Shown in pieces: positions 1-64,000 of a stretch of 64,000 nt of DNA. The first letter of the stretch is position 1. Each line of letters starts with the position of its first letter. A model generated the notes under the pieces. The model had not been told where the DNA came from. It did not search any database and worked only from the letters and a program-made list of their open reading frames with translations. The stretch lies in the IMG/VR virus record IMGVR_UViG_3300028591_000188, positions 8,386 to 72,385 of that record. The stretch is one strand, 5' to 3'. The DNA is from a virus (Duplodnaviria > Caudoviricetes). Position numbers and translations under genes: made by a program.

Positions 1-1
1 T

Positions 2-1840
2 GTAAGGGAAGCTACTGCATATCATTAGAAAATATAGGATTAGTATGATGCTGCTCTTCTTGAAGCATATAAATTAAATAGTATGCTTGATTAGCAGAAT
101 GACCCAGAATCTTGGAAGTTATATAATGATACAGTTAAGACTGTTTATGATATGGCTAATTATCTGAATACAAAAGGTCTTGATGCTAATGCTTAGGCTA
201 ACTTAATGAAAGTTAGGATGCAAAGTCAAAACATTTTTGACATTAATGCTGCAATAAATAGAAAACAAGAGGCTATTAAATCCTTTATGAATTCTGCAAA
301 TGGATAGAATCCTAGATATATAGGTATTAGACCTGAAGAAACCTCAGTTGATGATTGGAGAGGAGGAAAAACCCCAGATTTGTTTGGAGTCAATGGTGAA
401 CAAGTTTCATAGTATATTGAAAATGCTACTAAAAATGTTACAAGTTAGCTTTTTAATGAATATAATTCTAGAGGTTATAGAATTACAGAAATAGGAGTTA
501 ATCCTATATATAGATAGTAGGTATTTAATGCATTAACTGATGAAAACTATGATGGAAACTATCAATTTACAAAAGATGCTGTATAGAACCAATATATGAA
601 TAATGTGGTAAGAGAATTAAGACAAACCATGCAAAACGCACAATTTTCTTTTGGTTTTGATTAGTTGAAGTCAGATGAAAACAAACAAAGGTTTGCATCA
701 GAAATGTTTAATGGTATATAGAATGGAATTCAATATAGTAAGAAGAGTGAAGTTGACCAATATGCATTGGATTCCTTTAAGACACAAAATGATATTTATG
801 CAGCAATATATAAGGATGCAGCAACTAATCCTAAATCTCCAAATATGATAGTAAATGGAAAGGTTGTCCCTAGACCACAACAAGAAGATCCTATGTCAGC
901 TACTTTTGGATAGCATTTTAACTATTTAGATAGAAGTGGTGAATATACAAATTTAAAGACTCAGTTTAGTACATTAGGAGGTATAAATATAGATACTGGT
1001 TAGATATAGGGAGGCGTTGTTTGGGATAATAAAGGACAGCTTAAAGAGCAATTTAAAAATCCTGTTGTTTTAAATAAGGATAAAAAATCAGTACATCCTA
1101 AAGACAACAATTTCTTTATTGCCTATGAATAGTATATAAAACCTCTTAATAGCTATATAGAAAGTTTAGAGATTAATGATATTACTGGAGAAGGATATCG
1201 CTCTGTTAAACCAAGTCTTTATTAGAATTATAGTGATGAAGAGCTTATGAGTTTATACAATATGTATAAAGAAATGGGTTACACTAAAGAAACCTACGAT
1301 GCACTTAAGAAATTTAATGTTTCCAATTTAAATGATTATAACGAAGGTAAAGGATTTAATGCTTAGGATGCTTTGAATGAAGCTAATAAGTTAGTATAGA
1401 AGAGTTATGTTACCTCTTTCACATTAACAGACAATTCTTAGGCAGGAGATATTATTATGAGAGGTTTAAATACTTCTGAAAGACAAGTAAGAGAAATAGA
1501 TTATTCTGGTAAAAGAGGAGATTTATTAAAAAATAGGAATGTTCCTTTCTTAAAAAAAGAGGGTAAAAACTATGTATTTGATAAAGATGTTGTAACAGGT
1601 TATGGTTATGATATAGACCATCCTGATGAGTTTATAATTTATTCTGGAAATAAAGGATATGCTGTACCAATCAACATATTTCCCAATGAGGTATAGACAG
1701 TAATTAAAGCAAGTGCTGTAGAATACCAAACTAGAGGAAACAATGGGATTAGAAATCAAGATGCTTCTGCAAGATTTTTATATGACTTCTTCTTAGAAGG
1801 AGCATCTCCTGTTCATGGTAATACAATTAATAGAGAATAA
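2..1840 (+). CDS. Large virion/ejection-associated protein, 5'-truncated by the window edge; TAG read as Gln
   Basis: Frame starting at position 2 reads VREATAYHQKIQDQYDAALLEAYKLN... with in-frame TAG (first at 26-28). It contains the 1457..1696 track ORF in the same frame and ends at TAA 1838-1840, 6 nt before the next ATG. Confidence 0.75.
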
Positions 1841-1846
1841 TAAGAT

Positions 1847-4800
1847 ATGGAAGAAAATTATTTAGATATAACCGAATTTGGACCATAGGGATTAAGAGGT
1901 TTGCCTTCATTAGTTTCTAATTAGAACTATGGAGCAGATACTACTGAAGATAATAATACCAACAATGAAAGAAGTATTGCTGACATTATTTTATAGTCAG
2001 AACATCCTTATCAACAGTTAGGTCCTTATTTCAGTCCTACACAAAAAACAGAGGATATAGGATTAGAAGCTATGAGCTTAGGCTATGGAGATAGCAGATT
2101 TGATGAAAATGCTACATAGGAATCTGACTTATATAACTTAGATGAAATCAGAGCATAGAATCAAACTGGTATAGAATAGCTTGCTCACGGTGTTGCCAAA
2201 GGAATAGGACTTGCTGCTACTACTTTTGTAGATAACTTTGCAGGTACTGCTGCTGGCTTAGCTAATGTAATTGATAAAACTTCATCTGGAGAAATATCCA
2301 AAGATTAGTGGTTTACTTAGGGACTTAATGCTTTCGTTGATAATCCTGTAAGTAGGGAATTACAGGAAATCAATGATAAGATGGAAGTATGGTTACCTAA
2401 CTATTATACTGAAGCTGAGAAAAATAATTCATGGTGGTAGAATGCTTTTACTGCTAACTTTATAGGAGACCATTTTCTTAAGAATACAGGATTTATGGTT
2501 GGTGCCTTATTTAGTGGTATGGCTACTTCTGGGGTTCTTTCCAAAGTAATGAAACTAGAATAGTCTAGAAATATATTTAAAAACATGGCATCTGCTGCTG
2601 GAATGAATGATAAAAATGCAATAGAAGTTGCAGCATAGATGGCAAGAAATGGTGCTACTGGAGCAACTGTAGAAAGAGCTTTAGCAAACTCAGCAAAGGA
2701 ATTGGCAAGAAAAGAGATAGCTTTAAAAGCAATTGCTGGACTTAGTGCTTCTTGGGGAGAATCTAGAATAGAAGCTTTAGGTGGTTCTGATGAATTTTTC
2801 AATAGAGATAAACCGCTGTTAGATTAGTATAGGTAGCAAAGATTAGACAATGTAGATAATGAATTATTGGAGGAACATCCTGAATTATTCTTAAGACCTA
2901 TAGCTAATTAGAATGGATAGATTATTGGTTATGAAAGACTACCTTATTAGGATAATGAAGAATACAAAAGCCTCTACAATCAAAAAATAGATAATATTAC
3001 AAATGAATATAATGCAGCTTTAGAAGAATTAAACAACAGAAGAATTGATTTTGCAAACAATTCATTCTTAGTTAATTTTGGCTTAACTTATCTTGAGAAC
3101 CTTACAATATTCGGAAATGCCATAACTGGAGGGTATAGTACTGCTAAGAGAGCTAAAAACCTTGTAGATAAAGTAGCTATTGATTAGGCTGCAAAAGAGG
3201 GGGCATCAGCCCCATTTAAATATACTGCTTCTAAAGAAGCTATAAGGGCTTTAAAAGCAAAGAATATTGCAAAAGGTATTTGGTCTCCTATATTTGAAGG
3301 TACTTAGGAAATGTTACAAAGAGTTGAATAGGTTACTGAAGATATTTATCAAGGTACTAAATTCAATACTTTTATGGGTTAGGCAATAGACCCTAATGGA
3401 TTGGATTCAAATCTTTCCTGGACTAAATCTTTCTCTGAAGCTTTTGGTAAAGTGTATTCTAACCCTGAAGAATGGGAAAATTTTGCTTTAGGATTTATAA
3501 CTGCATTACTTCCTATGGGAGGATATACTACAGTCACTAATGAAAAAGGTGAAATCCAATATGATGAGTTAGGTAGACAAAAAACCAAGAGAACCCTTCT
3601 AGGAGGTGAATTTTGGGATAATGTGTATACTGCAAATAAAGGAATCAACGCTGAGGCTGAAAGTCAAGCTAATGCTTTAAATCAAATATTGGATAATCCA
3701 GATAAAAGAAATCTTGTGTACTCATTAGTTATGAGGGATGCTTTTTCTTAGAGAAAAGATGCAGCTCTTTAGAATAATGATGTATTAGCTTATAAAAATG
3801 CTGAATTTGATGAATTAGTTAGTGAGGCAATAAGATTCTAGGAATCTGGCAGAGGAGAAGATTATAGGGACCTTATAAATACCTATATGACTATAGAAAC
3901 TCCTGAACAAATTGAAGACCTTAAAAAAAATACAGTTATAACTGAAGGAGACACAGAAGTTTCTTTATATGATGGAATGTCAGATGAATAGATTATTCAA
4001 AAGTTTGCTAATCAAAAGAAGCAAGCCTTAGAAGTAATTGATAAGGCATAGGCAATATCAGATTAGTTTGATTAGTTATATGGTACTGAAACTTTAGCAA
4101 TAGCTAAACCTGAATATATATCTTCTGTATTAAGAATAGATAATAGAGAGCAGAGAATAAAATAGCTTTCAGATGAAATTCTTAGCTATGTAAATGGTCT
4201 TACTTCTTTATATAATGAAGAAGAAAAGAATGAATTACTTGACAACCTTAGAAGTATAAGTAATCTTACTTCTGTAATGAGTAATGAAGAGTCATTAAAA
4301 GTAGTTGTTGATGCAATAGATAATAATGAAAATGCAAAGAAAGCTTTGAATGACTTTATTGAAAATAAATATGCAGCAGTAAACTCTGAAAGAGGTCTTT
4401 TATAGGTAAGAATAAATAGACTTACAAAAAAGCAGGAAGAACAAGGATTGAATAAAACCGAGCAAAAGCAACTTGATTCTCTTAAAAAGAGAAAGAAAAA
4501 ATTAGATGATTCTACTGCTGGAATGAAAGACAAGCTTTAGAAACTTAAACAAAAAGTTTAGGATTCTGGTGGAGAAACTGAATTAAATAGAGCTACTTTT
4601 GTATAGAAAATAGATGATTTAAATACTTTAATTTAGGATAGAGAATCCTTAGTATCTTTATTTGGAGTATTTTCAAATGTAGATACTAGATTTGTATTAG
4701 AAAAAGCCTTATCTAATGATATCAATAAAGCAATGGAATTCTATGTAAATAGAAGAATAGATAAGGTTTATTCTAAAGTAAGAAAAAATAGAGATTTAAG

Positions 4801-7800
4801 TTAGTTAGATGAATCCCTTCCTTTAAATTATATAAGAGAAAGGGCTGTTTAGAATGGAGATTAGGATTTAGTTGATTATATAGATGTAAGAGATGATTAT
4901 CTTAACATTCTCAGTAAAAACATTAAAAATTTCTCTGAAGAAGACTTGGTAGAAGTATTTGAATCTATAAACGATAATCTTAGAAGAAAAGAAAACGGGC
5001 AGTTTATAAATACTACCAAGGATACAATGAGGGCTAGTACTGAAGGCTTTTTGCTGAAAAGACTATAGGATTTAAATGAAGAGAAAGATAATTCTAGTTC
5101 TCTTCCTTCAAAAATAAAACTAGACTAGTAGATATAGATAATAGAGGCAGTATTAGATGCTAAAAAGAATTCTGAAAAAGCAGAAGAGGGTTTTAGTAAA
5201 AACGTTGATTCAGAAGAAGGAGAAGAAGAAATTGAAAATGAGGAAGAAGAAGAACCTGTTGAAGGATTTGTTTTAACTGATAAAAATAGAAATTTTGCTA
5301 AAAGGTCACGTGCTGATGTAGAAGAAGAATTAAATGGTATTACTTCATTAGAATAGTTTGAGCAGGAAAAGAATAACTTTATTTTAGGCAATGGTATAGA
5401 AGACGAGTTTTATGAAGCATTAAATATAGTTGAAGATTCTTCACTTACTGAATCTTTAGACCCAAACGATTTAAAATGGGTTAAAGACCAAATTCTAAAA
5501 CTGCATGAACAATTGGCAAGACAACTTAAAGAAGAAGAAAAAGAAAATAATAGAAAAGGAAGAGTAAGTAATAAAGAAGAAGATGAAGGTAAGCCTGAAT
5601 TTGATTCACTTAATGATGAAGATGACTCTTCTTCAGATGACTCTTCTTCAGAAGATGGAGGACTTGATGACTATGAAAATGAAGACAATGATAGTGATTC
5701 TAAAGAACCTTCAACTTCAAACCTTGGATTTAGAAGTGGGGTTGTAGGAAAAACACCACAGACATCATAGTCCTCATAGACTGTCTAGGAATAGCCTAAG
5801 GAATCTCCAGTAATAACTACTGCAACAAAGATAATCAACCCTTAGAAAGAGCATAGAACAATCACTAACTCTGAAGGCAGTAATGCAGAAATAAAAAATA
5901 GAGGGAATGAAGATGCTTGGGCAGTTGGAAGAAAAGGTACAAAATGGGATTGGGAAGAACTTAAAAACTCAAGAAGAAAAGCTGAATTAAGAGAAGATAC
6001 TTGGGATGAATTTATTTGGAAAGGAAAAGGCAGAGAGTTTGTTGAAAACGGCGATTTAAATAGACTTTAGGAATATTGGGCAGAACATCATAATGGTTCT
6101 AAATTACCAATACGGTTTGTAAAGGTAGAATATGGAGGAAGTTTTGAAGGAGAAGGAGCAGAAAAATTTAAAAAAATGTATGGTACTTACTCAAATACTT
6201 TATTTGCTGCTGTAGAAATCCCTAATGGTTTTAAACCTTCAATTAAAATAGAAACTGCGTAGGTTACACCAGAAACAGGAAGTGATATTAATGTATTAAT
6301 ACTTGGAGAAATAACTTATTGTAGTGGAAATAAAGGTAATAATATAGACAATTGGAGAGCTTTAAATGCACAAATTAATAAGTCATTTAAAGAACTCAAA
6401 GAACGCAAAAGTAAACTTCCAAAGCCTTATGAATTAAGAATGTATACTCCAGACATAACAACCAATCTTGAATATATATTCTCTGGAAGAATGGTAAAAG
6501 AGATTGATGCTGTTGATAGAGAGAAAGCAGTAAGTTATGGAATTCATAATCTTGGCGATATTCTTACAGATGCAGAACAAAAACAACTAGACTAGGACTC
6601 AAAATATACTCCTTTTGAAATAGTTGTAAAAGCTGGTACATAGGAACTTGTTTTTGGTAATATAAAGGTTGAAAACCCAAAGATTAGAAACAAACAAAGT
6701 AGAATAGTACAACTGAATACATTTTCATCTGAACATAGAAGAGAAATGGGCAGTACTAAAGTAGGTAATGTTGGTACTGTATGGTTGAGAGTAATGGAAG
6801 CAGATGGAAATATCTATTACAAAGGAGTTAAGATTAATAGATTTGATGAAAATACAGATGATAATTCTCCTGTTGCTAAAAAGATACGCCAAATTATCCA
6901 TGATTTAGTAGAAAATAAAGATACAACTAAAGAAGACTGGAAGATTTATCTTGGAAGATTATCAAGATTCCTTTATACTTCTGCTGCAAAAAGTAATAGA
7001 ATGTTCCTACACTTAGAAGGAGAAAAGTTCTTCTAGATAGGTACTGATGAAGGTCCTGCAAGGAAAATAGCTATTCCTAATAAAGATGATGAAAACTATG
7101 AAGAATTAGCAGAAGAGGCAGAAAATGCTATATACCAAGCAATAAAGAATGAAGGATATAGATTTAATCTTGTTGCTGATAACTCAAGCACAAATGCTGT
7201 TGAAAATCTTTCATTATAGGATATAGTTGCTTCAAATATGATTTCAACTGATTTGGCTAGAGTACATAATGTTGGAGCATCTTTCTTAATAAGTCAATAT
7301 GTAACTGAGGAAGGAAAATTAGGCAAGGTTGTAGATTCTAAGATTGCAGAATAGTTAAGAACAAGAAAATTAATCCATACTGGAAGAAAGGATATTTACA
7401 ATGCTGAAGTAATTACTATGCCAATCCAATTAGATTATGGAGGCATGAAAGGTTACTACTTTAAAGGAATATTGGATGACGATAAAAAATATCATTTTTA
7501 TTAGTTAGAAAATGAAAACGACCCTATAGGAAAAGGTAAAGAAGTGGAAGACATGTTAACAGTAAAGCTTCTTACTACTAAGCTTTAGCTTGACTATTTA
7601 ATGAAGAATGAAAAACTTACATTAGAAGATTTAGCTAGAGGTATAGGAGAGAAAATAGGAGGAATAAAATATACATTTACTTATAAAGGTAAAAAGTTAA
7701 TATATACTCATATATATATTCCTATATCTGTTTCTAATAGAACAAGACCTGTATATATGGATGAAAATGGTAAAGTTATATATCCTGAAAGAAATAGAGA

Positions 7801-9067
7801 TGAGTATAATGCAGTGGTTGCTTTAGGATAGAGAAATGAAGCTGGAAAGAAAGCAAATGAGTTCCTTAATAAAGCTGGAAGAAACGCTAATCTTGTATTA
7901 AATACTTTTGAAGAAGCAGAAGATAAAACAATAACAGTAACTGTTATTAATTCTGCAAAGAAAGAAAAAGCAAAAGAAGGTGCTCTTTCTTATCTTTATA
8001 TTGGTCGTGATGATATCCCACTTTCTCAAGAAGCTTTTAATTATTTAGATTCTGATACTTAGTTTAAGGTAAAGGAGTTAGTGTTTAAGCTTAATGCAAA
8101 AACAGGAGCTTATGAATTATCAGCAGATGTTTATTTATCAGATGGTACTGAAACTAGAAAAGACAGCAAAGGTGAACCTATCATATTTAAAAAGGTGTAG
8201 CTTAAACTTAATGGTCCTTCTAACTTGGGTTTAGTAATTGATAAGAGAGAAAAATGGAATCCGAGCTTAATAGGAAATCCTATTTAGGAGGTAATATCTG
8301 CACCTATTGATGAATTATCTAGAAAAGGTAAGAAAAAGGCAACTACCAAGAAAGGAAAAACTACTAGTTCTAATAATAATTCAGTATTAACTATTCCTAC
8401 AACAGGTAGTTCTTAGGGAAAAGAAGTTAAAGGATAGTATTCAGTAATTTAGAATGAAGATAATTCTTTAACTGTTACTTATGAAGGTGACCCGAAGGCA
8501 AGAATTCGTATTAATGGTAATTTGGTTCCAGATTTTGCTAATAAGCCTAAAGCTTTGGGTATAAATTAGATTACTGTATTACCTGATGGTGAAATACAAA
8601 TACAATCAGATTTGTCTTCTAGTTTGAATCAACCTGAGTTGTAGAATTAGGATATCTTGAGGCAGATTATAAAGGAATAGCTTCCTGATTTAAGTGAGTA
8701 TTTAGAACAGAACACTAAATAGCCTACAGTATCAGTACAAGATATTGCTAAACAGATGGATAAAGATAAACCAGTTACTAAAAAACCATCATCAAATTTA
8801 AGAAGAAGACCTACAGTTAAATCTTCTACTACTAAAAAACAAGATAAAACAATGAGAACAAGAGAGCAACTGATAGAAAATTTATTTTAGAAATTAAAAG
8901 GAAGATATGATTCGTTTAGTTTACAAGATTCTCCTAAGAATGTTTCTTTAAAAGATGTTCTTAATTCTCTTTAGCTATCTACCTTGGAGCAATTAGAAAA
9001 TGTTTCTGTAGAAGATGCTGAAAAGATATTTACAGACAACAAATACTGTTGGACCCCATTCTACTAA
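1847..9067 (+). CDS. ~2,406-aa crAss-like virion ejection (cargo) protein; TAG=Gln
   Basis: ATG at 1847 (MEENYLDITEFGP...). Track ORFs 2639, 3401, 5513, 6746 and 7601 are all in this frame and are cut only by TAG. Ends ...KYCWTPFY-TAA (9065-9067) before a terminator. The function is inferred from size and position next to the vRNAP. Confidence 0.75.
5621..5650 (+). repeat. In-frame 15-nt tandem duplication (GATGACTCTTCTTCA x2, DDSSS x2) in an acidic low-complexity linker
   Basis: Direct reading of the sequence; lies in the E/D-rich stretch at ~5,190-5,710. Confidence 0.8.
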
Positions 9068-9086
9068 TTTAGGTTAAAATAAAAAA

Positions 9087-9120
9087 AAATAAAGGGAGCC
9101 TGTAAAGACTCCCTTTATTT
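9087..9120. terminator. Bidirectional intrinsic terminator between convergent ejection-protein genes
   Basis: Hairpin AAATAAAGGGAG...CTCCCTTTATTT with an A-tract on the left and a T-rich tract on the right; genes on both sides end next to it (9067 +, 9138 -). Confidence 0.85.
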
Positions 9121-9137
9121 ATTTAATTAAGTTGTTA

Positions 9138-12100
9138 TTAAGCAGCATTCTTAATATAAGGATTAAACATCTATACATCTCCTTCAAATAATAAATCAAT
9201 AGCTCTATCGACATTCCTTATGTAAGGAGTATTGAAATATAAAGTTTTTACATATCTGTTCCATCCAGCATATTTTCCAGATTTTATTGTTTCTCCCATA
9301 TCAGAGAAATTAAGTAAATCCATAGCATTATTGATTACATTAAGACAAGGCACTGGAGTATTTATAAGAGTAGCTACATTCTCTGCAAATGCTATAGAAG
9401 GTACAGCAGAACCTAATTCCAATCTTAATCTATAAAGATTATAAAGAAGCATATTAGTCAATCCAGGGTCATCTTTATCTGGACCATTTGCAAATCCCCA
9501 TTTTAAAGTAGCCCATATTGAGGTATATACCGCAATTTCTTCAGATGCTTTTTTAACCTCAGCTTTTTGTCTGTCTGAAAGTTCTCCCCATCTTGTAGCT
9601 ACCTGGAATTTCCAATGTATCAAATCCTCCATTAAATGAGTACTGAATTTTAAAAATGTCCTGTAAAATCCAGCTTCCATATCTCCTTCAATCACATTGT
9701 ATCTTTCTTTTCTATATCTAGCCATATAGAATGCAGGCATCCACTGTCTATATTGCATTATAAGTCTTCCTAATGCAAATCTATGTATATCTCCTTTATC
9801 CACTTCACTAAAAGCACCATGCATTCTGTTATTTACCTAATCTACTTTAAGCTTTATCTAGAACAAATCTTTGTCTTTAAATTCCGTCTGCTTATCTTCT
9901 TTGAAAATATTATCTGCAACTACAAGCTTCTTATAAACAACATCGCCTTGTTTTACATCCTAAACTTCCAAAGCATCATATAGTGATATCTGTTTAAAGC
10001 TTCCGTCTTCTTGTTTTTGGTATACCTTAGTATGATTCAATACTCCAAGTAAAGATATAGAATGTAAATAATGTTCACCTAAAGAGTTAAATAAAAGAGG
10101 ATTCATCTTCTTAATTCCTTTTTTAATTAATCCACTCACATAAGCTACATTATCTGCATCGTAGAAATAATCTCCTTCAGGGTCAAATCTTTGTAATATT
10201 AGTCCTAATTTTGTAGTTTTGACATCTTCATATGTTTCAAGAATTGTAGGACCAATCTAAGCCATATATTGCTCATGGGCTTTAAGAATTTCCTTTAAAG
10301 TAAAAGACTGGCCTCCACAACATTCAAGTAATGTCTAAGCAACTCCCATACTGACATTAGTCATACCACTAAACAAGTTTACACCTAATCCTATCTATTG
10401 GCTATAACCTTTTGTTAAGTCCATTCCTTTTCCATAGTATACATTCACTGTCTTATCATTTAATTTGAAACTGAAGTGTTCATCTTGTTTTCTATCTGCA
10501 TACAAAGATTTATCTATATAATTTCTTAGTTTCTTATACATATTAGTTTCAGAACCTTTCATTTCCAAATCTTCCTTAAATGAATCTTTTTCAGTTTTAT
10601 TTGTTTTCATTGTGAATCTACTGAAAAGTTTCTATCCAGTATCAGAAGTTTGTCTTATAGGTCTATCAGCATAAAAAGAAGCAAGTACTTCCATTTCATC
10701 TGAAATACTATTCATTGAATCATAGTTTAATGCCATTGCACAATACTGCAACATTGTTTCTGTTGCATTAGTATCTAATTGATTCATTTCATCTCCTAAC
10801 CATGCTGTATAATAAACAGGAACAGTTTTTACTATATTTCCCTGGAAGTCTTTCAACACATATTGTTCCTTTTCATCAAGACCTGTGGAATTTACTCCAT
10901 CTTCATCAGTAGCAATCTGTCCATCATCTGGATTTCCAATAACTTTTATTGTAGAAAGTTTCTACTATTGGTCTGACTAGTCGGCATCAATACTAAAGAT
11001 ATTTAATTTATCTTTCAACGCTTTAGCTGCTGCCCTTCCTCTTCCTTGCAAAAGTGCTTCCTAAGAATCTACCTTTTTCTAAGGTGCTCTGTATAAAGAA
11101 CCTACGGCACTAACATTTCTTTTTGGTAGAAGAATATCCATTTGCTTCTTTATTTCTATAAGTTCATTATAGCACTTTTTCTAAGCTTCAGACATATTTT
11201 CCAAATCATTGGAATAATACTTTTCTTCTATTGGTATTCTTATTGTTCTTTCTATATTTCCTACAGTATAGGTATATTGTTCTGTATTTTCTCTAACCCA
11301 ATTATCAGTGTCTTTTTTCATTTGAGTATAATATTTTTCTGGGTCAGACTCTTTAATGCTTTTATATTTTTCTCTAAGTTCAGCCTCATAATCTCTCTTG
11401 TCTTTAAAGAATTTTGTGTAGTCTCTGTCACTTTTGAACATACCAGTAGGCTTTCCGTCTTTAAACACATACATCCATCTCATGTCTCTGCTGCCAGTAG
11501 CTTTTGTATATTCTTCCTATATCTTTCCAATTTTTTGCTACATAGCGAACACCTTATTGTTTCTTTGGTATAAAGTGTCCTTCATTATTATGTCTGTAAG
11601 CTGAAGTAATGGGTCAGGCATATCAGCAAGACTATTTACTAGTCTTGAAAAACCATTTATATCTCCTGTAAATGACTCTAATATAGATTGAAGTTCGATT
11701 CTTACCTCTTTTCCATCGTTGGTTTTTACTGTCCTGTCTCCACTCCAATATTTCTACACAAGCTAAAGAACACAGCTTAATCTCATTTCCTTGTAGGTTT
11801 TGTTAAGTCTGTTTAGAAGCCTGTCAACATCAGTAGCTAGATTTATTATTTCATTCATCTAATCTTCTGTAAGTAAATCTTCAGAACCTTCTTGTGCATC
11901 CATTATTTTCATCTGACTTACTACATCTTTATAAGCAGCAATAATAGTTTCAATATCTCTTAGACTCTTAAAGGCTTTCTTAAGATTATCAAGAGAAAGT
12001 TCTTTCTTATTGTCAAATACTTGTTTAAGTTTCAGAAGTTTTTCAGATGTTTTCTTACAATCTAACTAAGCATAATTAAGGAAGTTAGTACAACTCAAAG

Positions 12101-13310
12101 CATACTTATCTTGATTTATGGCTTTATTTAACTTTTCAAAATAAGTTCTATCCTCCTTTGAGAGTTTTCCGCCTTTTGATTTTACCTGTTTTAGTCTTAT
12201 TCTTTTTGAAAGTACTTGATATCCTTGATATACAACATCCTAAAACTATGATATACCTTTTTCTATTTTATAGAAATCTTTGGCCTTTAGAATGTTGTCT
12301 ACATCAAATAATTCTATATTTAATCTATCTTGATAAAAATCACTTACTATGCTACTTACTTCATCCTGGAGTTCTTTTAGCATTAAATCTACATCGTCTG
12401 CTTCTCCATATGAAAAATTGTTCAAGATAACATTTAAAGTTCTTTCAGATACATATCTAATAGAGTCATCTATTCCCTCTCTATTCACTAGGTTTTGAGC
12501 AATTATTTTACCAATAGCCTCTTTAACTAGCATCTCATCATCTCCTTTATATAGTCTATTATACTTTTCATACTCTTCACCTAAGATGACCTAAGCTAAA
12601 TCGTTCTCTTCAACAACATTCATAAGCCTCTACATTAAAGGATGGTTCTGGAAGCCTTCGACAATAAAATGACTGAATTCCTCAGGTAAAGCTCTCTATC
12701 CTATTTTTCCCTATGAAAGTAATATGGCAGTTTTTAATCCGTCTGCATTTTGTCTTGCCTATCTTGGAGAAAATAAACCTTCGTATCCTAAATCTCTTCT
12801 TTCTTCAATATCAAAGCCTAAAGAGTTCATATAGTCAGCAATCTTAGTATTCAAAGAATGAAGAGCAGTATCTTCCGCATATTTCTTAATAGAATCTTCT
12901 GTTCTTTCTACCATCCTTATTTTATAATTACCGTCTTCATAGTATACTTGAGGCACTAATTTATCGTATTTATAAATTAACCCATCAGTATAATCCATAG
13001 CTTCTGAATAAGTATCAAACAGGTCTTCATCTAATCCTTCTTTTATGGTAATATAATTACCCATATTTTCTTCTGTAAATAATGAAGAGGCTTTTTCTCC
13101 TAAAGCTTTTATTAACTAGGAAGCTGTAATATTATTACTTTGTTTTAACCCAATGGATTGCATAAACATACTATCCTAGGCTAATCCCCATAAGGTTTTA
13201 GTAAGTTCCCTGTTTTTTGTTATTTCCTATAATTCCTTAAATAATGTACTTTGTTCTTCAGAACCAATGTCTGAAGGTATCCATGTACAAATTCCACTTC
13301 TTTTACTCAT
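9138..13310 (-). CDS. ~1,390-aa crAss-like ejection protein with a zincin-like (EEFSH) segment; TAG=Gln
   Basis: ATG at 13310 (MSKRSGICTWIP...), 1 nt after the vRNAP stop. Track ORFs 9171, 10395, 10632, 11181, 12246 and 12759 share one frame and are cut by TAG. Read-through gives ...ALPEEFSHFIVEG... near 12,670-12,690. Ends ...PYIKNAA-TAA at 9138. Confidence 0.75.
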
Positions 13311-13311
13311 A

Positions 13312-16300
13312 TCAACAGATATTTAATTTCTATAATAAATCCTATACTTTCTGATGTAAATCTTTTCTTTGGTCACTACTTGTATATGCAGGTTTATCCT
13401 TTATAATTTCATCTATTTTAGAAAGGCAACCTTTTACGGTGTTTAATGTTTCTTTATTTATATTTCTTGTTTTTCTTAAGTCACTAAATACTCTTTTCAG
13501 TTTTCTGTCTTTTTCATTTTGATATTCATCTTCAAGTGCTTTTAAAAGAGTGTCATCCCAATCATCACCATATAAGTCATAATTGACACTATTCATTAAT
13601 TCCTCTTCATCAACTTCTTCAGTATCATCACTCGAAGACTCTTCATCTTCTAATTCATTATTGTCATAATTAAGATTTTCTATAGCCTATAACTGCTGAT
13701 CAGTTAATTCATGATCTTTTGCTGACTACATAAAAGCTGCATTCTCCTCAGCATTATATTCAAGGAAGTTATTAGCTATTCCTAATTCATTAGCTTTTAT
13801 ATATACAACATCGTCTCCTGTTTTTTCGTAGAAAATATATGGAGAGCCATTGTATAATATACCGAAATATTGTTTGAAGTTACTCTCATATACACTACTT
13901 GAAATCTCAATTGCTTTTACTTTTGTGCCTTTTGGATAAGTTGCAAGCTGTATATCTTTTTCTTTTATTCCACTATCTTCAACGTCTTCGTTTTTATTTT
14001 TCTTATCCTTCTTATTTACCTTTACCCAGAAAGACCTTTCTTTTATGTTGTTTAAAGCAAATTGTGCAATGAAGTTATCTACTGTTTCCTCAAGCCATAC
14101 ATCTTTCTAAGTGAATAAGTCTGAATATCCAAATATATCCATCTTTGCTCTATTTGGAGTTACACTCATAGCAGACCTTGGCATCCAAGAAAAACCAAAT
14201 CTTGAAATCATATATTCTATAAGTTTGGAGGAGAATGTTTTTCCTTCATTTGATGTTAATATAGATTCCCAGTCAGCAGCCATATCATCCCTATTTTCTC
14301 TACTTAATCCCTCAGAAAGTCTTACTGCCTGTATACGATTCTTTCTATTCATTGCATCTACATACATTCCCTAAGTTACGATATTATCTTTTAGCTATCC
14401 TTGTTTTGCTCTTAAGAACTATACTGGGAAGCCATAAAGTCTCTATATTCTTGATTGTAAATCAGCTTCCATTATAGGATATTCATATCCTTCCCTAGTT
14501 CTAGTCATTTCAAATACACAGAAAGCATTGTATAATTTTTTAATGAAGTCAGCATTTAAACGAATATTCTTTTCACTTAGCTTATCTAATACTTTTCTAA
14601 AATTAATTTGATATAATGGTGAGAATCTACAAGCCTATTCACATAATCCAGGATTTCCATCAACTTCTGTATATACATTAGCAAGAGTCTTTAGGAAAGG
14701 AACTTGTTTTGCAAGCTAAAGAATATCTGTATCAAATAAAGAATCCTCTGTTTCCTACAAGAACTGTTTTATCTTATATTCCATTTCTATTGTATCATAT
14801 ACTGTAGGACCAACAGCATTCTTTGTTGAGTTAAGTGAAGTAAGACTATTTATATCAGAAATTGCTTTACAATAATCAGATATATTCAATAGGAATGTAA
14901 GTACAGCCAAATCTAAATCATCATCTGTAGTTCTTCCTTTTATTACATCTAACATATCTGATTCTCTAATAGTACTTTCTTGAAGTATTCTGCTAGCTTT
15001 TTCAGAGTCTGTATTTTCTGTGATTTCATTATAAATCAAACCTAAGGCTCTTTCAAATCTTATTCCATACACTTGTGACATCTTCATTGCTCTCTGTGCA
15101 GAAGGCATAGATAACATATAAGCAATTGTTCTTGGAGAAAAACCTATTCTCATCATACCCATTGCTATTGTACCAGTAGTAGGATTAATGTTGATTGAAC
15201 CTAAAACTGCCTCTTTAGCATTATCAGCAGATGCTCCCACAAACATACCAATTGTTCTTGAAAGTCTTTCTCCGTCAACAGGTGAATATTCTGGGTCAAT
15301 TCTTACTTTTCCTTTACTATTTTCATTTATGGTTGTTTTATCTATAAACGTTTCATTAGTAATTTTGTTTCCGTTTGAATCTTCTATAGTAAAGTCAAAA
15401 TCAAATCCTCTGTTATCTCCACCAGGTTCTCTAAAATGAATATTAGCAAAAGCTGTAACTGAGTGAGACACATTGTTAAGAGCAGCAATACCCACAAACT
15501 CCTTACCAGCCGCATTAGCTTTATGTAGTTTTACTTGTGTCTGTACATACATAAGACTTTCATTACCTTCTTTATAATGGTCATCCAGTTCTTTAGCTAT
15601 ATCAACCAAAGGTCCGAAACTTCCAGGGTGCAACTGTTTCTCAATACAAGACGGGTCTCCAAGAGCTTCCCACATCATATCAAATATTTCATTCTTAATT
15701 GTCATTCTATCAGCTCTTGCATTTTCTTGCTTCTTCCTTAGTTTCATAGCAGCATCAGTAGAATACCTGAACATACAATACATTTTATCAATATCATAGT
15801 CAGTACCACTAAGTAAAGTAATTTCCTTAGGCATTATAATCTATTCTCCTGCTTCTCTAGGTAAGAATCCCTTAATCTTCATTCTATATGAAGAATATTT
15901 ATCCTCAGTAGGAATTCTATATCCGATCATTTCCAAATCTTTATCAGTTAAAATGCCAAGAGCTTTAATATCTTCAATATCAAGAATTTCTCCTTCTGCA
16001 TATTTTCTTGATAATTTCTTTCTTCCCATCTTTCCATGATTATACATTATTGCTCTTTGAATTTCTCTTGTAGGAGCAGTAATATATACTTCCATAGTCA
16101 TACCACTTACTATTTTATCTCCTTTTACTAAGGTACCAACATCTATTATCTTTCCTTCATTATTTATGAGATGTAACTCTTCAGACATTCCATAAGGAGC
16201 GACTTGAACAACAGGACCTCCAGGTAATACCTCATTATTAACTCTTTTCTTTATTAAAGAGAATATTACACTAAAAGCTTTGTCAGAAACTGATGGGTCT

Positions 16301-19300
16301 CCGATTGAATATGCAAATCTCTTTATTGGAAGTCCTTCTTTCTAGTCTTCTACTAAAGTAAAAGCTTTATATAGCTCATAGCTATATTTTGTATCTCTTG
16401 CTATTGCATCCTATACAAGTTGTGCAAGCTTTTCATCAGAAGAAATCCACCTTTGTTTTCCTGTTGCTTTATCAGTGACTTTTTCATCCTCATAGTCACC
16501 GAGACCCAATTGCTATTTAACATCTTCAATTCCTCTTCTAAAGTCCTCATTAAGAAGCTCAAAGTAATGTTTCAAGAATATCTATTTATCAGATAATCCT
16601 TTATAACTACCCCATTTTCTCATTCCCTACATACTCCTTGGAAGTTGGAAGTTTTCAGGAAGGTCTGACACTGAAAGTATTCTTACTTGAGAACCAATTC
16701 CAGACTCATTGTCCTGCATGTGTGCTGGGTTATTCTATTGTTTACCCCAATCCCTGAAATCAAATTCTTGTACATATACAGGATTATATTTGCCATTATT
16801 ATCAAGAACTTTGTTAAATACTTCGGTTCTTATCTACTCATTATCTTTACCATTTAAATCCAATACTCCAGAAGCCCCATTCTTTACTGCGGACTTAAAT
16901 ACTATGGTATCTATACCTTTTCCAGTATATTTATCCATAGTGCAATGGCTAATATCAAAATTACCATCAATATATTCCTATGTAAGACCATAAGCCGAAG
17001 CTTCCATAAGATTGAAAAGTTCTACAATAGGATTGTTCTCAATGATACCTGCCTTTTCTGCTCCAATCATAATAGCTCCTGCTAACATAATCATAGCTTC
17101 ACTATCCTTAATTTGCATAGGAACAAGTTGTTTTCCAAAATCCTTAGTTCCTGCTTTTTCTATTTGTGTGAACACAAAAGGTTTAAATTCTTGTATTACA
17201 ACATCAATATTATCTGAAGTAACATTTCCTGCTTTTATATCCTATAAGGCATTATCAAATCCTATAGGACATTCTCCTAACATATGCATTTTCTTCCAGA
17301 ATGCTGTAGGAGAACTGAATCCCTAACCATCAGTTACTTCTATACCACCCTCAATCATACTAGGAATAGAAATACTATAAGTATGATACATATTGGCTTT
17401 CTTACCATCGCCAGCATCTCTTGCTTGCTATTCCAATACTTTGAATACTTTATTTACTTCTTTAGCTAGTCCCTTATTATAGTCCTTTTGGTCTTCTATT
17501 ATAATAGCTCTAAATATTCCATCAGAATATAATCCTTTAGAATTATTAAGCATTCCTTCTCTCATTTTTGCCTTAATATCTGCCTTTGTTGTAGTAGCAT
17601 GATATTCTGCACTTCTCTTCTAAAGGTCAATAGTATCTTTCTTATATGCTATATCTCCCATAAGAAGATTATATAGATTCATAGTCATTAAGGAATCATT
17701 ATAGAAAAATTCCTATAATAACCTATCATCATTACTAGTTATGGCTTTTATTGATTTTTGAATAGTTTTAAGTAATTTAGATTCTTCTACTCCTAAATCT
17801 TCTGAAAGTTGGGCTTTAAAGTCTCTATATTGTTCATCCATTCCCTCAATGTATAAATTTCTAAACTATTCATAAATATTATTCTTCTCAAAGTTTGAGA
17901 GAGAATTTAAGTCTTTTGAATTATATAGTAAAGAAATTATTGTTTTTCCAAAAGAAGTATTCTATTCCAGCTCCTAATTAAACATTGGAAGGAATCTAAA
18001 AGACAATCCACTTTTCTTAATAAAACCATAAAGCTATTTAGTATTCGGGTCTACTAAATCTGAAATCTATATTTTTTCTCCTTTTTTTACTTTCGCTAAT
18101 ATTGATTTTGCTTTACCTCTATCTAAGTTAAAAGCAGCTATATCAGTAGCAGAAGGATTCTTTAATTGGTCAAGAACAGCCTTCATTCTTTCTATTTCAT
18201 ATGCAAAATACATATAAGCTTTATCTGCTATAGCTTCTTTAAACTACTATAAAGCTTTTTCTTTATTTCCAGATTCTGCTACTCTTGCAGGTTTAAACCA
18301 TTGTATAAATTCACTTGCTGGTTTATCAGACATTGTTCCTACTCTAAACAGAGCTATATCCTATCCAAGATTTTTGTTATCCTCATAATAAAAAGTAGCG
18401 TTTTCTCCTGTTATCATAGGTGCAAAATAAGCAGTAAGTATAGAATACCATACATCAGCTTGGGATTGCTTAAAGAATTGTTTTGAATCCATAGCTGTAA
18501 GAGTATAATGTTTAAGATACTTTCTCTTTTCAAAGAAAGATTCTCCTGCCTCTTGGGATTCAAGATTCTCTTTCCAATCGTTATATATTTCCTAAAGCAC
18601 AGAATTCGTGAAAATCATTTCTCCATTCTTATTCTTTCCTACATAATAAGTACGGTATTTTGTATATATTGAATCCTCACTAAAGAGACTTTCGTTTGTA
18701 TATAAAGGATTTTCACCTGAAAGCTTAGCTATCATTCTTTCTATATGGCTTATTTGGGTATAAGTCATATAAGATTTTCCTCCAGAGTAAGAAGACAATT
18801 CATATCTATCTGCCATACCTTTAGCTACTATTCTTGCAATAGCAGAGTATTCTTTTGCTATTGCTTCATATGTAACATTGTTTGAATGGTCATTTAATGC
18901 TCCCATAAGACCTACAAACAATCCATCACTATCAAAGCTGCCCCATAATAACTTTTCAGTATGACTATCTATCAAGTTTTCTGGATACTCAATTCCTGAA
19001 ACATCAAATCCAAATAAGGCAAGTGCTGCCTTTAAATTATTCACTTTTACATCATAAGTGTCAGCATTATTATAAGTGTCTTTAAGTTTTTGATACTCCT
19101 TGCTAGCCTTATCGTGGTTATATACAAAACGGTATTTACCATCTTTTCCTTCTCTTGTGATTGCTTCAGAGATGTCTTGTTCTCCCAGGAATCTTTCATT
19201 AATTCCAGCTCTTAATTCATCTAGCTTAACTTTCTCATTCAAAGGAGCTAATGTCCATCTGTCAACCTGCCAAGTTTTTAATTTCTTATTGAATGACCTA

Positions 19301-22300
19301 TCTTCTGGGGCAACCTTTCCTTCCATATATAATGACTTGTTTCTATTGAAAGAAACAAACATCTATGTGGCAAATTCAGGATTATCCTCCATTTTTCTAA
19401 CTATCACTGAAAGCCAAGGAGTATTCTTCATTTCATCCTTCATAGCTTGTTTAAGCTCCTCAGAATCTTGGCAAGTATGGAATCTTTCAAATATAAAGTT
19501 TATCGCCTTATGTTTGTCAATATATAATGGGAATCCATATCCATAAGGATCTTCCTCATAGTCGTCTTCTGTGCTTACTTCATCATATTGATTTATTGTT
19601 TCTACCTTTTTTGTAATAGGATAACCCTATTCATCTAATATATAGGCATTATTTTCGTCTTTTTGATATTTATAAAGTGTTATTCTAGAGAATTCCTTTT
19701 TGACTTCTTGAGTCATCGTTTTCTCATAAGACTTTTCTTTTGAATCTATTGAGTAGGGCTCTCTACCGTCCTCAGCAAGTCTATCCTGTTCAAACATATC
19801 ATCTACATCAGGATTCTCTTCATTCTATACCAATACTCTTAAATTTGATTTCAAAGGAAGTCCTGTAGCTTCAGCAAAATCAGCTTGAACACTATTCATT
19901 ATAGCACTGAAGTTTCTTTCATCTGACAAGAATTCTTTCTTATATTTTACTTCATCAGAATCTTCTTCAAAAACCTAGAGGTAGTTGTCCCTAAACCACT
20001 TATATAAGGGCTTCTATAAATCATTAAAATATCTTCTAAGAATCTATTGGCTACTTAATCCTTCAATATTAGGCACAATTCCTTCTATTTCCAAGTCATC
20101 AAGACTGGAATTATCAGCACTTATTTCATCTATTTTATCAAGGATAACCTTTATTGCAGTTCTTCCAACAAACAATTGTTCCTTTGCAGATACAGGCTGT
20201 GTTATACTATTTACTGTTTCAGTGAATAAATCAGAAGTATCAAAGTCAAATTGTTCCTCCTCTTCTTCCTATTGGGCATTTTCTATATCTTTTTGATTTA
20301 TTTGTTTTACGGTGCTCTATACTTCTGTTTTATACACTTCTCCCTAAGGCATATCAGTTAATGTGTCTTTCTGGTTCTATGAAAGTAAGGCACTCTATAC
20401 ATACCTACTATCTGGAGTACCAGTCATTAATCCATTTGCCTATACAATGAAATAACCTGAAGAATCGAGTCTGTCCCATCTTCCAACATTAAACTCAGGA
20501 TTTTCATATAATTCCTAACCGTTATAGTATATAGAATCACCTTTAAGGTTATAATTGCTTTCTTCTTTAGGCCAAGCAACCCTAGTAACGAGGAAGCCTA
20601 CATTTCTATCTTTTATTTCTATTCTAGAATTTGACTAAAGCATTTGTCTATAGACTCCTACTTGTAGATTATACTTTGGAAGCATATTCTTTTTCCAAGT
20701 AGAATAATCTTTACCTGTAGTCTTCATATCGTATAAATAGTAATCACCTTTGCTATCTACTACAATCATATCTATAGTACCTGCTACATATTTAGGTTTA
20801 CCACCTACATTCATTATCTGGCATACAGTGAACTCATCGTTACCATCTACTAAATCAAATTTAGTAAATACTTTATAATCCCTTCCTAAAGCTTCAAATT
20901 TTGCTTTTAATACATTATTAAAATCTTTACAGAACTAATTAAGTTGCTGATATATTCTACTATTTTTATCTCCAATATTAGGATAAAAATCTTTTAATTT
21001 TTTACCTTCTTTTCCTTTTTCTCCAGCAAAATAATCTCTTATAAAAGCATCGTTTGCATTTCCGAAGGTTGTGTATCTTGATTGACCAGAATCTGTTTTA
21101 GCTTCTCTTCCTTCTATAAGCTAAGTTACAGACATATCAGCGTCTCTCCATTCTTTATTTACCAATACTTCATAAACATGGCTTGTTTTAAAGTCTTTTC
21201 TCTTCTTTACAACCTTGGTAAAATCCTCTCTAAGTTGTAAAAGTTGTTTAGTATAATAATCTAAATTTTTTACACCTTCCTAAGCTTGGTTTTGTATCTA
21301 TTGCTAATTTGTTTTGTTTACAGCAGACAATAGTCTATTCCATTCACTTTGAAGGAACTTATAGAGTTTAGGAGTTCTCTCCTGTGTTATTTCAGAAATT
21401 GCACCATTGAATATAGCATCTCCAGTACCTATTTTTAAGGTAGTGTATTTACCAGTATTCCATTCTGCTATAATATCATTAATTTCTTGAGTAATTAATT
21501 TCTTAAATTCTTTCAAGTCTTCATCTCTCCATTGTCCTGGAGAAGGATTACTCCTAGAAGGTTTACCTCTGCCGTGGTCAAATATCCATCTCTGCGTAGA
21601 AATAGGCATAGCGTTTGGAAGACCTCTCAAAACTGCTTGAGTCTAAGTAGGATATTTAAGTCCTTTACCATACTTCTTAGCATAAGGAGAATCATCAGGT
21701 ATAGAAAGTCTTCCACTAGTTCTATCAGTATTATCTGTGAAAACATAAAGGGATGTAGTATCTCTTTCTGCCTCACTTCTTACAAAATTAGTTTGCTATA
21801 CATTCTATTGCTCTGGTTTTGTAATTTGTTCATAGAATATTCCTTTTCCATTAGTTGAAACATTTTCATCTAATAGATTTAAAACTAAGTCAGAAGCCTC
21901 TTCAAAAAGAGTAAGATTTCCTTTAAACAAGTTGTTGAATATCTTGCTTAATATTTCCTTTACTCTATCTAAAAGAGTTTTTTCTTCTGTTGCTGGTATG
22001 CTAATTAATTCTTTAGCAAGCTCAGGAGAAGACCATAAGTCTGCAACAAACTCTTCAATAGCATGGTCTCCTGTATATTTATAGGAATTTTCTGAAGACT
22101 CTTTGTTATACTTGTCTATTATATTCTATATCTAGGTTCTAAATTCTTTATTGCTTTGTATTCTAGCTACAGTTATACTATGCAATATTTCATGCATTAT
22201 TATAGCATTAGCTACTCCTTCTTTTGTAAAATCAGCTAAAGCATTTATATGGATAGTGTTTGTTTCTGCTTCGTAATAAGCCCTTCTTCCTTGATATTTT

Positions 22301-23571
22301 TTGTCTTCCCTAATATTTATTCCACTAGCTAAACCATTTTCTAATGAAATATTTAAGTCTTTTAATAATCCTTTTTCTTCAAGATATTTGAAAACTTTTG
22401 AATATCTTGTGTTTGACATTCTGTCTTTTATAGCTGACAACACATCAATCTGCTAATTATTCTTATCATAATTATTAGCAAATATTGACTCAAGCTATTT
22501 ATCTCTAAACTCTTTTAAATTCTTGTTTTGTTCAAAATGTTCGTGATAGATGTTATTATCCTAATCACTAAATTCACCATTATTATCAGTAGCTGATTTA
22601 ATTTGGCTAGGATTATATAACATTACCTCAAATCCTTCAGAAGGAATAAATTCATCTGTCGTTAAATCTCCACCTATAATTCCATCATATTTTTCTACTG
22701 AATCTTTGCCTTTACTTCTAAGTATAGAATGTATGGTACTATGATGTAATGGAATATCTTTACTAATTATTGGATTTTTGACATTTAAAAATACTTCAAA
22801 TACATTAGTACCATATTGTTTTGCATAGTTCTTATCTGATGAAAAGAAAAATCCACTCTCCGTATCGTTTTCATCTATATAATGCCAATCAAAAGTATTA
22901 AATTGTTTAGGGCTTCCATGATATACTACCAAAGGCTCACCATTCTCATCTACTACTTTAGAAGCATTAACAGGATCATTAATCCAATCACCAAACCAAT
23001 TAATAAAATTCTTGGTTCTAACTTGCAACCATTGTCTTTCAGTAAGATTGGTAGGATTGCCGTTAGGAGCTTTCATGAAAGTACCATCAGCAATAGCTTT
23101 TGACTTTATCTGTTGTAGTTCCTGCTCATTATTAACACCATATACTTTTTCTACAGGCTTATCAATGTTTATAATATAAGAACCATCATTTAGTTTAAAA
23201 TATGTAGCATGGTTTTCAGTAGCTTCATCTAACATCTGCTTTATACTTATAACAGATTCTTCAGAAGCTTCTATAGGTTCTCCTAATCCTTCTATTGTAT
23301 CAATAAACTATTGAGCCTCCTAATACAAAGGAGTTTCGTAGAAAGTGTTTATCTTATATACACCTCTTAAATAGTCAAGAAGATTTTCTCTATATTTAGG
23401 TTTAATTGCTTCTTCCTAATCTAGTGAGTTTAATGAAGCAAACAGTTGAATCTTTTCAACTAAATCTTTTGTATAAATACTTTGGTTTTCTAATCCTAAT
23501 TCTTTTGAAATAGAGTCATTTATTTCCTTTATTTCAGGTCTTGTAGGACTTAAACATCTATCTTTACGCAT
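13312..23571 (-). CDS. Virion-packaged multidomain DNA-dependent RNA polymerase (crAss-like, ~3,419 aa); TAG=Gln
   Basis: ATG at 23571 (MRKDRCLSPTRPE...), TGA at 13312. Track ORFs 13342, 14107, 14755, 15841, 16978, 18592, 21304, 22132 and 22561 share one frame. The catalytic-type motif SGTDYDIDKMY (~15,780-15,810) matches the DFDID variant established for crAss-like vRNAPs (phi14:2 gp66). Confidence 0.87.
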
Positions 23572-23590
23572 AGCAAACTAAAATTTTTTG

Positions 23591-23598
23591 CAAAAATA
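23591..23598 (-). promoter_or_regulatory. Bacteroidetes sigma-type -7 promoter element (TAnnTTTG) upstream of the vRNAP gene
   Basis: Minus strand reads TATTTTTGCA about 20 nt upstream of ATG 23571, in the intergenic gap after a terminator. Confidence 0.55.
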
Positions 23599-23666
23599 AT
23601 ACTTATATTTTAAATATTACAACTATATAATTAAAAATTAAACAATCAATTACATTTAAGTAAAAA

Positions 23667-23703
23667 AATAAGGGGAAGTACCAAATGGCACCTCCCCTTA
23701 TTA
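23667..23703 (-). terminator. Intrinsic terminator at the boundary between the early region and the TAG-recoded region
   Basis: Stem AATAAGGGGA...TCCCCTTATT followed on the minus strand by a T-tract. Confidence 0.8.
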
Positions 23704-23843
23704 TTTAATTACAAATCTTGTTCTTCAGGATAATACTCCTTCATATAGCATCTATAACACAAACTACCAGTATCATTGGTATCTTCTATTTCTTTACCAC
23801 AATACTCACAATACTTTACAATTTTTTCCATATCCTTATAAAT

Positions 23844-24263
23844 TTATTCTGGACAAAACTCAATTTCATCTTGTTCCCAATCACTGCATTGTTTTATAAG
23901 GTCTTTTACAACTCTTAATTCCTTTCGTTCTGATTCTGTTAGATTTCTACAATTGGAAAGGTCTGTTAATTGTTGTAATCTTACCTCTTCTAAATAAGTC
24001 TTTACTGCAATAATAGTTTCAATTGCAGTACATCCTTGTGTCTTATACTCATCTTTCCAAGGAGTATCAGACGTATCACAATTTCTATAACAACCATCTT
24101 CATCACAATCTATTTCAAGATTATAATTGGTAGTGACTATTGTTACATCTTTACTTAATGTTTCCACTATGGTAACATTAAATTCCTCTTCAGGGTTTTC
24201 TACTTGGTTCCAGGGTGCATTAGGAGTATCTGAGCCTGGTGGATAGTGGTAATTATTATACAT
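23844..24263 (-). CDS. Hypothetical protein
   Basis: Track ORF 23844..24320; start moved to MYNNYHYPPG (24263) so that it tiles after the upstream gene. Confidence 0.6.
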   Translation of the reverse strand: MYNNYHYPPGSDTPNAPWNQVENPEEEFNVTIVETLSKDVTIVTTNYNLEIDCDEDGCYRNCDTSDTPWKDEYKTQGCTAIETIIAVKTYLEEVRLQQLTDLSNCRNLTESERKELRVVKDLIKQCSDWEQDEIEFCPE

Positions 24264-24264
24264 A

Positions 24265-24474
24265 TTAAAATCCAAATTTAGTAAATTCATAATTCTCTGA
24301 AACCATCCATTGACAATCATTCAGATTGAAGTTATATTTCTCTTCCAAACAATCAACAATAAATGTTTCAAAGTTATCATAATCATTCATTAACTCTTTA
24401 TCTTCTTTAGTTAATTTGATTACAATACATTCTGCTGTATTGTAATTTAATAGCCATAAATAATTATATTCCAT
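24265..24474 (-). CDS. Hypothetical protein
   Basis: Track ORF 24265..24507; likely start MEYNYLW at 24474. Confidence 0.55.
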   Translation of the reverse strand: MEYNYLWLLNYNTAECIVIKLTKEDKELMNDYDNFETFIVDCLEEKYNFNLNDCQWMVSENYEFTKFGF

Positions 24475-24859
24475 TTGTTTCTTCCTTATTATCAAGATAT
24501 TGGTCAAACATCTGACTAAATAATTGTTTGTGCATATATACTATTGGAGAAGCTATATTCCATCTTTCCTTTGCTTCTTTAGAAATTCCTACTAACTTAC
24601 CTGTTCTATAAGGATTCTTTTCATCTTCTTTAGTATCATCTGTAACCTCTAAAATAAAAGCTCCTTTTTGTTTGTCTATTAACTCCTTGCATTTATCACA
24701 CAATTCTCCAGTTATACATTCCCTAGGAGCTTCTACATCATTTTTTAATCTTCCCAGCAAAGCAATGCTATTAGTTAACTCTCCACATACAAAGCATTTG
24801 ACAAGAGAAGGATTTAATCCATGTTTTTCACTTAATGTTATTGAATCTTCTTTACTCAT
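24464..24859 (-). CDS. Hypothetical protein with CxxC pairs (putative Zn finger)
   Basis: Contains CFVC and CDKC; tiles with its neighbours. Confidence 0.65.
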   Translation of the reverse strand: MSKEDSITLSEKHGLNPSLVKCFVCGELTNSIALLGRLKNDVEAPRECITGELCDKCKELIDKQKGAFILEVTDDTKEDEKNPYRTGKLVGISKEAKERWNIASPIVYMHKQLFSQMFDQYLDNKEETNGI

Positions 24860-25158
24860 AACTCAATATAAGAACATTTTACTACATATAATTCATTTTC
24901 TTCTCCAAAATCAAGTTCTTCATCAGTAACTATTGTTCCCCAAAAGTTTACTGTAAGTCCCTTATTTTTCTTTATTCCGCATATTTCAGTCCAATCTTCA
25001 TCTGAATGTCTGGCATAATAATCATACTTTCCTTCAGGTAATTCATCAGTGAAATATGAGGATTCATATCCGTCAGCGTTAATAATTAAACCATCATCTA
25101 AAACTAATTCAAGCTTCCAATCAGGCTTGCTTTCATTAAATTTGATTTTCTGTGCCAT
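24856..25158 (-). CDS. Hypothetical protein
   Basis: Tiled ORF with a 4-nt overlap. Confidence 0.65.
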   Translation of the reverse strand: MAQKIKFNESKPDWKLELVLDDGLIINADGYESSYFTDELPEGKYDYYARHSDEDWTEICGIKKNKGLTVNFWGTIVTDEELDFGEENELYVVKCSYIEL

Positions 25159-25369
25159 TGCTAATTAATTCTAAAGTGTTTTCATCAATGAAATGTCTAC
25201 TTGTTATATATAACATTCCACCATGAATATTATGTGCAACTATCATAGGTTTAATAGTTCTTACCCTACACCCATCACTTTTTCTAAAAGACATTGATTT
25301 TGCATAAGCTAAATCTCCAGTAACCCATTCTCCAGTCTTTAAATCCTTTGCTTTAAATTGATATTTCAT
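25136..25369 (-). CDS. Hypothetical protein, weak YopX-like N-terminus
   Basis: MKYQFKAKDLKTGEWVTGDL resembles the YopX N-terminal pattern (recalled pattern, not searched). Confidence 0.5.
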   Translation of the reverse strand: MKYQFKAKDLKTGEWVTGDLAYAKSMSFRKSDGCRVRTIKPMIVAHNIHGGMLYITSRHFIDENTLELISNGTENQI

Positions 25370-25370
25370 A

Positions 25371-25721
25371 TTAATCAATATTACTAGATTCACGGTTTTC
25401 TAACTTCGATAATCTTTCTTGAAGAGGAATCAAAAGGTCATTCTGAATCTTTTCAATTCTTTTCTCCAAAGCAAATTTTTCGTCATATCCAATATAGTAT
25501 TCAATATCTTTACTTTTAAGGTCATTCTCTCCTAAAATAAAACACTTCTTTGGTCCATAGATAGTAGCAAAATAACCACTTTTACTTTTATGTTCTTTGT
25601 TATCTATCATTGGATTTCTTCCAATAAATTGAATAACCACATCTTCAAAGTTAGGAGTAATTATTGTAAAGATGTCTCCTACTTTAATGTCTTTAAGACT
25701 TGTTAATCTTTGTAATTCCAT
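25371..25721 (-). CDS. Hypothetical protein
   Basis: Tiled ORF. Confidence 0.65.
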   Translation of the reverse strand: MELQRLTSLKDIKVGDIFTIITPNFEDVVIQFIGRNPMIDNKEHKSKSGYFATIYGPKKCFILGENDLKSKDIEYYIGYDEKFALEKRIEKIQNDLLIPLQERLSKLENRESSNID

Positions 25722-25724
25722 AAT

Positions 25725-25955
25725 TTAAAAATTTGGTGGTAAAAATGATATAGTTCTAGTTGGGTCTATTATTGTATGAAATTGTAGTAGTTGTCTATTT
25801 AAATCCATTTGGTTTTTTAATTGTGCTAAACGTTCTTCTATAGCAACTATTTCTAAGTTATTATCATAGACTTCTCTACCACAATAAGCACATACTTTCT
25901 TACCTTCTTTATATTCAAATTTAACAGACCCGCAAGATTTACATTGTGTATTCAT
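25725..25955 (-). CDS. Small Zn-ribbon protein
   Basis: CKSC...CAYC motif. Confidence 0.6.
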   Translation of the reverse strand: MNTQCKSCGSVKFEYKEGKKVCAYCGREVYDNNLEIVAIEERLAQLKNQMDLNRQLLQFHTIIDPTRTISFLPPNF

Positions 25956-26252
25956 TATTCTCCATCTATTAATTCACAAGGTACTGCAACACCTTCACCA
26001 TCACAAACAGGATAACAATCCTCAATATCCATATATTTTTGGCTTTCTGGCCAAAAGAAAATATAATACTTTTGCATAATTATTTTAATTGGTTATCAAT
26101 ATAAGTAATTACTTCACTTATTTTATATTGAATAGTTTCTCTTTCTTTTGGTGTTAGTTGGCAATCTTCAATAGCAGCATAACTATCACATTCCATAGCA
26201 AGGGAGCTGAGTTTATTTCTCAGCCCCACTATCCATTTGTGTCTAATCATAA

Positions 26253-26723
26253 TTACTTCTTTTCAGATTTAATAGACTTTCCAAAATTTTTTAAGTTCTC
26301 AATAAATTTATTCCTTGGACCAATGAAGTAGTAATCACCTTCACAATTAATACCCATAAGAAGAAGGTCTTTCTTTTCAAAAGCTTCATTTATATAAGAC
26401 CTATATTGTTCCAAATATTCCTTGTATCTTTCACTATCGTTTAATAAATGAGGATTAAGGAGCAGATACAGTTGAAGTACAGTGTCTTTATCTTCCTCTT
26501 TGGTAAGCTTTAATCCAATTACATCATTATCTTCATATCCTCTCATTAAATCCCAAGCATTTTGTTTATCAACAATTAAATTTTGGAATTTAAGTTTAAG
26601 CACTCCTTCAGCACTCTTTTCATACTTTTCACATTCCTCTTTAGTATCCCATAAATTACCATCAAAGGATTCATATTGATAAGTATAGTCTTTTCTGATT
26701 ATTTCTTTCTTGATTTCTTTCAT
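26253..26723 (-). CDS. Hypothetical protein
   Basis: Tiled 156-aa ORF. Confidence 0.65.
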   Translation of the reverse strand: MKEIKKEIIRKDYTYQYESFDGNLWDTKEECEKYEKSAEGVLKLKFQNLIVDKQNAWDLMRGYEDNDVIGLKLTKEEDKDTVLQLYLLLNPHLLNDSERYKEYLEQYRSYINEAFEKKDLLLMGINCEGDYYFIGPRNKFIENLKNFGKSIKSEKK

Positions 26724-26767
26724 TTTATTAAGGTTTTAATATAATTCTTCTTTAATCATATTTATTT

Positions 26768-26998
26768 CTACATTTTTATGTATTTAAGATACTTTGTATA
26801 CAGCCATGTGTTAGCTTGAAAACAAGTATATTCATCACATTTTAAAGTAACTGGATTATTGTTTCTTCTTGCATTCAATACTTGATATACATCCCCCAAA
26901 TAAATTCTCTTACCATAAATATCAACCATTCCAGACCAATAAGATTCAGGTTTGTAATTTACCCACTTTTGGGTGGCTTTATCAAAATAAGTTTTCAT
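26768..26998 (-). CDS. Hypothetical protein, weak YopX-like core
   Basis: SGMVDIYGKRIYLGDV resembles the YopX TGLxDxNGKxIYEGDI pattern. Confidence 0.5.
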   Translation of the reverse strand: MKTYFDKATQKWVNYKPESYWSGMVDIYGKRIYLGDVYQVLNARRNNNPVTLKCDEYTCFQANTWLYTKYLKYIKM

Positions 26999-27000
26999 AT

Positions 27001-27315
27001 TTATTTGGATATTTCATTATCTGCTGCCAATTTAAACAAATCCATAAGTTTTGTAAGATATTCATTTGGAAGAATAAAAACCACTTCATGCCTTAATGGA
27101 TACATTTTAGGTTTTGTTTTTATATCAAATTCATCTCCTTTTTCTATAGCTATAGTATATCTATTATAATCGTTTTTAAAACACTCTTCTACATGTTTAA
27201 TCCTATCTAAGAAACTTAAGATATTTAACTTTCTTGATATTTTTTCTTCCTGTTCTGTAAGCTTATCAAGTTGCTTCTCAAGCTTAGCTTTCTCTTTGAT
27301 TTGTTCTTCAGTCAT
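27001..27315 (-). CDS. Hypothetical coiled-coil protein
   Basis: Tiled ORF. Confidence 0.6.
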   Translation of the reverse strand: MTEEQIKEKAKLEKQLDKLTEQEEKISRKLNILSFLDRIKHVEECFKNDYNRYTIAIEKGDEFDIKTKPKMYPLRHEVVFILPNEYLTKLMDLFKLAADNEISK

Positions 27316-28414
27316 ATTTAGATGGATATTTCATTATTCCTTCCCATACACCAGCTTTCTCAAATTCTTGCTTGATAAGATTAGCTAACACAAGCATATC
27401 AGGATGAGGTTCTCCTGTCTTTCCAAACAACCTTTTATCAAACCAATCTCTCCAATCAGATTCAAAAGCTGTATATGCTATTTCAGATTTAGTTCCTAAT
27501 GGTAATACTTTTCTTGCTTGTTGAGGAGTCCAGCCTTTATCCAAAAGCATCATATAACTTTTTTCACAAGCAAGATTTGCAAAGAACCACCAATCTAAAG
27601 CATCCCATCTGTCAGTTCTATCATTGGAAATATCATCAGCAAAACCAACTAAGCCTTTATAGGTAGGAATTTCTTCTTCATTAACCCAAGATGGAATACC
27701 AACACTAATAGAATTATCATATTTTCCTTTTGAATAGTTACAATATCTTGTAGATTCTTCAGTAGGACTTAATACTCTATTTCTATTGCTCTCTCTCGTA
27801 ATATCAATACTTGTAGTAAGCTTTACAGTTAACCTCTTCTCATGGAATTCTGTTGGTTCACAAAGATATTTCAAATCATCAAGCCAACTATTCTCTTGAA
27901 GCACACGTAGATTTGTCGTAATATATGCTATATGTTCAAAATAAATTCCATCATCATCATATTTGTAATCATCACTTTCATCATATGATAATGATTTATT
28001 TTCATCAACATATGTTCTTTTTGTTGTTATTGGAGAACATCTTTTGTAAGTTGATTCAATATGGCACTTAGAATATTTATTATGATAATATTTAGACGCT
28101 TTTATTGAAGATTCATTTATTATATTAAACTCTTGGAATGGAGATGGAAGCTTATCATGGTCTACAATTTTACGCCACCAAGATTTACCATACGAATCTG
28201 ATATAAATGGAATTTTTAGATATATAGTCCCATGCTCGAGTACTGACCAGTGTTTGCTTTTGATAAGCATATCCACAAACTTCTTTGCAGAGTCATCAGT
28301 CATCTTATCCCAACTGAGATATGATGTTCTCCCAGCCAATTCTATTTGCTTATAAATACCGTCAATACCTGCTTGTTGAGGCAGGTATTGAGCAGATTGA
28401 TTAATTAGTTTCAT
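27308..28414 (-). CDS. thyX: FAD-dependent thymidylate synthase
   Basis: GHWSVLEH-type motif (KHWSVLEHG), RNRVLSPTEESTRYCNY (RHRxxSxxxxSxR-like) and AR.VLP (QARKVLPLG). Confidence 0.85.
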   Translation of the reverse strand: MKLINQSAQYLPQQAGIDGIYKQIELAGRTSYLSWDKMTDDSAKKFVDMLIKSKHWSVLEHGTIYLKIPFISDSYGKSWWRKIVDHDKLPSPFQEFNIINESSIKASKYYHNKYSKCHIESTYKRCSPITTKRTYVDENKSLSYDESDDYKYDDDGIYFEHIAYITTNLRVLQENSWLDDLKYLCEPTEFHEKRLTVKLTTSIDITRESNRNRVLSPTEESTRYCNYSKGKYDNSISVGIPSWVNEEEIPTYKGLVGFADDISNDRTDRWDALDWWFFANLACEKSYMMLLDKGWTPQQARKVLPLGTKSEIAYTAFESDWRDWFDKRLFGKTGEPHPDMLVLANLIKQEFEKAGVWEGIMKYPSKYD

Positions 28415-28700
28415 CTTTTTTATTATTTATATGTTCTATAAATTTCCAGTAAGTAGGAGTATTATACCTCCAACGCCAAGGAAATATATCCACTTTATCA
28501 GAATCAAGGTGAGTTGCACATCCATGATATCTGCTACCAATCCAATATTGTAATCCTATTTTATCATTTTGGTTATAGCATAGAATATTTCCTATATATC
28601 CACTATACTCCTCTTTTAACCCTCTATGAATTATCATTTCAGGAGAAGCAATATCCTCTGGCATTTCTCCTTGCCTACATTTATGCCATTTATAGTCCAT
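28401..28700 (-). CDS. Hypothetical protein
   Basis: Tiled ORF. Confidence 0.6.
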   Translation of the reverse strand: MDYKWHKCRQGEMPEDIASPEMIIHRGLKEEYSGYIGNILCYNQNDKIGLQYWIGSRYHGCATHLDSDKVDIFPWRWRYNTPTYWKFIEHINNKKDETN

Positions 28701-29456
28701 TTAACTTAATTTAAATAATTCCTTAAACAGATTATGAGTATTAATATGGTCACCAATATACTCTGTAGGATGAGAAGTCTTTAATGCTTCAGTAATATTG
28801 TTATACAAATCAAAGGCAGTAAAGTCTTTATCAAACAGGTGTTTAAAGTTCTTACTAAATTGTAACTCTCTCTTAATTATGGACATTTGAGTTATGGTAA
28901 GTACTTCTTTCTTAAAGAATAATTCACCAAGAATATTGTAAGTATCTTGAGGACTAACCTCAAAGTGCTTTAATTCATTCATTTGTCTTACAATATTTTC
29001 AAACGCTGTTTGTAATACTGATATACCACCATTAATATTAGTTACAATATCTTCTTTTGTAGTACTAGTTTCACCTAAGATAACTCCTTTATGAATTCTC
29101 TTATATTGATAATCTCCTGATATACAGCCATTTGTACAAATCATACATACAGTTCCTGCCACTACAACAAAACTCATAGTCTTATCATAAGAGTTTCTAA
29201 ACATAAGTCTTTGTCCAAATTCTCCATCATCTGTACTAATATCATAAGAACCAATTACTCCTTTAACTAAACCAGTATTGGTATTAGTTGTTTTATAGCT
29301 CTCATTCTTTATAATTAATCCAAGACTTCTAAGTTTATCTTCTATTGTATCCATAATAAACTTATTGGATACTGGAGTGTAAGTATCACTATCCCAAGGA
29401 ATAGTAGGAGCATTATACACACTATCCCTATTACTTAAATTAAATTTGTTTCTCAT
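28701..29456 (-). CDS. DUF932-like protein
   Basis: YTPVSN..., FRNSYDKTMSF..VAG..CMICTNG and a C-terminal AFDLYNNITEALK match the DUF932 pattern; start placed at MRNKF (29456). Confidence 0.6.
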   Translation of the reverse strand: MRNKFNLSNRDSVYNAPTIPWDSDTYTPVSNKFIMDTIEDKLRSLGLIIKNESYKTTNTNTGLVKGVIGSYDISTDDGEFGQRLMFRNSYDKTMSFVVVAGTVCMICTNGCISGDYQYKRIHKGVILGETSTTKEDIVTNINGGISVLQTAFENIVRQMNELKHFEVSPQDTYNILGELFFKKEVLTITQMSIIKRELQFSKNFKHLFDKDFTAFDLYNNITEALKTSHPTEYIGDHINTHNLFKELFKLS

Positions 29457-29460
29457 AGTT

Positions 29461-29664
29461 TCATTCTTCTGGATATGGGTTATGGTCATCTGTTTTTGAA
29501 TAACCATTGTCATCAAACATATTTTCTTCTTTAATATTTACTATATGCCAACTTGGAAATTGTCCTTTTATAATTAATTCAGCATCTTCTATACAAGATG
29601 CTTCGATTCTTTTTGTTTTCTTCAAACCTTCTTCGAGTTCTTCAATAATCATTAAGTAAGTCAT
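29461..29664 (-). CDS. Hypothetical protein
   Basis: Tiled ORF. Confidence 0.5.
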   Translation of the reverse strand: MTYLMIIEELEEGLKKTKRIEASCIEDAELIIKGQFPSWHIVNIKEENMFDDNGYSKTDDHNPYPEE

Positions 29665-29669
29665 AATGC

Positions 29670-30272
29670 TTATATCTCTTTATAATATAATAGTGTAGGA
29701 TTATTTTTATGTATATCAACATTAGGATGTAATTTACTAAAAGTCCCTAAATCAAAAGGTTTTGTTATTATATGATAACCATGCAATGTAGGAACTGTCA
29801 AAATTACCTTATTTGTATTGTCAAGAGGTTGGCATTCATTATTTATATACTTTATACATTCATCGACAAATTCCTTTTCTTTTGTATCAATATCTACAAG
29901 AAAAGTCTTATCACTACTTTTACATCTTCCAACTGATGTTGAATATAAATGTTTTACACCATGATAATTTTCTTGACTTAAGTATTCAGCAAGAGTATTT
30001 AATACTTGAAATCCTACATCTTTATAGGTTTTCTTTGATATATGAATATATGCTCTCGCATTGAAAAGTTGACATAATATACTTATTTCATTTTTATGTT
30101 TTTCCAAATATTCAGAGTTTTCAACCATATATTCTCTTATTACATGGTTGTTACTTCCTAAGTATGGATTTTCCTTATTTCTTTGTATAATTTGAAGAAA
30201 ATGGAACTCTCCTTCCTTACAAGGATGAGAGTTCATATATTCTTCAATTAATTGAAAGTTATTTACTACCAT
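29670..30272 (-). CDS. Hypothetical protein with AEP/prim-pol-like motifs
   Basis: FLVDID (DxD) followed by TLHGYHII (sxH-like motif). Confidence 0.45.
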   Translation of the reverse strand: MVVNNFQLIEEYMNSHPCKEGEFHFLQIIQRNKENPYLGSNNHVIREYMVENSEYLEKHKNEISILCQLFNARAYIHISKKTYKDVGFQVLNTLAEYLSQENYHGVKHLYSTSVGRCKSSDKTFLVDIDTKEKEFVDECIKYINNECQPLDNTNKVILTVPTLHGYHIITKPFDLGTFSKLHPNVDIHKNNPTLLYYKEI

Positions 30273-30277
30273 TCTAC

Positions 30278-30505
30278 TTATTTGTGTTTTTTTACTTTAT
30301 ATACTAAAAAGCAATCATCCTTTGTATTTCCATTACTGTATACAATGTATTCATAATCAGGATCTTCTGGAACATTAAACACTGTTGCAAAACAATAACA
30401 TTCTTTATTGTTACGACCTTTGCTTATACGTCCCTGTTGCACTACTTTTAGTATTAGTTGTAATGCTAATTCATCGTTTATACCATCATCTATTCTTATT
30501 TTCAT
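30278..30505 (-). CDS. Hypothetical protein
   Basis: Tiled ORF. Confidence 0.6.
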   Translation of the reverse strand: MKIRIDDGINDELALQLILKVVQQGRISKGRNNKECYCFATVFNVPEDPDYEYIVYSNGNTKDDCFLVYKVKKHK

Positions 30506-30697
30506 TTATGATTTATCGTCTGTGTTTATTTCAAATGTTATTTTACAACCGTTTCCTAGATTACATTCTAAAGATTCATATTTACAACTCTTTGCCGCAC
30601 AATCTAATAATAGTTTGTGTAATCCAGAAATATAAACAATGCTTAAAATATCATTCTCTATATCATTCATTATCAAAATCTTTTCCTGTGCATTCAT
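30506..30697 (-). CDS. Hypothetical protein
   Basis: Tiled ORF. Confidence 0.55.
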   Translation of the reverse strand: MNAQEKILIMNDIENDILSIVYISGLHKLLLDCAAKSCKYESLECNLGNGCKITFEINTDDKS

Positions 30698-30705
30698 ATA
30701 ATAGT

Positions 30706-31035
30706 CTATTTAGGTTCTTTATAATACATCCAATAAGCAACACCTGGAATGTTCCATCCATCATAGTCAACACATATATTCTTATCAACTATATGTCCAA
30801 AACATATTCTTATTGGTGTGCTAAGCTCTTTTCCATTAAGGGTATTGGTTAGAACAATTACTTCTTCATCCATAGGTGGTTGTTCTTTCTTTGCATCATG
30901 CCATCCTAATTGCTCATCTTTCCATTGAGCCATGTCAAGTGCTGACATATAGCAGCAATAGTTTATATCACCAATCTCGCCAAATTCAGATTCTCTGTTA
31001 TTTGCAACTTCTTGGGCTTTCTCTTTGTTTGTCAT
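30706..31035 (-). CDS. Hypothetical protein (DUF551-like W...P...W pattern)
   Basis: GWHDAKKEQPP...EEVIVL...VAYWM. Confidence 0.55.
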   Translation of the reverse strand: MTNKEKAQEVANNRESEFGEIGDINYCCYMSALDMAQWKDEQLGWHDAKKEQPPMDEEVIVLTNTLNGKELSTPIRICFGHIVDKNICVDYDGWNIPGVAYWMYYKEPK

Positions 31036-31036
31036 G

Positions 31037-31435
31037 TCAAATCAAGTTTTCAAGTGTGTATTTAAGTGCTGCTTCAACAGCTTCTTCATAAGATTTTGGT
31101 GTTTCGTTTGTGTATACATCATTGCCAAGATGAGCGAATGCTCTATATACTGTACAGCACCAGTGACTTGCTTTTTCTTCATTATCTGCTTGCCAAGGAT
31201 ATACTATAATATGTAAATCATGCACTTCCCTTAACCATTTGAGAGTCATTTGATGTGTTGGAGCTTGACAGCATCTTTTCTCCCAAGTTGAATTTGTTTC
31301 TCCACAAAACGAGTAGTTTACCTCTTTGGGTTTATCTTCACAATAGTAGGTAACGCAATCAATAAAGTCAACTCCTTTCTCTTTCAAGAGTTTTGCAATT
31401 TCAAAGCTACAATAATCTTCGGTAATTTGTTTCAT
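31037..31435 (-). CDS. Hypothetical protein
   Basis: Tiled ORF. Confidence 0.65.
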   Translation of the reverse strand: MKQITEDYCSFEIAKLLKEKGVDFIDCVTYYCEDKPKEVNYSFCGETNSTWEKRCCQAPTHQMTLKWLREVHDLHIIVYPWQADNEEKASHWCCTVYRAFAHLGNDVYTNETPKSYEEAVEAALKYTLENLI

Positions 31436-31686
31436 TTCTCCTCCTTTTCTTTGAGTTGTTTGATCAATTCATTGGCATATCCAACAGCCAATTCTGACTG
31501 ATGAACAGTTATATCCTCCCCATAGTATCCATCTTGAATCATCGCACATAGAATATCCTTCGCTGCTTCTGCTCGGAAGGATTGCCAGTCAAATTGTTTT
31601 ACATTCCATCGTTCATAGTAGCAGTCTTTCTCTGCATCAGTTGTTCTGTATTGACAACCGAAAACTTTACAATCTTTACATTTCAT
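31432..31686 (-). CDS. Hypothetical protein
   Basis: Tiled ORF; Cys-rich N-terminus. Confidence 0.6.
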   Translation of the reverse strand: MKCKDCKVFGCQYRTTDAEKDCYYERWNVKQFDWQSFRAEAAKDILCAMIQDGYYGEDITVHQSELAVGYANELIKQLKEKEEK

Positions 31687-31891
31687 CTTGCATATATTTT
31701 ATAAACCCTTTTGTAAGAGATGGACTCATTATATCAAACCATTCTTCAGCCTTCTCCAAGAAATCTTGCATGGCTTGGTCGTAACATTCAACAGCGGCTT
31801 CAAACACATCGTTTGCCGAATATTCATTACGGTATAATGGGTCTTTACCATATCCAAGTTCCCTAACTTTCTTTTCTGCAATCTTGCTCAT
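31676..31891 (-). CDS. Hypothetical protein
   Basis: Tiled ORF. Confidence 0.6.
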   Translation of the reverse strand: MSKIAEKKVRELGYGKDPLYRNEYSANDVFEAAVECYDQAMQDFLEKAEEWFDIMSPSLTKGFIKYMQDEM

Positions 31892-32505
31892 TGTTGTTCA
31901 GTTTTAACGATGATAATTCTCACTTTGTCACCGACATTAAACCCATCAATTCTTTGATGAATTGCTGGAATGACAGCATGGTCTGGGTCTTTGCCATACT
32001 GCCAATCGTTGACTATGATGGTTTCCACAGCATCTTTCATCATTTCCTCTTTCATCTTGTTCATCCCAGCAAGCATTGCATGGTCTTCAGCAAGTTCAAT
32101 GGTTTCTTGGTCTTTCTGTTTCTGCCATTCAGCGAAATGATGAGCGATATATCTGATGTCAGACTTTATTTGCTCCTTGTCTGTTGTTGGGAACTTAATA
32201 GCAAGACTATCCTTGATATAGTTTTCAATTTCTTCCTCCAAATCCTCACTTGCAGGTTCCTCTTTACCAAGAGATTTACCACAGTAAGATTCTTTGAATT
32301 GTTCTGTTTGAGCAATTCTCTTATATCGTTCATTGTAGTTTGCCTTTGATGTTTCATCTGAAGGTTCTTCTGGAAGAGAGTTGATGAATCGAAGAATGCC
32401 TTTATAAGCATCAATAGAACCATTGTTATATTCACATTCCAACGGTTCAAGAAGCTCAATTCTTCTTTCAATCTCTTCCTTGATTAGTTGTACTTTGTCT
32501 GACAT
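31888..32505 (-). CDS. Hypothetical protein
   Basis: Tiled 205-aa ORF. Confidence 0.65.
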   Translation of the reverse strand: MSDKVQLIKEEIERRIELLEPLECEYNNGSIDAYKGILRFINSLPEEPSDETSKANYNERYKRIAQTEQFKESYCGKSLGKEEPASEDLEEEIENYIKDSLAIKFPTTDKEQIKSDIRYIAHHFAEWQKQKDQETIELAEDHAMLAGMNKMKEEMMKDAVETIIVNDWQYGKDPDHAVIPAIHQRIDGFNVGDKVRIIIVKTEQQ

Positions 32506-32760
32506 GGTTTACAATTTAATTTTAATTACAAATATTGAATTAAAGAATTGCCATAGCAAATCGTTTAAACTTTTACGATAGTAACCTGAATCATACATGG
32601 TTTAGTACTCCTTTTCATCATTATAATTGGCGTCTTTATATTTTCTATTTCTTCTTTCTTCTAAAGAGTTCCATGAGGCTGCAAAAATTATAAGCAATAT
32701 TATAATTGCTAAAATTCCAATCAAGATTATGAATATTCTCCCAAAAATTCCAATCATAGT

Positions 32761-33018
32761 TTATTCCTCCATTGCTTTGTGCAAATCTTCAATAAAATCT
32801 TGTACTGTTTGATAAGGGAGCTGCCAATTATTGATAATTGATTTATCTGTTAAGTGCGATGCTATGAAATCACATACTTTCTCGGCATCCCAAAGTCCTT
32901 CCTTTGGATGTTGGTCAGCCCATTCTGCACCTTTGATAAAACCTTGATTTAATCTTTTTTGGTCTTCAATATCAAATATGTCATTTGCAGCTTGTTTGAT
33001 TTCTTCTTCTCTTGTCAT
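32761..33018 (-). CDS. Hypothetical protein
   Basis: Tiled ORF with an F..GAEWAD.HP motif. Confidence 0.6.
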   Translation of the reverse strand: MTREEEIKQAANDIFDIEDQKRLNQGFIKGAEWADQHPKEGLWDAEKVCDFIASHLTDKSIINNWQLPYQTVQDFIEDLHKAMEE

Positions 33019-33030
33019 TGTTCTTTGATT

Positions 33031-33267
33031 TTATACTGTTTCGTATGTAAAAACTATTCTTTTACATGGTTCTTCTGTGATGAAAACTTCTTGGCTATAA
33101 GGATACTCTATTTTTCCTGTATTTAAATTCTTCATGGCCCATTTATACGAATGTAGGTTTGGATTTTCTATAGCTTGTCCAACACATAAATTTCCATGCG
33201 ATTCGTAAGCGTAATATTTTCCAATTTCAACAATTGGATTATACTCTACCTCTCTTATTGTTCTCAT
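33031..33267 (-). CDS. Hypothetical protein
   Basis: Tiled ORF. Confidence 0.6.
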   Translation of the reverse strand: MRTIREVEYNPIVEIGKYYAYESHGNLCVGQAIENPNLHSYKWAMKNLNTGKIEYPYSQEVFITEEPCKRIVFTYETV

Positions 33268-33494
33268 TATTTCTTGATTTTACGGATTAGTTCTTCTTGT
33301 TCTTTCTTACGTCTTTCAGCACAATACTTGCAGTTGCCTTTGTGAGCTAATCTATGGTGCATAGTAATATATTCACAAGAATCTATTACTACTTCCTTTA
33401 TTTCTCTTCCAATTTTATAAGAGCCATCTGCGTTTTGCTCAAGACACCCACACATTACAAATGCGAGTGCTAATAATAAGATTAGTTTTTTCAT
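33267..33494 (-). CDS. Small predicted lipoprotein
   Basis: MKKLILLLALAFVMCGC looks like a signal peptide II / lipobox. Confidence 0.55.
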   Translation of the reverse strand: MKKLILLLALAFVMCGCLEQNADGSYKIGREIKEVVIDSCEYITMHHRLAHKGNCKYCAERRKKEQEELIRKIKK

Positions 33495-33497
33495 TGT

Positions 33498-34094
33498 TTA
33501 TTCTTCTTTTGGTAAGGTTTTCAATACATCAAGAGTAATATAATACTCATCTTTTTGTACAAAATCAGAAAGTACAACCCTGCCATCTTGCTGAATGGCT
33601 ACATGACAATCAAGCTCTTCATCTTTTTCAGCTTTCTTCCACTTAGGCAAGTCTTCCATTATTTCATATTGACCTTGTTTATATCCATTATTATAAACAA
33701 TAGTATCTATATTTTTATATGCTTTATCAATCTCTTTGTCAATCTCTGGTTTAAGTTCCTTTCTTGCCAAGTCGAGGAGTGATTCAGCTTCACTTTTAAT
33801 TGTTTCTGGAAAACAGTCAATATTTGAGATATATCTAGCTAGAATATTTCTTACGGCTTTCTCAAACTCGGTAGATTCCTCTTCTGCAAAGAAAAGGTCA
33901 TATTCCCTATGACTTTCATTTTTTCCATCATGGTAGAATATTTGTACTCCATCTAATGTCTCAAATTCAACGAGAGCGACAATTGGCATGTTCCCTCTTT
34001 GGTTTGTGCAAAGAATACGAACATTATGTCCACTTCTTGTCACTACTTTGCGGCTTGGATTTTTAAGATATTTTTCTAATGAGAATTGTTCCAT
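33498..34094 (-). CDS. Hypothetical protein
   Basis: Tiled 198-aa ORF. Confidence 0.65.
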   Translation of the reverse strand: MEQFSLEKYLKNPSRKVVTRSGHNVRILCTNQRGNMPIVALVEFETLDGVQIFYHDGKNESHREYDLFFAEEESTEFEKAVRNILARYISNIDCFPETIKSEAESLLDLARKELKPEIDKEIDKAYKNIDTIVYNNGYKQGQYEIMEDLPKWKKAEKDEELDCHVAIQQDGRVVLSDFVQKDEYYITLDVLKTLPKEE

Positions 34095-34097
34095 AAT

Positions 34098-35390
34098 TTA
34101 AAGTTTTTCTTGTAGGTCAAAAATTAAACTTTCAAGCACTTTTCTGGTTTCTGAATTTGTATGAAGTCCTTTTGTTCTCTTTATCAATGCTTTCATCTGT
34201 TCCTCACTTGGCTTCCAATGGTTAGGCTTAATGGATTTGAGCCAGGTTTGATATTTTGTTATATCATCTTGTAAACACCCAGCAAATTGCCTGTATCTCT
34301 TTGCTCCAGCACAAATAGCAATTAGGTGGTTAATTACATCTTCATCCTCTTCACTCCATTCTTGCTTTGATTTAGGCTGAACACGGTCTTTGAGGGATTT
34401 GAGCCAATCTATGAAATATTTCTTGATATAGTCAGGACTATCAATCGTCTCAAATATTTTATTGAGATTATCTGAATTTTCAATTATCCACTTTACACTA
34501 TTCAAGTTCTTGCTATCCTCTTTGCTCCAAGAAGGTTTCTGCTCTACAAGTTCGTAGTAATCTTGAAACTCTATGTTTACAAACGAATGGCTGTTATTGC
34601 ATACATAATATCCATCTTCTATCTTTTCAATGGTCATCGGAAATACGGTGTTCTCTCCTATTTTATGGATGGTATCGCCAATTTTAAACTTAGGAGTAGG
34701 TTTCTGCTCACCTTGCTTTTCAATCTTATTCAACTCTTTCTTCTCAACATTCCACTCATAACCTGATTCTTTAATCTTTTGGAATAAGAGGTCACGCTGT
34801 TCTTTGGTTGCTGGAGTAACATCATTTGGAATACAAATAGAACTATTAACAACTACACAATTTTCGTTATAATTTAAATTATTGCCAATATAACACGAAT
34901 TACCATCTTTGTAAATCCACAATAATTTACAGCAATGAGAATAAAGAACATCTCCATCCTTTGCATCTTGGATAGTCCAAAGATGCGCATTTTCATCCAC
35001 AGTTACATATTCTAATGATGTACTCAAACCATTTTGGTCAATTAGTTCGTAGCCACATCCGTTATAGTTGACCTTATAGCATTTGTTTTGCCAAACTATC
35101 CACTGCCCATTTTTAAACTTTGGTTCAACTTTATTAGCAAGTTTATTCTCACCTTGCTTTTCAAGCCAAGCAAGACATTTTTCTTTGTGTATTACACACA
35201 TGTTGTCTTTAATAGACTGAATAATTTCTTTCCTTATCCTCTCGTCCTCGGACTCCTTGAGTTCGGGGAAGATGTTTTCTAAATCCCAAACATGATAAAG
35301 TCTATCATTTCTGCCGTTGGGTAAATCGGTAGCAAGTTTTCTTGCTCTTTCAAGAGCTTCTTCATATAATTTTTTGTAATCTTTACTCAT
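34098..35390 (-). CDS. Mosaic repeat protein typical of Bacteroidetes phages
   Basis: Internal repeats EKQGE(N/Q)K...PKFK.G (twice) and WS.ED...WLKS.K (twice), plus WTIQDAKDGDVL and WKPSEEQM. Confidence 0.7.
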   Translation of the reverse strand: MSKDYKKLYEEALERARKLATDLPNGRNDRLYHVWDLENIFPELKESEDERIRKEIIQSIKDNMCVIHKEKCLAWLEKQGENKLANKVEPKFKNGQWIVWQNKCYKVNYNGCGYELIDQNGLSTSLEYVTVDENAHLWTIQDAKDGDVLYSHCCKLLWIYKDGNSCYIGNNLNYNENCVVVNSSICIPNDVTPATKEQRDLLFQKIKESGYEWNVEKKELNKIEKQGEQKPTPKFKIGDTIHKIGENTVFPMTIEKIEDGYYVCNNSHSFVNIEFQDYYELVEQKPSWSKEDSKNLNSVKWIIENSDNLNKIFETIDSPDYIKKYFIDWLKSLKDRVQPKSKQEWSEEDEDVINHLIAICAGAKRYRQFAGCLQDDITKYQTWLKSIKPNHWKPSEEQMKALIKRTKGLHTNSETRKVLESLIFDLQEKL

Positions 35391-35554
35391 ATTAAAATGG
35401 TGTTTTTAGTCCTTTTGAATATGCTTCAAAATATAGTTTTTGTGTTTCTGTTAGATTATTGAACCATTCATCAAAATACCTAATATATTTAGGATGGACA
35501 GTTTTTCTCCATTCATTATATAAATATTCCTTCATACTTCTTATAAAATTAATA

Positions 35555-35727
35555 AACACAAGTATCCTAACTCTTCTCCATACATTTCTATATGGTTAAA
35601 TAAATGGTTACACACTAAGCTCGCCATCCAGTAACTCAAAGTTTGCTGTAGCCGACCCGTCACACATATTTTTTGAGTGGCCAATCTCAATAAGGTTCGT
35701 TGCTCTCGGCATAGTAATACTTGTGTT
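35555..35727 (-). ncRNA. Candidate structured non-coding RNA
   Basis: Intergenic segment closed by an 11-bp inverted repeat (AACACAAGTAT/ATACTTGTGTT), with an internal GCCGA/TCGGC stem and a CCAUAUA-GAAA-UGUAUGG GNRA hairpin. Confidence 0.4.
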
Positions 35728-35744
35728 ATAATAGACTTTTATTA

Positions 35745-36647
35745 TTAAAAGTCACCATAATAAACTTGACAACATAAGATACCTAAATCTCTCCACATCT
35801 TCACTACTTTATCTCTGTCATCAAATACACACACTACATTGTATTTAGGTTGTATGTATTCAAAATACATCTCCTTCTTTACAATATCATCAGACCTATA
35901 GTCATTATGTTTCCTCATATAAAGCTGATGTTCTCCAAAACCATTGTCTTCCAACCATTTCTGAGTAACATCACGAGAATCTTCGCTTCTTCCTGAGAAG
36001 AAGATTATCTTATAGCATTGTGAAAGACTATTAAGAAAAATTTTCATTCTAGGGTCAAAAGTATCTTCTGATGCTTTATCATAATCAAAAGGACTTCTAC
36101 CATTATGTAATGCTATAGTACCATCTATATCACATAAGATAATACTTTCCTTATCTGAACTTGGCAATGTTATAATTCTATCATCTGTATAATTATATAG
36201 AAGTTCTGGAAAATAAGCTCTAAAGAATTTCCTCATTACCTTTTCTCCAACCTTATCTTCCCTATTGTTATCTCTTTCAAGAGCCTCTTTATAAGAGATT
36301 TTAAACAGTTTAAATTCTATATCAGCAGCATACATACCAGCAATTCTATTCCATTCTTCTATGGCTTTTGGATTAAGATTAGTTGCATCTATAATAACAT
36401 TTAGGTCATAATCTAATGCAGACATAACAGCATATGCTTCTAATCTATCTATATACTTTTCTTGGCTTGGTAGCCAATAGATACCCCTAGCTTTACGCAT
36501 AGAGTCTCTATTGACTATCACCCAATTAGTATGTTCAGTAGCCAACTTTCTAGCAAAAGTGCTTTTACCAGATGCTGGCACACCTTGTAAGACAAGAATT
36601 TGTCTCTTGCCATTAATATCTAACTTTCCTATATCAATGTTTTCCAT
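35745..36647 (-). CDS. pseT: Polynucleotide 5'-kinase/3'-phosphatase (T4 PNK-like)
   Basis: Walker A GVPASGKST, followed by a HAD phosphatase domain with DIDGT and FDDR. Confidence 0.9.
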   Translation of the reverse strand: MENIDIGKLDINGKRQILVLQGVPASGKSTFARKLATEHTNWVIVNRDSMRKARGIYWLPSQEKYIDRLEAYAVMSALDYDLNVIIDATNLNPKAIEEWNRIAGMYAADIEFKLFKISYKEALERDNNREDKVGEKVMRKFFRAYFPELLYNYTDDRIITLPSSDKESIILCDIDGTIALHNGRSPFDYDKASEDTFDPRMKIFLNSLSQCYKIIFFSGRSEDSRDVTQKWLEDNGFGEHQLYMRKHNDYRSDDIVKKEMYFEYIQPKYNVVCVFDDRDKVVKMWRDLGILCCQVYYGDF

Positions 36648-38053
36648 TAGTTATTGTCTTCAATGTTTGCAATTCCTTTATCAAGCTCTTCACTTTCTTT
36701 TCCAAGAAATCTAAAGCTCTTAAGTTTAACTGCATTAGGTGTCATATTATCTACTTTAATTACTATGCCTTCATGAGGTACTTTATTCTTGCAATCAGGA
36801 GAGTCAAGTTCCATATAGAAGTTCTTGTCATCTGCTAATTTGTCTATGAATGCATCATTCCAATTATTAGAATCTTTAATTTCTGGATAAAGGTCTGATG
36901 CTTTTCCATAATACAGTTCAACAACAGGCTCTAAACCATTGTTTTTACACCAATATTGCACTTCTTTTGGAGATAATTCAAATACTTTACCATCAGCGTT
37001 AGTAATAGTAATTCTGTATACAATTATCCTAAAGTGTTTGTTTATGGTATATTTCTCTCCTTCTTCAGGCGGTAAACACCCATAATCATAATCTTTTTGT
37101 ATATAACCTCCAGTAGGAAGGAATCCTACTATTTCATAATATAAGGTATAACCTTTTGGAATTAATGAAGAAAGAACTTTATTAGCTTCTCCCCATACAT
37201 CACATTTGTAATATCCAAGGCCTACAGACTTATTATAATATTTATTCTTTACAACAGTTCTTGAAGCATAGACATTATCATACCTATAGTTATTGTCTAC
37301 ATCCACAATCTTATTTTCTTTATTAAACAAATTGTGAATTCTGCATACAATCTTATCTATCCAAGATTTAGGAAACTTACATATCACATTTGCAGAAATT
37401 GCAGATGTACCATGAAACTTACTACTAATATGAATAATATCATCCTTTTGGATTGCATAAGGATTCTTTCTTAGTTGGGCTGTATCATAATGGAATCTAA
37501 ATTGTCCTTCAACAAGTTTATCATATTTCTTTACATTGGCTCTTTCTTTAGGTTCATTTGGACCGTGAGTTCTTTGCTCAATTATGATATACTTCTTGTT
37601 AATCCAAATCTCTTTACCATTATGCTCTACAGCATCAAACTCTTTGTTTATACAAGACTCTTCATCATCTATTTTCTTATTTACAGAATCCATTAACCAG
37701 TTCTGAAGAACTTCAAAAGGCAATAAGAAACCTTCAGAAACCATTCCTTTAAGTTTTATTGCCTTTACTCTTCCATTGTCTTCAAAGAAACCTGTTTTCT
37801 CAGGATTTGAGTTTAGGTTACTGTGTCTATATAAATTTGCATAAGACAGTAGATTGGAATTAATCTGGCTGAGAGCAGGAAAATATATATAAACACCTTC
37901 CTTTTCACCAATACCTATAATCATATTGTAGCCATCTACCTTACATACCTTAAGCTTGGTTACTTCTGGATTAGGATGTGGAAAAAAGTCTTTTATTTCA
38001 ACAACCTTCGCCAAATAATTCACACTGGCATTCTTTGTTTGGATTAATTTCAT
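36647..38053 (-). CDS. RNA ligase (Rnl2-type with an N-terminal OB-like domain)
   Basis: Nucleotidyltransferase motif I KFHGTS, motif III YYEIVG, motif IV EGIVIK and motif V KLKS; adjacent to PNK. Confidence 0.8.
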   Translation of the reverse strand: MKLIQTKNASVNYLAKVVEIKDFFPHPNPEVTKLKVCKVDGYNMIIGIGEKEGVYIYFPALSQINSNLLSYANLYRHSNLNSNPEKTGFFEDNGRVKAIKLKGMVSEGFLLPFEVLQNWLMDSVNKKIDDEESCINKEFDAVEHNGKEIWINKKYIIIEQRTHGPNEPKERANVKKYDKLVEGQFRFHYDTAQLRKNPYAIQKDDIIHISSKFHGTSAISANVICKFPKSWIDKIVCRIHNLFNKENKIVDVDNNYRYDNVYASRTVVKNKYYNKSVGLGYYKCDVWGEANKVLSSLIPKGYTLYYEIVGFLPTGGYIQKDYDYGCLPPEEGEKYTINKHFRIIVYRITITNADGKVFELSPKEVQYWCKNNGLEPVVELYYGKASDLYPEIKDSNNWNDAFIDKLADDKNFYMELDSPDCKNKVPHEGIVIKVDNMTPNAVKLKSFRFLGKESEELDKGIANIEDNN

Positions 38054-38357
38054 TTTTATAAATGTTTATTTCTTTGACAAAATCTTCTACTGAATTACAT
38101 ATAATAACTTTCTCTCCTTGTTTAGCTACACTAATAATTTCTTCCTTTAATCTTTTTATAGGAAGTGGGTTAGATTCTGCATTATGACCTACTCCAGCTC
38201 CATGAATATCAGTTGACATTCCATTAAAGTATAACCAAGGATTATCTTCAAATTCAGTACAAATACAAAGAGAGAAACCCAAATTCTTGAGTTTCTCCCT
38301 GATTTCTTCATTATTATTGCTTAAATAAATAGTCTTTGTTGGTTTAAAATAACTCAT
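37998..38357 (-). CDS. Hypothetical protein
   Basis: Tiled ORF. Confidence 0.6.
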   Translation of the reverse strand: MSYFKPTKTIYLSNNNEEIREKLKNLGFSLCICTEFEDNPWLYFNGMSTDIHGAGVGHNAESNPLPIKRLKEEIISVAKQGEKVIICNSVEDFVKEINIYKNEINPNKECQCELFGEGC

Positions 38358-38632
38358 TGTTCTTTGAATTTAATTTTGAAACCTTCTCCTTTAATACATT
38401 CAATACTTTCTACAACATATCCTTTAATGATTTCTGACCCCACTGAAATATAAGGGCCTCCTGAGGGGTCTACAGCTGTTATATTATCAGGATTGCCATC
38501 AAAAGTCACTCCTACTGCCATTAAGGCATCTTCATCTCCTCTTAAATAATAGATATTGTTTTCTTTATGTTCTAAAAACACTTTACTTCTATATCTATTA
38601 AACAAAGGAATTTCATTCTCCCATTGTTTCAT
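38354..38632 (-). CDS. Hypothetical protein
   Basis: Track ORF 38354..38650; likely start MKQWENE (38632). Confidence 0.6.
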   Translation of the reverse strand: MKQWENEIPLFNRYRSKVFLEHKENNIYYLRGDEDALMAVGVTFDGNPDNITAVDPSGGPYISVGSEIIKGYVVESIECIKGEGFKIKFKEQ

Positions 38633-39170
38633 CGTAGTCTTTTGTTTCATTAATCCAAGAAATTGTTTGTATAGAGATTTTAGAAATATTCAACAGACAA
38701 GTTTTTAGGTTTTCGTAATATTGATCATCAGCCATATCTGAATAGCAAGCATTCTTGAAATTCTCAAAACTCTTTGTCAGTTCTATTAAAGGATAATTCA
38801 ATCCAAAGTCTCTTAGTAATAAATCAAAAGTATTTAAATCCTCTTTAGACAACTCTTCAACTTTAGATAAAACCTCTTTTATTTTGTTATCTTCTTCTTT
38901 GTTATCTATTGGTTCTTCTGCTTTTTTATCCTGTCTATATACTCCAAATCCTTTAATTACTGGAGAAGTAGAAGGGCTGAATTCAAAGTAATCCATGCAT
39001 ATTGATATATCAAGAGGATATGTTTCATCTTTATGTCCTACTTCACAAATGATAACTCTTCCATCATTAACATTAACTACTTCATATTCAGTATCTACCT
39101 TAAAAGGTAATAATTCATATTCTCTGACACATTTAAGTTTGTGTCCAACTCTAAGTTCACTAAAATCCAT
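38613..39170 (-). CDS. Hypothetical protein
   Basis: Track ORF 38613..39194; likely start MDFSEL (39170). Confidence 0.6.
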   Translation of the reverse strand: MDFSELRVGHKLKCVREYELLPFKVDTEYEVVNVNDGRVIICEVGHKDETYPLDISICMDYFEFSPSTSPVIKGFGVYRQDKKAEEPIDNKEEDNKIKEVLSKVEELSKEDLNTFDLLLRDFGLNYPLIELTKSFENFKNACYSDMADDQYYENLKTCLLNISKISIQTISWINETKDYDETMGE

Positions 39171-39181
39171 ATTAATAAAAT

Positions 39182-41221
39182 TTAATGTATCCAATGGTCT
39201 CCGACAGATGCTTCTGCTGGAATAGGCAATTTATGATAAAATTTAGCTGCTGCGTCTTGCATTATTTTTGACACTATATTTGGATAAGTATCTTTTAATT
39301 CTTTAGGAAATTCAGTATTGATTTCATCATGAGTAAAATTACAAAATAATATCTTATTAAAATAATTATTATCTATAACCCAATTAAAAAGATTTACTAT
39401 AGCTGTTTTAAGAACTATGGCTCCACCACCTTGTGTAGGACTGTTCAAAGCAGCTCTATCCCAAGTAGAAGCTGCTTCAAAATGCTTTTTAACTGTCATA
39501 GCAACATCATCACCAGTTCCTTTATGCTTTAGTTTATAGTCTTCCCAAAATTCAGGAGTAAATGAAGCTTGCCTTTTTTTCCATTCTTTCCAATCCCACC
39601 AATATTGTTTATGCCCAGTATCTTTCATTATAAGGACATATCCTTTATTTCTCACTTCCTTGCTTCCTCTTATTTTAAAAGAAGCTAAACCCGTCATTCC
39701 ACTAAGCAAATTTGTAACTAATGTTCTTGCTTCTTCAACAGGTATACCTAATTGAGGGGCTACAGCAGTACCATCACTACCAAATTGAACAGCAAATTCA
39801 ATACTCTTTACTTTATTTCTTAAATCAGGTCTTTTACTCTTTACATCTTTAGTATCAATATCTTTCAGTTCTTCAGAAAACACAGCTTTGGCATAAGCAG
39901 CGTGAGAATCACCTGAGCCATATAAGAATTCGTCAAGTAATTTCTTTTCATTATATACTTCGGCACCTATTCTTGCTTCCATAGCACTGTAATCACAAGA
40001 GCAAAATAGGTTATCTTTTTCTGAAACAAAACATGCTCTAGTTTCTACATCATGTGGAAGCTGTTGCATATTAACCATCTTAACCTTACTTAACTTCTTA
40101 TACTTTGCTAAATCAGCATCTTCACCTGAACCTGATGACATTCTTCCAGTTGAAGTACCTATTTGCCAATAGTTAGTATGAAGCCTTCCTGTAACAGGGT
40201 TAATTAGATTCAAATGACCTTGACCAAAAGAAGTAGTGAGTTTATAATATCCTTGATAATCAAAGTATAGACTTAAGAATTTATCATCTATTCCTTTTTG
40301 GGTTTTAAGATTCTTTTCTTGCACAGAATCAGCTTCTTTGTTTGTGACTTTACTAACTGCAACTAAATTAAATCCAAGGGCTTTAAACACTTGCTTTGCT
40401 TCATCTTTTTGCCAATCTATCCTAAACTTTGGTGTTGGGTCAAATTCAGCAAATAAGTCAAGTTGATTATCCACATATACCCACTTTTGTAGCTTAGGAT
40501 TAGATATACAATAGTCATTCAAAGCTTTTAAAGACTTATCAAGATTCTCTTTGTCTTTTTGCATCTTGGCTTTCCATTTTGTTTCGTCCAACTTTATTCC
40601 ACACCATTCCAGGTAAGCCATTGCAGGTACTACATCACACTCTAGTTTAGCTCCAACTAAACATTCTTTTTCTTTGCATTCTTTTATTTGAGATTGCATT
40701 ATATCATAAAGAAGGACTACATCATATGCTGCATAGTTGATTACACTCTCATCCAATCCTCTCCATATAATTTGACCTCTTATAGATTTATCTACATTTT
40801 TATTTAGTCTTCTTAAAGCTACTGCTTGGAGACTATAAGATATTTGTCCAGAAGGAAAGCCTAAATATAATAGCTGTTCTACAATCATAGTATCATATAC
40901 CTTTCTTGGTATAATACCATAATTATATAAAAACTGCAAATCAAACTTAAGATTATGTCCTATTATATATTTATTCTCTAACAACTCTTTATACTTTAAA
41001 GGAGAGACAGTGGTAGTATCAACTACCACTTGGTCTCTACCTTCAGTATCTCCAAATTGAGTGCAAAGCAAATTGCAAAGATGAGGATTCTTTCCATCAG
41101 TTTCAGAATCATATTGGACCATAGGCCATTTACTTATTTTATCAATAGACTCTTCCACTGAGATATTTTTTATCCCATCTAATTCAAAAAGACTCTGTTG
41201 TCCAGATACCAAATAAATCAT
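39182..41221 (-). CDS. polA: Family A DNA polymerase with 3'-5' exonuclease
   Basis: Exo I YDSET, exo II HNLKFD, exo III YAAYD; polymerase motif A CDYSAMEAR, motif B R..VKSIEFAVQFG, motif C THDE. Confidence 0.92.
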   Translation of the reverse strand: MIYLVSGQQSLFELDGIKNISVEESIDKISKWPMVQYDSETDGKNPHLCNLLCTQFGDTEGRDQVVVDTTTVSPLKYKELLENKYIIGHNLKFDLQFLYNYGIIPRKVYDTMIVEQLLYLGFPSGQISYSLQAVALRRLNKNVDKSIRGQIIWRGLDESVINYAAYDVVLLYDIMQSQIKECKEKECLVGAKLECDVVPAMAYLEWCGIKLDETKWKAKMQKDKENLDKSLKALNDYCISNPKLQKWVYVDNQLDLFAEFDPTPKFRIDWQKDEAKQVFKALGFNLVAVSKVTNKEADSVQEKNLKTQKGIDDKFLSLYFDYQGYYKLTTSFGQGHLNLINPVTGRLHTNYWQIGTSTGRMSSGSGEDADLAKYKKLSKVKMVNMQQLPHDVETRACFVSEKDNLFCSCDYSAMEARIGAEVYNEKKLLDEFLYGSGDSHAAYAKAVFSEELKDIDTKDVKSKRPDLRNKVKSIEFAVQFGSDGTAVAPQLGIPVEEARTLVTNLLSGMTGLASFKIRGSKEVRNKGYVLIMKDTGHKQYWWDWKEWKKRQASFTPEFWEDYKLKHKGTGDDVAMTVKKHFEAASTWDRAALNSPTQGGGAIVLKTAIVNLFNWVIDNNYFNKILFCNFTHDEINTEFPKELKDTYPNIVSKIMQDAAAKFYHKLPIPAEASVGDHWIH

Positions 41222-41733
41222 TTATTCTTATGTTTTGGTTTAAATACCATCATTTTATCGTAATCAATAACATACTTACTTGCTAGAAGAAAGTTATTTC
41301 CAAGCAATCCATGTATTTCAATACCACTCTCTTCCTCTACCTGAGAAAAAGCATGTTTGAAGTTAGCCAAAGGAAGTTCTATTTCAGTTACAGTTGTAGG
41401 AGTTTCAAGCTTTATTTCACAATACTCTGTTATTTCTTGGTTTCCTCCTAAACCAGTGACAACTTCACTACATCTTTTGAATTTACATCCCAACTCAATA
41501 GCTGTTTGTGTATCTATATAAGAAATAGTACTTCCTGTATCCAATAAAAAATTAAGTTCTTTTCCATTACAAGTGAAAGGCACATATATAAGTCCAGTTT
41601 TACTAATTTTTGTCTTAAATTCAGTTATATCGTGATAATTGTTTGTTTCTTTAAATCTTAGCTTTCTATAATAAAATATTGTAGCTAATTCACAAGTAAT
41701 TAATAGAAGACATGCTATTAATAAAACTATCAT
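41218..41733 (-). CDS. Retropepsin-like aspartyl protease with an N-terminal hydrophobic anchor
   Basis: FLLDTGST and GLLGNNFL motifs. Confidence 0.75.
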   Translation of the reverse strand: MIVLLIACLLLITCELATIFYYRKLRFKETNNYHDITEFKTKISKTGLIYVPFTCNGKELNFLLDTGSTISYIDTQTAIELGCKFKRCSEVVTGLGGNQEITEYCEIKLETPTTVTEIELPLANFKHAFSQVEEESGIEIHGLLGNNFLLASKYVIDYDKMMVFKPKHKNK

Positions 41734-42182
41734 TTAACCCCTGTGTGTCCAAATCCCCCATCACCTCTATCAGTTGACTGTAATTCACCTACTTCTTCAA
41801 ACTCAGCTTTCTCCACCTTTGCAAACACCATTTGTGCAATTCTATCTCCATGATGCACAGTATAAGGCATATTAGAGGTGTTCAATAAACAAACTTTTAC
41901 TTCTCCACGATAGTCTGCATCTATTGTACCTGGAGTATTAAGAACAGTTATTCCATGTTTAGCTGCTAGCCCACTTCTTGGTCTTACTTGTCCTTCATAT
42001 CCTACTGGAATTTCCATACATATTCCTGTAGGAAATAGCCAAGATTCACCAGGATTTAAAGTATAGTGGGGATAACTATCCAAATAAGCACATAAATCTA
42101 CTCCAGAACTTCCTTCTGTAGCATATTGAGGCACTTTACTGTCCTCATATAATTTCTTTATTTTAACTTTGATATCTTTCAT
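41730..42182 (-). CDS. dut: Trimeric dUTPase
   Basis: GVDL, RSGLA, GTIDADYRGE, RIAQ and RGDGGFGHTG motifs. Confidence 0.95.
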   Translation of the reverse strand: MKDIKVKIKKLYEDSKVPQYATEGSSGVDLCAYLDSYPHYTLNPGESWLFPTGICMEIPVGYEGQVRPRSGLAAKHGITVLNTPGTIDADYRGEVKVCLLNTSNMPYTVHHGDRIAQMVFAKVEKAEFEEVGELQSTDRGDGGFGHTGVK

Positions 42183-42537
42183 AAAAATCTTCTAATCCTT
42201 TCTTATTTAAAATGTATAATTCAGCTTTGATTGTTTCCGTATTATCTGATATATCATACCAACTTGTAATATTAACATTTTGTATAAAAGCTTTTTCTTC
42301 AACAAATTTATGTAAAATTTGTCTATAGGCATAACCCCTTATTTTTTCAGCATATTCACTCCTGTATTCGTTTTCTGGAATTTTTATCACACAAGATAAC
42401 CTTATAAAATTTTCTAAAGTAAGATATTTTGGAATAATATATACTGTATCAGGCATTGGAAGTAAAGGGCTATAACCAAATTTACAAGCTAACTTAAACA
42501 ACCATTTGCTAAATTTATTGTTTGTTTTTAATTTCAT
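42163..42537 (-). CDS. Hypothetical protein
   Basis: Tiled ORF. Confidence 0.55.
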   Translation of the reverse strand: MKLKTNNKFSKWLFKLACKFGYSPLLPMPDTVYIIPKYLTLENFIRLSCVIKIPENEYRSEYAEKIRGYAYRQILHKFVEEKAFIQNVNITSWYDISDNTETIKAELYILNKKGLEDFYERYQS

Positions 42538-43024
42538 TTTCTAGCATTTCTATTTTATCATTAATATAGAATATTGCTTTTTTCAAATCTTCTATTGTTT
42601 TTTCATTATCAGTCATTGAACTATCTTTCTTATGTCCTGCTCTTAAGATATATTTCAATGCATTCCCCAAATCAAAGTCAAGATGTTTGCAAATGTCAAT
42701 TGGTTCTACACCACATAAATCTTTTAACCAAGTATAATGTGAAGGATGGTTTACATTATCACTAATATTAGAGGAAGCACAAGCAGAAGTACCAGCATTT
42801 GAAAAATAAGTTATTTCATTTGGAACATCTTTATCTGTAAAATACTTTTGGACATCTTCTTCATTAAAATAGTGTATTAATCCTGCATCATCAACTATTC
42901 CATAAATATGTCCTTCAGCATGTTCAAAATCTTTACTTATTATCCTATATAGATTTCCTTCGGTAAAACTTATTTTATTTAACCCTTTTGCAATACATCG
43001 TATTATAGACATTTCATCAAACAT
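42515..43024 (-). CDS. DUF3310-like protein with an N-terminal extension
   Basis: VNHPSHY...EPID...F.LGNALKYI.RAG.K...EDLKKA.FY pattern. Confidence 0.75.
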   Translation of the reverse strand: MFDEMSIIRCIAKGLNKISFTEGNLYRIISKDFEHAEGHIYGIVDDAGLIHYFNEEDVQKYFTDKDVPNEITYFSNAGTSACASSNISDNVNHPSHYTWLKDLCGVEPIDICKHLDFDLGNALKYILRAGHKKDSSMTDNEKTIEDLKKAIFYINDKIEMLENEIKNKQ

Positions 43025-43511
43025 TATTTTCTCCTTTCCAAAATTTATAAGTTATATCTTCAAATTTAACTGGCTTATCAGAAACCTTCTTATACATCCT
43101 TTGATTTGTTGTCTTCTCATTTAATGGCCCTAAAGATTCAATATAAGGACCAGTTTTAACATAATCAAACTCTTGAAATAATGGTTCATATATCAGGTGA
43201 TTAGATAAGTTGTAATCAAGTCCTGTATACCAAGCTGTTTTAAGATTATGTTTTAAATGTATCAGACTTGAAAGATAAGCAATATCAAATAACCTACCTC
43301 CTTCACCCATAAAGCATACACAAGTAATACCTTTATTATCCTCAATAAGTTTATCAAGAACTTCTGGAGTTAACCTTTCTCCCACATCTTCCTGCAAATA
43401 TGGAGAATGGCAATTGCTACACCTATGAGGGCAATTAGATATATTTATACATAGACTTATCTCATCAGGCACTTCACTGAAAGCTACTAATGTTTCTGTA
43501 TATTTAATCAT
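43017..43511 (-). CDS. nrdG: Anaerobic ribonucleotide reductase activase (radical SAM)
   Basis: CPHRCSNCH (CxxxCxxC) motif; adjacent to nrdD. Confidence 0.88.
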   Translation of the reverse strand: MIKYTETLVAFSEVPDEISLCINISNCPHRCSNCHSPYLQEDVGERLTPEVLDKLIEDNKGITCVCFMGEGGRLFDIAYLSSLIHLKHNLKTAWYTGLDYNLSNHLIYEPLFQEFDYVKTGPYIESLGPLNEKTTNQRMYKKVSDKPVKFEDITYKFWKGENNV

Positions 43512-43570
43512 GTATAATAAAAGCAGGAGTATTTCTACCCCTGCTTGTTTGTTCCTTTTCTATATTTGAA

Positions 43571-45808
43571 TTAGAGTTTAATATCTTCTTCTTTGGTGTA
43601 GACTCTAGTCTTTTGTTCTATCTGTCTACCTTTTGACCAATTGTCTACAGCAGTAAGATATCCAATTATTCGTGTCCAATATCTTATGTTATTAGAACCA
43701 CATATAGGACACTTATCTATTGGCGAATTCACTGTATGGCCACAATCCTTACATTCACTCATTGGGATATTGAAAGTAAAATAATTTGTACCATTTGCTA
43801 ATGCAAAATCCAGTATCTTAAGATACTGCTCTTTAGTCAAATGAGCATCCAAATTTACATGACAAGCTTGTCCTCCATCACTAAATTTGTTTATATCTTT
43901 CCCATGAAGAGCTAACTTATCTAATACTGATGTGTTATCCCAAGGATTATAAAAATAACAATTGTATAGATTTTGGTCTTCTGGAACATAATAACCATCC
44001 TTCTTATCTTTATCATAGAAACGAATGGCTGTTTGTTCCCCTGGAATACATTCACTATTGAATAAGAAGGGTCTTTTCTTATCTTTAATTGAATGTATTT
44101 TATTTTGTTCTTTGATAGTACCTAAAACAAGAGACAGAAACTTTTTATATTCTTCATTGTTAGAAGTTTCAATCCCTAAAAACTTTGCTGCTTCAAAATA
44201 TCCAATTACTCCTATGGTACTATATAGTTTTTTCATATAGATATATCCTGCATTTGAAGCAGTAAACATTCCTTTATCTTCATAATCATAAAGCATCGTT
44301 TTAAATGCAATATGATATTTATAGACTCGTTCAAGAATTTCAATTAAATCATTTTTCAAATAATCTAAAAACCTTCCATAAGTAGATATATATTGTGGTT
44401 GGTTATATTCTGACATACAATAATTATGCTTTCTAGCACAATCTTGAACAATTCTATTAATATTAAGAGTAATAACATTACAACTACCAGTCATAATACC
44501 AGTCATTCCTGTAGTTGAACTGAAAGTATTATCACTTATTTCATTCAAGACTCTACAACAACTAGCCAAAGATGAAGGATTATCACTATTATAGCAGAAG
44601 AAACTTCCTCCTTTAGCCCATTCTTCAGCACACAAATCTTTATATTCCTTGTCAAGGAATTCTTTATTGTTGTGTACTAAAGCAGTTGTTGACACAGGAA
44701 AAGTTAATGGTTTTATAAGTCTTAGTTCCCTATGTAATTCCATAAACATTCTTTGAAGAGTATCAATGGCTTTCCATTCAGGTTGAGTACCATCAGGATA
44801 ATAAAAGTCTCCAAATAAGGCATTGAAGTAGACAGAATCATAATAACTTACATTTGTAAATGGTGAATTATAACTCCTATTACCAGCTGGCTGATTTACT
44901 CCATATATAAACTGCTTCATTCCTTTACGAATGAAATATTTTATGTTATGGTCTTTCTTTAAGTTTTTGGTTACTATTTCATCCAATCTTTCATACCATT
45001 TTTCACCAAATTCAGAAACCACATAATAATTAAGGGCAACAAAGTAATCTCCAAGAGCTACAGCACCTTTACATTGGGAACTTAATAAAAATACAGCATT
45101 GGTAACTTGCCCACTAAAAGATTCAATATCATTAGGAGCAGAAGGAGTAACTTTATCAAGATTGCCTACACCTTCAGTCATTAATGGATATAATGTAACT
45201 GCCTCACAATAATACTTAAGTACTGGAGAAGAAGCTTCATCATGCACATAAATAATTCCATCTTTTAAATCTTGAGCATATTGAGAAGCTACTTCAGGAA
45301 ACATCTTATTAAGTTGTTCCTTCATTCTATACCTTTGAATGGCCCTATTTGTTTGTTTATAGACTTCTCCTTCAAGATTGGCAACATTCTTTGTAGTTAC
45401 ATTGGAATTTGCGTCTGTTTCACTTGCAGAAGCTGCATTGGTGTCAGAATTACTATATTCATTCATATAGTCAATTCTTTCTTTTAAGAATCTGACATTT
45501 TTATGCTCTGACCTATATAAGATATAGGCTTTTGCAGTCTTCTTAAGATTGAAATCCATTAATACATCTTCAACACAATCTTGAATAAACTCAATTCCAA
45601 CAGTATCTATATCAGTTGTAGGTTGCAACTTGTTTGCTCTCTCTTCAATTTCACATTGAATTTCCTTAACAAGGTCGTCAATGTCGAAGCATTGTGTTTT
45701 CCATTTAGGTTCGTTAACTTCGTTAAGGGCTTTTAAAAGTGCTGTTTTAATCTTCTCAACTTGATACTCTTGAATAGTACCATCTCTTTTCTTTACTTTC
45801 TTAATCAT
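43571..45808 (-). CDS. nrdD: Class III anaerobic ribonucleoside-triphosphate reductase
   Basis: N-terminal ATP cone (VKKRDG), finger-loop SCCR, Zn motif CKDC...CPIC and glycyl-radical motif TRIIGYL. Confidence 0.92.
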   Translation of the reverse strand: MIKKVKKRDGTIQEYQVEKIKTALLKALNEVNEPKWKTQCFDIDDLVKEIQCEIEERANKLQPTTDIDTVGIEFIQDCVEDVLMDFNLKKTAKAYILYRSEHKNVRFLKERIDYMNEYSNSDTNAASASETDANSNVTTKNVANLEGEVYKQTNRAIQRYRMKEQLNKMFPEVASQYAQDLKDGIIYVHDEASSPVLKYYCEAVTLYPLMTEGVGNLDKVTPSAPNDIESFSGQVTNAVFLLSSQCKGAVALGDYFVALNYYVVSEFGEKWYERLDEIVTKNLKKDHNIKYFIRKGMKQFIYGVNQPAGNRSYNSPFTNVSYYDSVYFNALFGDFYYPDGTQPEWKAIDTLQRMFMELHRELRLIKPLTFPVSTTALVHNNKEFLDKEYKDLCAEEWAKGGSFFCYNSDNPSSLASCCRVLNEISDNTFSSTTGMTGIMTGSCNVITLNINRIVQDCARKHNYCMSEYNQPQYISTYGRFLDYLKNDLIEILERVYKYHIAFKTMLYDYEDKGMFTASNAGYIYMKKLYSTIGVIGYFEAAKFLGIETSNNEEYKKFLSLVLGTIKEQNKIHSIKDKKRPFLFNSECIPGEQTAIRFYDKDKKDGYYVPEDQNLYNCYFYNPWDNTSVLDKLALHGKDINKFSDGGQACHVNLDAHLTKEQYLKILDFALANGTNYFTFNIPMSECKDCGHTVNSPIDKCPICGSNNIRYWTRIIGYLTAVDNWSKGRQIEQKTRVYTKEEDIKL

Positions 45809-45811
45809 ATG

Positions 45812-46834
45812 TTATTTATTTAACCATTCTATAATATCATTAGGCTCATCTACTTTTATTCCTACAGGCACTCTTGGCTTTTCATTAAGATAATACCAAA
45901 GTTCAGTTGCAAGTTTTCTCCAATTTGGTAATTTATATTCTCCATATTCACAATCTGTAATAGATTTGGTTCCCTTAAATTCCCAAACGAGAGGAGTTCT
46001 TGTACTATTACAAATCACTATAAACTGATAATCTGCAATCTTGAAATCCTTAAAATAATCATCTTTTTCAATATTTTGCTTGATTAGTTCATAATAGAGC
46101 TGAGCCTGCACAGCATAATTCCAAGCAATAAAACTCTTATAAAACTGATGTTCAGGATGTCCTGATGTTTTAAGGTCATAAGGATATATTACCTTATTCT
46201 CATAATCTACAATTATCAAATCAGCCATACATCTTAAAGGAATGTCCTCATATTCTCCTTTAAACTTCAATTGATAATAATGTTTGAGAGTGTCAGTATC
46301 TTCTCCAAATAATGATTCGGTATTAGGAGAAGTCTTTAAGATTCTTACACAATCAAAGGCATCATTATACTGCAACTGAGTAACAGGAGTCTTTCCATCT
46401 ATTCTCTTTAATTCATCATAATAAGGAGAACACTCTTTTATCTTCTTAACTCTTACATTATAATATTTTGCATCAGTATAATATCCACAGTTTACTGCCA
46501 CATCTGAAAGTATCTGGTCAGGAATGTCTTCTAAGGTATTATAATATCCTTTATATGTGTCATATAAAGTCTTTGTAATTTGCCTTAATGTATCACTTAA
46601 TCCAAAATCTTGAACTAATACAAATCTTTCATTGAATTCTTCAACACTTCCAGTAAGTAAAGTATCTACCATACTTCCAAAAATCAAAGAAGGAGTTTCT
46701 ATCTTTTCAAATAGTTTGCTTAATCCATCAAATCCTTCCCTTTCAAACCTGGATAATGTAGAATAAGATAGAGCAGAATCTGCCCTATATTCTTCTTCTG
46801 TAATATTTAATGCTATATCTTTTAATTCCTTCAT
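45812..46834 (-). CDS. PD-(D/E)XK exonuclease
   Basis: LSYSTL...GSMVD; RCMADL...YDLKT...YAVQAQLY. Confidence 0.75.
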   Translation of the reverse strand: MKELKDIALNITEEEYRADSALSYSTLSRFEREGFDGLSKLFEKIETPSLIFGSMVDTLLTGSVEEFNERFVLVQDFGLSDTLRQITKTLYDTYKGYYNTLEDIPDQILSDVAVNCGYYTDAKYYNVRVKKIKECSPYYDELKRIDGKTPVTQLQYNDAFDCVRILKTSPNTESLFGEDTDTLKHYYQLKFKGEYEDIPLRCMADLIIVDYENKVIYPYDLKTSGHPEHQFYKSFIAWNYAVQAQLYYELIKQNIEKDDYFKDFKIADYQFIVICNSTRTPLVWEFKGTKSITDCEYGEYKLPNWRKLATELWYYLNEKPRVPVGIKVDEPNDIIEWLNK

Positions 46835-47091
46835 ATATTAAATTCTTCGTCACAAAAATCACTGATATAACCATATCCGATAGGTTGTTCCTCTTCTTCA
46901 ATATCAGGTAAGGAATTAGCATTTGCATACTTTGCAACCATATCAGATAGTTCTCTAACCTTGAGTTCAAAAGACTCTACAATTTCCAATAGTCTTTCAA
47001 AATCTCTTTGTTCTATACACGTTTGACAAATCTTTCTGTCTTTTTCGGGCAGCAGTTTAAGCTGCTTCTAAATCTATTCCAACATTTTCAT
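46831..47091 (-). CDS. 86-aa hypothetical protein with two in-frame TAG codons (codons 6 and 8); missed by the standard-code track
   Basis: ATG 47091 overlaps the upstream TGA (ATGA). Reads MKMLE*I*KQLKLLPEKDRKICQTCIEQRDFERLLEIVES...EEFNI and ends at a TGA that overlaps the next ATG (46834). It fills the gap between the two genes exactly. Confidence 0.7.
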
Positions 47092-47570
47092 TCTGTATAA
47101 TTTTTAATAATGTTAATAGCTTCAAGTGTTTCTTTCTTTGTTCTTACTACAAAATAGAAAGTTTTGGACATTTTCTCCAACAAGCTTATAAACAATTTCT
47201 TCTTATATGGAAAAACTTCATTTTGTTTTCCTTTGGCTTCTATTATGACAGTAAGACCCTTATAATCAAAGATAAAATCTGGAGTATATTTTATATCTAT
47301 GATTTTATCAGTCTCTTGATGAAAAGAACCTGACTCTGTTTTGTTCTTTCTGTCATAAACTTTAGCTGTAGGTTTAAAGCCTTTCCACAATACAAAAGTT
47401 GTAGGTTCATATTTAGGATTCATTCCATTTTTTACTAAGGTTTCATATACCATAACTTCAAGCTTTGATTTGAAATGTATCCCATACTTTACTATCTTTG
47501 TAGCATTTTTTACCTTTTTGTTTTCTTCCTTCTCCTGCTTTTTCTTTCTATTGTTTCTTCTAATTACCAT
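47088..47570 (-). CDS. Endonuclease (T7 endonuclease I / DUF1064-like PD-(D/E)XK; possible resolvase)
   Basis: FKSKLE...YTPDF...IIEAKG motif. Confidence 0.7.
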   Translation of the reverse strand: MVIRRNNRKKKQEKEENKKVKNATKIVKYGIHFKSKLEVMVYETLVKNGMNPKYEPTTFVLWKGFKPTAKVYDRKNKTESGSFHQETDKIIDIKYTPDFIFDYKGLTVIIEAKGKQNEVFPYKKKLFISLLEKMSKTFYFVVRTKKETLEAINIIKNYTE

Positions 47571-48202
47571 ATTAATTTAAAATTTCTATAGTCTTTAAGA
47601 ATTGTTTCAGTCTCCCTAAACACTTTATCAGGCATATCAACATTATTTCTTGCATACCAAGAAGGATGCTTTTCTTTTAATATGAAGTTTCCTTCTTTAT
47701 AAATTGTATTTTCAAAGGATTGGGCATCATTACCTAAGAGAATGAAAACCAATGCTCTGTCACTGATGGAGACCTTATGCAAGAGTGAACTTACAAAAGG
47801 TCTCCATATCCAGCTATGAACTCCAGTCTTTCCTACCATAGTAGTTAAACTGGCATTTAATGGTAATATACCTTGATTACACCAATCAACCAAATCATAA
47901 GGGGCTTTTTCTTCTCCTCTGGCACTCTTTAATAATACCTTAAGTGATGGAGATATACATTTTACATCATTATTGTTTGCAAACGCTACTCCTGTAGAAA
48001 CCCCTCTTTGTGGGTAAGGATCCTGTCCAAGTAGAATGACCTTCAAATTATTATAATCACATAAATTAAATGCTTTGAAGATATTCTTATAGGAAGGACA
48101 CAAATCCTTAATATTCAGTCTCTTGATTTCATCAAGTGCTTTATGCAAGAGATTGAAGTCAATTACCTTAGACCAGTTGCAAAAATACTCAATCTCTGTC
48201 AT
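47564..48202 (-). CDS. ung: Uracil-DNA glycosylase (family 1)
   Basis: GQDPY, LNASLT and HPS motifs. Confidence 0.9.
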   Translation of the reverse strand: MTEIEYFCNWSKVIDFNLLHKALDEIKRLNIKDLCPSYKNIFKAFNLCDYNNLKVILLGQDPYPQRGVSTGVAFANNNDVKCISPSLKVLLKSARGEEKAPYDLVDWCNQGILPLNASLTTMVGKTGVHSWIWRPFVSSLLHKVSISDRALVFILLGNDAQSFENTIYKEGNFILKEKHPSWYARNNVDMPDKVFRETETILKDYRNFKLIW

Positions 48203-48214
48203 TGGAAATTCAAA

Positions 48215-49303
48215 TTAATTGTTATTTAATGTTTCCAATCTCTTAAGAATACTGTCATATGTTTGTTCCCTAGTAAGATGTGTTTCAATAATTGTATATT
48301 TATCAACATCTTCATTATTAATTTCTCCTTCATAAGTTAATTGCTTAAGATAAGCAACATCATTATATAAAGGACATTCAGGTTCAATAACATCCCCATT
48401 TTCATCAAAATCAACTAATGCTATAGGGAAGTATTCACAAGTTCTCATCTTTCCGTAATTATCCTCTGGAGGAACAGAACAAATATTTGCTGGATTTACA
48501 AGAACCTGTAACCCTACATCTCCAAAATAGTTTCTCTTAAGCCAACCTGCTGAAGCACAGTGCAATCCAAAAGAGCACGTTACATTTTGGTCACAGTCAA
48601 CTTCACTTCTAGGCATACTTACAGGTTGTCCTAACTTAATTATAGTGGAATGACTATGTTGGTCAGTATATGTAGGAGAGTTTGCTCCTTTATTAACAAT
48701 GTCATCATATATTTCTCCCAAAGACATTTCGTTAATTCCTCCATCTATTTCATAGGGATTCTTACCTTCTACATACTTTGCTTGATAATAGGAATTAATT
48801 ATATTCTTAACCTCTTTAGTACTATACCCTGATTCTTCCTTAATGTCTGCATTTCTATATGCAACAACAAGACCAGCTTCAGTAATCTTCATATTCCACT
48901 TTCTGATAAACCAGAATAAATTATTCCTTACCCTAGAGTCAGGATTCAATGAAACTAAAGTCCAGAAATTCTTAAACTTCTTAATTTCAGCTTCATTATC
49001 TTCTTCTTCTGCTTCAAGAATCTTCTCAACAAAGTCACTTGGAATGCTTTGTTCAGAAATATCCAACATATACACAGAGTTTCCTCTTAATGTAAGGATG
49101 TTTGAATGTTGTACCCTATCAGCTATAAGCTTTCCTTCTACTTCTTCCTTAGGAAGGAATTTTCTTTTTACAATTTCCTCATTGTCCTGATTAACAATAA
49201 GGAAATCCCATAATTCACCATCACAATCTGTAATTATTTGGGTACCATCTGAGAACACTAATTGTAGTGTCCCATCTTTACAAAATGCTTTAAAATTACT
49301 CAT
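48215..49303 (-). CDS. rIIB: rIIB-like protein
   Basis: G..V.MPR..VD.D...TCS.GLH...VNPA...SVP...GKMRTCEY pattern; immediately downstream of rIIA. Confidence 0.75.
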   Translation of the reverse strand: MSNFKAFCKDGTLQLVFSDGTQIITDCDGELWDFLIVNQDNEEIVKRKFLPKEEVEGKLIADRVQHSNILTLRGNSVYMLDISEQSIPSDFVEKILEAEEEDNEAEIKKFKNFWTLVSLNPDSRVRNNLFWFIRKWNMKITEAGLVVAYRNADIKEESGYSTKEVKNIINSYYQAKYVEGKNPYEIDGGINEMSLGEIYDDIVNKGANSPTYTDQHSHSTIIKLGQPVSMPRSEVDCDQNVTCSFGLHCASAGWLKRNYFGDVGLQVLVNPANICSVPPEDNYGKMRTCEYFPIALVDFDENGDVIEPECPLYNDVAYLKQLTYEGEINNEDVDKYTIIETHLTREQTYDSILKRLETLNNN

Positions 49304-51670
49304 TGTTTTCTCTATTTAAGTTTGGTAATTGTTTTAAATCTAATCCTATTCTTGGGTGTCTACCCATCTTTTTATACACAAACCTTTGTGTATATTCCTT
49401 ACAATGTTTCTTGGCGGAATTCCAGAAATTATAAACCTTAAGTTCGTCTTCAGTTAATTTGAAATACTCGATATCTTGAGTGTTAACAAGTCCTTTACTT
49501 TCAAAGTCTTTTACTAATCCTTTAAACCAAGAAGATGCATTAGCTATTACAGTGAGACAGCCTTTGTATTTGTTTTTAAACTCCTGAACTAAAGGAATAA
49601 AACCATCATTATCATAATAGTAGTTTAGGTTAAGGCCTTGTCCTATCATATTTGTATAGATAATATAAGCAGTAGCTAATTTCTTTAGAATGCTTCTCTT
49701 CATAAAATCTTCCAACTTGACAAACTTCTTATTTCCTTCAAGAAATACAGCTTCTTCTTTCTTCACTGTAATTAAAGCTTGTATACAAGGAATATATTCA
49801 GTAATTCCAGAGAGATTCCTAAGCATATCATCTTCCTTAGTGTTATAGGTATATACTACTATTCCTCTTTCTTTTAGATAAGGTGATAAATCTTTATTAT
49901 TGAAATAACTGTTATACCTATATACCCTATAAGACATCTTTTTTATACTATCTGCCGATACTCTTTTCTTCTTTTTATCTCCCTTAAAATAATCTATATA
50001 GGAATCTGGAACATCATCATTACCTATGCTTGTTATGTTTAAGTTATCTATCAAGAAATTTATACAATCGGAATAATCATAGTTCGCATTTTTACAATAA
50101 TTACTTATTGCATGCTTTAATGCATCAGCTCCACAAAAGTTCAAAATTACTGCTTTACCATTTGTTGTTCCTGCAATATAAGATTTTGTTATGTTTTTAA
50201 ATGTCTTATCTGCTTTTTCATACAACTTTATTTCTCCTGCTATAAAGTTCTTTAAATATAGTCTCCTTACTTCATATGAACTTAAGTTTTTATTCATATA
50301 TATGTCTGTTCTAGGAATAGACATATAATATATTTCACGTAAAAATCTTGCAAACCTGATAGGAATTGTATTACCGTTTATTCTTATCCGTGTATAATCC
50401 AATGAAACATCAGAATAATTAATATTTAAATCATTATCTATTCTACAACTTGAATCATCCACAAGTTTTAAATAGAAATCTTTTAATGTAAAATCCTCAG
50501 ATAAAGCAGAAGTAACAATTTCTTGTAATTCATCTTTAACTAAACCAAGTCTTTCATTGACTACTTTTTTAGTTCTGTCATTAAACTGGAGAGCTTCTCT
50601 ATTTGGAATAATATCTACACTTCCTATTGGTAAATCAATAATTAATCCATGAGTCTGAAATTTAGATGTAATTAATCGTTCATTATCAGTATATAATACT
50701 TTTCCTAAACTAAAATAACAATAATAATTGTGAAGATTACAAGTTTTAAAGTTTTTATATTCCGTTACTTTTCTTTCATTAAACTCTTTTACTCTATTTA
50801 TTATAGAGTAGTTTCTACCAAAATACTCCACATATAACTTATCAAATAAGCATAGTGTTTTTATTGCATCTGTGAGTTCACTGTCACTATATATCCTCAT
50901 TTTTATGGAAACTTCCAAACCATTCTTGAAGTCTCCTTCTGTAACAGATAACCTATCTATGTTTATACCATTTCCATTTTTATACATTACATAGGAATAT
51001 TTCTTTCCTTCATAATAAGAAGTTATGTTTGCTACATTAGTGCAAGCTAAGCAACTAAATCGACCAATCATTTGTTATCTTAAAGGCTTTTTATCCTTTA
51101 ATTCTTGTAGTTTCCTACAAGTTCAGCATATCTTTTCATTGTTTATACAATGTCCCTGCCTCTTGTGGAGATTATATCTTTTCACTCCATATGCGTTGCG
51201 GCTGGTTTATCTTAGATAAACCTTCACCTCTGATTACCATATCTTTCGACTTAGGCTTCCAGATTTTTTCAGGGATTTTAGTTCGGCAATGGTCATAATT
51301 TTTATTTACCGAACATTCCTATGAAGTCATTACTATCTCTTTTAGTTGAGCTTCCTATGTTTTTATATATCCTCTCAAATCTTTCAGGACTTATTCCTGT
51401 ACCATAATCCCTAATTGATATTCTATAGTTATAAATCTCATCAGCGTCTTCAATCAACAATAATATAGGCTCTTCTGTACCAGCTTCTATATGGGAATCA
51501 TAAGCATTTGATACGGTTTCCCTAAGGAAGGATTCCAATGGCTTGGAATATAAGTTTGAAGTCAACAGTGTAGCAAGAAAGTTAATATTCTCCTTATCTA
51601 TACCTACCCTATTTTCCTCAATATTTCCTATATAAGAAGCTTCGTGACTTTCTTCTGTATTTACTATCAT
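49296..51670 (-). CDS. rIIA: rIIA-like GHKL-ATPase protein, spliced: join(51670..51308, 51068..49296), ~711 aa
   Basis: GHKL motifs RETVSNAYDS and IRDYGTG. Removing the intron restores IGMFG|IGRFS, the G-box of the ATP lid. Confidence 0.8.
51069..51307 (-). mobile_element. ORF-less group I intron (239 nt) in rIIA
   Basis: The exon ends in U (GUUCGGU) and pairs with IGS GCCGAAC (51281-51287, U.G at the splice site). P10: exon UGGUC pairs with GACCA. P7 is GCAUA/UAUGC within AAGAUAUGC. Terminal G at 51069. Confidence 0.85.
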
Positions 51671-51697
51671 TGTTTTATATTTACAGTTAAATAAAAA

Positions 51698-51739
51698 ATA
51701 AGGGGGAAGCAAAGCAATATAGCCTTACCTCCCCCCTAT
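51698..51739 (-). terminator. Probable intrinsic terminator upstream of rIIA
   Basis: G/C stem ATAAGGGGGAAG...CTCCCCCCTAT followed on the minus strand by a T-tract. Confidence 0.6.
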
Positions 51740-51751
51740 GAAAAGAATTGA

Positions 51752-51985
51752 TTAATGTTTCAGATAATCAGCAAGTTGGTCTGCCTCAGCTCTAGTAATG
51801 ACTTTCTTAGAGAGAAGCAAGCTTGACAAATAGAACAATGCAGCTTCTGCATTAGTTTTCTTACTGTTAATCAAAGCTTCAAGCTTGTCACTTGGAACTC
51901 TGGTGTAATTGTCACCAAATTGTTTCTTTACTTCTTCAGAGAGATTAAGTTCCTTAATCTTTGCATAAATTTCTTTTCTTGTCAT
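51752..51985 (-). CDS. Hypothetical protein
   Basis: Tiled ORF. Confidence 0.65.
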   Translation of the reverse strand: MTRKEIYAKIKELNLSEEVKKQFGDNYTRVPSDKLEALINSKKTNAEAALFYLSSLLLSKKVITRAEADQLADYLKH

Positions 51986-51997
51986 TGTAATAAATTG

Positions 51998-52981
51998 TTA
52001 ATTGTTAAATAATGGGGTTATAGTTTCAATAAATTTCTCCTTGCCTACTATTTTATAAAAATCTGAAATATCCTTACCTCCTTCAAATTGTGGGAGTATT
52101 ATATTCTTAAATCCAGTTTCTTCTGAAGTCTTTTGTGCATAAGCTAAACCTGCCTTGTCATTATCATATAGGATATAGATATTCTTGAATCTTGATTTAA
52201 GGTTTTTCTGTGCAGTAGTGCTCATTACATATCCTTCTCCTTGCAATGCTATAGCAGGAATTCCAGTATTGCAAGTAAGGCACAATGCATCTTTTACACT
52301 AGAACATAAACAAACTTTATCTCCTTTCTCAGGTAAAGTACTCCATAATGATACAACATCCCCTCTATGGGTACCTAACCATTTATATCCTTTTATATTA
52401 TAAGGCTGATATAGTTTTATAGTGACTTTCTTATCTTTTCTTTCAACATATGCATAAGCTAGTTTATCCATAGGAATAGCCATTGTTTTACCATCCTTCT
52501 CTATAATCCTATGTGATACTGGATATACATCTGCTTTCTTTAAGGCTTCGATTGTAACTCCATAAGACTCCCAATATTCTTTGTCATAAGGTTTCCAGTT
52601 TCTTACTTTCACTTCTATATTCTTGCTGGAATCTAAGGTGTGATTTACAGTTACCGCTTTTTTTGCTTTCTTGTTGCTGTTATCTTTAGTTTCAATAAGG
52701 TTTTTATTTAACTTTTCAACAGCTTCTGGTATACTCACACCCCAATATAAAGAGAAGAACTTTAACATTCCTCCATGCTCTCCTGTGGAGAAATCCTTAA
52801 AATAAAGATTTACACCATCAGGAGAGTATATTTTAAATGAAGGATGTTTGTCGTCTCTTAAAGGAGATTTTATTAGGCAAGGTATCTTTGTAATTCCAAA
52901 GAATTCATTGAGTAGAACAGAAAAGTCTACCTCTTTTGACAGGATATGATAATCTACTGTCTCCTTACCTAATGCAATCAT
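51998..52981 (-). CDS. dnaG: DnaG-type primase (crAss-like)
   Basis: SPLRDDKHPSF...FKDF N-terminal domain; Toprim with ALQGEG and ILYDND; C-terminal KDISD. Confidence 0.8.
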   Translation of the reverse strand: MIALGKETVDYHILSKEVDFSVLLNEFFGITKIPCLIKSPLRDDKHPSFKIYSPDGVNLYFKDFSTGEHGGMLKFFSLYWGVSIPEAVEKLNKNLIETKDNSNKKAKKAVTVNHTLDSSKNIEVKVRNWKPYDKEYWESYGVTIEALKKADVYPVSHRIIEKDGKTMAIPMDKLAYAYVERKDKKVTIKLYQPYNIKGYKWLGTHRGDVVSLWSTLPEKGDKVCLCSSVKDALCLTCNTGIPAIALQGEGYVMSTTAQKNLKSRFKNIYILYDNDKAGLAYAQKTSEETGFKNIILPQFEGGKDISDFYKIVGKEKFIETITPLFNN

Positions 52982-52983
52982 AA

Positions 52984-53856
52984 TTAATCCCAGGGATTAT
53001 CTGTGGTAGAAGTTTCTTCTGCCTCAAAGTTAGTGGCAGCAGGAGAATATTCTTTCAGAGGACCAAAAGTAAATTCAGTATTTGCATACCTTCCACTAGT
53101 TGCAGGGTTGGTATTAATCTTATCTAATTCCTTAGCAAAACCTTCAGACTGATACTTTCCACTAGTGGTTTTAAATCCTTTATAGAATTTATCACTAAAG
53201 AAGGTTTGATATTCTCTATTTTGGTCATCAGTTCCTATGCCAAACATTACTTGGGCAGTATTGATAGGTCTACCTGCAAAAGTATCCTTAATTTCTTTGA
53301 CATCACCATTGAACCAACGGTCAATATGGTCAAACCTGACTTCACAATCAGCAGGAGTGGCTTTTGGATTAGGCACCCATTGACCATCAATATAAGCTGT
53401 CAAATTAGGAATACCCATGTAAGCTTTTACAAATTGAGTAAAATTGTCTTCTCCAATAAACGAAGGACGATAATCCTTTGCAACATTGATAGCACTGCCT
53501 GTAGATGATACAGGAATTTCATGAGTTTTAAGTTGGTCTTCAGTTACCCAAGCAGTTCTTCCATAAGAATCAATAACTTGGAAAGTTCCTTTGGTAGGAC
53601 TAGCAAATCTTTGATTCTTAATAGAAAATTTCATAATAAGGATTTCGTCAATTTCAATAGGTTTCACATAGAGAGTAACCTTAATTTTCTTTACTCCATC
53701 CTTTTCAGTTACATAAACAGGCTCTTCTTCAACTTCTCTACCAAGCTTTGCCAATTCTGCCTTGGTAGGATTGACAGCCAAAACATTCACATTACCAATT
53801 CCAGTGTATCTCTTGAATGATACTTCTTTTGTTTCATTACCTTTTGCAATTGCCAT
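52984..53856 (-). CDS. Conserved replication-module protein, possibly ssDNA-binding
   Basis: Located between the primase and AAA ATPase genes; acidic aromatic C-terminal tail (TTDNPWD). Confidence 0.45.
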   Translation of the reverse strand: MAIAKGNETKEVSFKRYTGIGNVNVLAVNPTKAELAKLGREVEEEPVYVTEKDGVKKIKVTLYVKPIEIDEILIMKFSIKNQRFASPTKGTFQVIDSYGRTAWVTEDQLKTHEIPVSSTGSAINVAKDYRPSFIGEDNFTQFVKAYMGIPNLTAYIDGQWVPNPKATPADCEVRFDHIDRWFNGDVKEIKDTFAGRPINTAQVMFGIGTDDQNREYQTFFSDKFYKGFKTTSGKYQSEGFAKELDKINTNPATSGRYANTEFTFGPLKEYSPAATNFEAEETSTTDNPWD

Positions 53857-53881
53857 AGTAATATTACTTTTAAATTATTAA

Positions 53882-54259
53882 TTATTGATTTACTTCTTCT
53901 GTTGTCTCAACAGGCTTCGGAGCAATATAATACACATTTGCCTGAGCATCAAACTCAACTACATCAGTATTAGGGACATACTTTGTAATCTTCAAAGCAC
54001 GACCATTCTTGTCAGTCTTAACTGAACCTGTGGTAGGATCAACATAGTCACTAACAACTCTCTTGACAATTTCTTCACTGGTATAACCGCCAGTAAGAAT
54101 CTTAGTGCCATATTCCATACCTTCAATCTGTGCATTGATAGCTTCAAGTTCTGCTACATACTTTTCTAACTTTGCTCTCTTCTCAATAAGAGGTAAAACA
54201 TTCTGGGCAGTTCTCTTAATGGTAGCCCACTGTCTTGTTGACAATTCTTTCTTTTCCAT
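53882..54259 (-). CDS. Hypothetical protein
   Basis: Tiled ORF. Confidence 0.65.
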   Translation of the reverse strand: MEKKELSTRQWATIKRTAQNVLPLIEKRAKLEKYVAELEAINAQIEGMEYGTKILTGGYTSEEIVKRVVSDYVDPTTGSVKTDKNGRALKITKYVPNTDVVEFDAQANVYYIAPKPVETTEEVNQ

Positions 54260-54305
54260 AATTAATTAATTAATTTGATTGATTGATTTGTTATTTTTTT
54301 CACCA

Positions 54306-56079
54306 TTAAATGGCATAATATTTTCTGATTGTATCATCTACAAGTTTAAGACTATTAGGAATTTCAAACTTATCGAACATTCCAATAGGAGTCTTTGCAG
54401 ATGAATGGTTTGCTTTTGTTTGGAAATAATATCTATTATCTCCTTCATCACCATAATCCACTCTAGTCATAAAGACTATCGGATAGAATCCTTCTGGCTG
54501 TACTTTGGTTAGCTTTTTTCCAATAACACTGAAAACCATTTTTTCAGTGCCGTCTGATTGGGTTTGAAGCATTGTGTGACCCATAACATATACTATTTGG
54601 TCATTTCTTAGATTGTTACAAATTGAATTAAGTTCAATTACATCATTCGTTTTGTTACATACAAGCTCTTTATCTTGTACTCTCCTTCTTTCAAAGGAGT
54701 ATCGGACTATATCATCACTTTGTATCTCTACAAAGGCAGGGCACTCTTGTCTGATTTATTGTTTAAGCTACTCATCAGTTAGTCTCTGAACCTTCTACAT
54801 ACTTTTATGCTTTTCTGTAGCTTGGCTGCTGATTGGCATAGATAGCAAATCCTTAGCTTTCCAGCAATTCACCCTGTTTATTGTGGCCAATGATTTTATA
54901 ATTCATTTCAGGACATACAAATTCTTTTATAATATCTACAAACTTGTTATAGTCTTTTTGTATTAAATACAATATTTCTTTATCTTTATTTTTATGTATA
55001 TGTACAGTAAGACCAAAATTCTTAATCATCATATCTTGTAATTTAAGTTGACTATTATGATTAAAACCGTTTGTACTAAAGTAAGCTCCTGTTGGATGAT
55101 GTATTGCTCCATCATCCATATACCATATAGCTAATCCTATAGGACCTAATTCATATATAGTATCTGGAACTTCTTTCTTGGGATTATACCAATCTTCTCT
55201 ATATTTATTAAAAGATTGGTTTACTTTGGTAACTATTTGACAATATCCATTGTCTTTAATAATTCTTCCATTTATTATTCCGTTTCTGTAAGAATTTGTA
55301 CGTTCACTATACTTAACGTGAAGTCCACTTTGTTCAAACAGTTTATACTTATGTAATACATATTGTTTTTGAACTAGACTGTGCCTTACTACCAAAATAC
55401 AATTTGTTCTCTTTCTTATTATAGAACCATCTCCTAACATTGAACCTAAAATAAGTTGATTTGCCATAGGAGATATTTCTATAGGAGGTTGAGTACATAA
55501 TATTTTGTTTCTTAAGGCAAGTTTCTCTGAAAAAGAGAAAGTTTTAATATTTTCTCTTTCAATAAAATCTCTCATATCTTTGAGAGGTTCATTAAACATT
55601 GTAGATAAATTACAAACTGTTAATTCTGGGTTTTCTTCTAATTTTGCTAAAATTAAATCTTTGTCCAACATATTTTTATAATTAAAGTTGGTGCAAAGAT
55701 ACGAAAAATATTTTAATTATGCAATAGCCACATCACGCCACTGGTCGAAACTAAGCTTTTTCCTTTCATTAAATTCCTTCATTGACAAATAAATATTGAT
55801 TGTATCAATGGCAATGGATTTAATGTTTTCTTGTTTTGAACAATAGTCCAACCACTTCTTGATGTCAGCAAAATCCTTTGGTTCACAATAATTATGCTTC
55901 TCTTTACTCCACATTCCAGCAGGAAAAGGCAAAGCCTTGCCATCTAGATTCATAATAAAATGACTATCAGGATTCATTCCTTGATAATTCTTAGGGTCAT
56001 ATTTACCATCTGGCCCTATAATAGTAGAAGTTGACTTGCCGTCACCACTACTTCCTAAAATTGCTACTAATACTGACAT
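54306..56079 (-). CDS. AAA-family (AAA_24/Sak4-like) ATPase, spliced: join(56079..55726, 54647..54306), ~231 aa
   Basis: Walker A GSSGDGKST and Walker B IAIDT. Splicing gives a continuous ...DQWRDVA|NDVIELNSICNNLRNDQIVYVMGH. Confidence 0.8.
54853..55671 (-). CDS. Intron-encoded LAGLIDADG homing endonuclease (two-motif type) with an N-terminal extension
   Basis: Motifs LILGSMLGDG and LAIWYMDDG. Confidence 0.88.
   Translation of the reverse strand: MLDKDLILAKLEENPELTVCNLSTMFNEPLKDMRDFIERENIKTFSFSEKLALRNKILCTQPPIEISPMANQLILGSMLGDGSIIRKRTNCILVVRHSLVQKQYVLHKYKLFEQSGLHVKYSERTNSYRNGIINGRIIKDNGYCQIVTKVNQSFNKYREDWYNPKKEVPDTIYELGPIGLAIWYMDDGAIHHPTGAYFSTNGFNHNSQLKLQDMMIKNFGLTVHIHKNKDKEILYLIQKDYNKFVDIIKEFVCPEMNYKIIGHNKQGELLES
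55694..55725 (-). promoter_or_regulatory. Bacteroidetes-type promoter for the LAGLIDADG gene, inside the intron
   Basis: ATTG-N20-TATCTTTGCA, 22 nt upstream of ATG 55671. Confidence 0.65.
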
Positions 56080-58286
56080 TTAACTTGTTTTTACTTTAAA
56101 TATATTTAATTTCTTAAACCAACTAAACAAAGTAGTCTCTACTTTCTTTGGTTTATCTAAACTCTCTGCATACTTATAAACTTTCTCAAGTTCTGCTTTA
56201 TTATCAGGCAATGGCATTTCAAAGAAACTACAAGTTGCTCCATCAAAGAATAATGGACATATTCCTCCTAGCTCACCATCACGGTTTACTACAACTTCTA
56301 AGAATCTAATATGGTCTTTAAGTCTTCTGATATCATATCCCATGTACTCAGGAAGACTGTATTTATAAGGATTAAACAAACCAAATAATACATTTTGGTC
56401 TTTCTGTGTATAGGTCGAATCAGCCAAGCCAGCTCCAGATGGCCTAATTCTTCCAAGTTTTACACTATCATTGCTTTCTCCTGAGGTATTCTGTTGTTGA
56501 ATTACAATAGAGGTAAATCCATATCTATTTCTTAAATATTTTGCAAGATATTCACTTGTCTTGTCTATTGCCTCCTTTTTATTCATTCCTCTCTCCAAAT
56601 CTATGATTCCTATATGGTCCAATACAATAATTCTATATTCTGTTGGATCATTAGGTTCATAATAGTCAAAGATTTCAGTATCTGAATATTCTACTTTTTT
56701 CTTATACACAGTACCATTGGCTTCAGCATAATTTCGGCACTCCTTTAATATCTTACTACTATAAGTTTCCTTACCTATTTAAAATAGTTTGTAGTCTGGA
56801 CTATGTCTTCATCCTGTTAGGATGTACCTGCATTTAGTCTCTAGGGCTGAATCTATACTCAAGGTATAGCCTATGCCTCCTCAAGTTGCCATGCACTTTT
56901 CAGTGTTTAGGTTTCGAGGATATTCAGGTATTATAATTTTATAAATTACTTCATAAAACGGCATTAGATTGTAAGCATGGGTAAGAATAGACAATCCCAT
57001 CCTCTTCTAAAATAAAATTTTGAGATTGTGCTAATCTTTCCTTTAGCTTCTTTATTTTATGTGTGTTTGCTCTTCCTTTGTCATATATGTTTCCTTTGCT
57101 ATCATACATTAATATTCTTTTTATTTTTATTTTTCTATAAAAATTAAGCAAGTCTTCTTTTGTTTTATCAATATCCATTACTATAAATAATCCTGTTTTC
57201 CAAAGTACAAATCCGTCATTATTTTTTAATATTGTATTAAAATAATGATAATCTTTTGCTCCCACATATTCTGCTGCTTTTTTAATAGAAACATTTTGTA
57301 AATGGGAATTTCCTAGATAATCATAAACTTTATACTTTTTTCCACAGTCTAGTCTTGGATTTTTATAACCGTTTTGATATAGAAGTTTTGTAGATTTTGA
57401 AATCTTATTTCTCCATTCTTCACTACATTCGTGCATCTCTGGAGTAGCACAATTGAATTCTGGATGAAATTGTTCTATATAAATATATTCTAATGTTCTT
57501 AGAATGGTTTCATTATAATCATTTAATATAGCCAAAACTTCAAATTTTAACGATTTCTCTCCATATTTATTATAACAGTGTTGTAGATAAGGAGAATGGT
57601 GGGTACCTCTTCTTAATTCAGATAAGTGTACTCTCCATCTATCTGTAATATTAACTGAAGACCCTATATAAGACACATTGTTTTCTATACATGTTATCTT
57701 ATAAATACCCGCTTTTAAATAATACTAATTATCTGCTTTCATATAAAAATTTTCTGCAAAGATACATAAAAAAGTTCAAATACACAAACTTCCAATCCAT
57801 TTTACCTGTTGGGTTAGCTGTGCTACTAAACACAAAAGACTCTTCAAAAGCATCAAAATATTTTTTATATTCTTCACTTTCAAGCTTATCAATTATTTCA
57901 ATTGGTAATGGGGAATCATTTCTTGTGCTTCTTAGATTCTGAGGAGAAATTCTTATCTTGTCAACTCTCGCTAATATCCAACTTTGAAACCTATTCATTA
58001 TTTTTTCATCTGTCTCTTCAAAATTATAGAAGAACACTCTTAATTTGAGCTGGCTTGGGTGTTCTATTGCATATACTAGAGCCTCAAATAAAAGATTTAG
58101 AGTAAATTGAGTTTTGGAACCCTTGGTATAACTTGTGATACCATAATATACACCCTGCTCTAATCCTGGAAAGTCATAAGAAAATCTCTTAAATGGAGAA
58201 GGAATACTATTAATCTTACCATCAAGAAGGTTTTGTCTTCTCTTCTTAAGATTAGTTATTGCTCTTTGTACTAAACCTTCACTCAT
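56080..58286 (-). CDS. dnaB: DnaB-family replicative helicase, spliced: join(58286..57804, 56751..56080), ~384 aa
   Basis: Walker A-like TSYTKGSKT, FYNFEE, Walker B IIVLDHI, VIQQQN and V..NRDG. Splicing gives ...ANPTG|ILKECRNYAE.... Start at an ATGA overlap (58286). Confidence 0.82.
56951..57742 (-). CDS. Intron-encoded GIY-YIG homing endonuclease (~263 aa) with TAG at codon 6
   Basis: Extending the track ORF upstream gives MKADN*YYLKAGIYKITCIENNVSYIGSSVNI..RW..H...E..YI......N, a complete GIY-YIG domain. The TAG is at 57725-57727. Confidence 0.85.
57757..57788 (-). promoter_or_regulatory. Bacteroidetes-type promoter for the GIY-YIG gene, inside the intron
   Basis: TTTG-N20-TATCTTTGCA matches the -33/-7 consensus; 14 nt upstream of ATG 57742. 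Confidence 0.7.
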
Positions 58287-58855
58287 ACCAAATGTGTCTG
58301 CCATAAATTATTGTCTAAATCCTCTTGTCCTTCATTAGTTATGTAAGACATAAAATCCGACCTTAATTCTCCAGTAGATGGGTCCTTCTTAAGAATAAAA
58401 TACTTCAGTAACTGCATATATGTATAGTCTCCATTGAAGGATTCAATATACTTTTTTGCTGCTCGTACTGCTTGTTCTTTTGTAAAATTGAACACATACT
58501 TGTTTTTAAGAGTTTTTAGCTTTTGTGCTATAATAGCAGTACTATCCTTCCAATAATAAGCTGTTCCTGGTTTTTTACCATCAGGAAATACTGCTCTTAA
58601 GGCATCTGCAACGTCATAAAACCATTTTTCATCTATAGTTACAGATTGTTGAAGTAATACTGATACTAATAAATCCTCCTTTCCTTCTGTTATAGCACTG
58701 AATTCTCCTTCTTTAATTTCTGCTAATCCATTATCTATTAACTCTTTTTCAATCTCTTTTATGTCACACCCTTTAGCATATAGAAACCAATAAAGACATT
58801 CTGCAATATGAATTTTATATTTCTCAAGTATTGCATCATCAATTGTTATCTTCAT
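58283..58855 (-). CDS. Hypothetical replication-module protein upstream of dnaB
   Basis: Tiled ORF with ATGA coupling to dnaB. Confidence 0.6.
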   Translation of the reverse strand: MKITIDDAILEKYKIHIAECLYWFLYAKGCDIKEIEKELIDNGLAEIKEGEFSAITEGKEDLLVSVLLQQSVTIDEKWFYDVADALRAVFPDGKKPGTAYYWKDSTAIIAQKLKTLKNKYVFNFTKEQAVRAAKKYIESFNGDYTYMQLLKYFILKKDPSTGELRSDFMSYITNEGQEDLDNNLWQTHLV

Positions 58856-60047
58856 ATTTAAATTCCTTTACATATTCTTCATTTATACCTTCCAACGCAT
58901 TTACTAAATACTCTTCATCTCTTGTATTCTTAAAATATAGAATATATTGTACAGGAAAGTCAGACCTTAATACTCTTCCAGTACGCTGGATAAATCTTAA
59001 TTTCTGACCATCTAATTGTATAATTATTCCAACTTCAATACCTTTTAGATTCATACCTTCTTGTAACATATTGACAGCAAAGAGTTTATTGGATTTGAAA
59101 CTATTAAAATCTTCCAGAGCCTTAGAATCAGACTTTGAATGAATTGCATATTTTCCTCCTAATTCATTTGCTTGTTCAATTGAGGTACAAAAACATATAA
59201 ATCTCTTATCTTCTACATACTTAACCAACCTCTCTGCTTCTTTGGTTTTAAGCTCTCCAAGAAATCTCTTTCTTCTTGAACCATATTGTAACCATTGATT
59301 CTTCATTATTTCACTCCTATACATCTCAAACACTCTCTTATAATAGTCCATCTTTTTAGTTAGATACTCATAATGTTGTGCTTGAGTGCATCTGATATGA
59401 ACTTCTGCATTAGGATTAGCCTTTTTGAATAACTTACTAGTAATTCTAAAGACTTGATTATAGTCACAATATAGCTTTTTCCTAAGCTTCTCTTTACCCC
59501 AAGTTTCCACTATTTCTTCATTAGCTACCTTGTTATCCAATTCTAAAGGAATTAATCTTATTTCAGGTTTTTGTATTATTCCTGAATCAATAGCATCTTG
59601 AAGTGAATAATTTATCTTGGTTATTGTATCTTTCATACAATATTCAAGTTTGTTTAGAAAGTTATAACTTAATGTAGCAGAAAGGAATATTCTTAACTTA
59701 GGAATAAGAGTACCAAAGTATCCAAGTCTTATAGAAGTGTTAAGATGATGTGCTTCATCAAATATAATGAAGTCATATTCATTCTTTAGTTTATGCATTG
59801 AAGCATAACAGAAGAACTCAATGCTTCCTATATGTTTAGGATACCACTTCTCAATCTCTTCTTCCCAATTCTTTTTGTGTGCCCTTTCTGCAATAAGTAT
59901 TAAAGTTTTGGAGTCTTTAAAATCAATCTTTCTTATTATGTCAAGTGCTAATTTTGACTTGCCAACTCCAGTACCTGCCATTAATGCAATGTTTTTTGAA
60001 TTTTCTGCTTTAGAACATACATAAGCACTGAGTTCTTCTCTGTTCAT
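58839..60047 (-). CDS. Superfamily 2 (DExH) helicase
   Basis: GTGVGKS, DEAHH, LSAT, EGMN and QRTGRVLR motifs. Confidence 0.88.
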   Translation of the reverse strand: MNREELSAYVCSKAENSKNIALMAGTGVGKSKLALDIIRKIDFKDSKTLILIAERAHKKNWEEEIEKWYPKHIGSIEFFCYASMHKLKNEYDFIIFDEAHHLNTSIRLGYFGTLIPKLRIFLSATLSYNFLNKLEYCMKDTITKINYSLQDAIDSGIIQKPEIRLIPLELDNKVANEEIVETWGKEKLRKKLYCDYNQVFRITSKLFKKANPNAEVHIRCTQAQHYEYLTKKMDYYKRVFEMYRSEIMKNQWLQYGSRRKRFLGELKTKEAERLVKYVEDKRFICFCTSIEQANELGGKYAIHSKSDSKALEDFNSFKSNKLFAVNMLQEGMNLKGIEVGIIIQLDGQKLRFIQRTGRVLRSDFPVQYILYFKNTRDEEYLVNALEGINEEYVKEFKYEDNN

Positions 60048-60049
60048 AT

Positions 60050-60304
60050 TTATTTGGATTTAAATAGGTTAATAAGCTTTTGCCAGAAATTTAGTTTGGT
60101 TGCAGCAGCTGTTGCTTCTGCTTCCTTTACTTTGTTTTCCAGCCATACTTTCCTTAATTTTTCGTACCAATGGACTTCAATTGAGCGAGTACTTCTGTCA
60201 GAAAGTTGTCCTTTTAAAGTTAAGACAGTTTCTTTTGTAAGTACACCATTTTCAGGAATTGAATCCAAAATTAATTTGTCTTCAAATTCAGTCCACTTTT
60301 TCAT
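60050..60304 (-). CDS. Small Myb/SANT-like HTH protein
   Basis: KWTEFEDKLI...RSTRSIEVHW pattern. Confidence 0.5.
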   Translation of the reverse strand: MKKWTEFEDKLILDSIPENGVLTKETVLTLKGQLSDRSTRSIEVHWYEKLRKVWLENKVKEAEATAAATKLNFWQKLINLFKSK

Positions 60305-60672
60305 AGTGTAAGCTCCTTAATATGAGAAACTTCCTTTGAAATTAATCTATCATATCTTGCCTTTTGGTTTGTCAAATCCATTTCTTCATTGAAGAATCGG
60401 TGTTTAAGCTCAACAATAACTTCCTTGATTTTTCTGTATAACTCCACTTTTGCTCTAGATTCAGCAATTTGTCTACCCTTCACTTCACTATACTTGTCAT
60501 CTTTTCCACAAACAGCTTTTCCTAAAGCTTCAACTTTTTTTGTCTTTACATAAGGAAAGGTAATAATGTTGTAAGTAATAAAACTTTTAATTTTACAAAC
60601 TACAACTCCTTTCTCTTCATTGCAAAAGAACTTTACATTGCCTTCACCTAAGGTTGCTTTAATCCTTCTCAT
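60301..60672 (-). CDS. Hypothetical protein
   Basis: Tiled ORF; A.C..DDKYSEVKGRQIAESRA motif. Confidence 0.6.
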   Translation of the reverse strand: MRRIKATLGEGNVKFFCNEEKGVVVCKIKSFITYNIITFPYVKTKKVEALGKAVCGKDDKYSEVKGRQIAESRAKVELYRKIKEVIVELKHRFFNEEMDLTNQKARYDRLISKEVSHIKELTL

Positions 60673-61367
60673 TTTGAATTCTTTTTAGTTGTTGATTTTA
60701 CTTTAAACTTGTTATTTAACCAAGAAGTAATCATATTGAATAGATACTTCCCTTTAGATACTTGTATTACATTAGTGTTCTTCTCATTCTTTGAAGCTCC
60801 TTTTGAGTCACTTGTATAGAACAAAGCAGGCATATTTTTCCTGTTTAATTCTTCTCTACCTTTAGAGTTACCAGTTTGATACCAATATCTTTCTATTGTT
60901 CTCGGAGATAAACCTGTTCTTTCAGCAATGTTTCTAAAAGCCTGTCTTAAATTATGCTTACTGTTTGTTATTTCTTCTGAAAATATTTGCTTTAAGTCTT
61001 TTGTATTCATTGCTTTAAGATTAGTAAACTTCCTTATCTTTAATTCTGGATGTTCCTTTCTTAGATTATGTACTTTAATATGTACAGAGTTTTTACTTCT
61101 ATTCAATTGATTATATAATCCTTGCAAATTAGTGTTTTTAGGATTAGTAATATAATCCAATATAATCTTGTTTTCTTCTTCAGTATAGAAGCGATTGCTT
61201 TTATTTACAGGTTTTGGATTCTTTTTTAGAGAACAGTACCTTACATATACTGCTGCTTCTGTTCTACCCAAAGAAGCACTCACTTCACTTATAGCTTTTG
61301 GAAGCTTACCTTTTTCTATAAATCTAACAAGAATCTCATCTTCTTGTTTTGTCCATCTTTTACCCAT
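60669..61367 (-). CDS. Protein with tandem Myb/SANT-like HTH repeats
   Basis: RWTKQEDEIL...GRTEAAVYVRY and FYTEEENKII...NRSKNSVHIK; a third HTH-like segment (IAERTGLSPRTIERYW). Confidence 0.55.
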   Translation of the reverse strand: MGKRWTKQEDEILVRFIEKGKLPKAISEVSASLGRTEAAVYVRYCSLKKNPKPVNKSNRFYTEEENKIILDYITNPKNTNLQGLYNQLNRSKNSVHIKVHNLRKEHPELKIRKFTNLKAMNTKDLKQIFSEEITNSKHNLRQAFRNIAERTGLSPRTIERYWYQTGNSKGREELNRKNMPALFYTSDSKGASKNEKNTNVIQVSKGKYLFNMITSWLNNKFKVKSTTKKNSK

Positions 61368-61375
61368 TTTTTATT

Positions 61376-61699
61376 TTACATTAATAATTTGATTGCTTTA
61401 ATTACAAGGTCATATACAACATCAAAATTCATTTGAATTTGTGTGTATATATCAACTTTCTTATATTTGGAAATATCTTCTTCAAAAGCATCTCCAATGA
61501 ATAATTCATATTCTCTTCTACTCCAATAGTAATAAAGGAAATAATCATCCAAGACTTTCTTTTTATCTGTTGTTGAAGTAAGAGATTTTGTTTTCTTCTT
61601 AAATTCTTCAAGAAGATCCTTTGTAATGATGTTGTAAGGTTTCAACTTTTTTGCATTGAAATCAAAATACAACACATTAAATTTAGGTAATGTCTTCAT
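61376..61699 (-). CDS. Hypothetical protein
   Basis: Tiled ORF. Confidence 0.65.
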   Translation of the reverse strand: MKTLPKFNVLYFDFNAKKLKPYNIITKDLLEEFKKKTKSLTSTTDKKKVLDDYFLYYYWSRREYELFIGDAFEEDISKYKKVDIYTQIQMNFDVVYDLVIKAIKLLM

Positions 61700-61898
61700 T
61701 CTTCCTAAATATTAAGGTTATTAATCCAATAATAATAGTGATAGGCCATATTAATACAGCCATAATACAAGCTATCTTGTACAGAGGTTTTCCTCCTCCT
61801 TCTTCTAAGAATGTCTCTAATGATGCGTTTTTACAAATTAGGAGCAGCGTTGCCACTGCTCCTAAATAGTAAACAAGTAATATTAACAGTAAAATCAT
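61683..61898 (-). CDS. Small membrane protein
   Basis: Two hydrophobic segments. Confidence 0.55.
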   Translation of the reverse strand: MILLLILLVYYLGAVATLLLICKNASLETFLEEGGGKPLYKIACIMAVLIWPITIIIGLITLIFRKNEDIT

Positions 61899-62665
61899 AA
61901 CAACAGCTCGGCTTCTTTGATTAAGTCCTCGAAATTATTACAGAAATCATCTCTTAATTCCATTGTTTTGAAAGCCAATAAATGTTTGTATCGTAAAGAA
62001 CTATCTTTGTATATACACCCGTCATAAAACTTAATCACATATTTAAAACTTGCTTCTCTCCAATTAGGTTTCCAATCTCCATTATAACAATCTCTTAATT
62101 GAATAAGCTTACACAATGCAAGCATTGCTTTAGCATATTCTTTTGAAGGAAGAAGATTAGCATCTATGACACAATCTCTGTAACCCTTATTCATTTCTTT
62201 TATACCAGAATAGTTATTAATAAAGAATTCTCCGTCTTTTGTTGGGTTGATTCGGCAAAACTCTGACCAAGTCTTAGGTAGTTCTTTTTCTTTCTTATAA
62301 ATAACTCTTTGGTCATTTGGGTCATATATATAACCTTGTTCATTGAGTTTTTCAATAAACAATTCTTTTTCTGTAGCACAAGCTTCTTCTTTTACCCATA
62401 AAGTAGGAATAAGTGAATCCTTTGTATATATTGATAATCCATTTTCTGACCAAATAGCTAAGGGTTTAATATCAAAACCTGTTATAATATCTAGTGGTCT
62501 TATACATTCTGCTATTAATATAATTTGTGGAAAACTTCCTTTAGTAGTAGCAATATCTCCTCTCTTAGGAATCCACTTAGGTTTAAACTTAATACACTCA
62601 AATGTTGAGTTTTCTTTGTCAATTTCCATCCCTTCTGGGACATTAATCTTAATTTCGTTGTTCAT
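61895..62665 (-). CDS. Hypothetical protein
   Basis: Tiled 256-aa ORF. Confidence 0.65.
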   Translation of the reverse strand: MNNEIKINVPEGMEIDKENSTFECIKFKPKWIPKRGDIATTKGSFPQIILIAECIRPLDIITGFDIKPLAIWSENGLSIYTKDSLIPTLWVKEEACATEKELFIEKLNEQGYIYDPNDQRVIYKKEKELPKTWSEFCRINPTKDGEFFINNYSGIKEMNKGYRDCVIDANLLPSKEYAKAMLALCKLIQLRDCYNGDWKPNWREASFKYVIKFYDGCIYKDSSLRYKHLLAFKTMELRDDFCNNFEDLIKEAELLL

Positions 62666-62927
62666 AATTTTTATTTTTTAGATTATTTTTATTAGTTACT
62701 ACAATAGTATCTCCAATGGTGTATAATTCATTAGTATATACAATTGCTCTTATGTCTCTCCACACAGCATTAAATTTGCTTACAGAAACTTTATATTTAG
62801 CTGTATATCCACTAGTGAATGTATTATTATAAAGTTCGACTTTTGTAACTATACCAAATTCTTTAACTTCTTGGCTACAGCTGCATATACCAAGTATAAT
62901 CAGCAGTAATAAGATTATCTTTTTCAT
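62649..62927 (-). CDS. Small predicted lipoprotein
   Basis: MKKIILLLLIILGICSC looks like a lipobox. Confidence 0.55.
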   Translation of the reverse strand: MKKIILLLLIILGICSCSQEVKEFGIVTKVELYNNTFTSGYTAKYKVSVSKFNAVWRDIRAIVYTNELYTIGDTIVVTNKNNLKNKNYEQRN

Positions 62928-62938
62928 AATTTATAATT

Positions 62939-63151
62939 TTAAGAATTAATTTCTCTTATTTGCTGTAATATAGTACATACGTCTTCTTCTTTAAACATTT
63001 CAATAGGAAGTTTAAGAAGATTAATAGAAGTATCAAGTACTACATAGATTTTTCCATCTATTTCCTTGATATTAACCAGTTCTTTAAGAAGCTTTTCTCT
63101 TCTTTCTTCTTGAGATTCAATCCCAAGGAGGTGTTTAAATTTGTTGTTCAT
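62939..63151 (-). CDS. Hypothetical protein
   Basis: Tiled ORF. Confidence 0.6.
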   Translation of the reverse strand: MNNKFKHLLGIESQEERREKLLKELVNIKEIDGKIYVVLDTSINLLKLPIEMFKEEDVCTILQQIREINS

Positions 63152-63191
63152 TATTAATTATTTAATGTTAGTAAATTCAAATAAAATAAAA

Positions 63192-63221
63192 AGGGATAAT
63201 ACTCTTGGCAGTATTATCCCT
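63192..63221 (-). terminator. Intrinsic terminator at the end of the tRNA cluster
   Basis: 11-bp stem AGGGATAATAC/GTATTATCCCT followed on the minus strand by a T-tract. Confidence 0.75.
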
Positions 63222-63313
63222 AAAAATAAACCTTTAAAATACAAATTATGAAACACAACAGAAGTATCACTACTTTCCAAGATAGTGATAACACTTAAAA
63301 AACACAAGAATAG

Positions 63314-63436
63314 GGAGGTGTGCCAGACTCGAACTGACATTTCTGGAACCAAAAATCCAATATTAAAATAATTGCAGTAATACTTCCATTTACAGAAGTA
63401 ATTAATAAGCGTCCTACCAATTAGACGAACACCTCC
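63314..63436 (-). tRNA. tRNA with a 49-nt insert (63360-63408) between the D arm and anticodon arm; His-like G-1:C73 body, 8-nt loop TTTTTGGT (Gln/His-like); possibly a pseudogene
   Basis: Acceptor GGAGGTGT/ACACCTCC, D arm GTCT-AATTGGTA-GGAC, T arm GTCAG-TTCGAGT-CTGGC. Removing the insert gives a perfect CTGGA/TCCAG anticodon stem. Confidence 0.6.
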
Positions 63437-63438
63437 AG

Positions 63439-63512
63439 TGGTCCCCCTGGGACTTGAACCCAGAACCTAGTGATTATGAGTCACTTGCTCTAACCAATTG
63501 CGCTAAGGGACC
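63439..63512 (-). tRNA. tRNA with CAU anticodon, Ile2-type (lysidine-modified, would read AUA)
   Basis: Full cloverleaf GGTCCCT...AGTGA-CTCATAA-TCACT...GGTTCAAGTCC...GGGGACC-A. Acceptor and anticodon context resemble bacterial tRNA-Ile2 more than tRNA-Met. Confidence 0.85.
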
Positions 63513-63520
63513 TTTAAAAT

Positions 63521-63637
63521 AACCCTGTCAATGAATGTTTATGTAATATAAAGATTATGAATCAGCAGCAGCATTACCAGTTGACCGATGGTATAACGGA
63601 TTCATTGTAACCAATTAAATTGGGATACTACAGGGTT
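63521..63637 (-). ncRNA. Candidate structured RNA upstream of tRNA-Ile2
   Basis: Nested stems AACCCTGT/ACAGGGTT and CAATGAAT/ATTCATTG, plus a CCAATT/AATTGG hairpin. Confidence 0.4.
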
Positions 63638-63644
63638 TATAATT

Positions 63645-63958
63645 AACAGAAGTCAGTACTATTTTCCCTAAGATAATGTAATGTATTTGCTGTGTGACTT
63701 CCTTGATATATCAGTAGTCTATATAGAATTCCAATTTACGAGATTGTTCCTAAAAAAGTTTGCTGTTTGACTACCTTAATGTTTTATTTCAACAGGAGAC
63801 TTATGGATTTGAACCACTAGAACACCATATATTCTTTAACCATTTTTAGTTGCTGTATGTCTCCCTTAAAGAACTACTTATTTAACAAGACACTATTAGT
63901 CCTTAGTTTAGTTATTATTAGATGTAATTATGAGTAAATAAGTTTGCTGTATGTGTCT
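63645..63958 (-). repeat. Array of four tRNA-acceptor-like mini-elements (63645-63702, 63710-63775, 63791-63864, 63884-63958) sharing an ACAGCAA motif
   Basis: Each has a 7-8-bp terminal stem of different sequence that opens with G.U, followed by A-(C/A/T)ACAGCAA on the 5' side and GTT/GAT on the 3' side. Confidence 0.7.
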
Positions 63959-64000
63959 CTTATTACCCTTTAAAAATGCAGTATTTTTATATATTTTTCT

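Follow-up and report, generated by a model that had tools for sequence, protein, structure and literature searches.

A suppression-dependent reading frame is predicted for an intron-borne GIY-YIG homing endonuclease in a TAG-recoded crAss-like phage

Introduction

The ORFs carried by T4 introns are reportedly transcribed from middle and late promoters and silenced on early transcripts by hairpins that sequester their ribosome-binding sites. A control based on the genetic code itself was proposed for the Agate phages, in which TGA is recoded. Borges et al. 2021 (bioRxiv) found that a group I intron endonuclease placed in an early gene of these phages was preferentially recoded, and argued that the in-frame stops should block its production until late infection. 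Stops that need suppression are also present in the intron and intein ORFs of the Zeta-group crAss-like phages (Yutin et al. 2021, PMC7886860). With regard to transcription, the crAss-like phage phi14:2 uses its virion RNA polymerase for the early genes, which have no shared motif, and the host RNA polymerase for the middle and late genes, which are read from sigma-type promoters. The locus described here, in which an endonuclease gene with a single in-frame TAG lies within an intron of a replication gene, is compared with these systems below.

TAG as a glutamine codon

The window, that is, the whole stretch of 64,000 nucleotides that was analysed, represents the last 64 kb of a virus contig of 72,385 bases, whose nearest named phages are cr128_1 and cr111_1 of the Steigviridae (SNF2-type helicases ~45% identical). 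With TAG taken as a sense codon, the longest ORF increases from 747 to more than 3400 codons. The codon counts were as follows.

83-23571: four late ORFs, 7800 codons, with 183 TAG (46% of the Gln codons), 170 CAA and 48 CAG
Minus strand: 59 early genes, endonucleases excluded, 11,593 codons, with no TAG, 274 CAA and 71 CAG (345 Gln codons)
46831-47091, minus strand: 86-codon ORF of the early block with N-terminal TAGs at codon 6 (47076-47074) and codon 8 (47070-47068)

These counts indicate that the phage reads TAG as a sense codon, the long late ORFs being open only in that case and the early genes being free of it. The assignment to glutamine could be checked at two positions, namely codon 6 of the small ORF, which is CAA/CAG in the relative L191 and TAG here, and the RWRqHL segment of the related complete genome G001, which aligns with RWRQHL in homologues. 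The original prediction had described the surrounding replication genes as lacking TAG, and this holds for the 59 early genes but not for the 86-codon ORF, in which the codon-8 TAG is kept in relatives of 79-99% identity. Apparent N-terminal TAGs in two other ORFs of the window (42163-42561 and 63158-63484), and in several early genes of G001, were rejected as artefacts of ORF extension upstream of the true start.

A suppressor tRNA with the anticodon CUA was not found in the 72,385-base contig, which is itself incomplete (relatives measure 118-128 kb); the tRNAs detected in it were a tRNA-Met and a doubtful, interrupted tRNA-like sequence at 63313-63435 with the anticodon UUA (ARAGORN intron mode). 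No CUA tRNA was found in the relative L004 either, where only a tRNA-Ile was present, and a tRNA with this anticodon is encoded by G001.

The group I intron and its host gene

The endonuclease gene lies in a group I intron that interrupts the gene of a DnaB-like helicase, arranged as follows.

57804-58304, minus strand: exon 1 of the DnaB-like helicase gene, 167 codons, no TAG, collinear with homologues
56752-57803, minus strand: group I intron, 1052 nt, delimited by gap-free spliced alignment to the intron-less allele
56778-56965, minus strand: ribozyme core (P3-P9), downstream of the endonuclease ORF, RF00028 at 31.5 bits and E 1.3e-6
56080-56751, minus strand: exon 2 of the DnaB-like helicase gene, 223 codons and stop, no TAG, collinear with homologues

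Predicted splicing produces a protein of 390 residues that shows no gap where STANPTG is joined to ILKEC when compared with the uninterrupted dnaB of L191 (94% nucleotide identity), and that is also collinear with the DnaB of cr128_1. The last nucleotide of the 5′ exon is U and that of the intron is G, and the predicted exon junction falls between AACCCAACAGGT and ATATTAAAG. Both the location of the endonuclease in a dnaB intron and this junction had been proposed beforehand; the former was borne out by the gap-free match to the intron-less allele that removal of the intron gives, and the latter proved exact.

The dnaB intron was not matched in Rfam at the gathering threshold, nor at E <= 10 over 56600-58000. 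When the 199 nt past the endonuclease stop were searched, RF00028 aligned over model positions 18-253 with its 5′ end cut and did not reach the gathering score of 50, because the ORF interrupts or replaces the 5′ part of the ribozyme. The presence of the intron in one and its absence from the other of two dnaB alleles that are 94% identical argues that it is mobile now, or was so recently, and is indirect evidence for a putative site-specific cleavage of the intron-less allele by the endonuclease.

The endonuclease and its codon-6 TAG

56951-57742, minus strand: GIY-YIG homing endonuclease ORF, 263 codons with TAG read as Gln (P0001), stop codon TGA
57725-57727, minus strand: in-frame TAG, codon 6 of the endonuclease ORF, conserved in the relatives L003-L006
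57674-57676, minus strand: GTG, codon 23, the first canonical start past the TAG, giving a product without the GIY strand

It had been claimed that a single TAG stands at codon 6 upstream of the GIY motif, that neither ATG nor GTG lies between the two, and that the standard-code ORF beginning at GTG 57676 loses part of the catalytic motif, and each of these statements was confirmed when the minus strand was read through. The ORF opens with ATG (57742-57740) AAA GCA GAT AAT TAG (57727-57725) TAT TAT TTA AAA GCG GGT ATT TAT, which predicts the N-terminus MKADNQYYLK when TAG is read as Q, and the GIY motif corresponds to codons 12-14. Between the TAG and this motif, ATG and GTG are absent, and TTG is absent as well. 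The standard-code ORF (56951-57676) encodes 241 aa and starts inside the catalytic domain, and its product is devoid of the first β-strand and of the GIY tyrosine, as judged by alignment to homologues and to the I-TevI structures. Glutamine is encoded once by TAG and seven times by CAA in the endonuclease, so that the TAG share (1/8) stands between those of the early and late genes.

The codon-6 TAG recurred in four assemblies made independently from other samples, L003 (JGI) and L004, L005 and L006 (Logan), and a sequencing error, which the original prediction had allowed for, is thus ruled out. In the 90% protein cluster to which the endonuclease belongs, 12 of the 14 members had been called in the 241-aa form starting at GTG, and two as 263 aa, the latter only with TAG read as Q; one member is a fragment of 194 aa.

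The Pfam GIY-YIG domain (PF01541) covers residues 11-94 with 40.3 bits (cut-off 22.6) and E 3.9e-10, and the I-TevI structures 1MK0/1LN0 match at E 2e-8, with I-TevI residues 1-87 corresponding to residues 9-97 of the endonuclease. Residues Y14, Y25, R35, H39, E85 and N97 are present, and they are invariant or nearly so in an alignment of 15 homologues; the catalytic residues align to Y6, Y17, R27, H31 and E75 of I-TevI, the roles of Tyr (GIY), Tyr (YIG), Arg, His, Glu and Asn being taken from the literature. Residues 100-263 are conserved in the family and matched no module in the Pfam search. Met1 of I-TevI aligns with Leu9, and the TAG therefore sits in an N-terminal extension of eight residues outside the fold. 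This extension is present in all full-length homologues, which have a 12-residue N-terminus in common, and is variable and absent from I-TevI; position 6 is occupied in the homologues by D, E, K, N or S.

Comparison of the endonuclease with the four relatives L003-L006 gave dN/dS values of 0.08-0.19 with dS up to 0.57, and the overall dN among the five TAG-bearing sequences was ~0.05. Within codons 1-22, the only changes were GAT/GAC at codon 4, GCG/GCA at codon 11 and ATA/GTA at codon 19. The first two are synonymous, that at codon 4 preceding the TAG, and the third is an I/V exchange. The low dN/dS and the nature of these changes indicate that the endonuclease is intact, under purifying selection and functional in its TAG-bearing form, and that the frame under selection is the one running from the ATG through the TAG. 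No TAG is present in the homologues of 41-60% identity that occupy the same intron site; the contigs that carry them, including the 31-kb G002, comprise early modules only. Scanning IMG/VR with the endonuclease protein alone recovered no relative, and few close relatives were recovered when the alignment was used.

Promoter and transcriptional class

57757-57788, minus strand: exact match to the Bacteroidota sigma-A-type promoter consensus TTTG-N20-TATCTTTG, ending 14 nt before the endonuclease ATG
23591-23598, minus strand: -7 box TATTTTTG, 19 nt before the 3419-codon late ORF with 65 TAGs

Transcription of the endonuclease from a host-type promoter had been part of the original prediction, and the perfect Bacteroidota consensus found 14 nt before the ATG agrees with it, except that the motif is of the late and not of the early type. 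The window contains six matches to the consensus, where 1.79 would be expected, and of these the one before the endonuclease alone is correctly placed. Nine diverged homologues, whose surrounding sequence differs, likewise have a TAnnTTTG box, at 20-35 nt before the endonuclease ATG. The predicted transcript start leaves this ATG as the first start codon.

Intergenic TAnnTTTGCA boxes occur at few sites only in this genome. Besides the one before the 3419-codon ORF, a box precedes a second TAG-rich late operon (ORF at genome position 4835), both intron endonucleases (57764 and 55701) and, at 24376, a gene that begins at 24320 and lies at the late end of the early block. In G001, such boxes precede late genes, the decayed endonuclease and the gene adjacent to the suppressor tRNA. 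Taken together with the phi14:2 data, the presence of the same box before TAG-rich late operons assigns the endonuclease promoter motif, by analogy, to the late class. With a promoter of this type, the late timing of the endonuclease is probably set by transcription, the TAG being at most a second layer. Folding of the 5′ part of the intron revealed no structure hiding the endonuclease ATG (z = +1.26, less structure than in shuffled sequences); the TAG would then be the one visible obstacle to endonuclease translation from the early helicase pre-mRNA.

Other intron endonucleases of the phage group

54853-55671, minus strand: LAGLIDADG endonuclease of a second group I intron (Sak4/AAA_24 gene), no TAG, with its own TATCTTTG box at 55701-55694

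This neighbouring LAGLIDADG endonuclease, the LAGLIDADG_3 endonuclease of the relative L190 and the GIY-YIG endonuclease of the NrdD intron of L191 have no internal TAG. The LAGLIDADG_3 endonuclease of L191 contains three, the first at codon 11 and the others at codons 50 and 114. When the three genomes were pooled, in-frame TAGs were found in two of five intron endonucleases vs one of 60 other early genes (Fisher p = 0.014). G001 carries an endonuclease copy at the same site as the one studied here, with acquired TAGs too; it was considered as a second functional TAG-bearing endonuclease at this site and rejected, being frameshifted and truncated. The intron endonucleases of the phage group share the host-RNA-polymerase promoter type with the TAG-coded late operons, and tolerance of recoded stops is thereby tied to the class in which a gene is transcribed.

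Dependence on suppression and the origin of the TAG

The explanation that best accounts for these observations as a whole, and that we hold to be quite probable, is that of a working nuclease whose production depends on suppression and which is driven by a late-type promoter. An I-TevI-like GIY-YIG nuclease is carried by a mobile group I intron, inserted between the NPTG and I codons of the DnaB-like helicase gene of a Steigviridae-related crAss-like phage that decodes TAG as glutamine, presumably in its late phase. Under the standard code of the host, ribosomes would halt after five residues (MKADN), and the nuclease would be made only when amber suppression is active, because its only usable start lies upstream of the TAG. 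With its own host-RNA-polymerase promoter of the late-operon type, which we infer to be active, the endonuclease would behave like a late gene lodged within an early one; the TAG may be tolerated for this reason, and may additionally silence translation from the early helicase pre-mRNA.

Two claims of the original prediction, that the full-length enzyme should need suppression and that the gene should stay silent in a standard-code phage, are supported by the same deduction, namely that translation from the only usable start would stop after five residues. Its further claim that the element had adopted the code as a timer was not sustained, with only one of the eight Gln codons being TAG, a variable extension around it, TAG-free homologues at 41-60% identity and three of five intron endonucleases without an internal TAG. 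Neither was the mechanism a different one from those described, as had been suggested, since Borges et al. 2021 proposed exactly such gating. The gate is therefore a real logical consequence of the gene's anatomy, neither novel in kind nor demonstrated to be adaptive.

How the TAG came to be kept may be explained in distinct ways. It may be a passenger of no regulatory role, in which a Glu, Lys or Gln codon in a tolerant tail changed to TAG by chance and was never purged, the gene being expressed late from its own promoter; we regard this as a serious candidate, if somewhat short of probable. Such an origin agrees with the substitutions seen at position 6 among the homologues, with the location of the TAG in an extension that I-TevI lacks, with the late type of the promoter, with a TAG share intermediate between early and late genes and with the TAGs gained by the degenerate G001 copy. 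Nevertheless, the early helicase pre-mRNA also contains the ORF, and there the TAG blocks translation whatever its origin, and the N-terminal clustering of the few TAGs of the early block is unexpected under uniform drift, a pattern recognised post hoc and in small numbers. It is possible, but in our view rather doubtful, that the TAG was instead retained by selection, its benefit being that a potentially toxic nuclease is not made before the code switch; it would thereby replace hairpins of the T4 type. The fixation of the TAG in a clade with dS up to 0.57, in a gene under purifying selection, would fit this reading, as would the position of the stop, which at codon 6 wastes least and leaves no truncated domain, and the absence of visible hairpin control. 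The enrichment of TAGs in intron endonucleases (2/5 vs 1/60, p = 0.014), the codon-8 TAG kept by the small ORF 46831-47091 in its relatives, the codon-11 position of the first TAG in the LAGLIDADG_3 endonuclease of L191 and the published parallel in Agate phages point in the same direction. However, a share of one in eight Gln codons is not the preferential recoding of the Agate case, position 6 tolerates substitution, the 41-60% homologues at the same site are TAG-free, as are three of the five intron endonucleases, and the late-type promoter already supplies the timing; moreover, with five sequences, one synonymous neighbour of the TAG and a dN of ~0.05, the retention of one codon is expected by descent. 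A wider form of the selective reading, to which we likewise give only tentative credence, would regard N-terminal amber codons as a recurrent, selected translational lock on a few genes of the standard-code early module, with the endonuclease (codon 6), the LAGLIDADG_3 endonuclease of a relative (codons 11, 50 and 114) and the 86-residue protein (codon 8) as candidates. These genes would remain untranslated on early transcripts of the virion RNA polymerase and be made only past the code switch, through a control that relies on the code where T4 uses hairpins, and that acts together with late-type host-RNA-polymerase promoters.

The dependence on suppression would disappear if an active enzyme could be initiated downstream of the TAG, at an ATT or ATA near GIY or at GTG 57676. 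The alignment of I-TevI Met1 with Leu9 makes the first eight residues dispensable for the fold, and the Ile of GIY is encoded by ATT. Against this, no ATG, GTG or TTG precedes GIY, initiation at the GTG would leave out the first β-strand and the GIY tyrosine, the ATG is the first start codon on the predicted transcript, and the synonymous change at codon 4 together with the conserved residues 1-11 fits translation from the ATG, so that we consider such initiation very unlikely. Still more improbable, to the point of hardly deserving credence, is a dead gene or an assembly error: homing endonuclease genes often decay, as the frameshifted same-site copy of G001 illustrates, but here a dN/dS of ~0.1 at dS values reaching 0.57, a complete set of catalytic residues and the recurrence of the identical TAG in five independent assemblies speak against both.

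The suppression-dependent nuclease that we favour would offer a clean test case for the published but untested idea that stop-codon recoding by phages times protein production, with one gene, one TAG at codon 6, a natural intron-less allele (L191) and close relatives for comparison. Furthermore, an endonuclease bearing a TAG would be locked to recoded phages, which should limit the spread of the intron into standard-code crAss-like phages.

Comparison with known systems

In its protein and its setting, the locus resembles I-TevI of T4, both comprising a GIY-YIG domain and an ORF that loops out from the group I intron of a gene involved in DNA metabolism, and, like the td, nrdB and sunY introns of T4, it has its own late-class promoter inside the intron, here as a motif only. 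The host gene differs, being dnaB, Pfam found none of the I-TevI DNA-binding modules in the C-terminal 165 residues, and no sequestering hairpin was detected, in the place of which a stop codon recoded to sense would serve.

Among crAss-like phages, a group I intron with a GIY-YIG gene is also found in the replicative helicase gene of Kehishuvirus (cr112_1, PhiCrAssBcn18), and its ribozyme core is ~80% identical over ~180 nt. However, the endonuclease is only ~31% identical and its CDS is annotated as a complete standard-code ORF; the two introns were rejected as the same insertion, since the NPTG and I codons are uninterrupted in Kehishuvirus and the intron occupies a different dnaB site. The Zeta-group phages share with this phage, as crAss-like phages, stops in intron ORFs that require suppression. 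In the Zeta group, both the exons (PolB) and the intron ORFs contain many TGAs, whereas here the exons are TAG-free and the endonuclease alone carries a TAG.

The closest parallel in terms of gating is provided by the Agate phages, which are also gut phages with a recoded stop codon and also carry an intron-encoded homing endonuclease within an early gene that keeps the standard code. The two cases differ in lineage, Agate as opposed to crAss-like, and in the codon reassigned, TGA to Trp in the former and TAG to Gln in the latter. They also differ in codon usage, the recoded stop being preferred in the Agate endonuclease and represented here by a single TAG among eight Gln codons, against a share of 46% in the late genes. 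The present case may thus be regarded as a TAG-based, crAss-like instance of the known gating idea, with the gate placed at a single N-terminal codon.

Promoter-type boxes and the transcriptional class of the intron endonucleases

Boxes of the TAnnTTTGCA (-7 type) consensus were found in the window at the positions below, and more were present in the related phage sequences L190 and L191.

55694-55701: TAnnTTTGCA box
57757-57764: TAnnTTTGCA box
23591-23598: TAnnTTTGCA box

Of five intron endonucleases surveyed across the window, L190 and L191, four have such a box upstream. The TAG-rich late operons are likewise preceded by it, whereas the ordinary early genes are not. This distribution suggests that the intron endonucleases are transcribed as late-class genes by the host RNA polymerase.

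Intron polymorphism and the dnaB target site

54585-55716: Sak4/AAA_24 gene split by a group I intron (RF00028, 80.8 bits) that carries a LAGLIDADG_2 endonuclease
G001 43354-44030: decayed GIY-YIG gene in dnaB, at the same NPTG| site as the window's intron

The Sak4/AAA_24 gene, split in the window, runs without interruption in a related phage (L004:11660-12466), and this intron is therefore polymorphic, as is that of dnaB. The crAss-like genome G001 (IMG/VR, 102,529 bases) is complete and TAG-recoded, and it encodes a tRNA(CUA) at 28407-28480. In its GIY-YIG gene, the N-terminal half and the C-terminal remnant are in different frames, with TAGs at codons 40 and 95.

The intron-less dnaB allele of L191 (L191:250-280) was compared with the window's intron junction (57790-57804 / 56737-56751). 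The junction protein is identical in both, yet five synonymous differences fall inside 15 nt (CCA ACA GGT|ATA TTA in the window, CCC ACT GGA|ATT CTG in L191), against an overall dnaB divergence of 6%, and the base ending the exon before the junction is A in L191 and U in the window. These differences could reflect a target site resistant to cleavage or, alternatively, constraints of exon-guide pairing.

TAG codons in the early block

46831-47091 (-): 86-codon ORF, TAG at codons 6 and 8
63313-63435 (-): tRNA-like sequence; acceptor, D and T arms good, anticodon region interrupted

The 86-codon ORF encodes a genuine protein that is conserved; databases contain 37 relatives of it, and it has no match in Pfam. 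The TAG at codon 8 is also kept in the relatives L190 and L191, and at codon 6 there is Lys, CAA/CAG-Gln or TAG. No start is present downstream of the two TAGs, and an ATGA overlap couples the ORF to its upstream neighbour.

All early genes of the window end in TAA or TGA except 26762-26998 (-), which ends in TAG, as do L191:13869-14834 and several early genes in G001. In these TAG-ending genes, a TAA or TGA follows 1-6 codons further on, or the TAG is doubled, an arrangement that fits a back-up stop while TAG is read through.

The tRNA-like sequence is not a CUA suppressor; the intron mode of ARAGORN assigned it the anticodon UUA, with a 36-nt insert. The adjoining repeats (63.6-63.96 kb) had no Rfam match.

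Comparison with the Kehishuvirus intron

The dnaB intron core of two Kehishuvirus sequences (L001:2488-2667 and L002:2488-2671) is ~80% identical to the ribozyme core of the window's dnaB intron, but the Kehishuvirus intron occupies a different site and its endonuclease is only ~31% identical. Ribozyme and endonuclease thus seem to be modules that were exchanged independently of each other.
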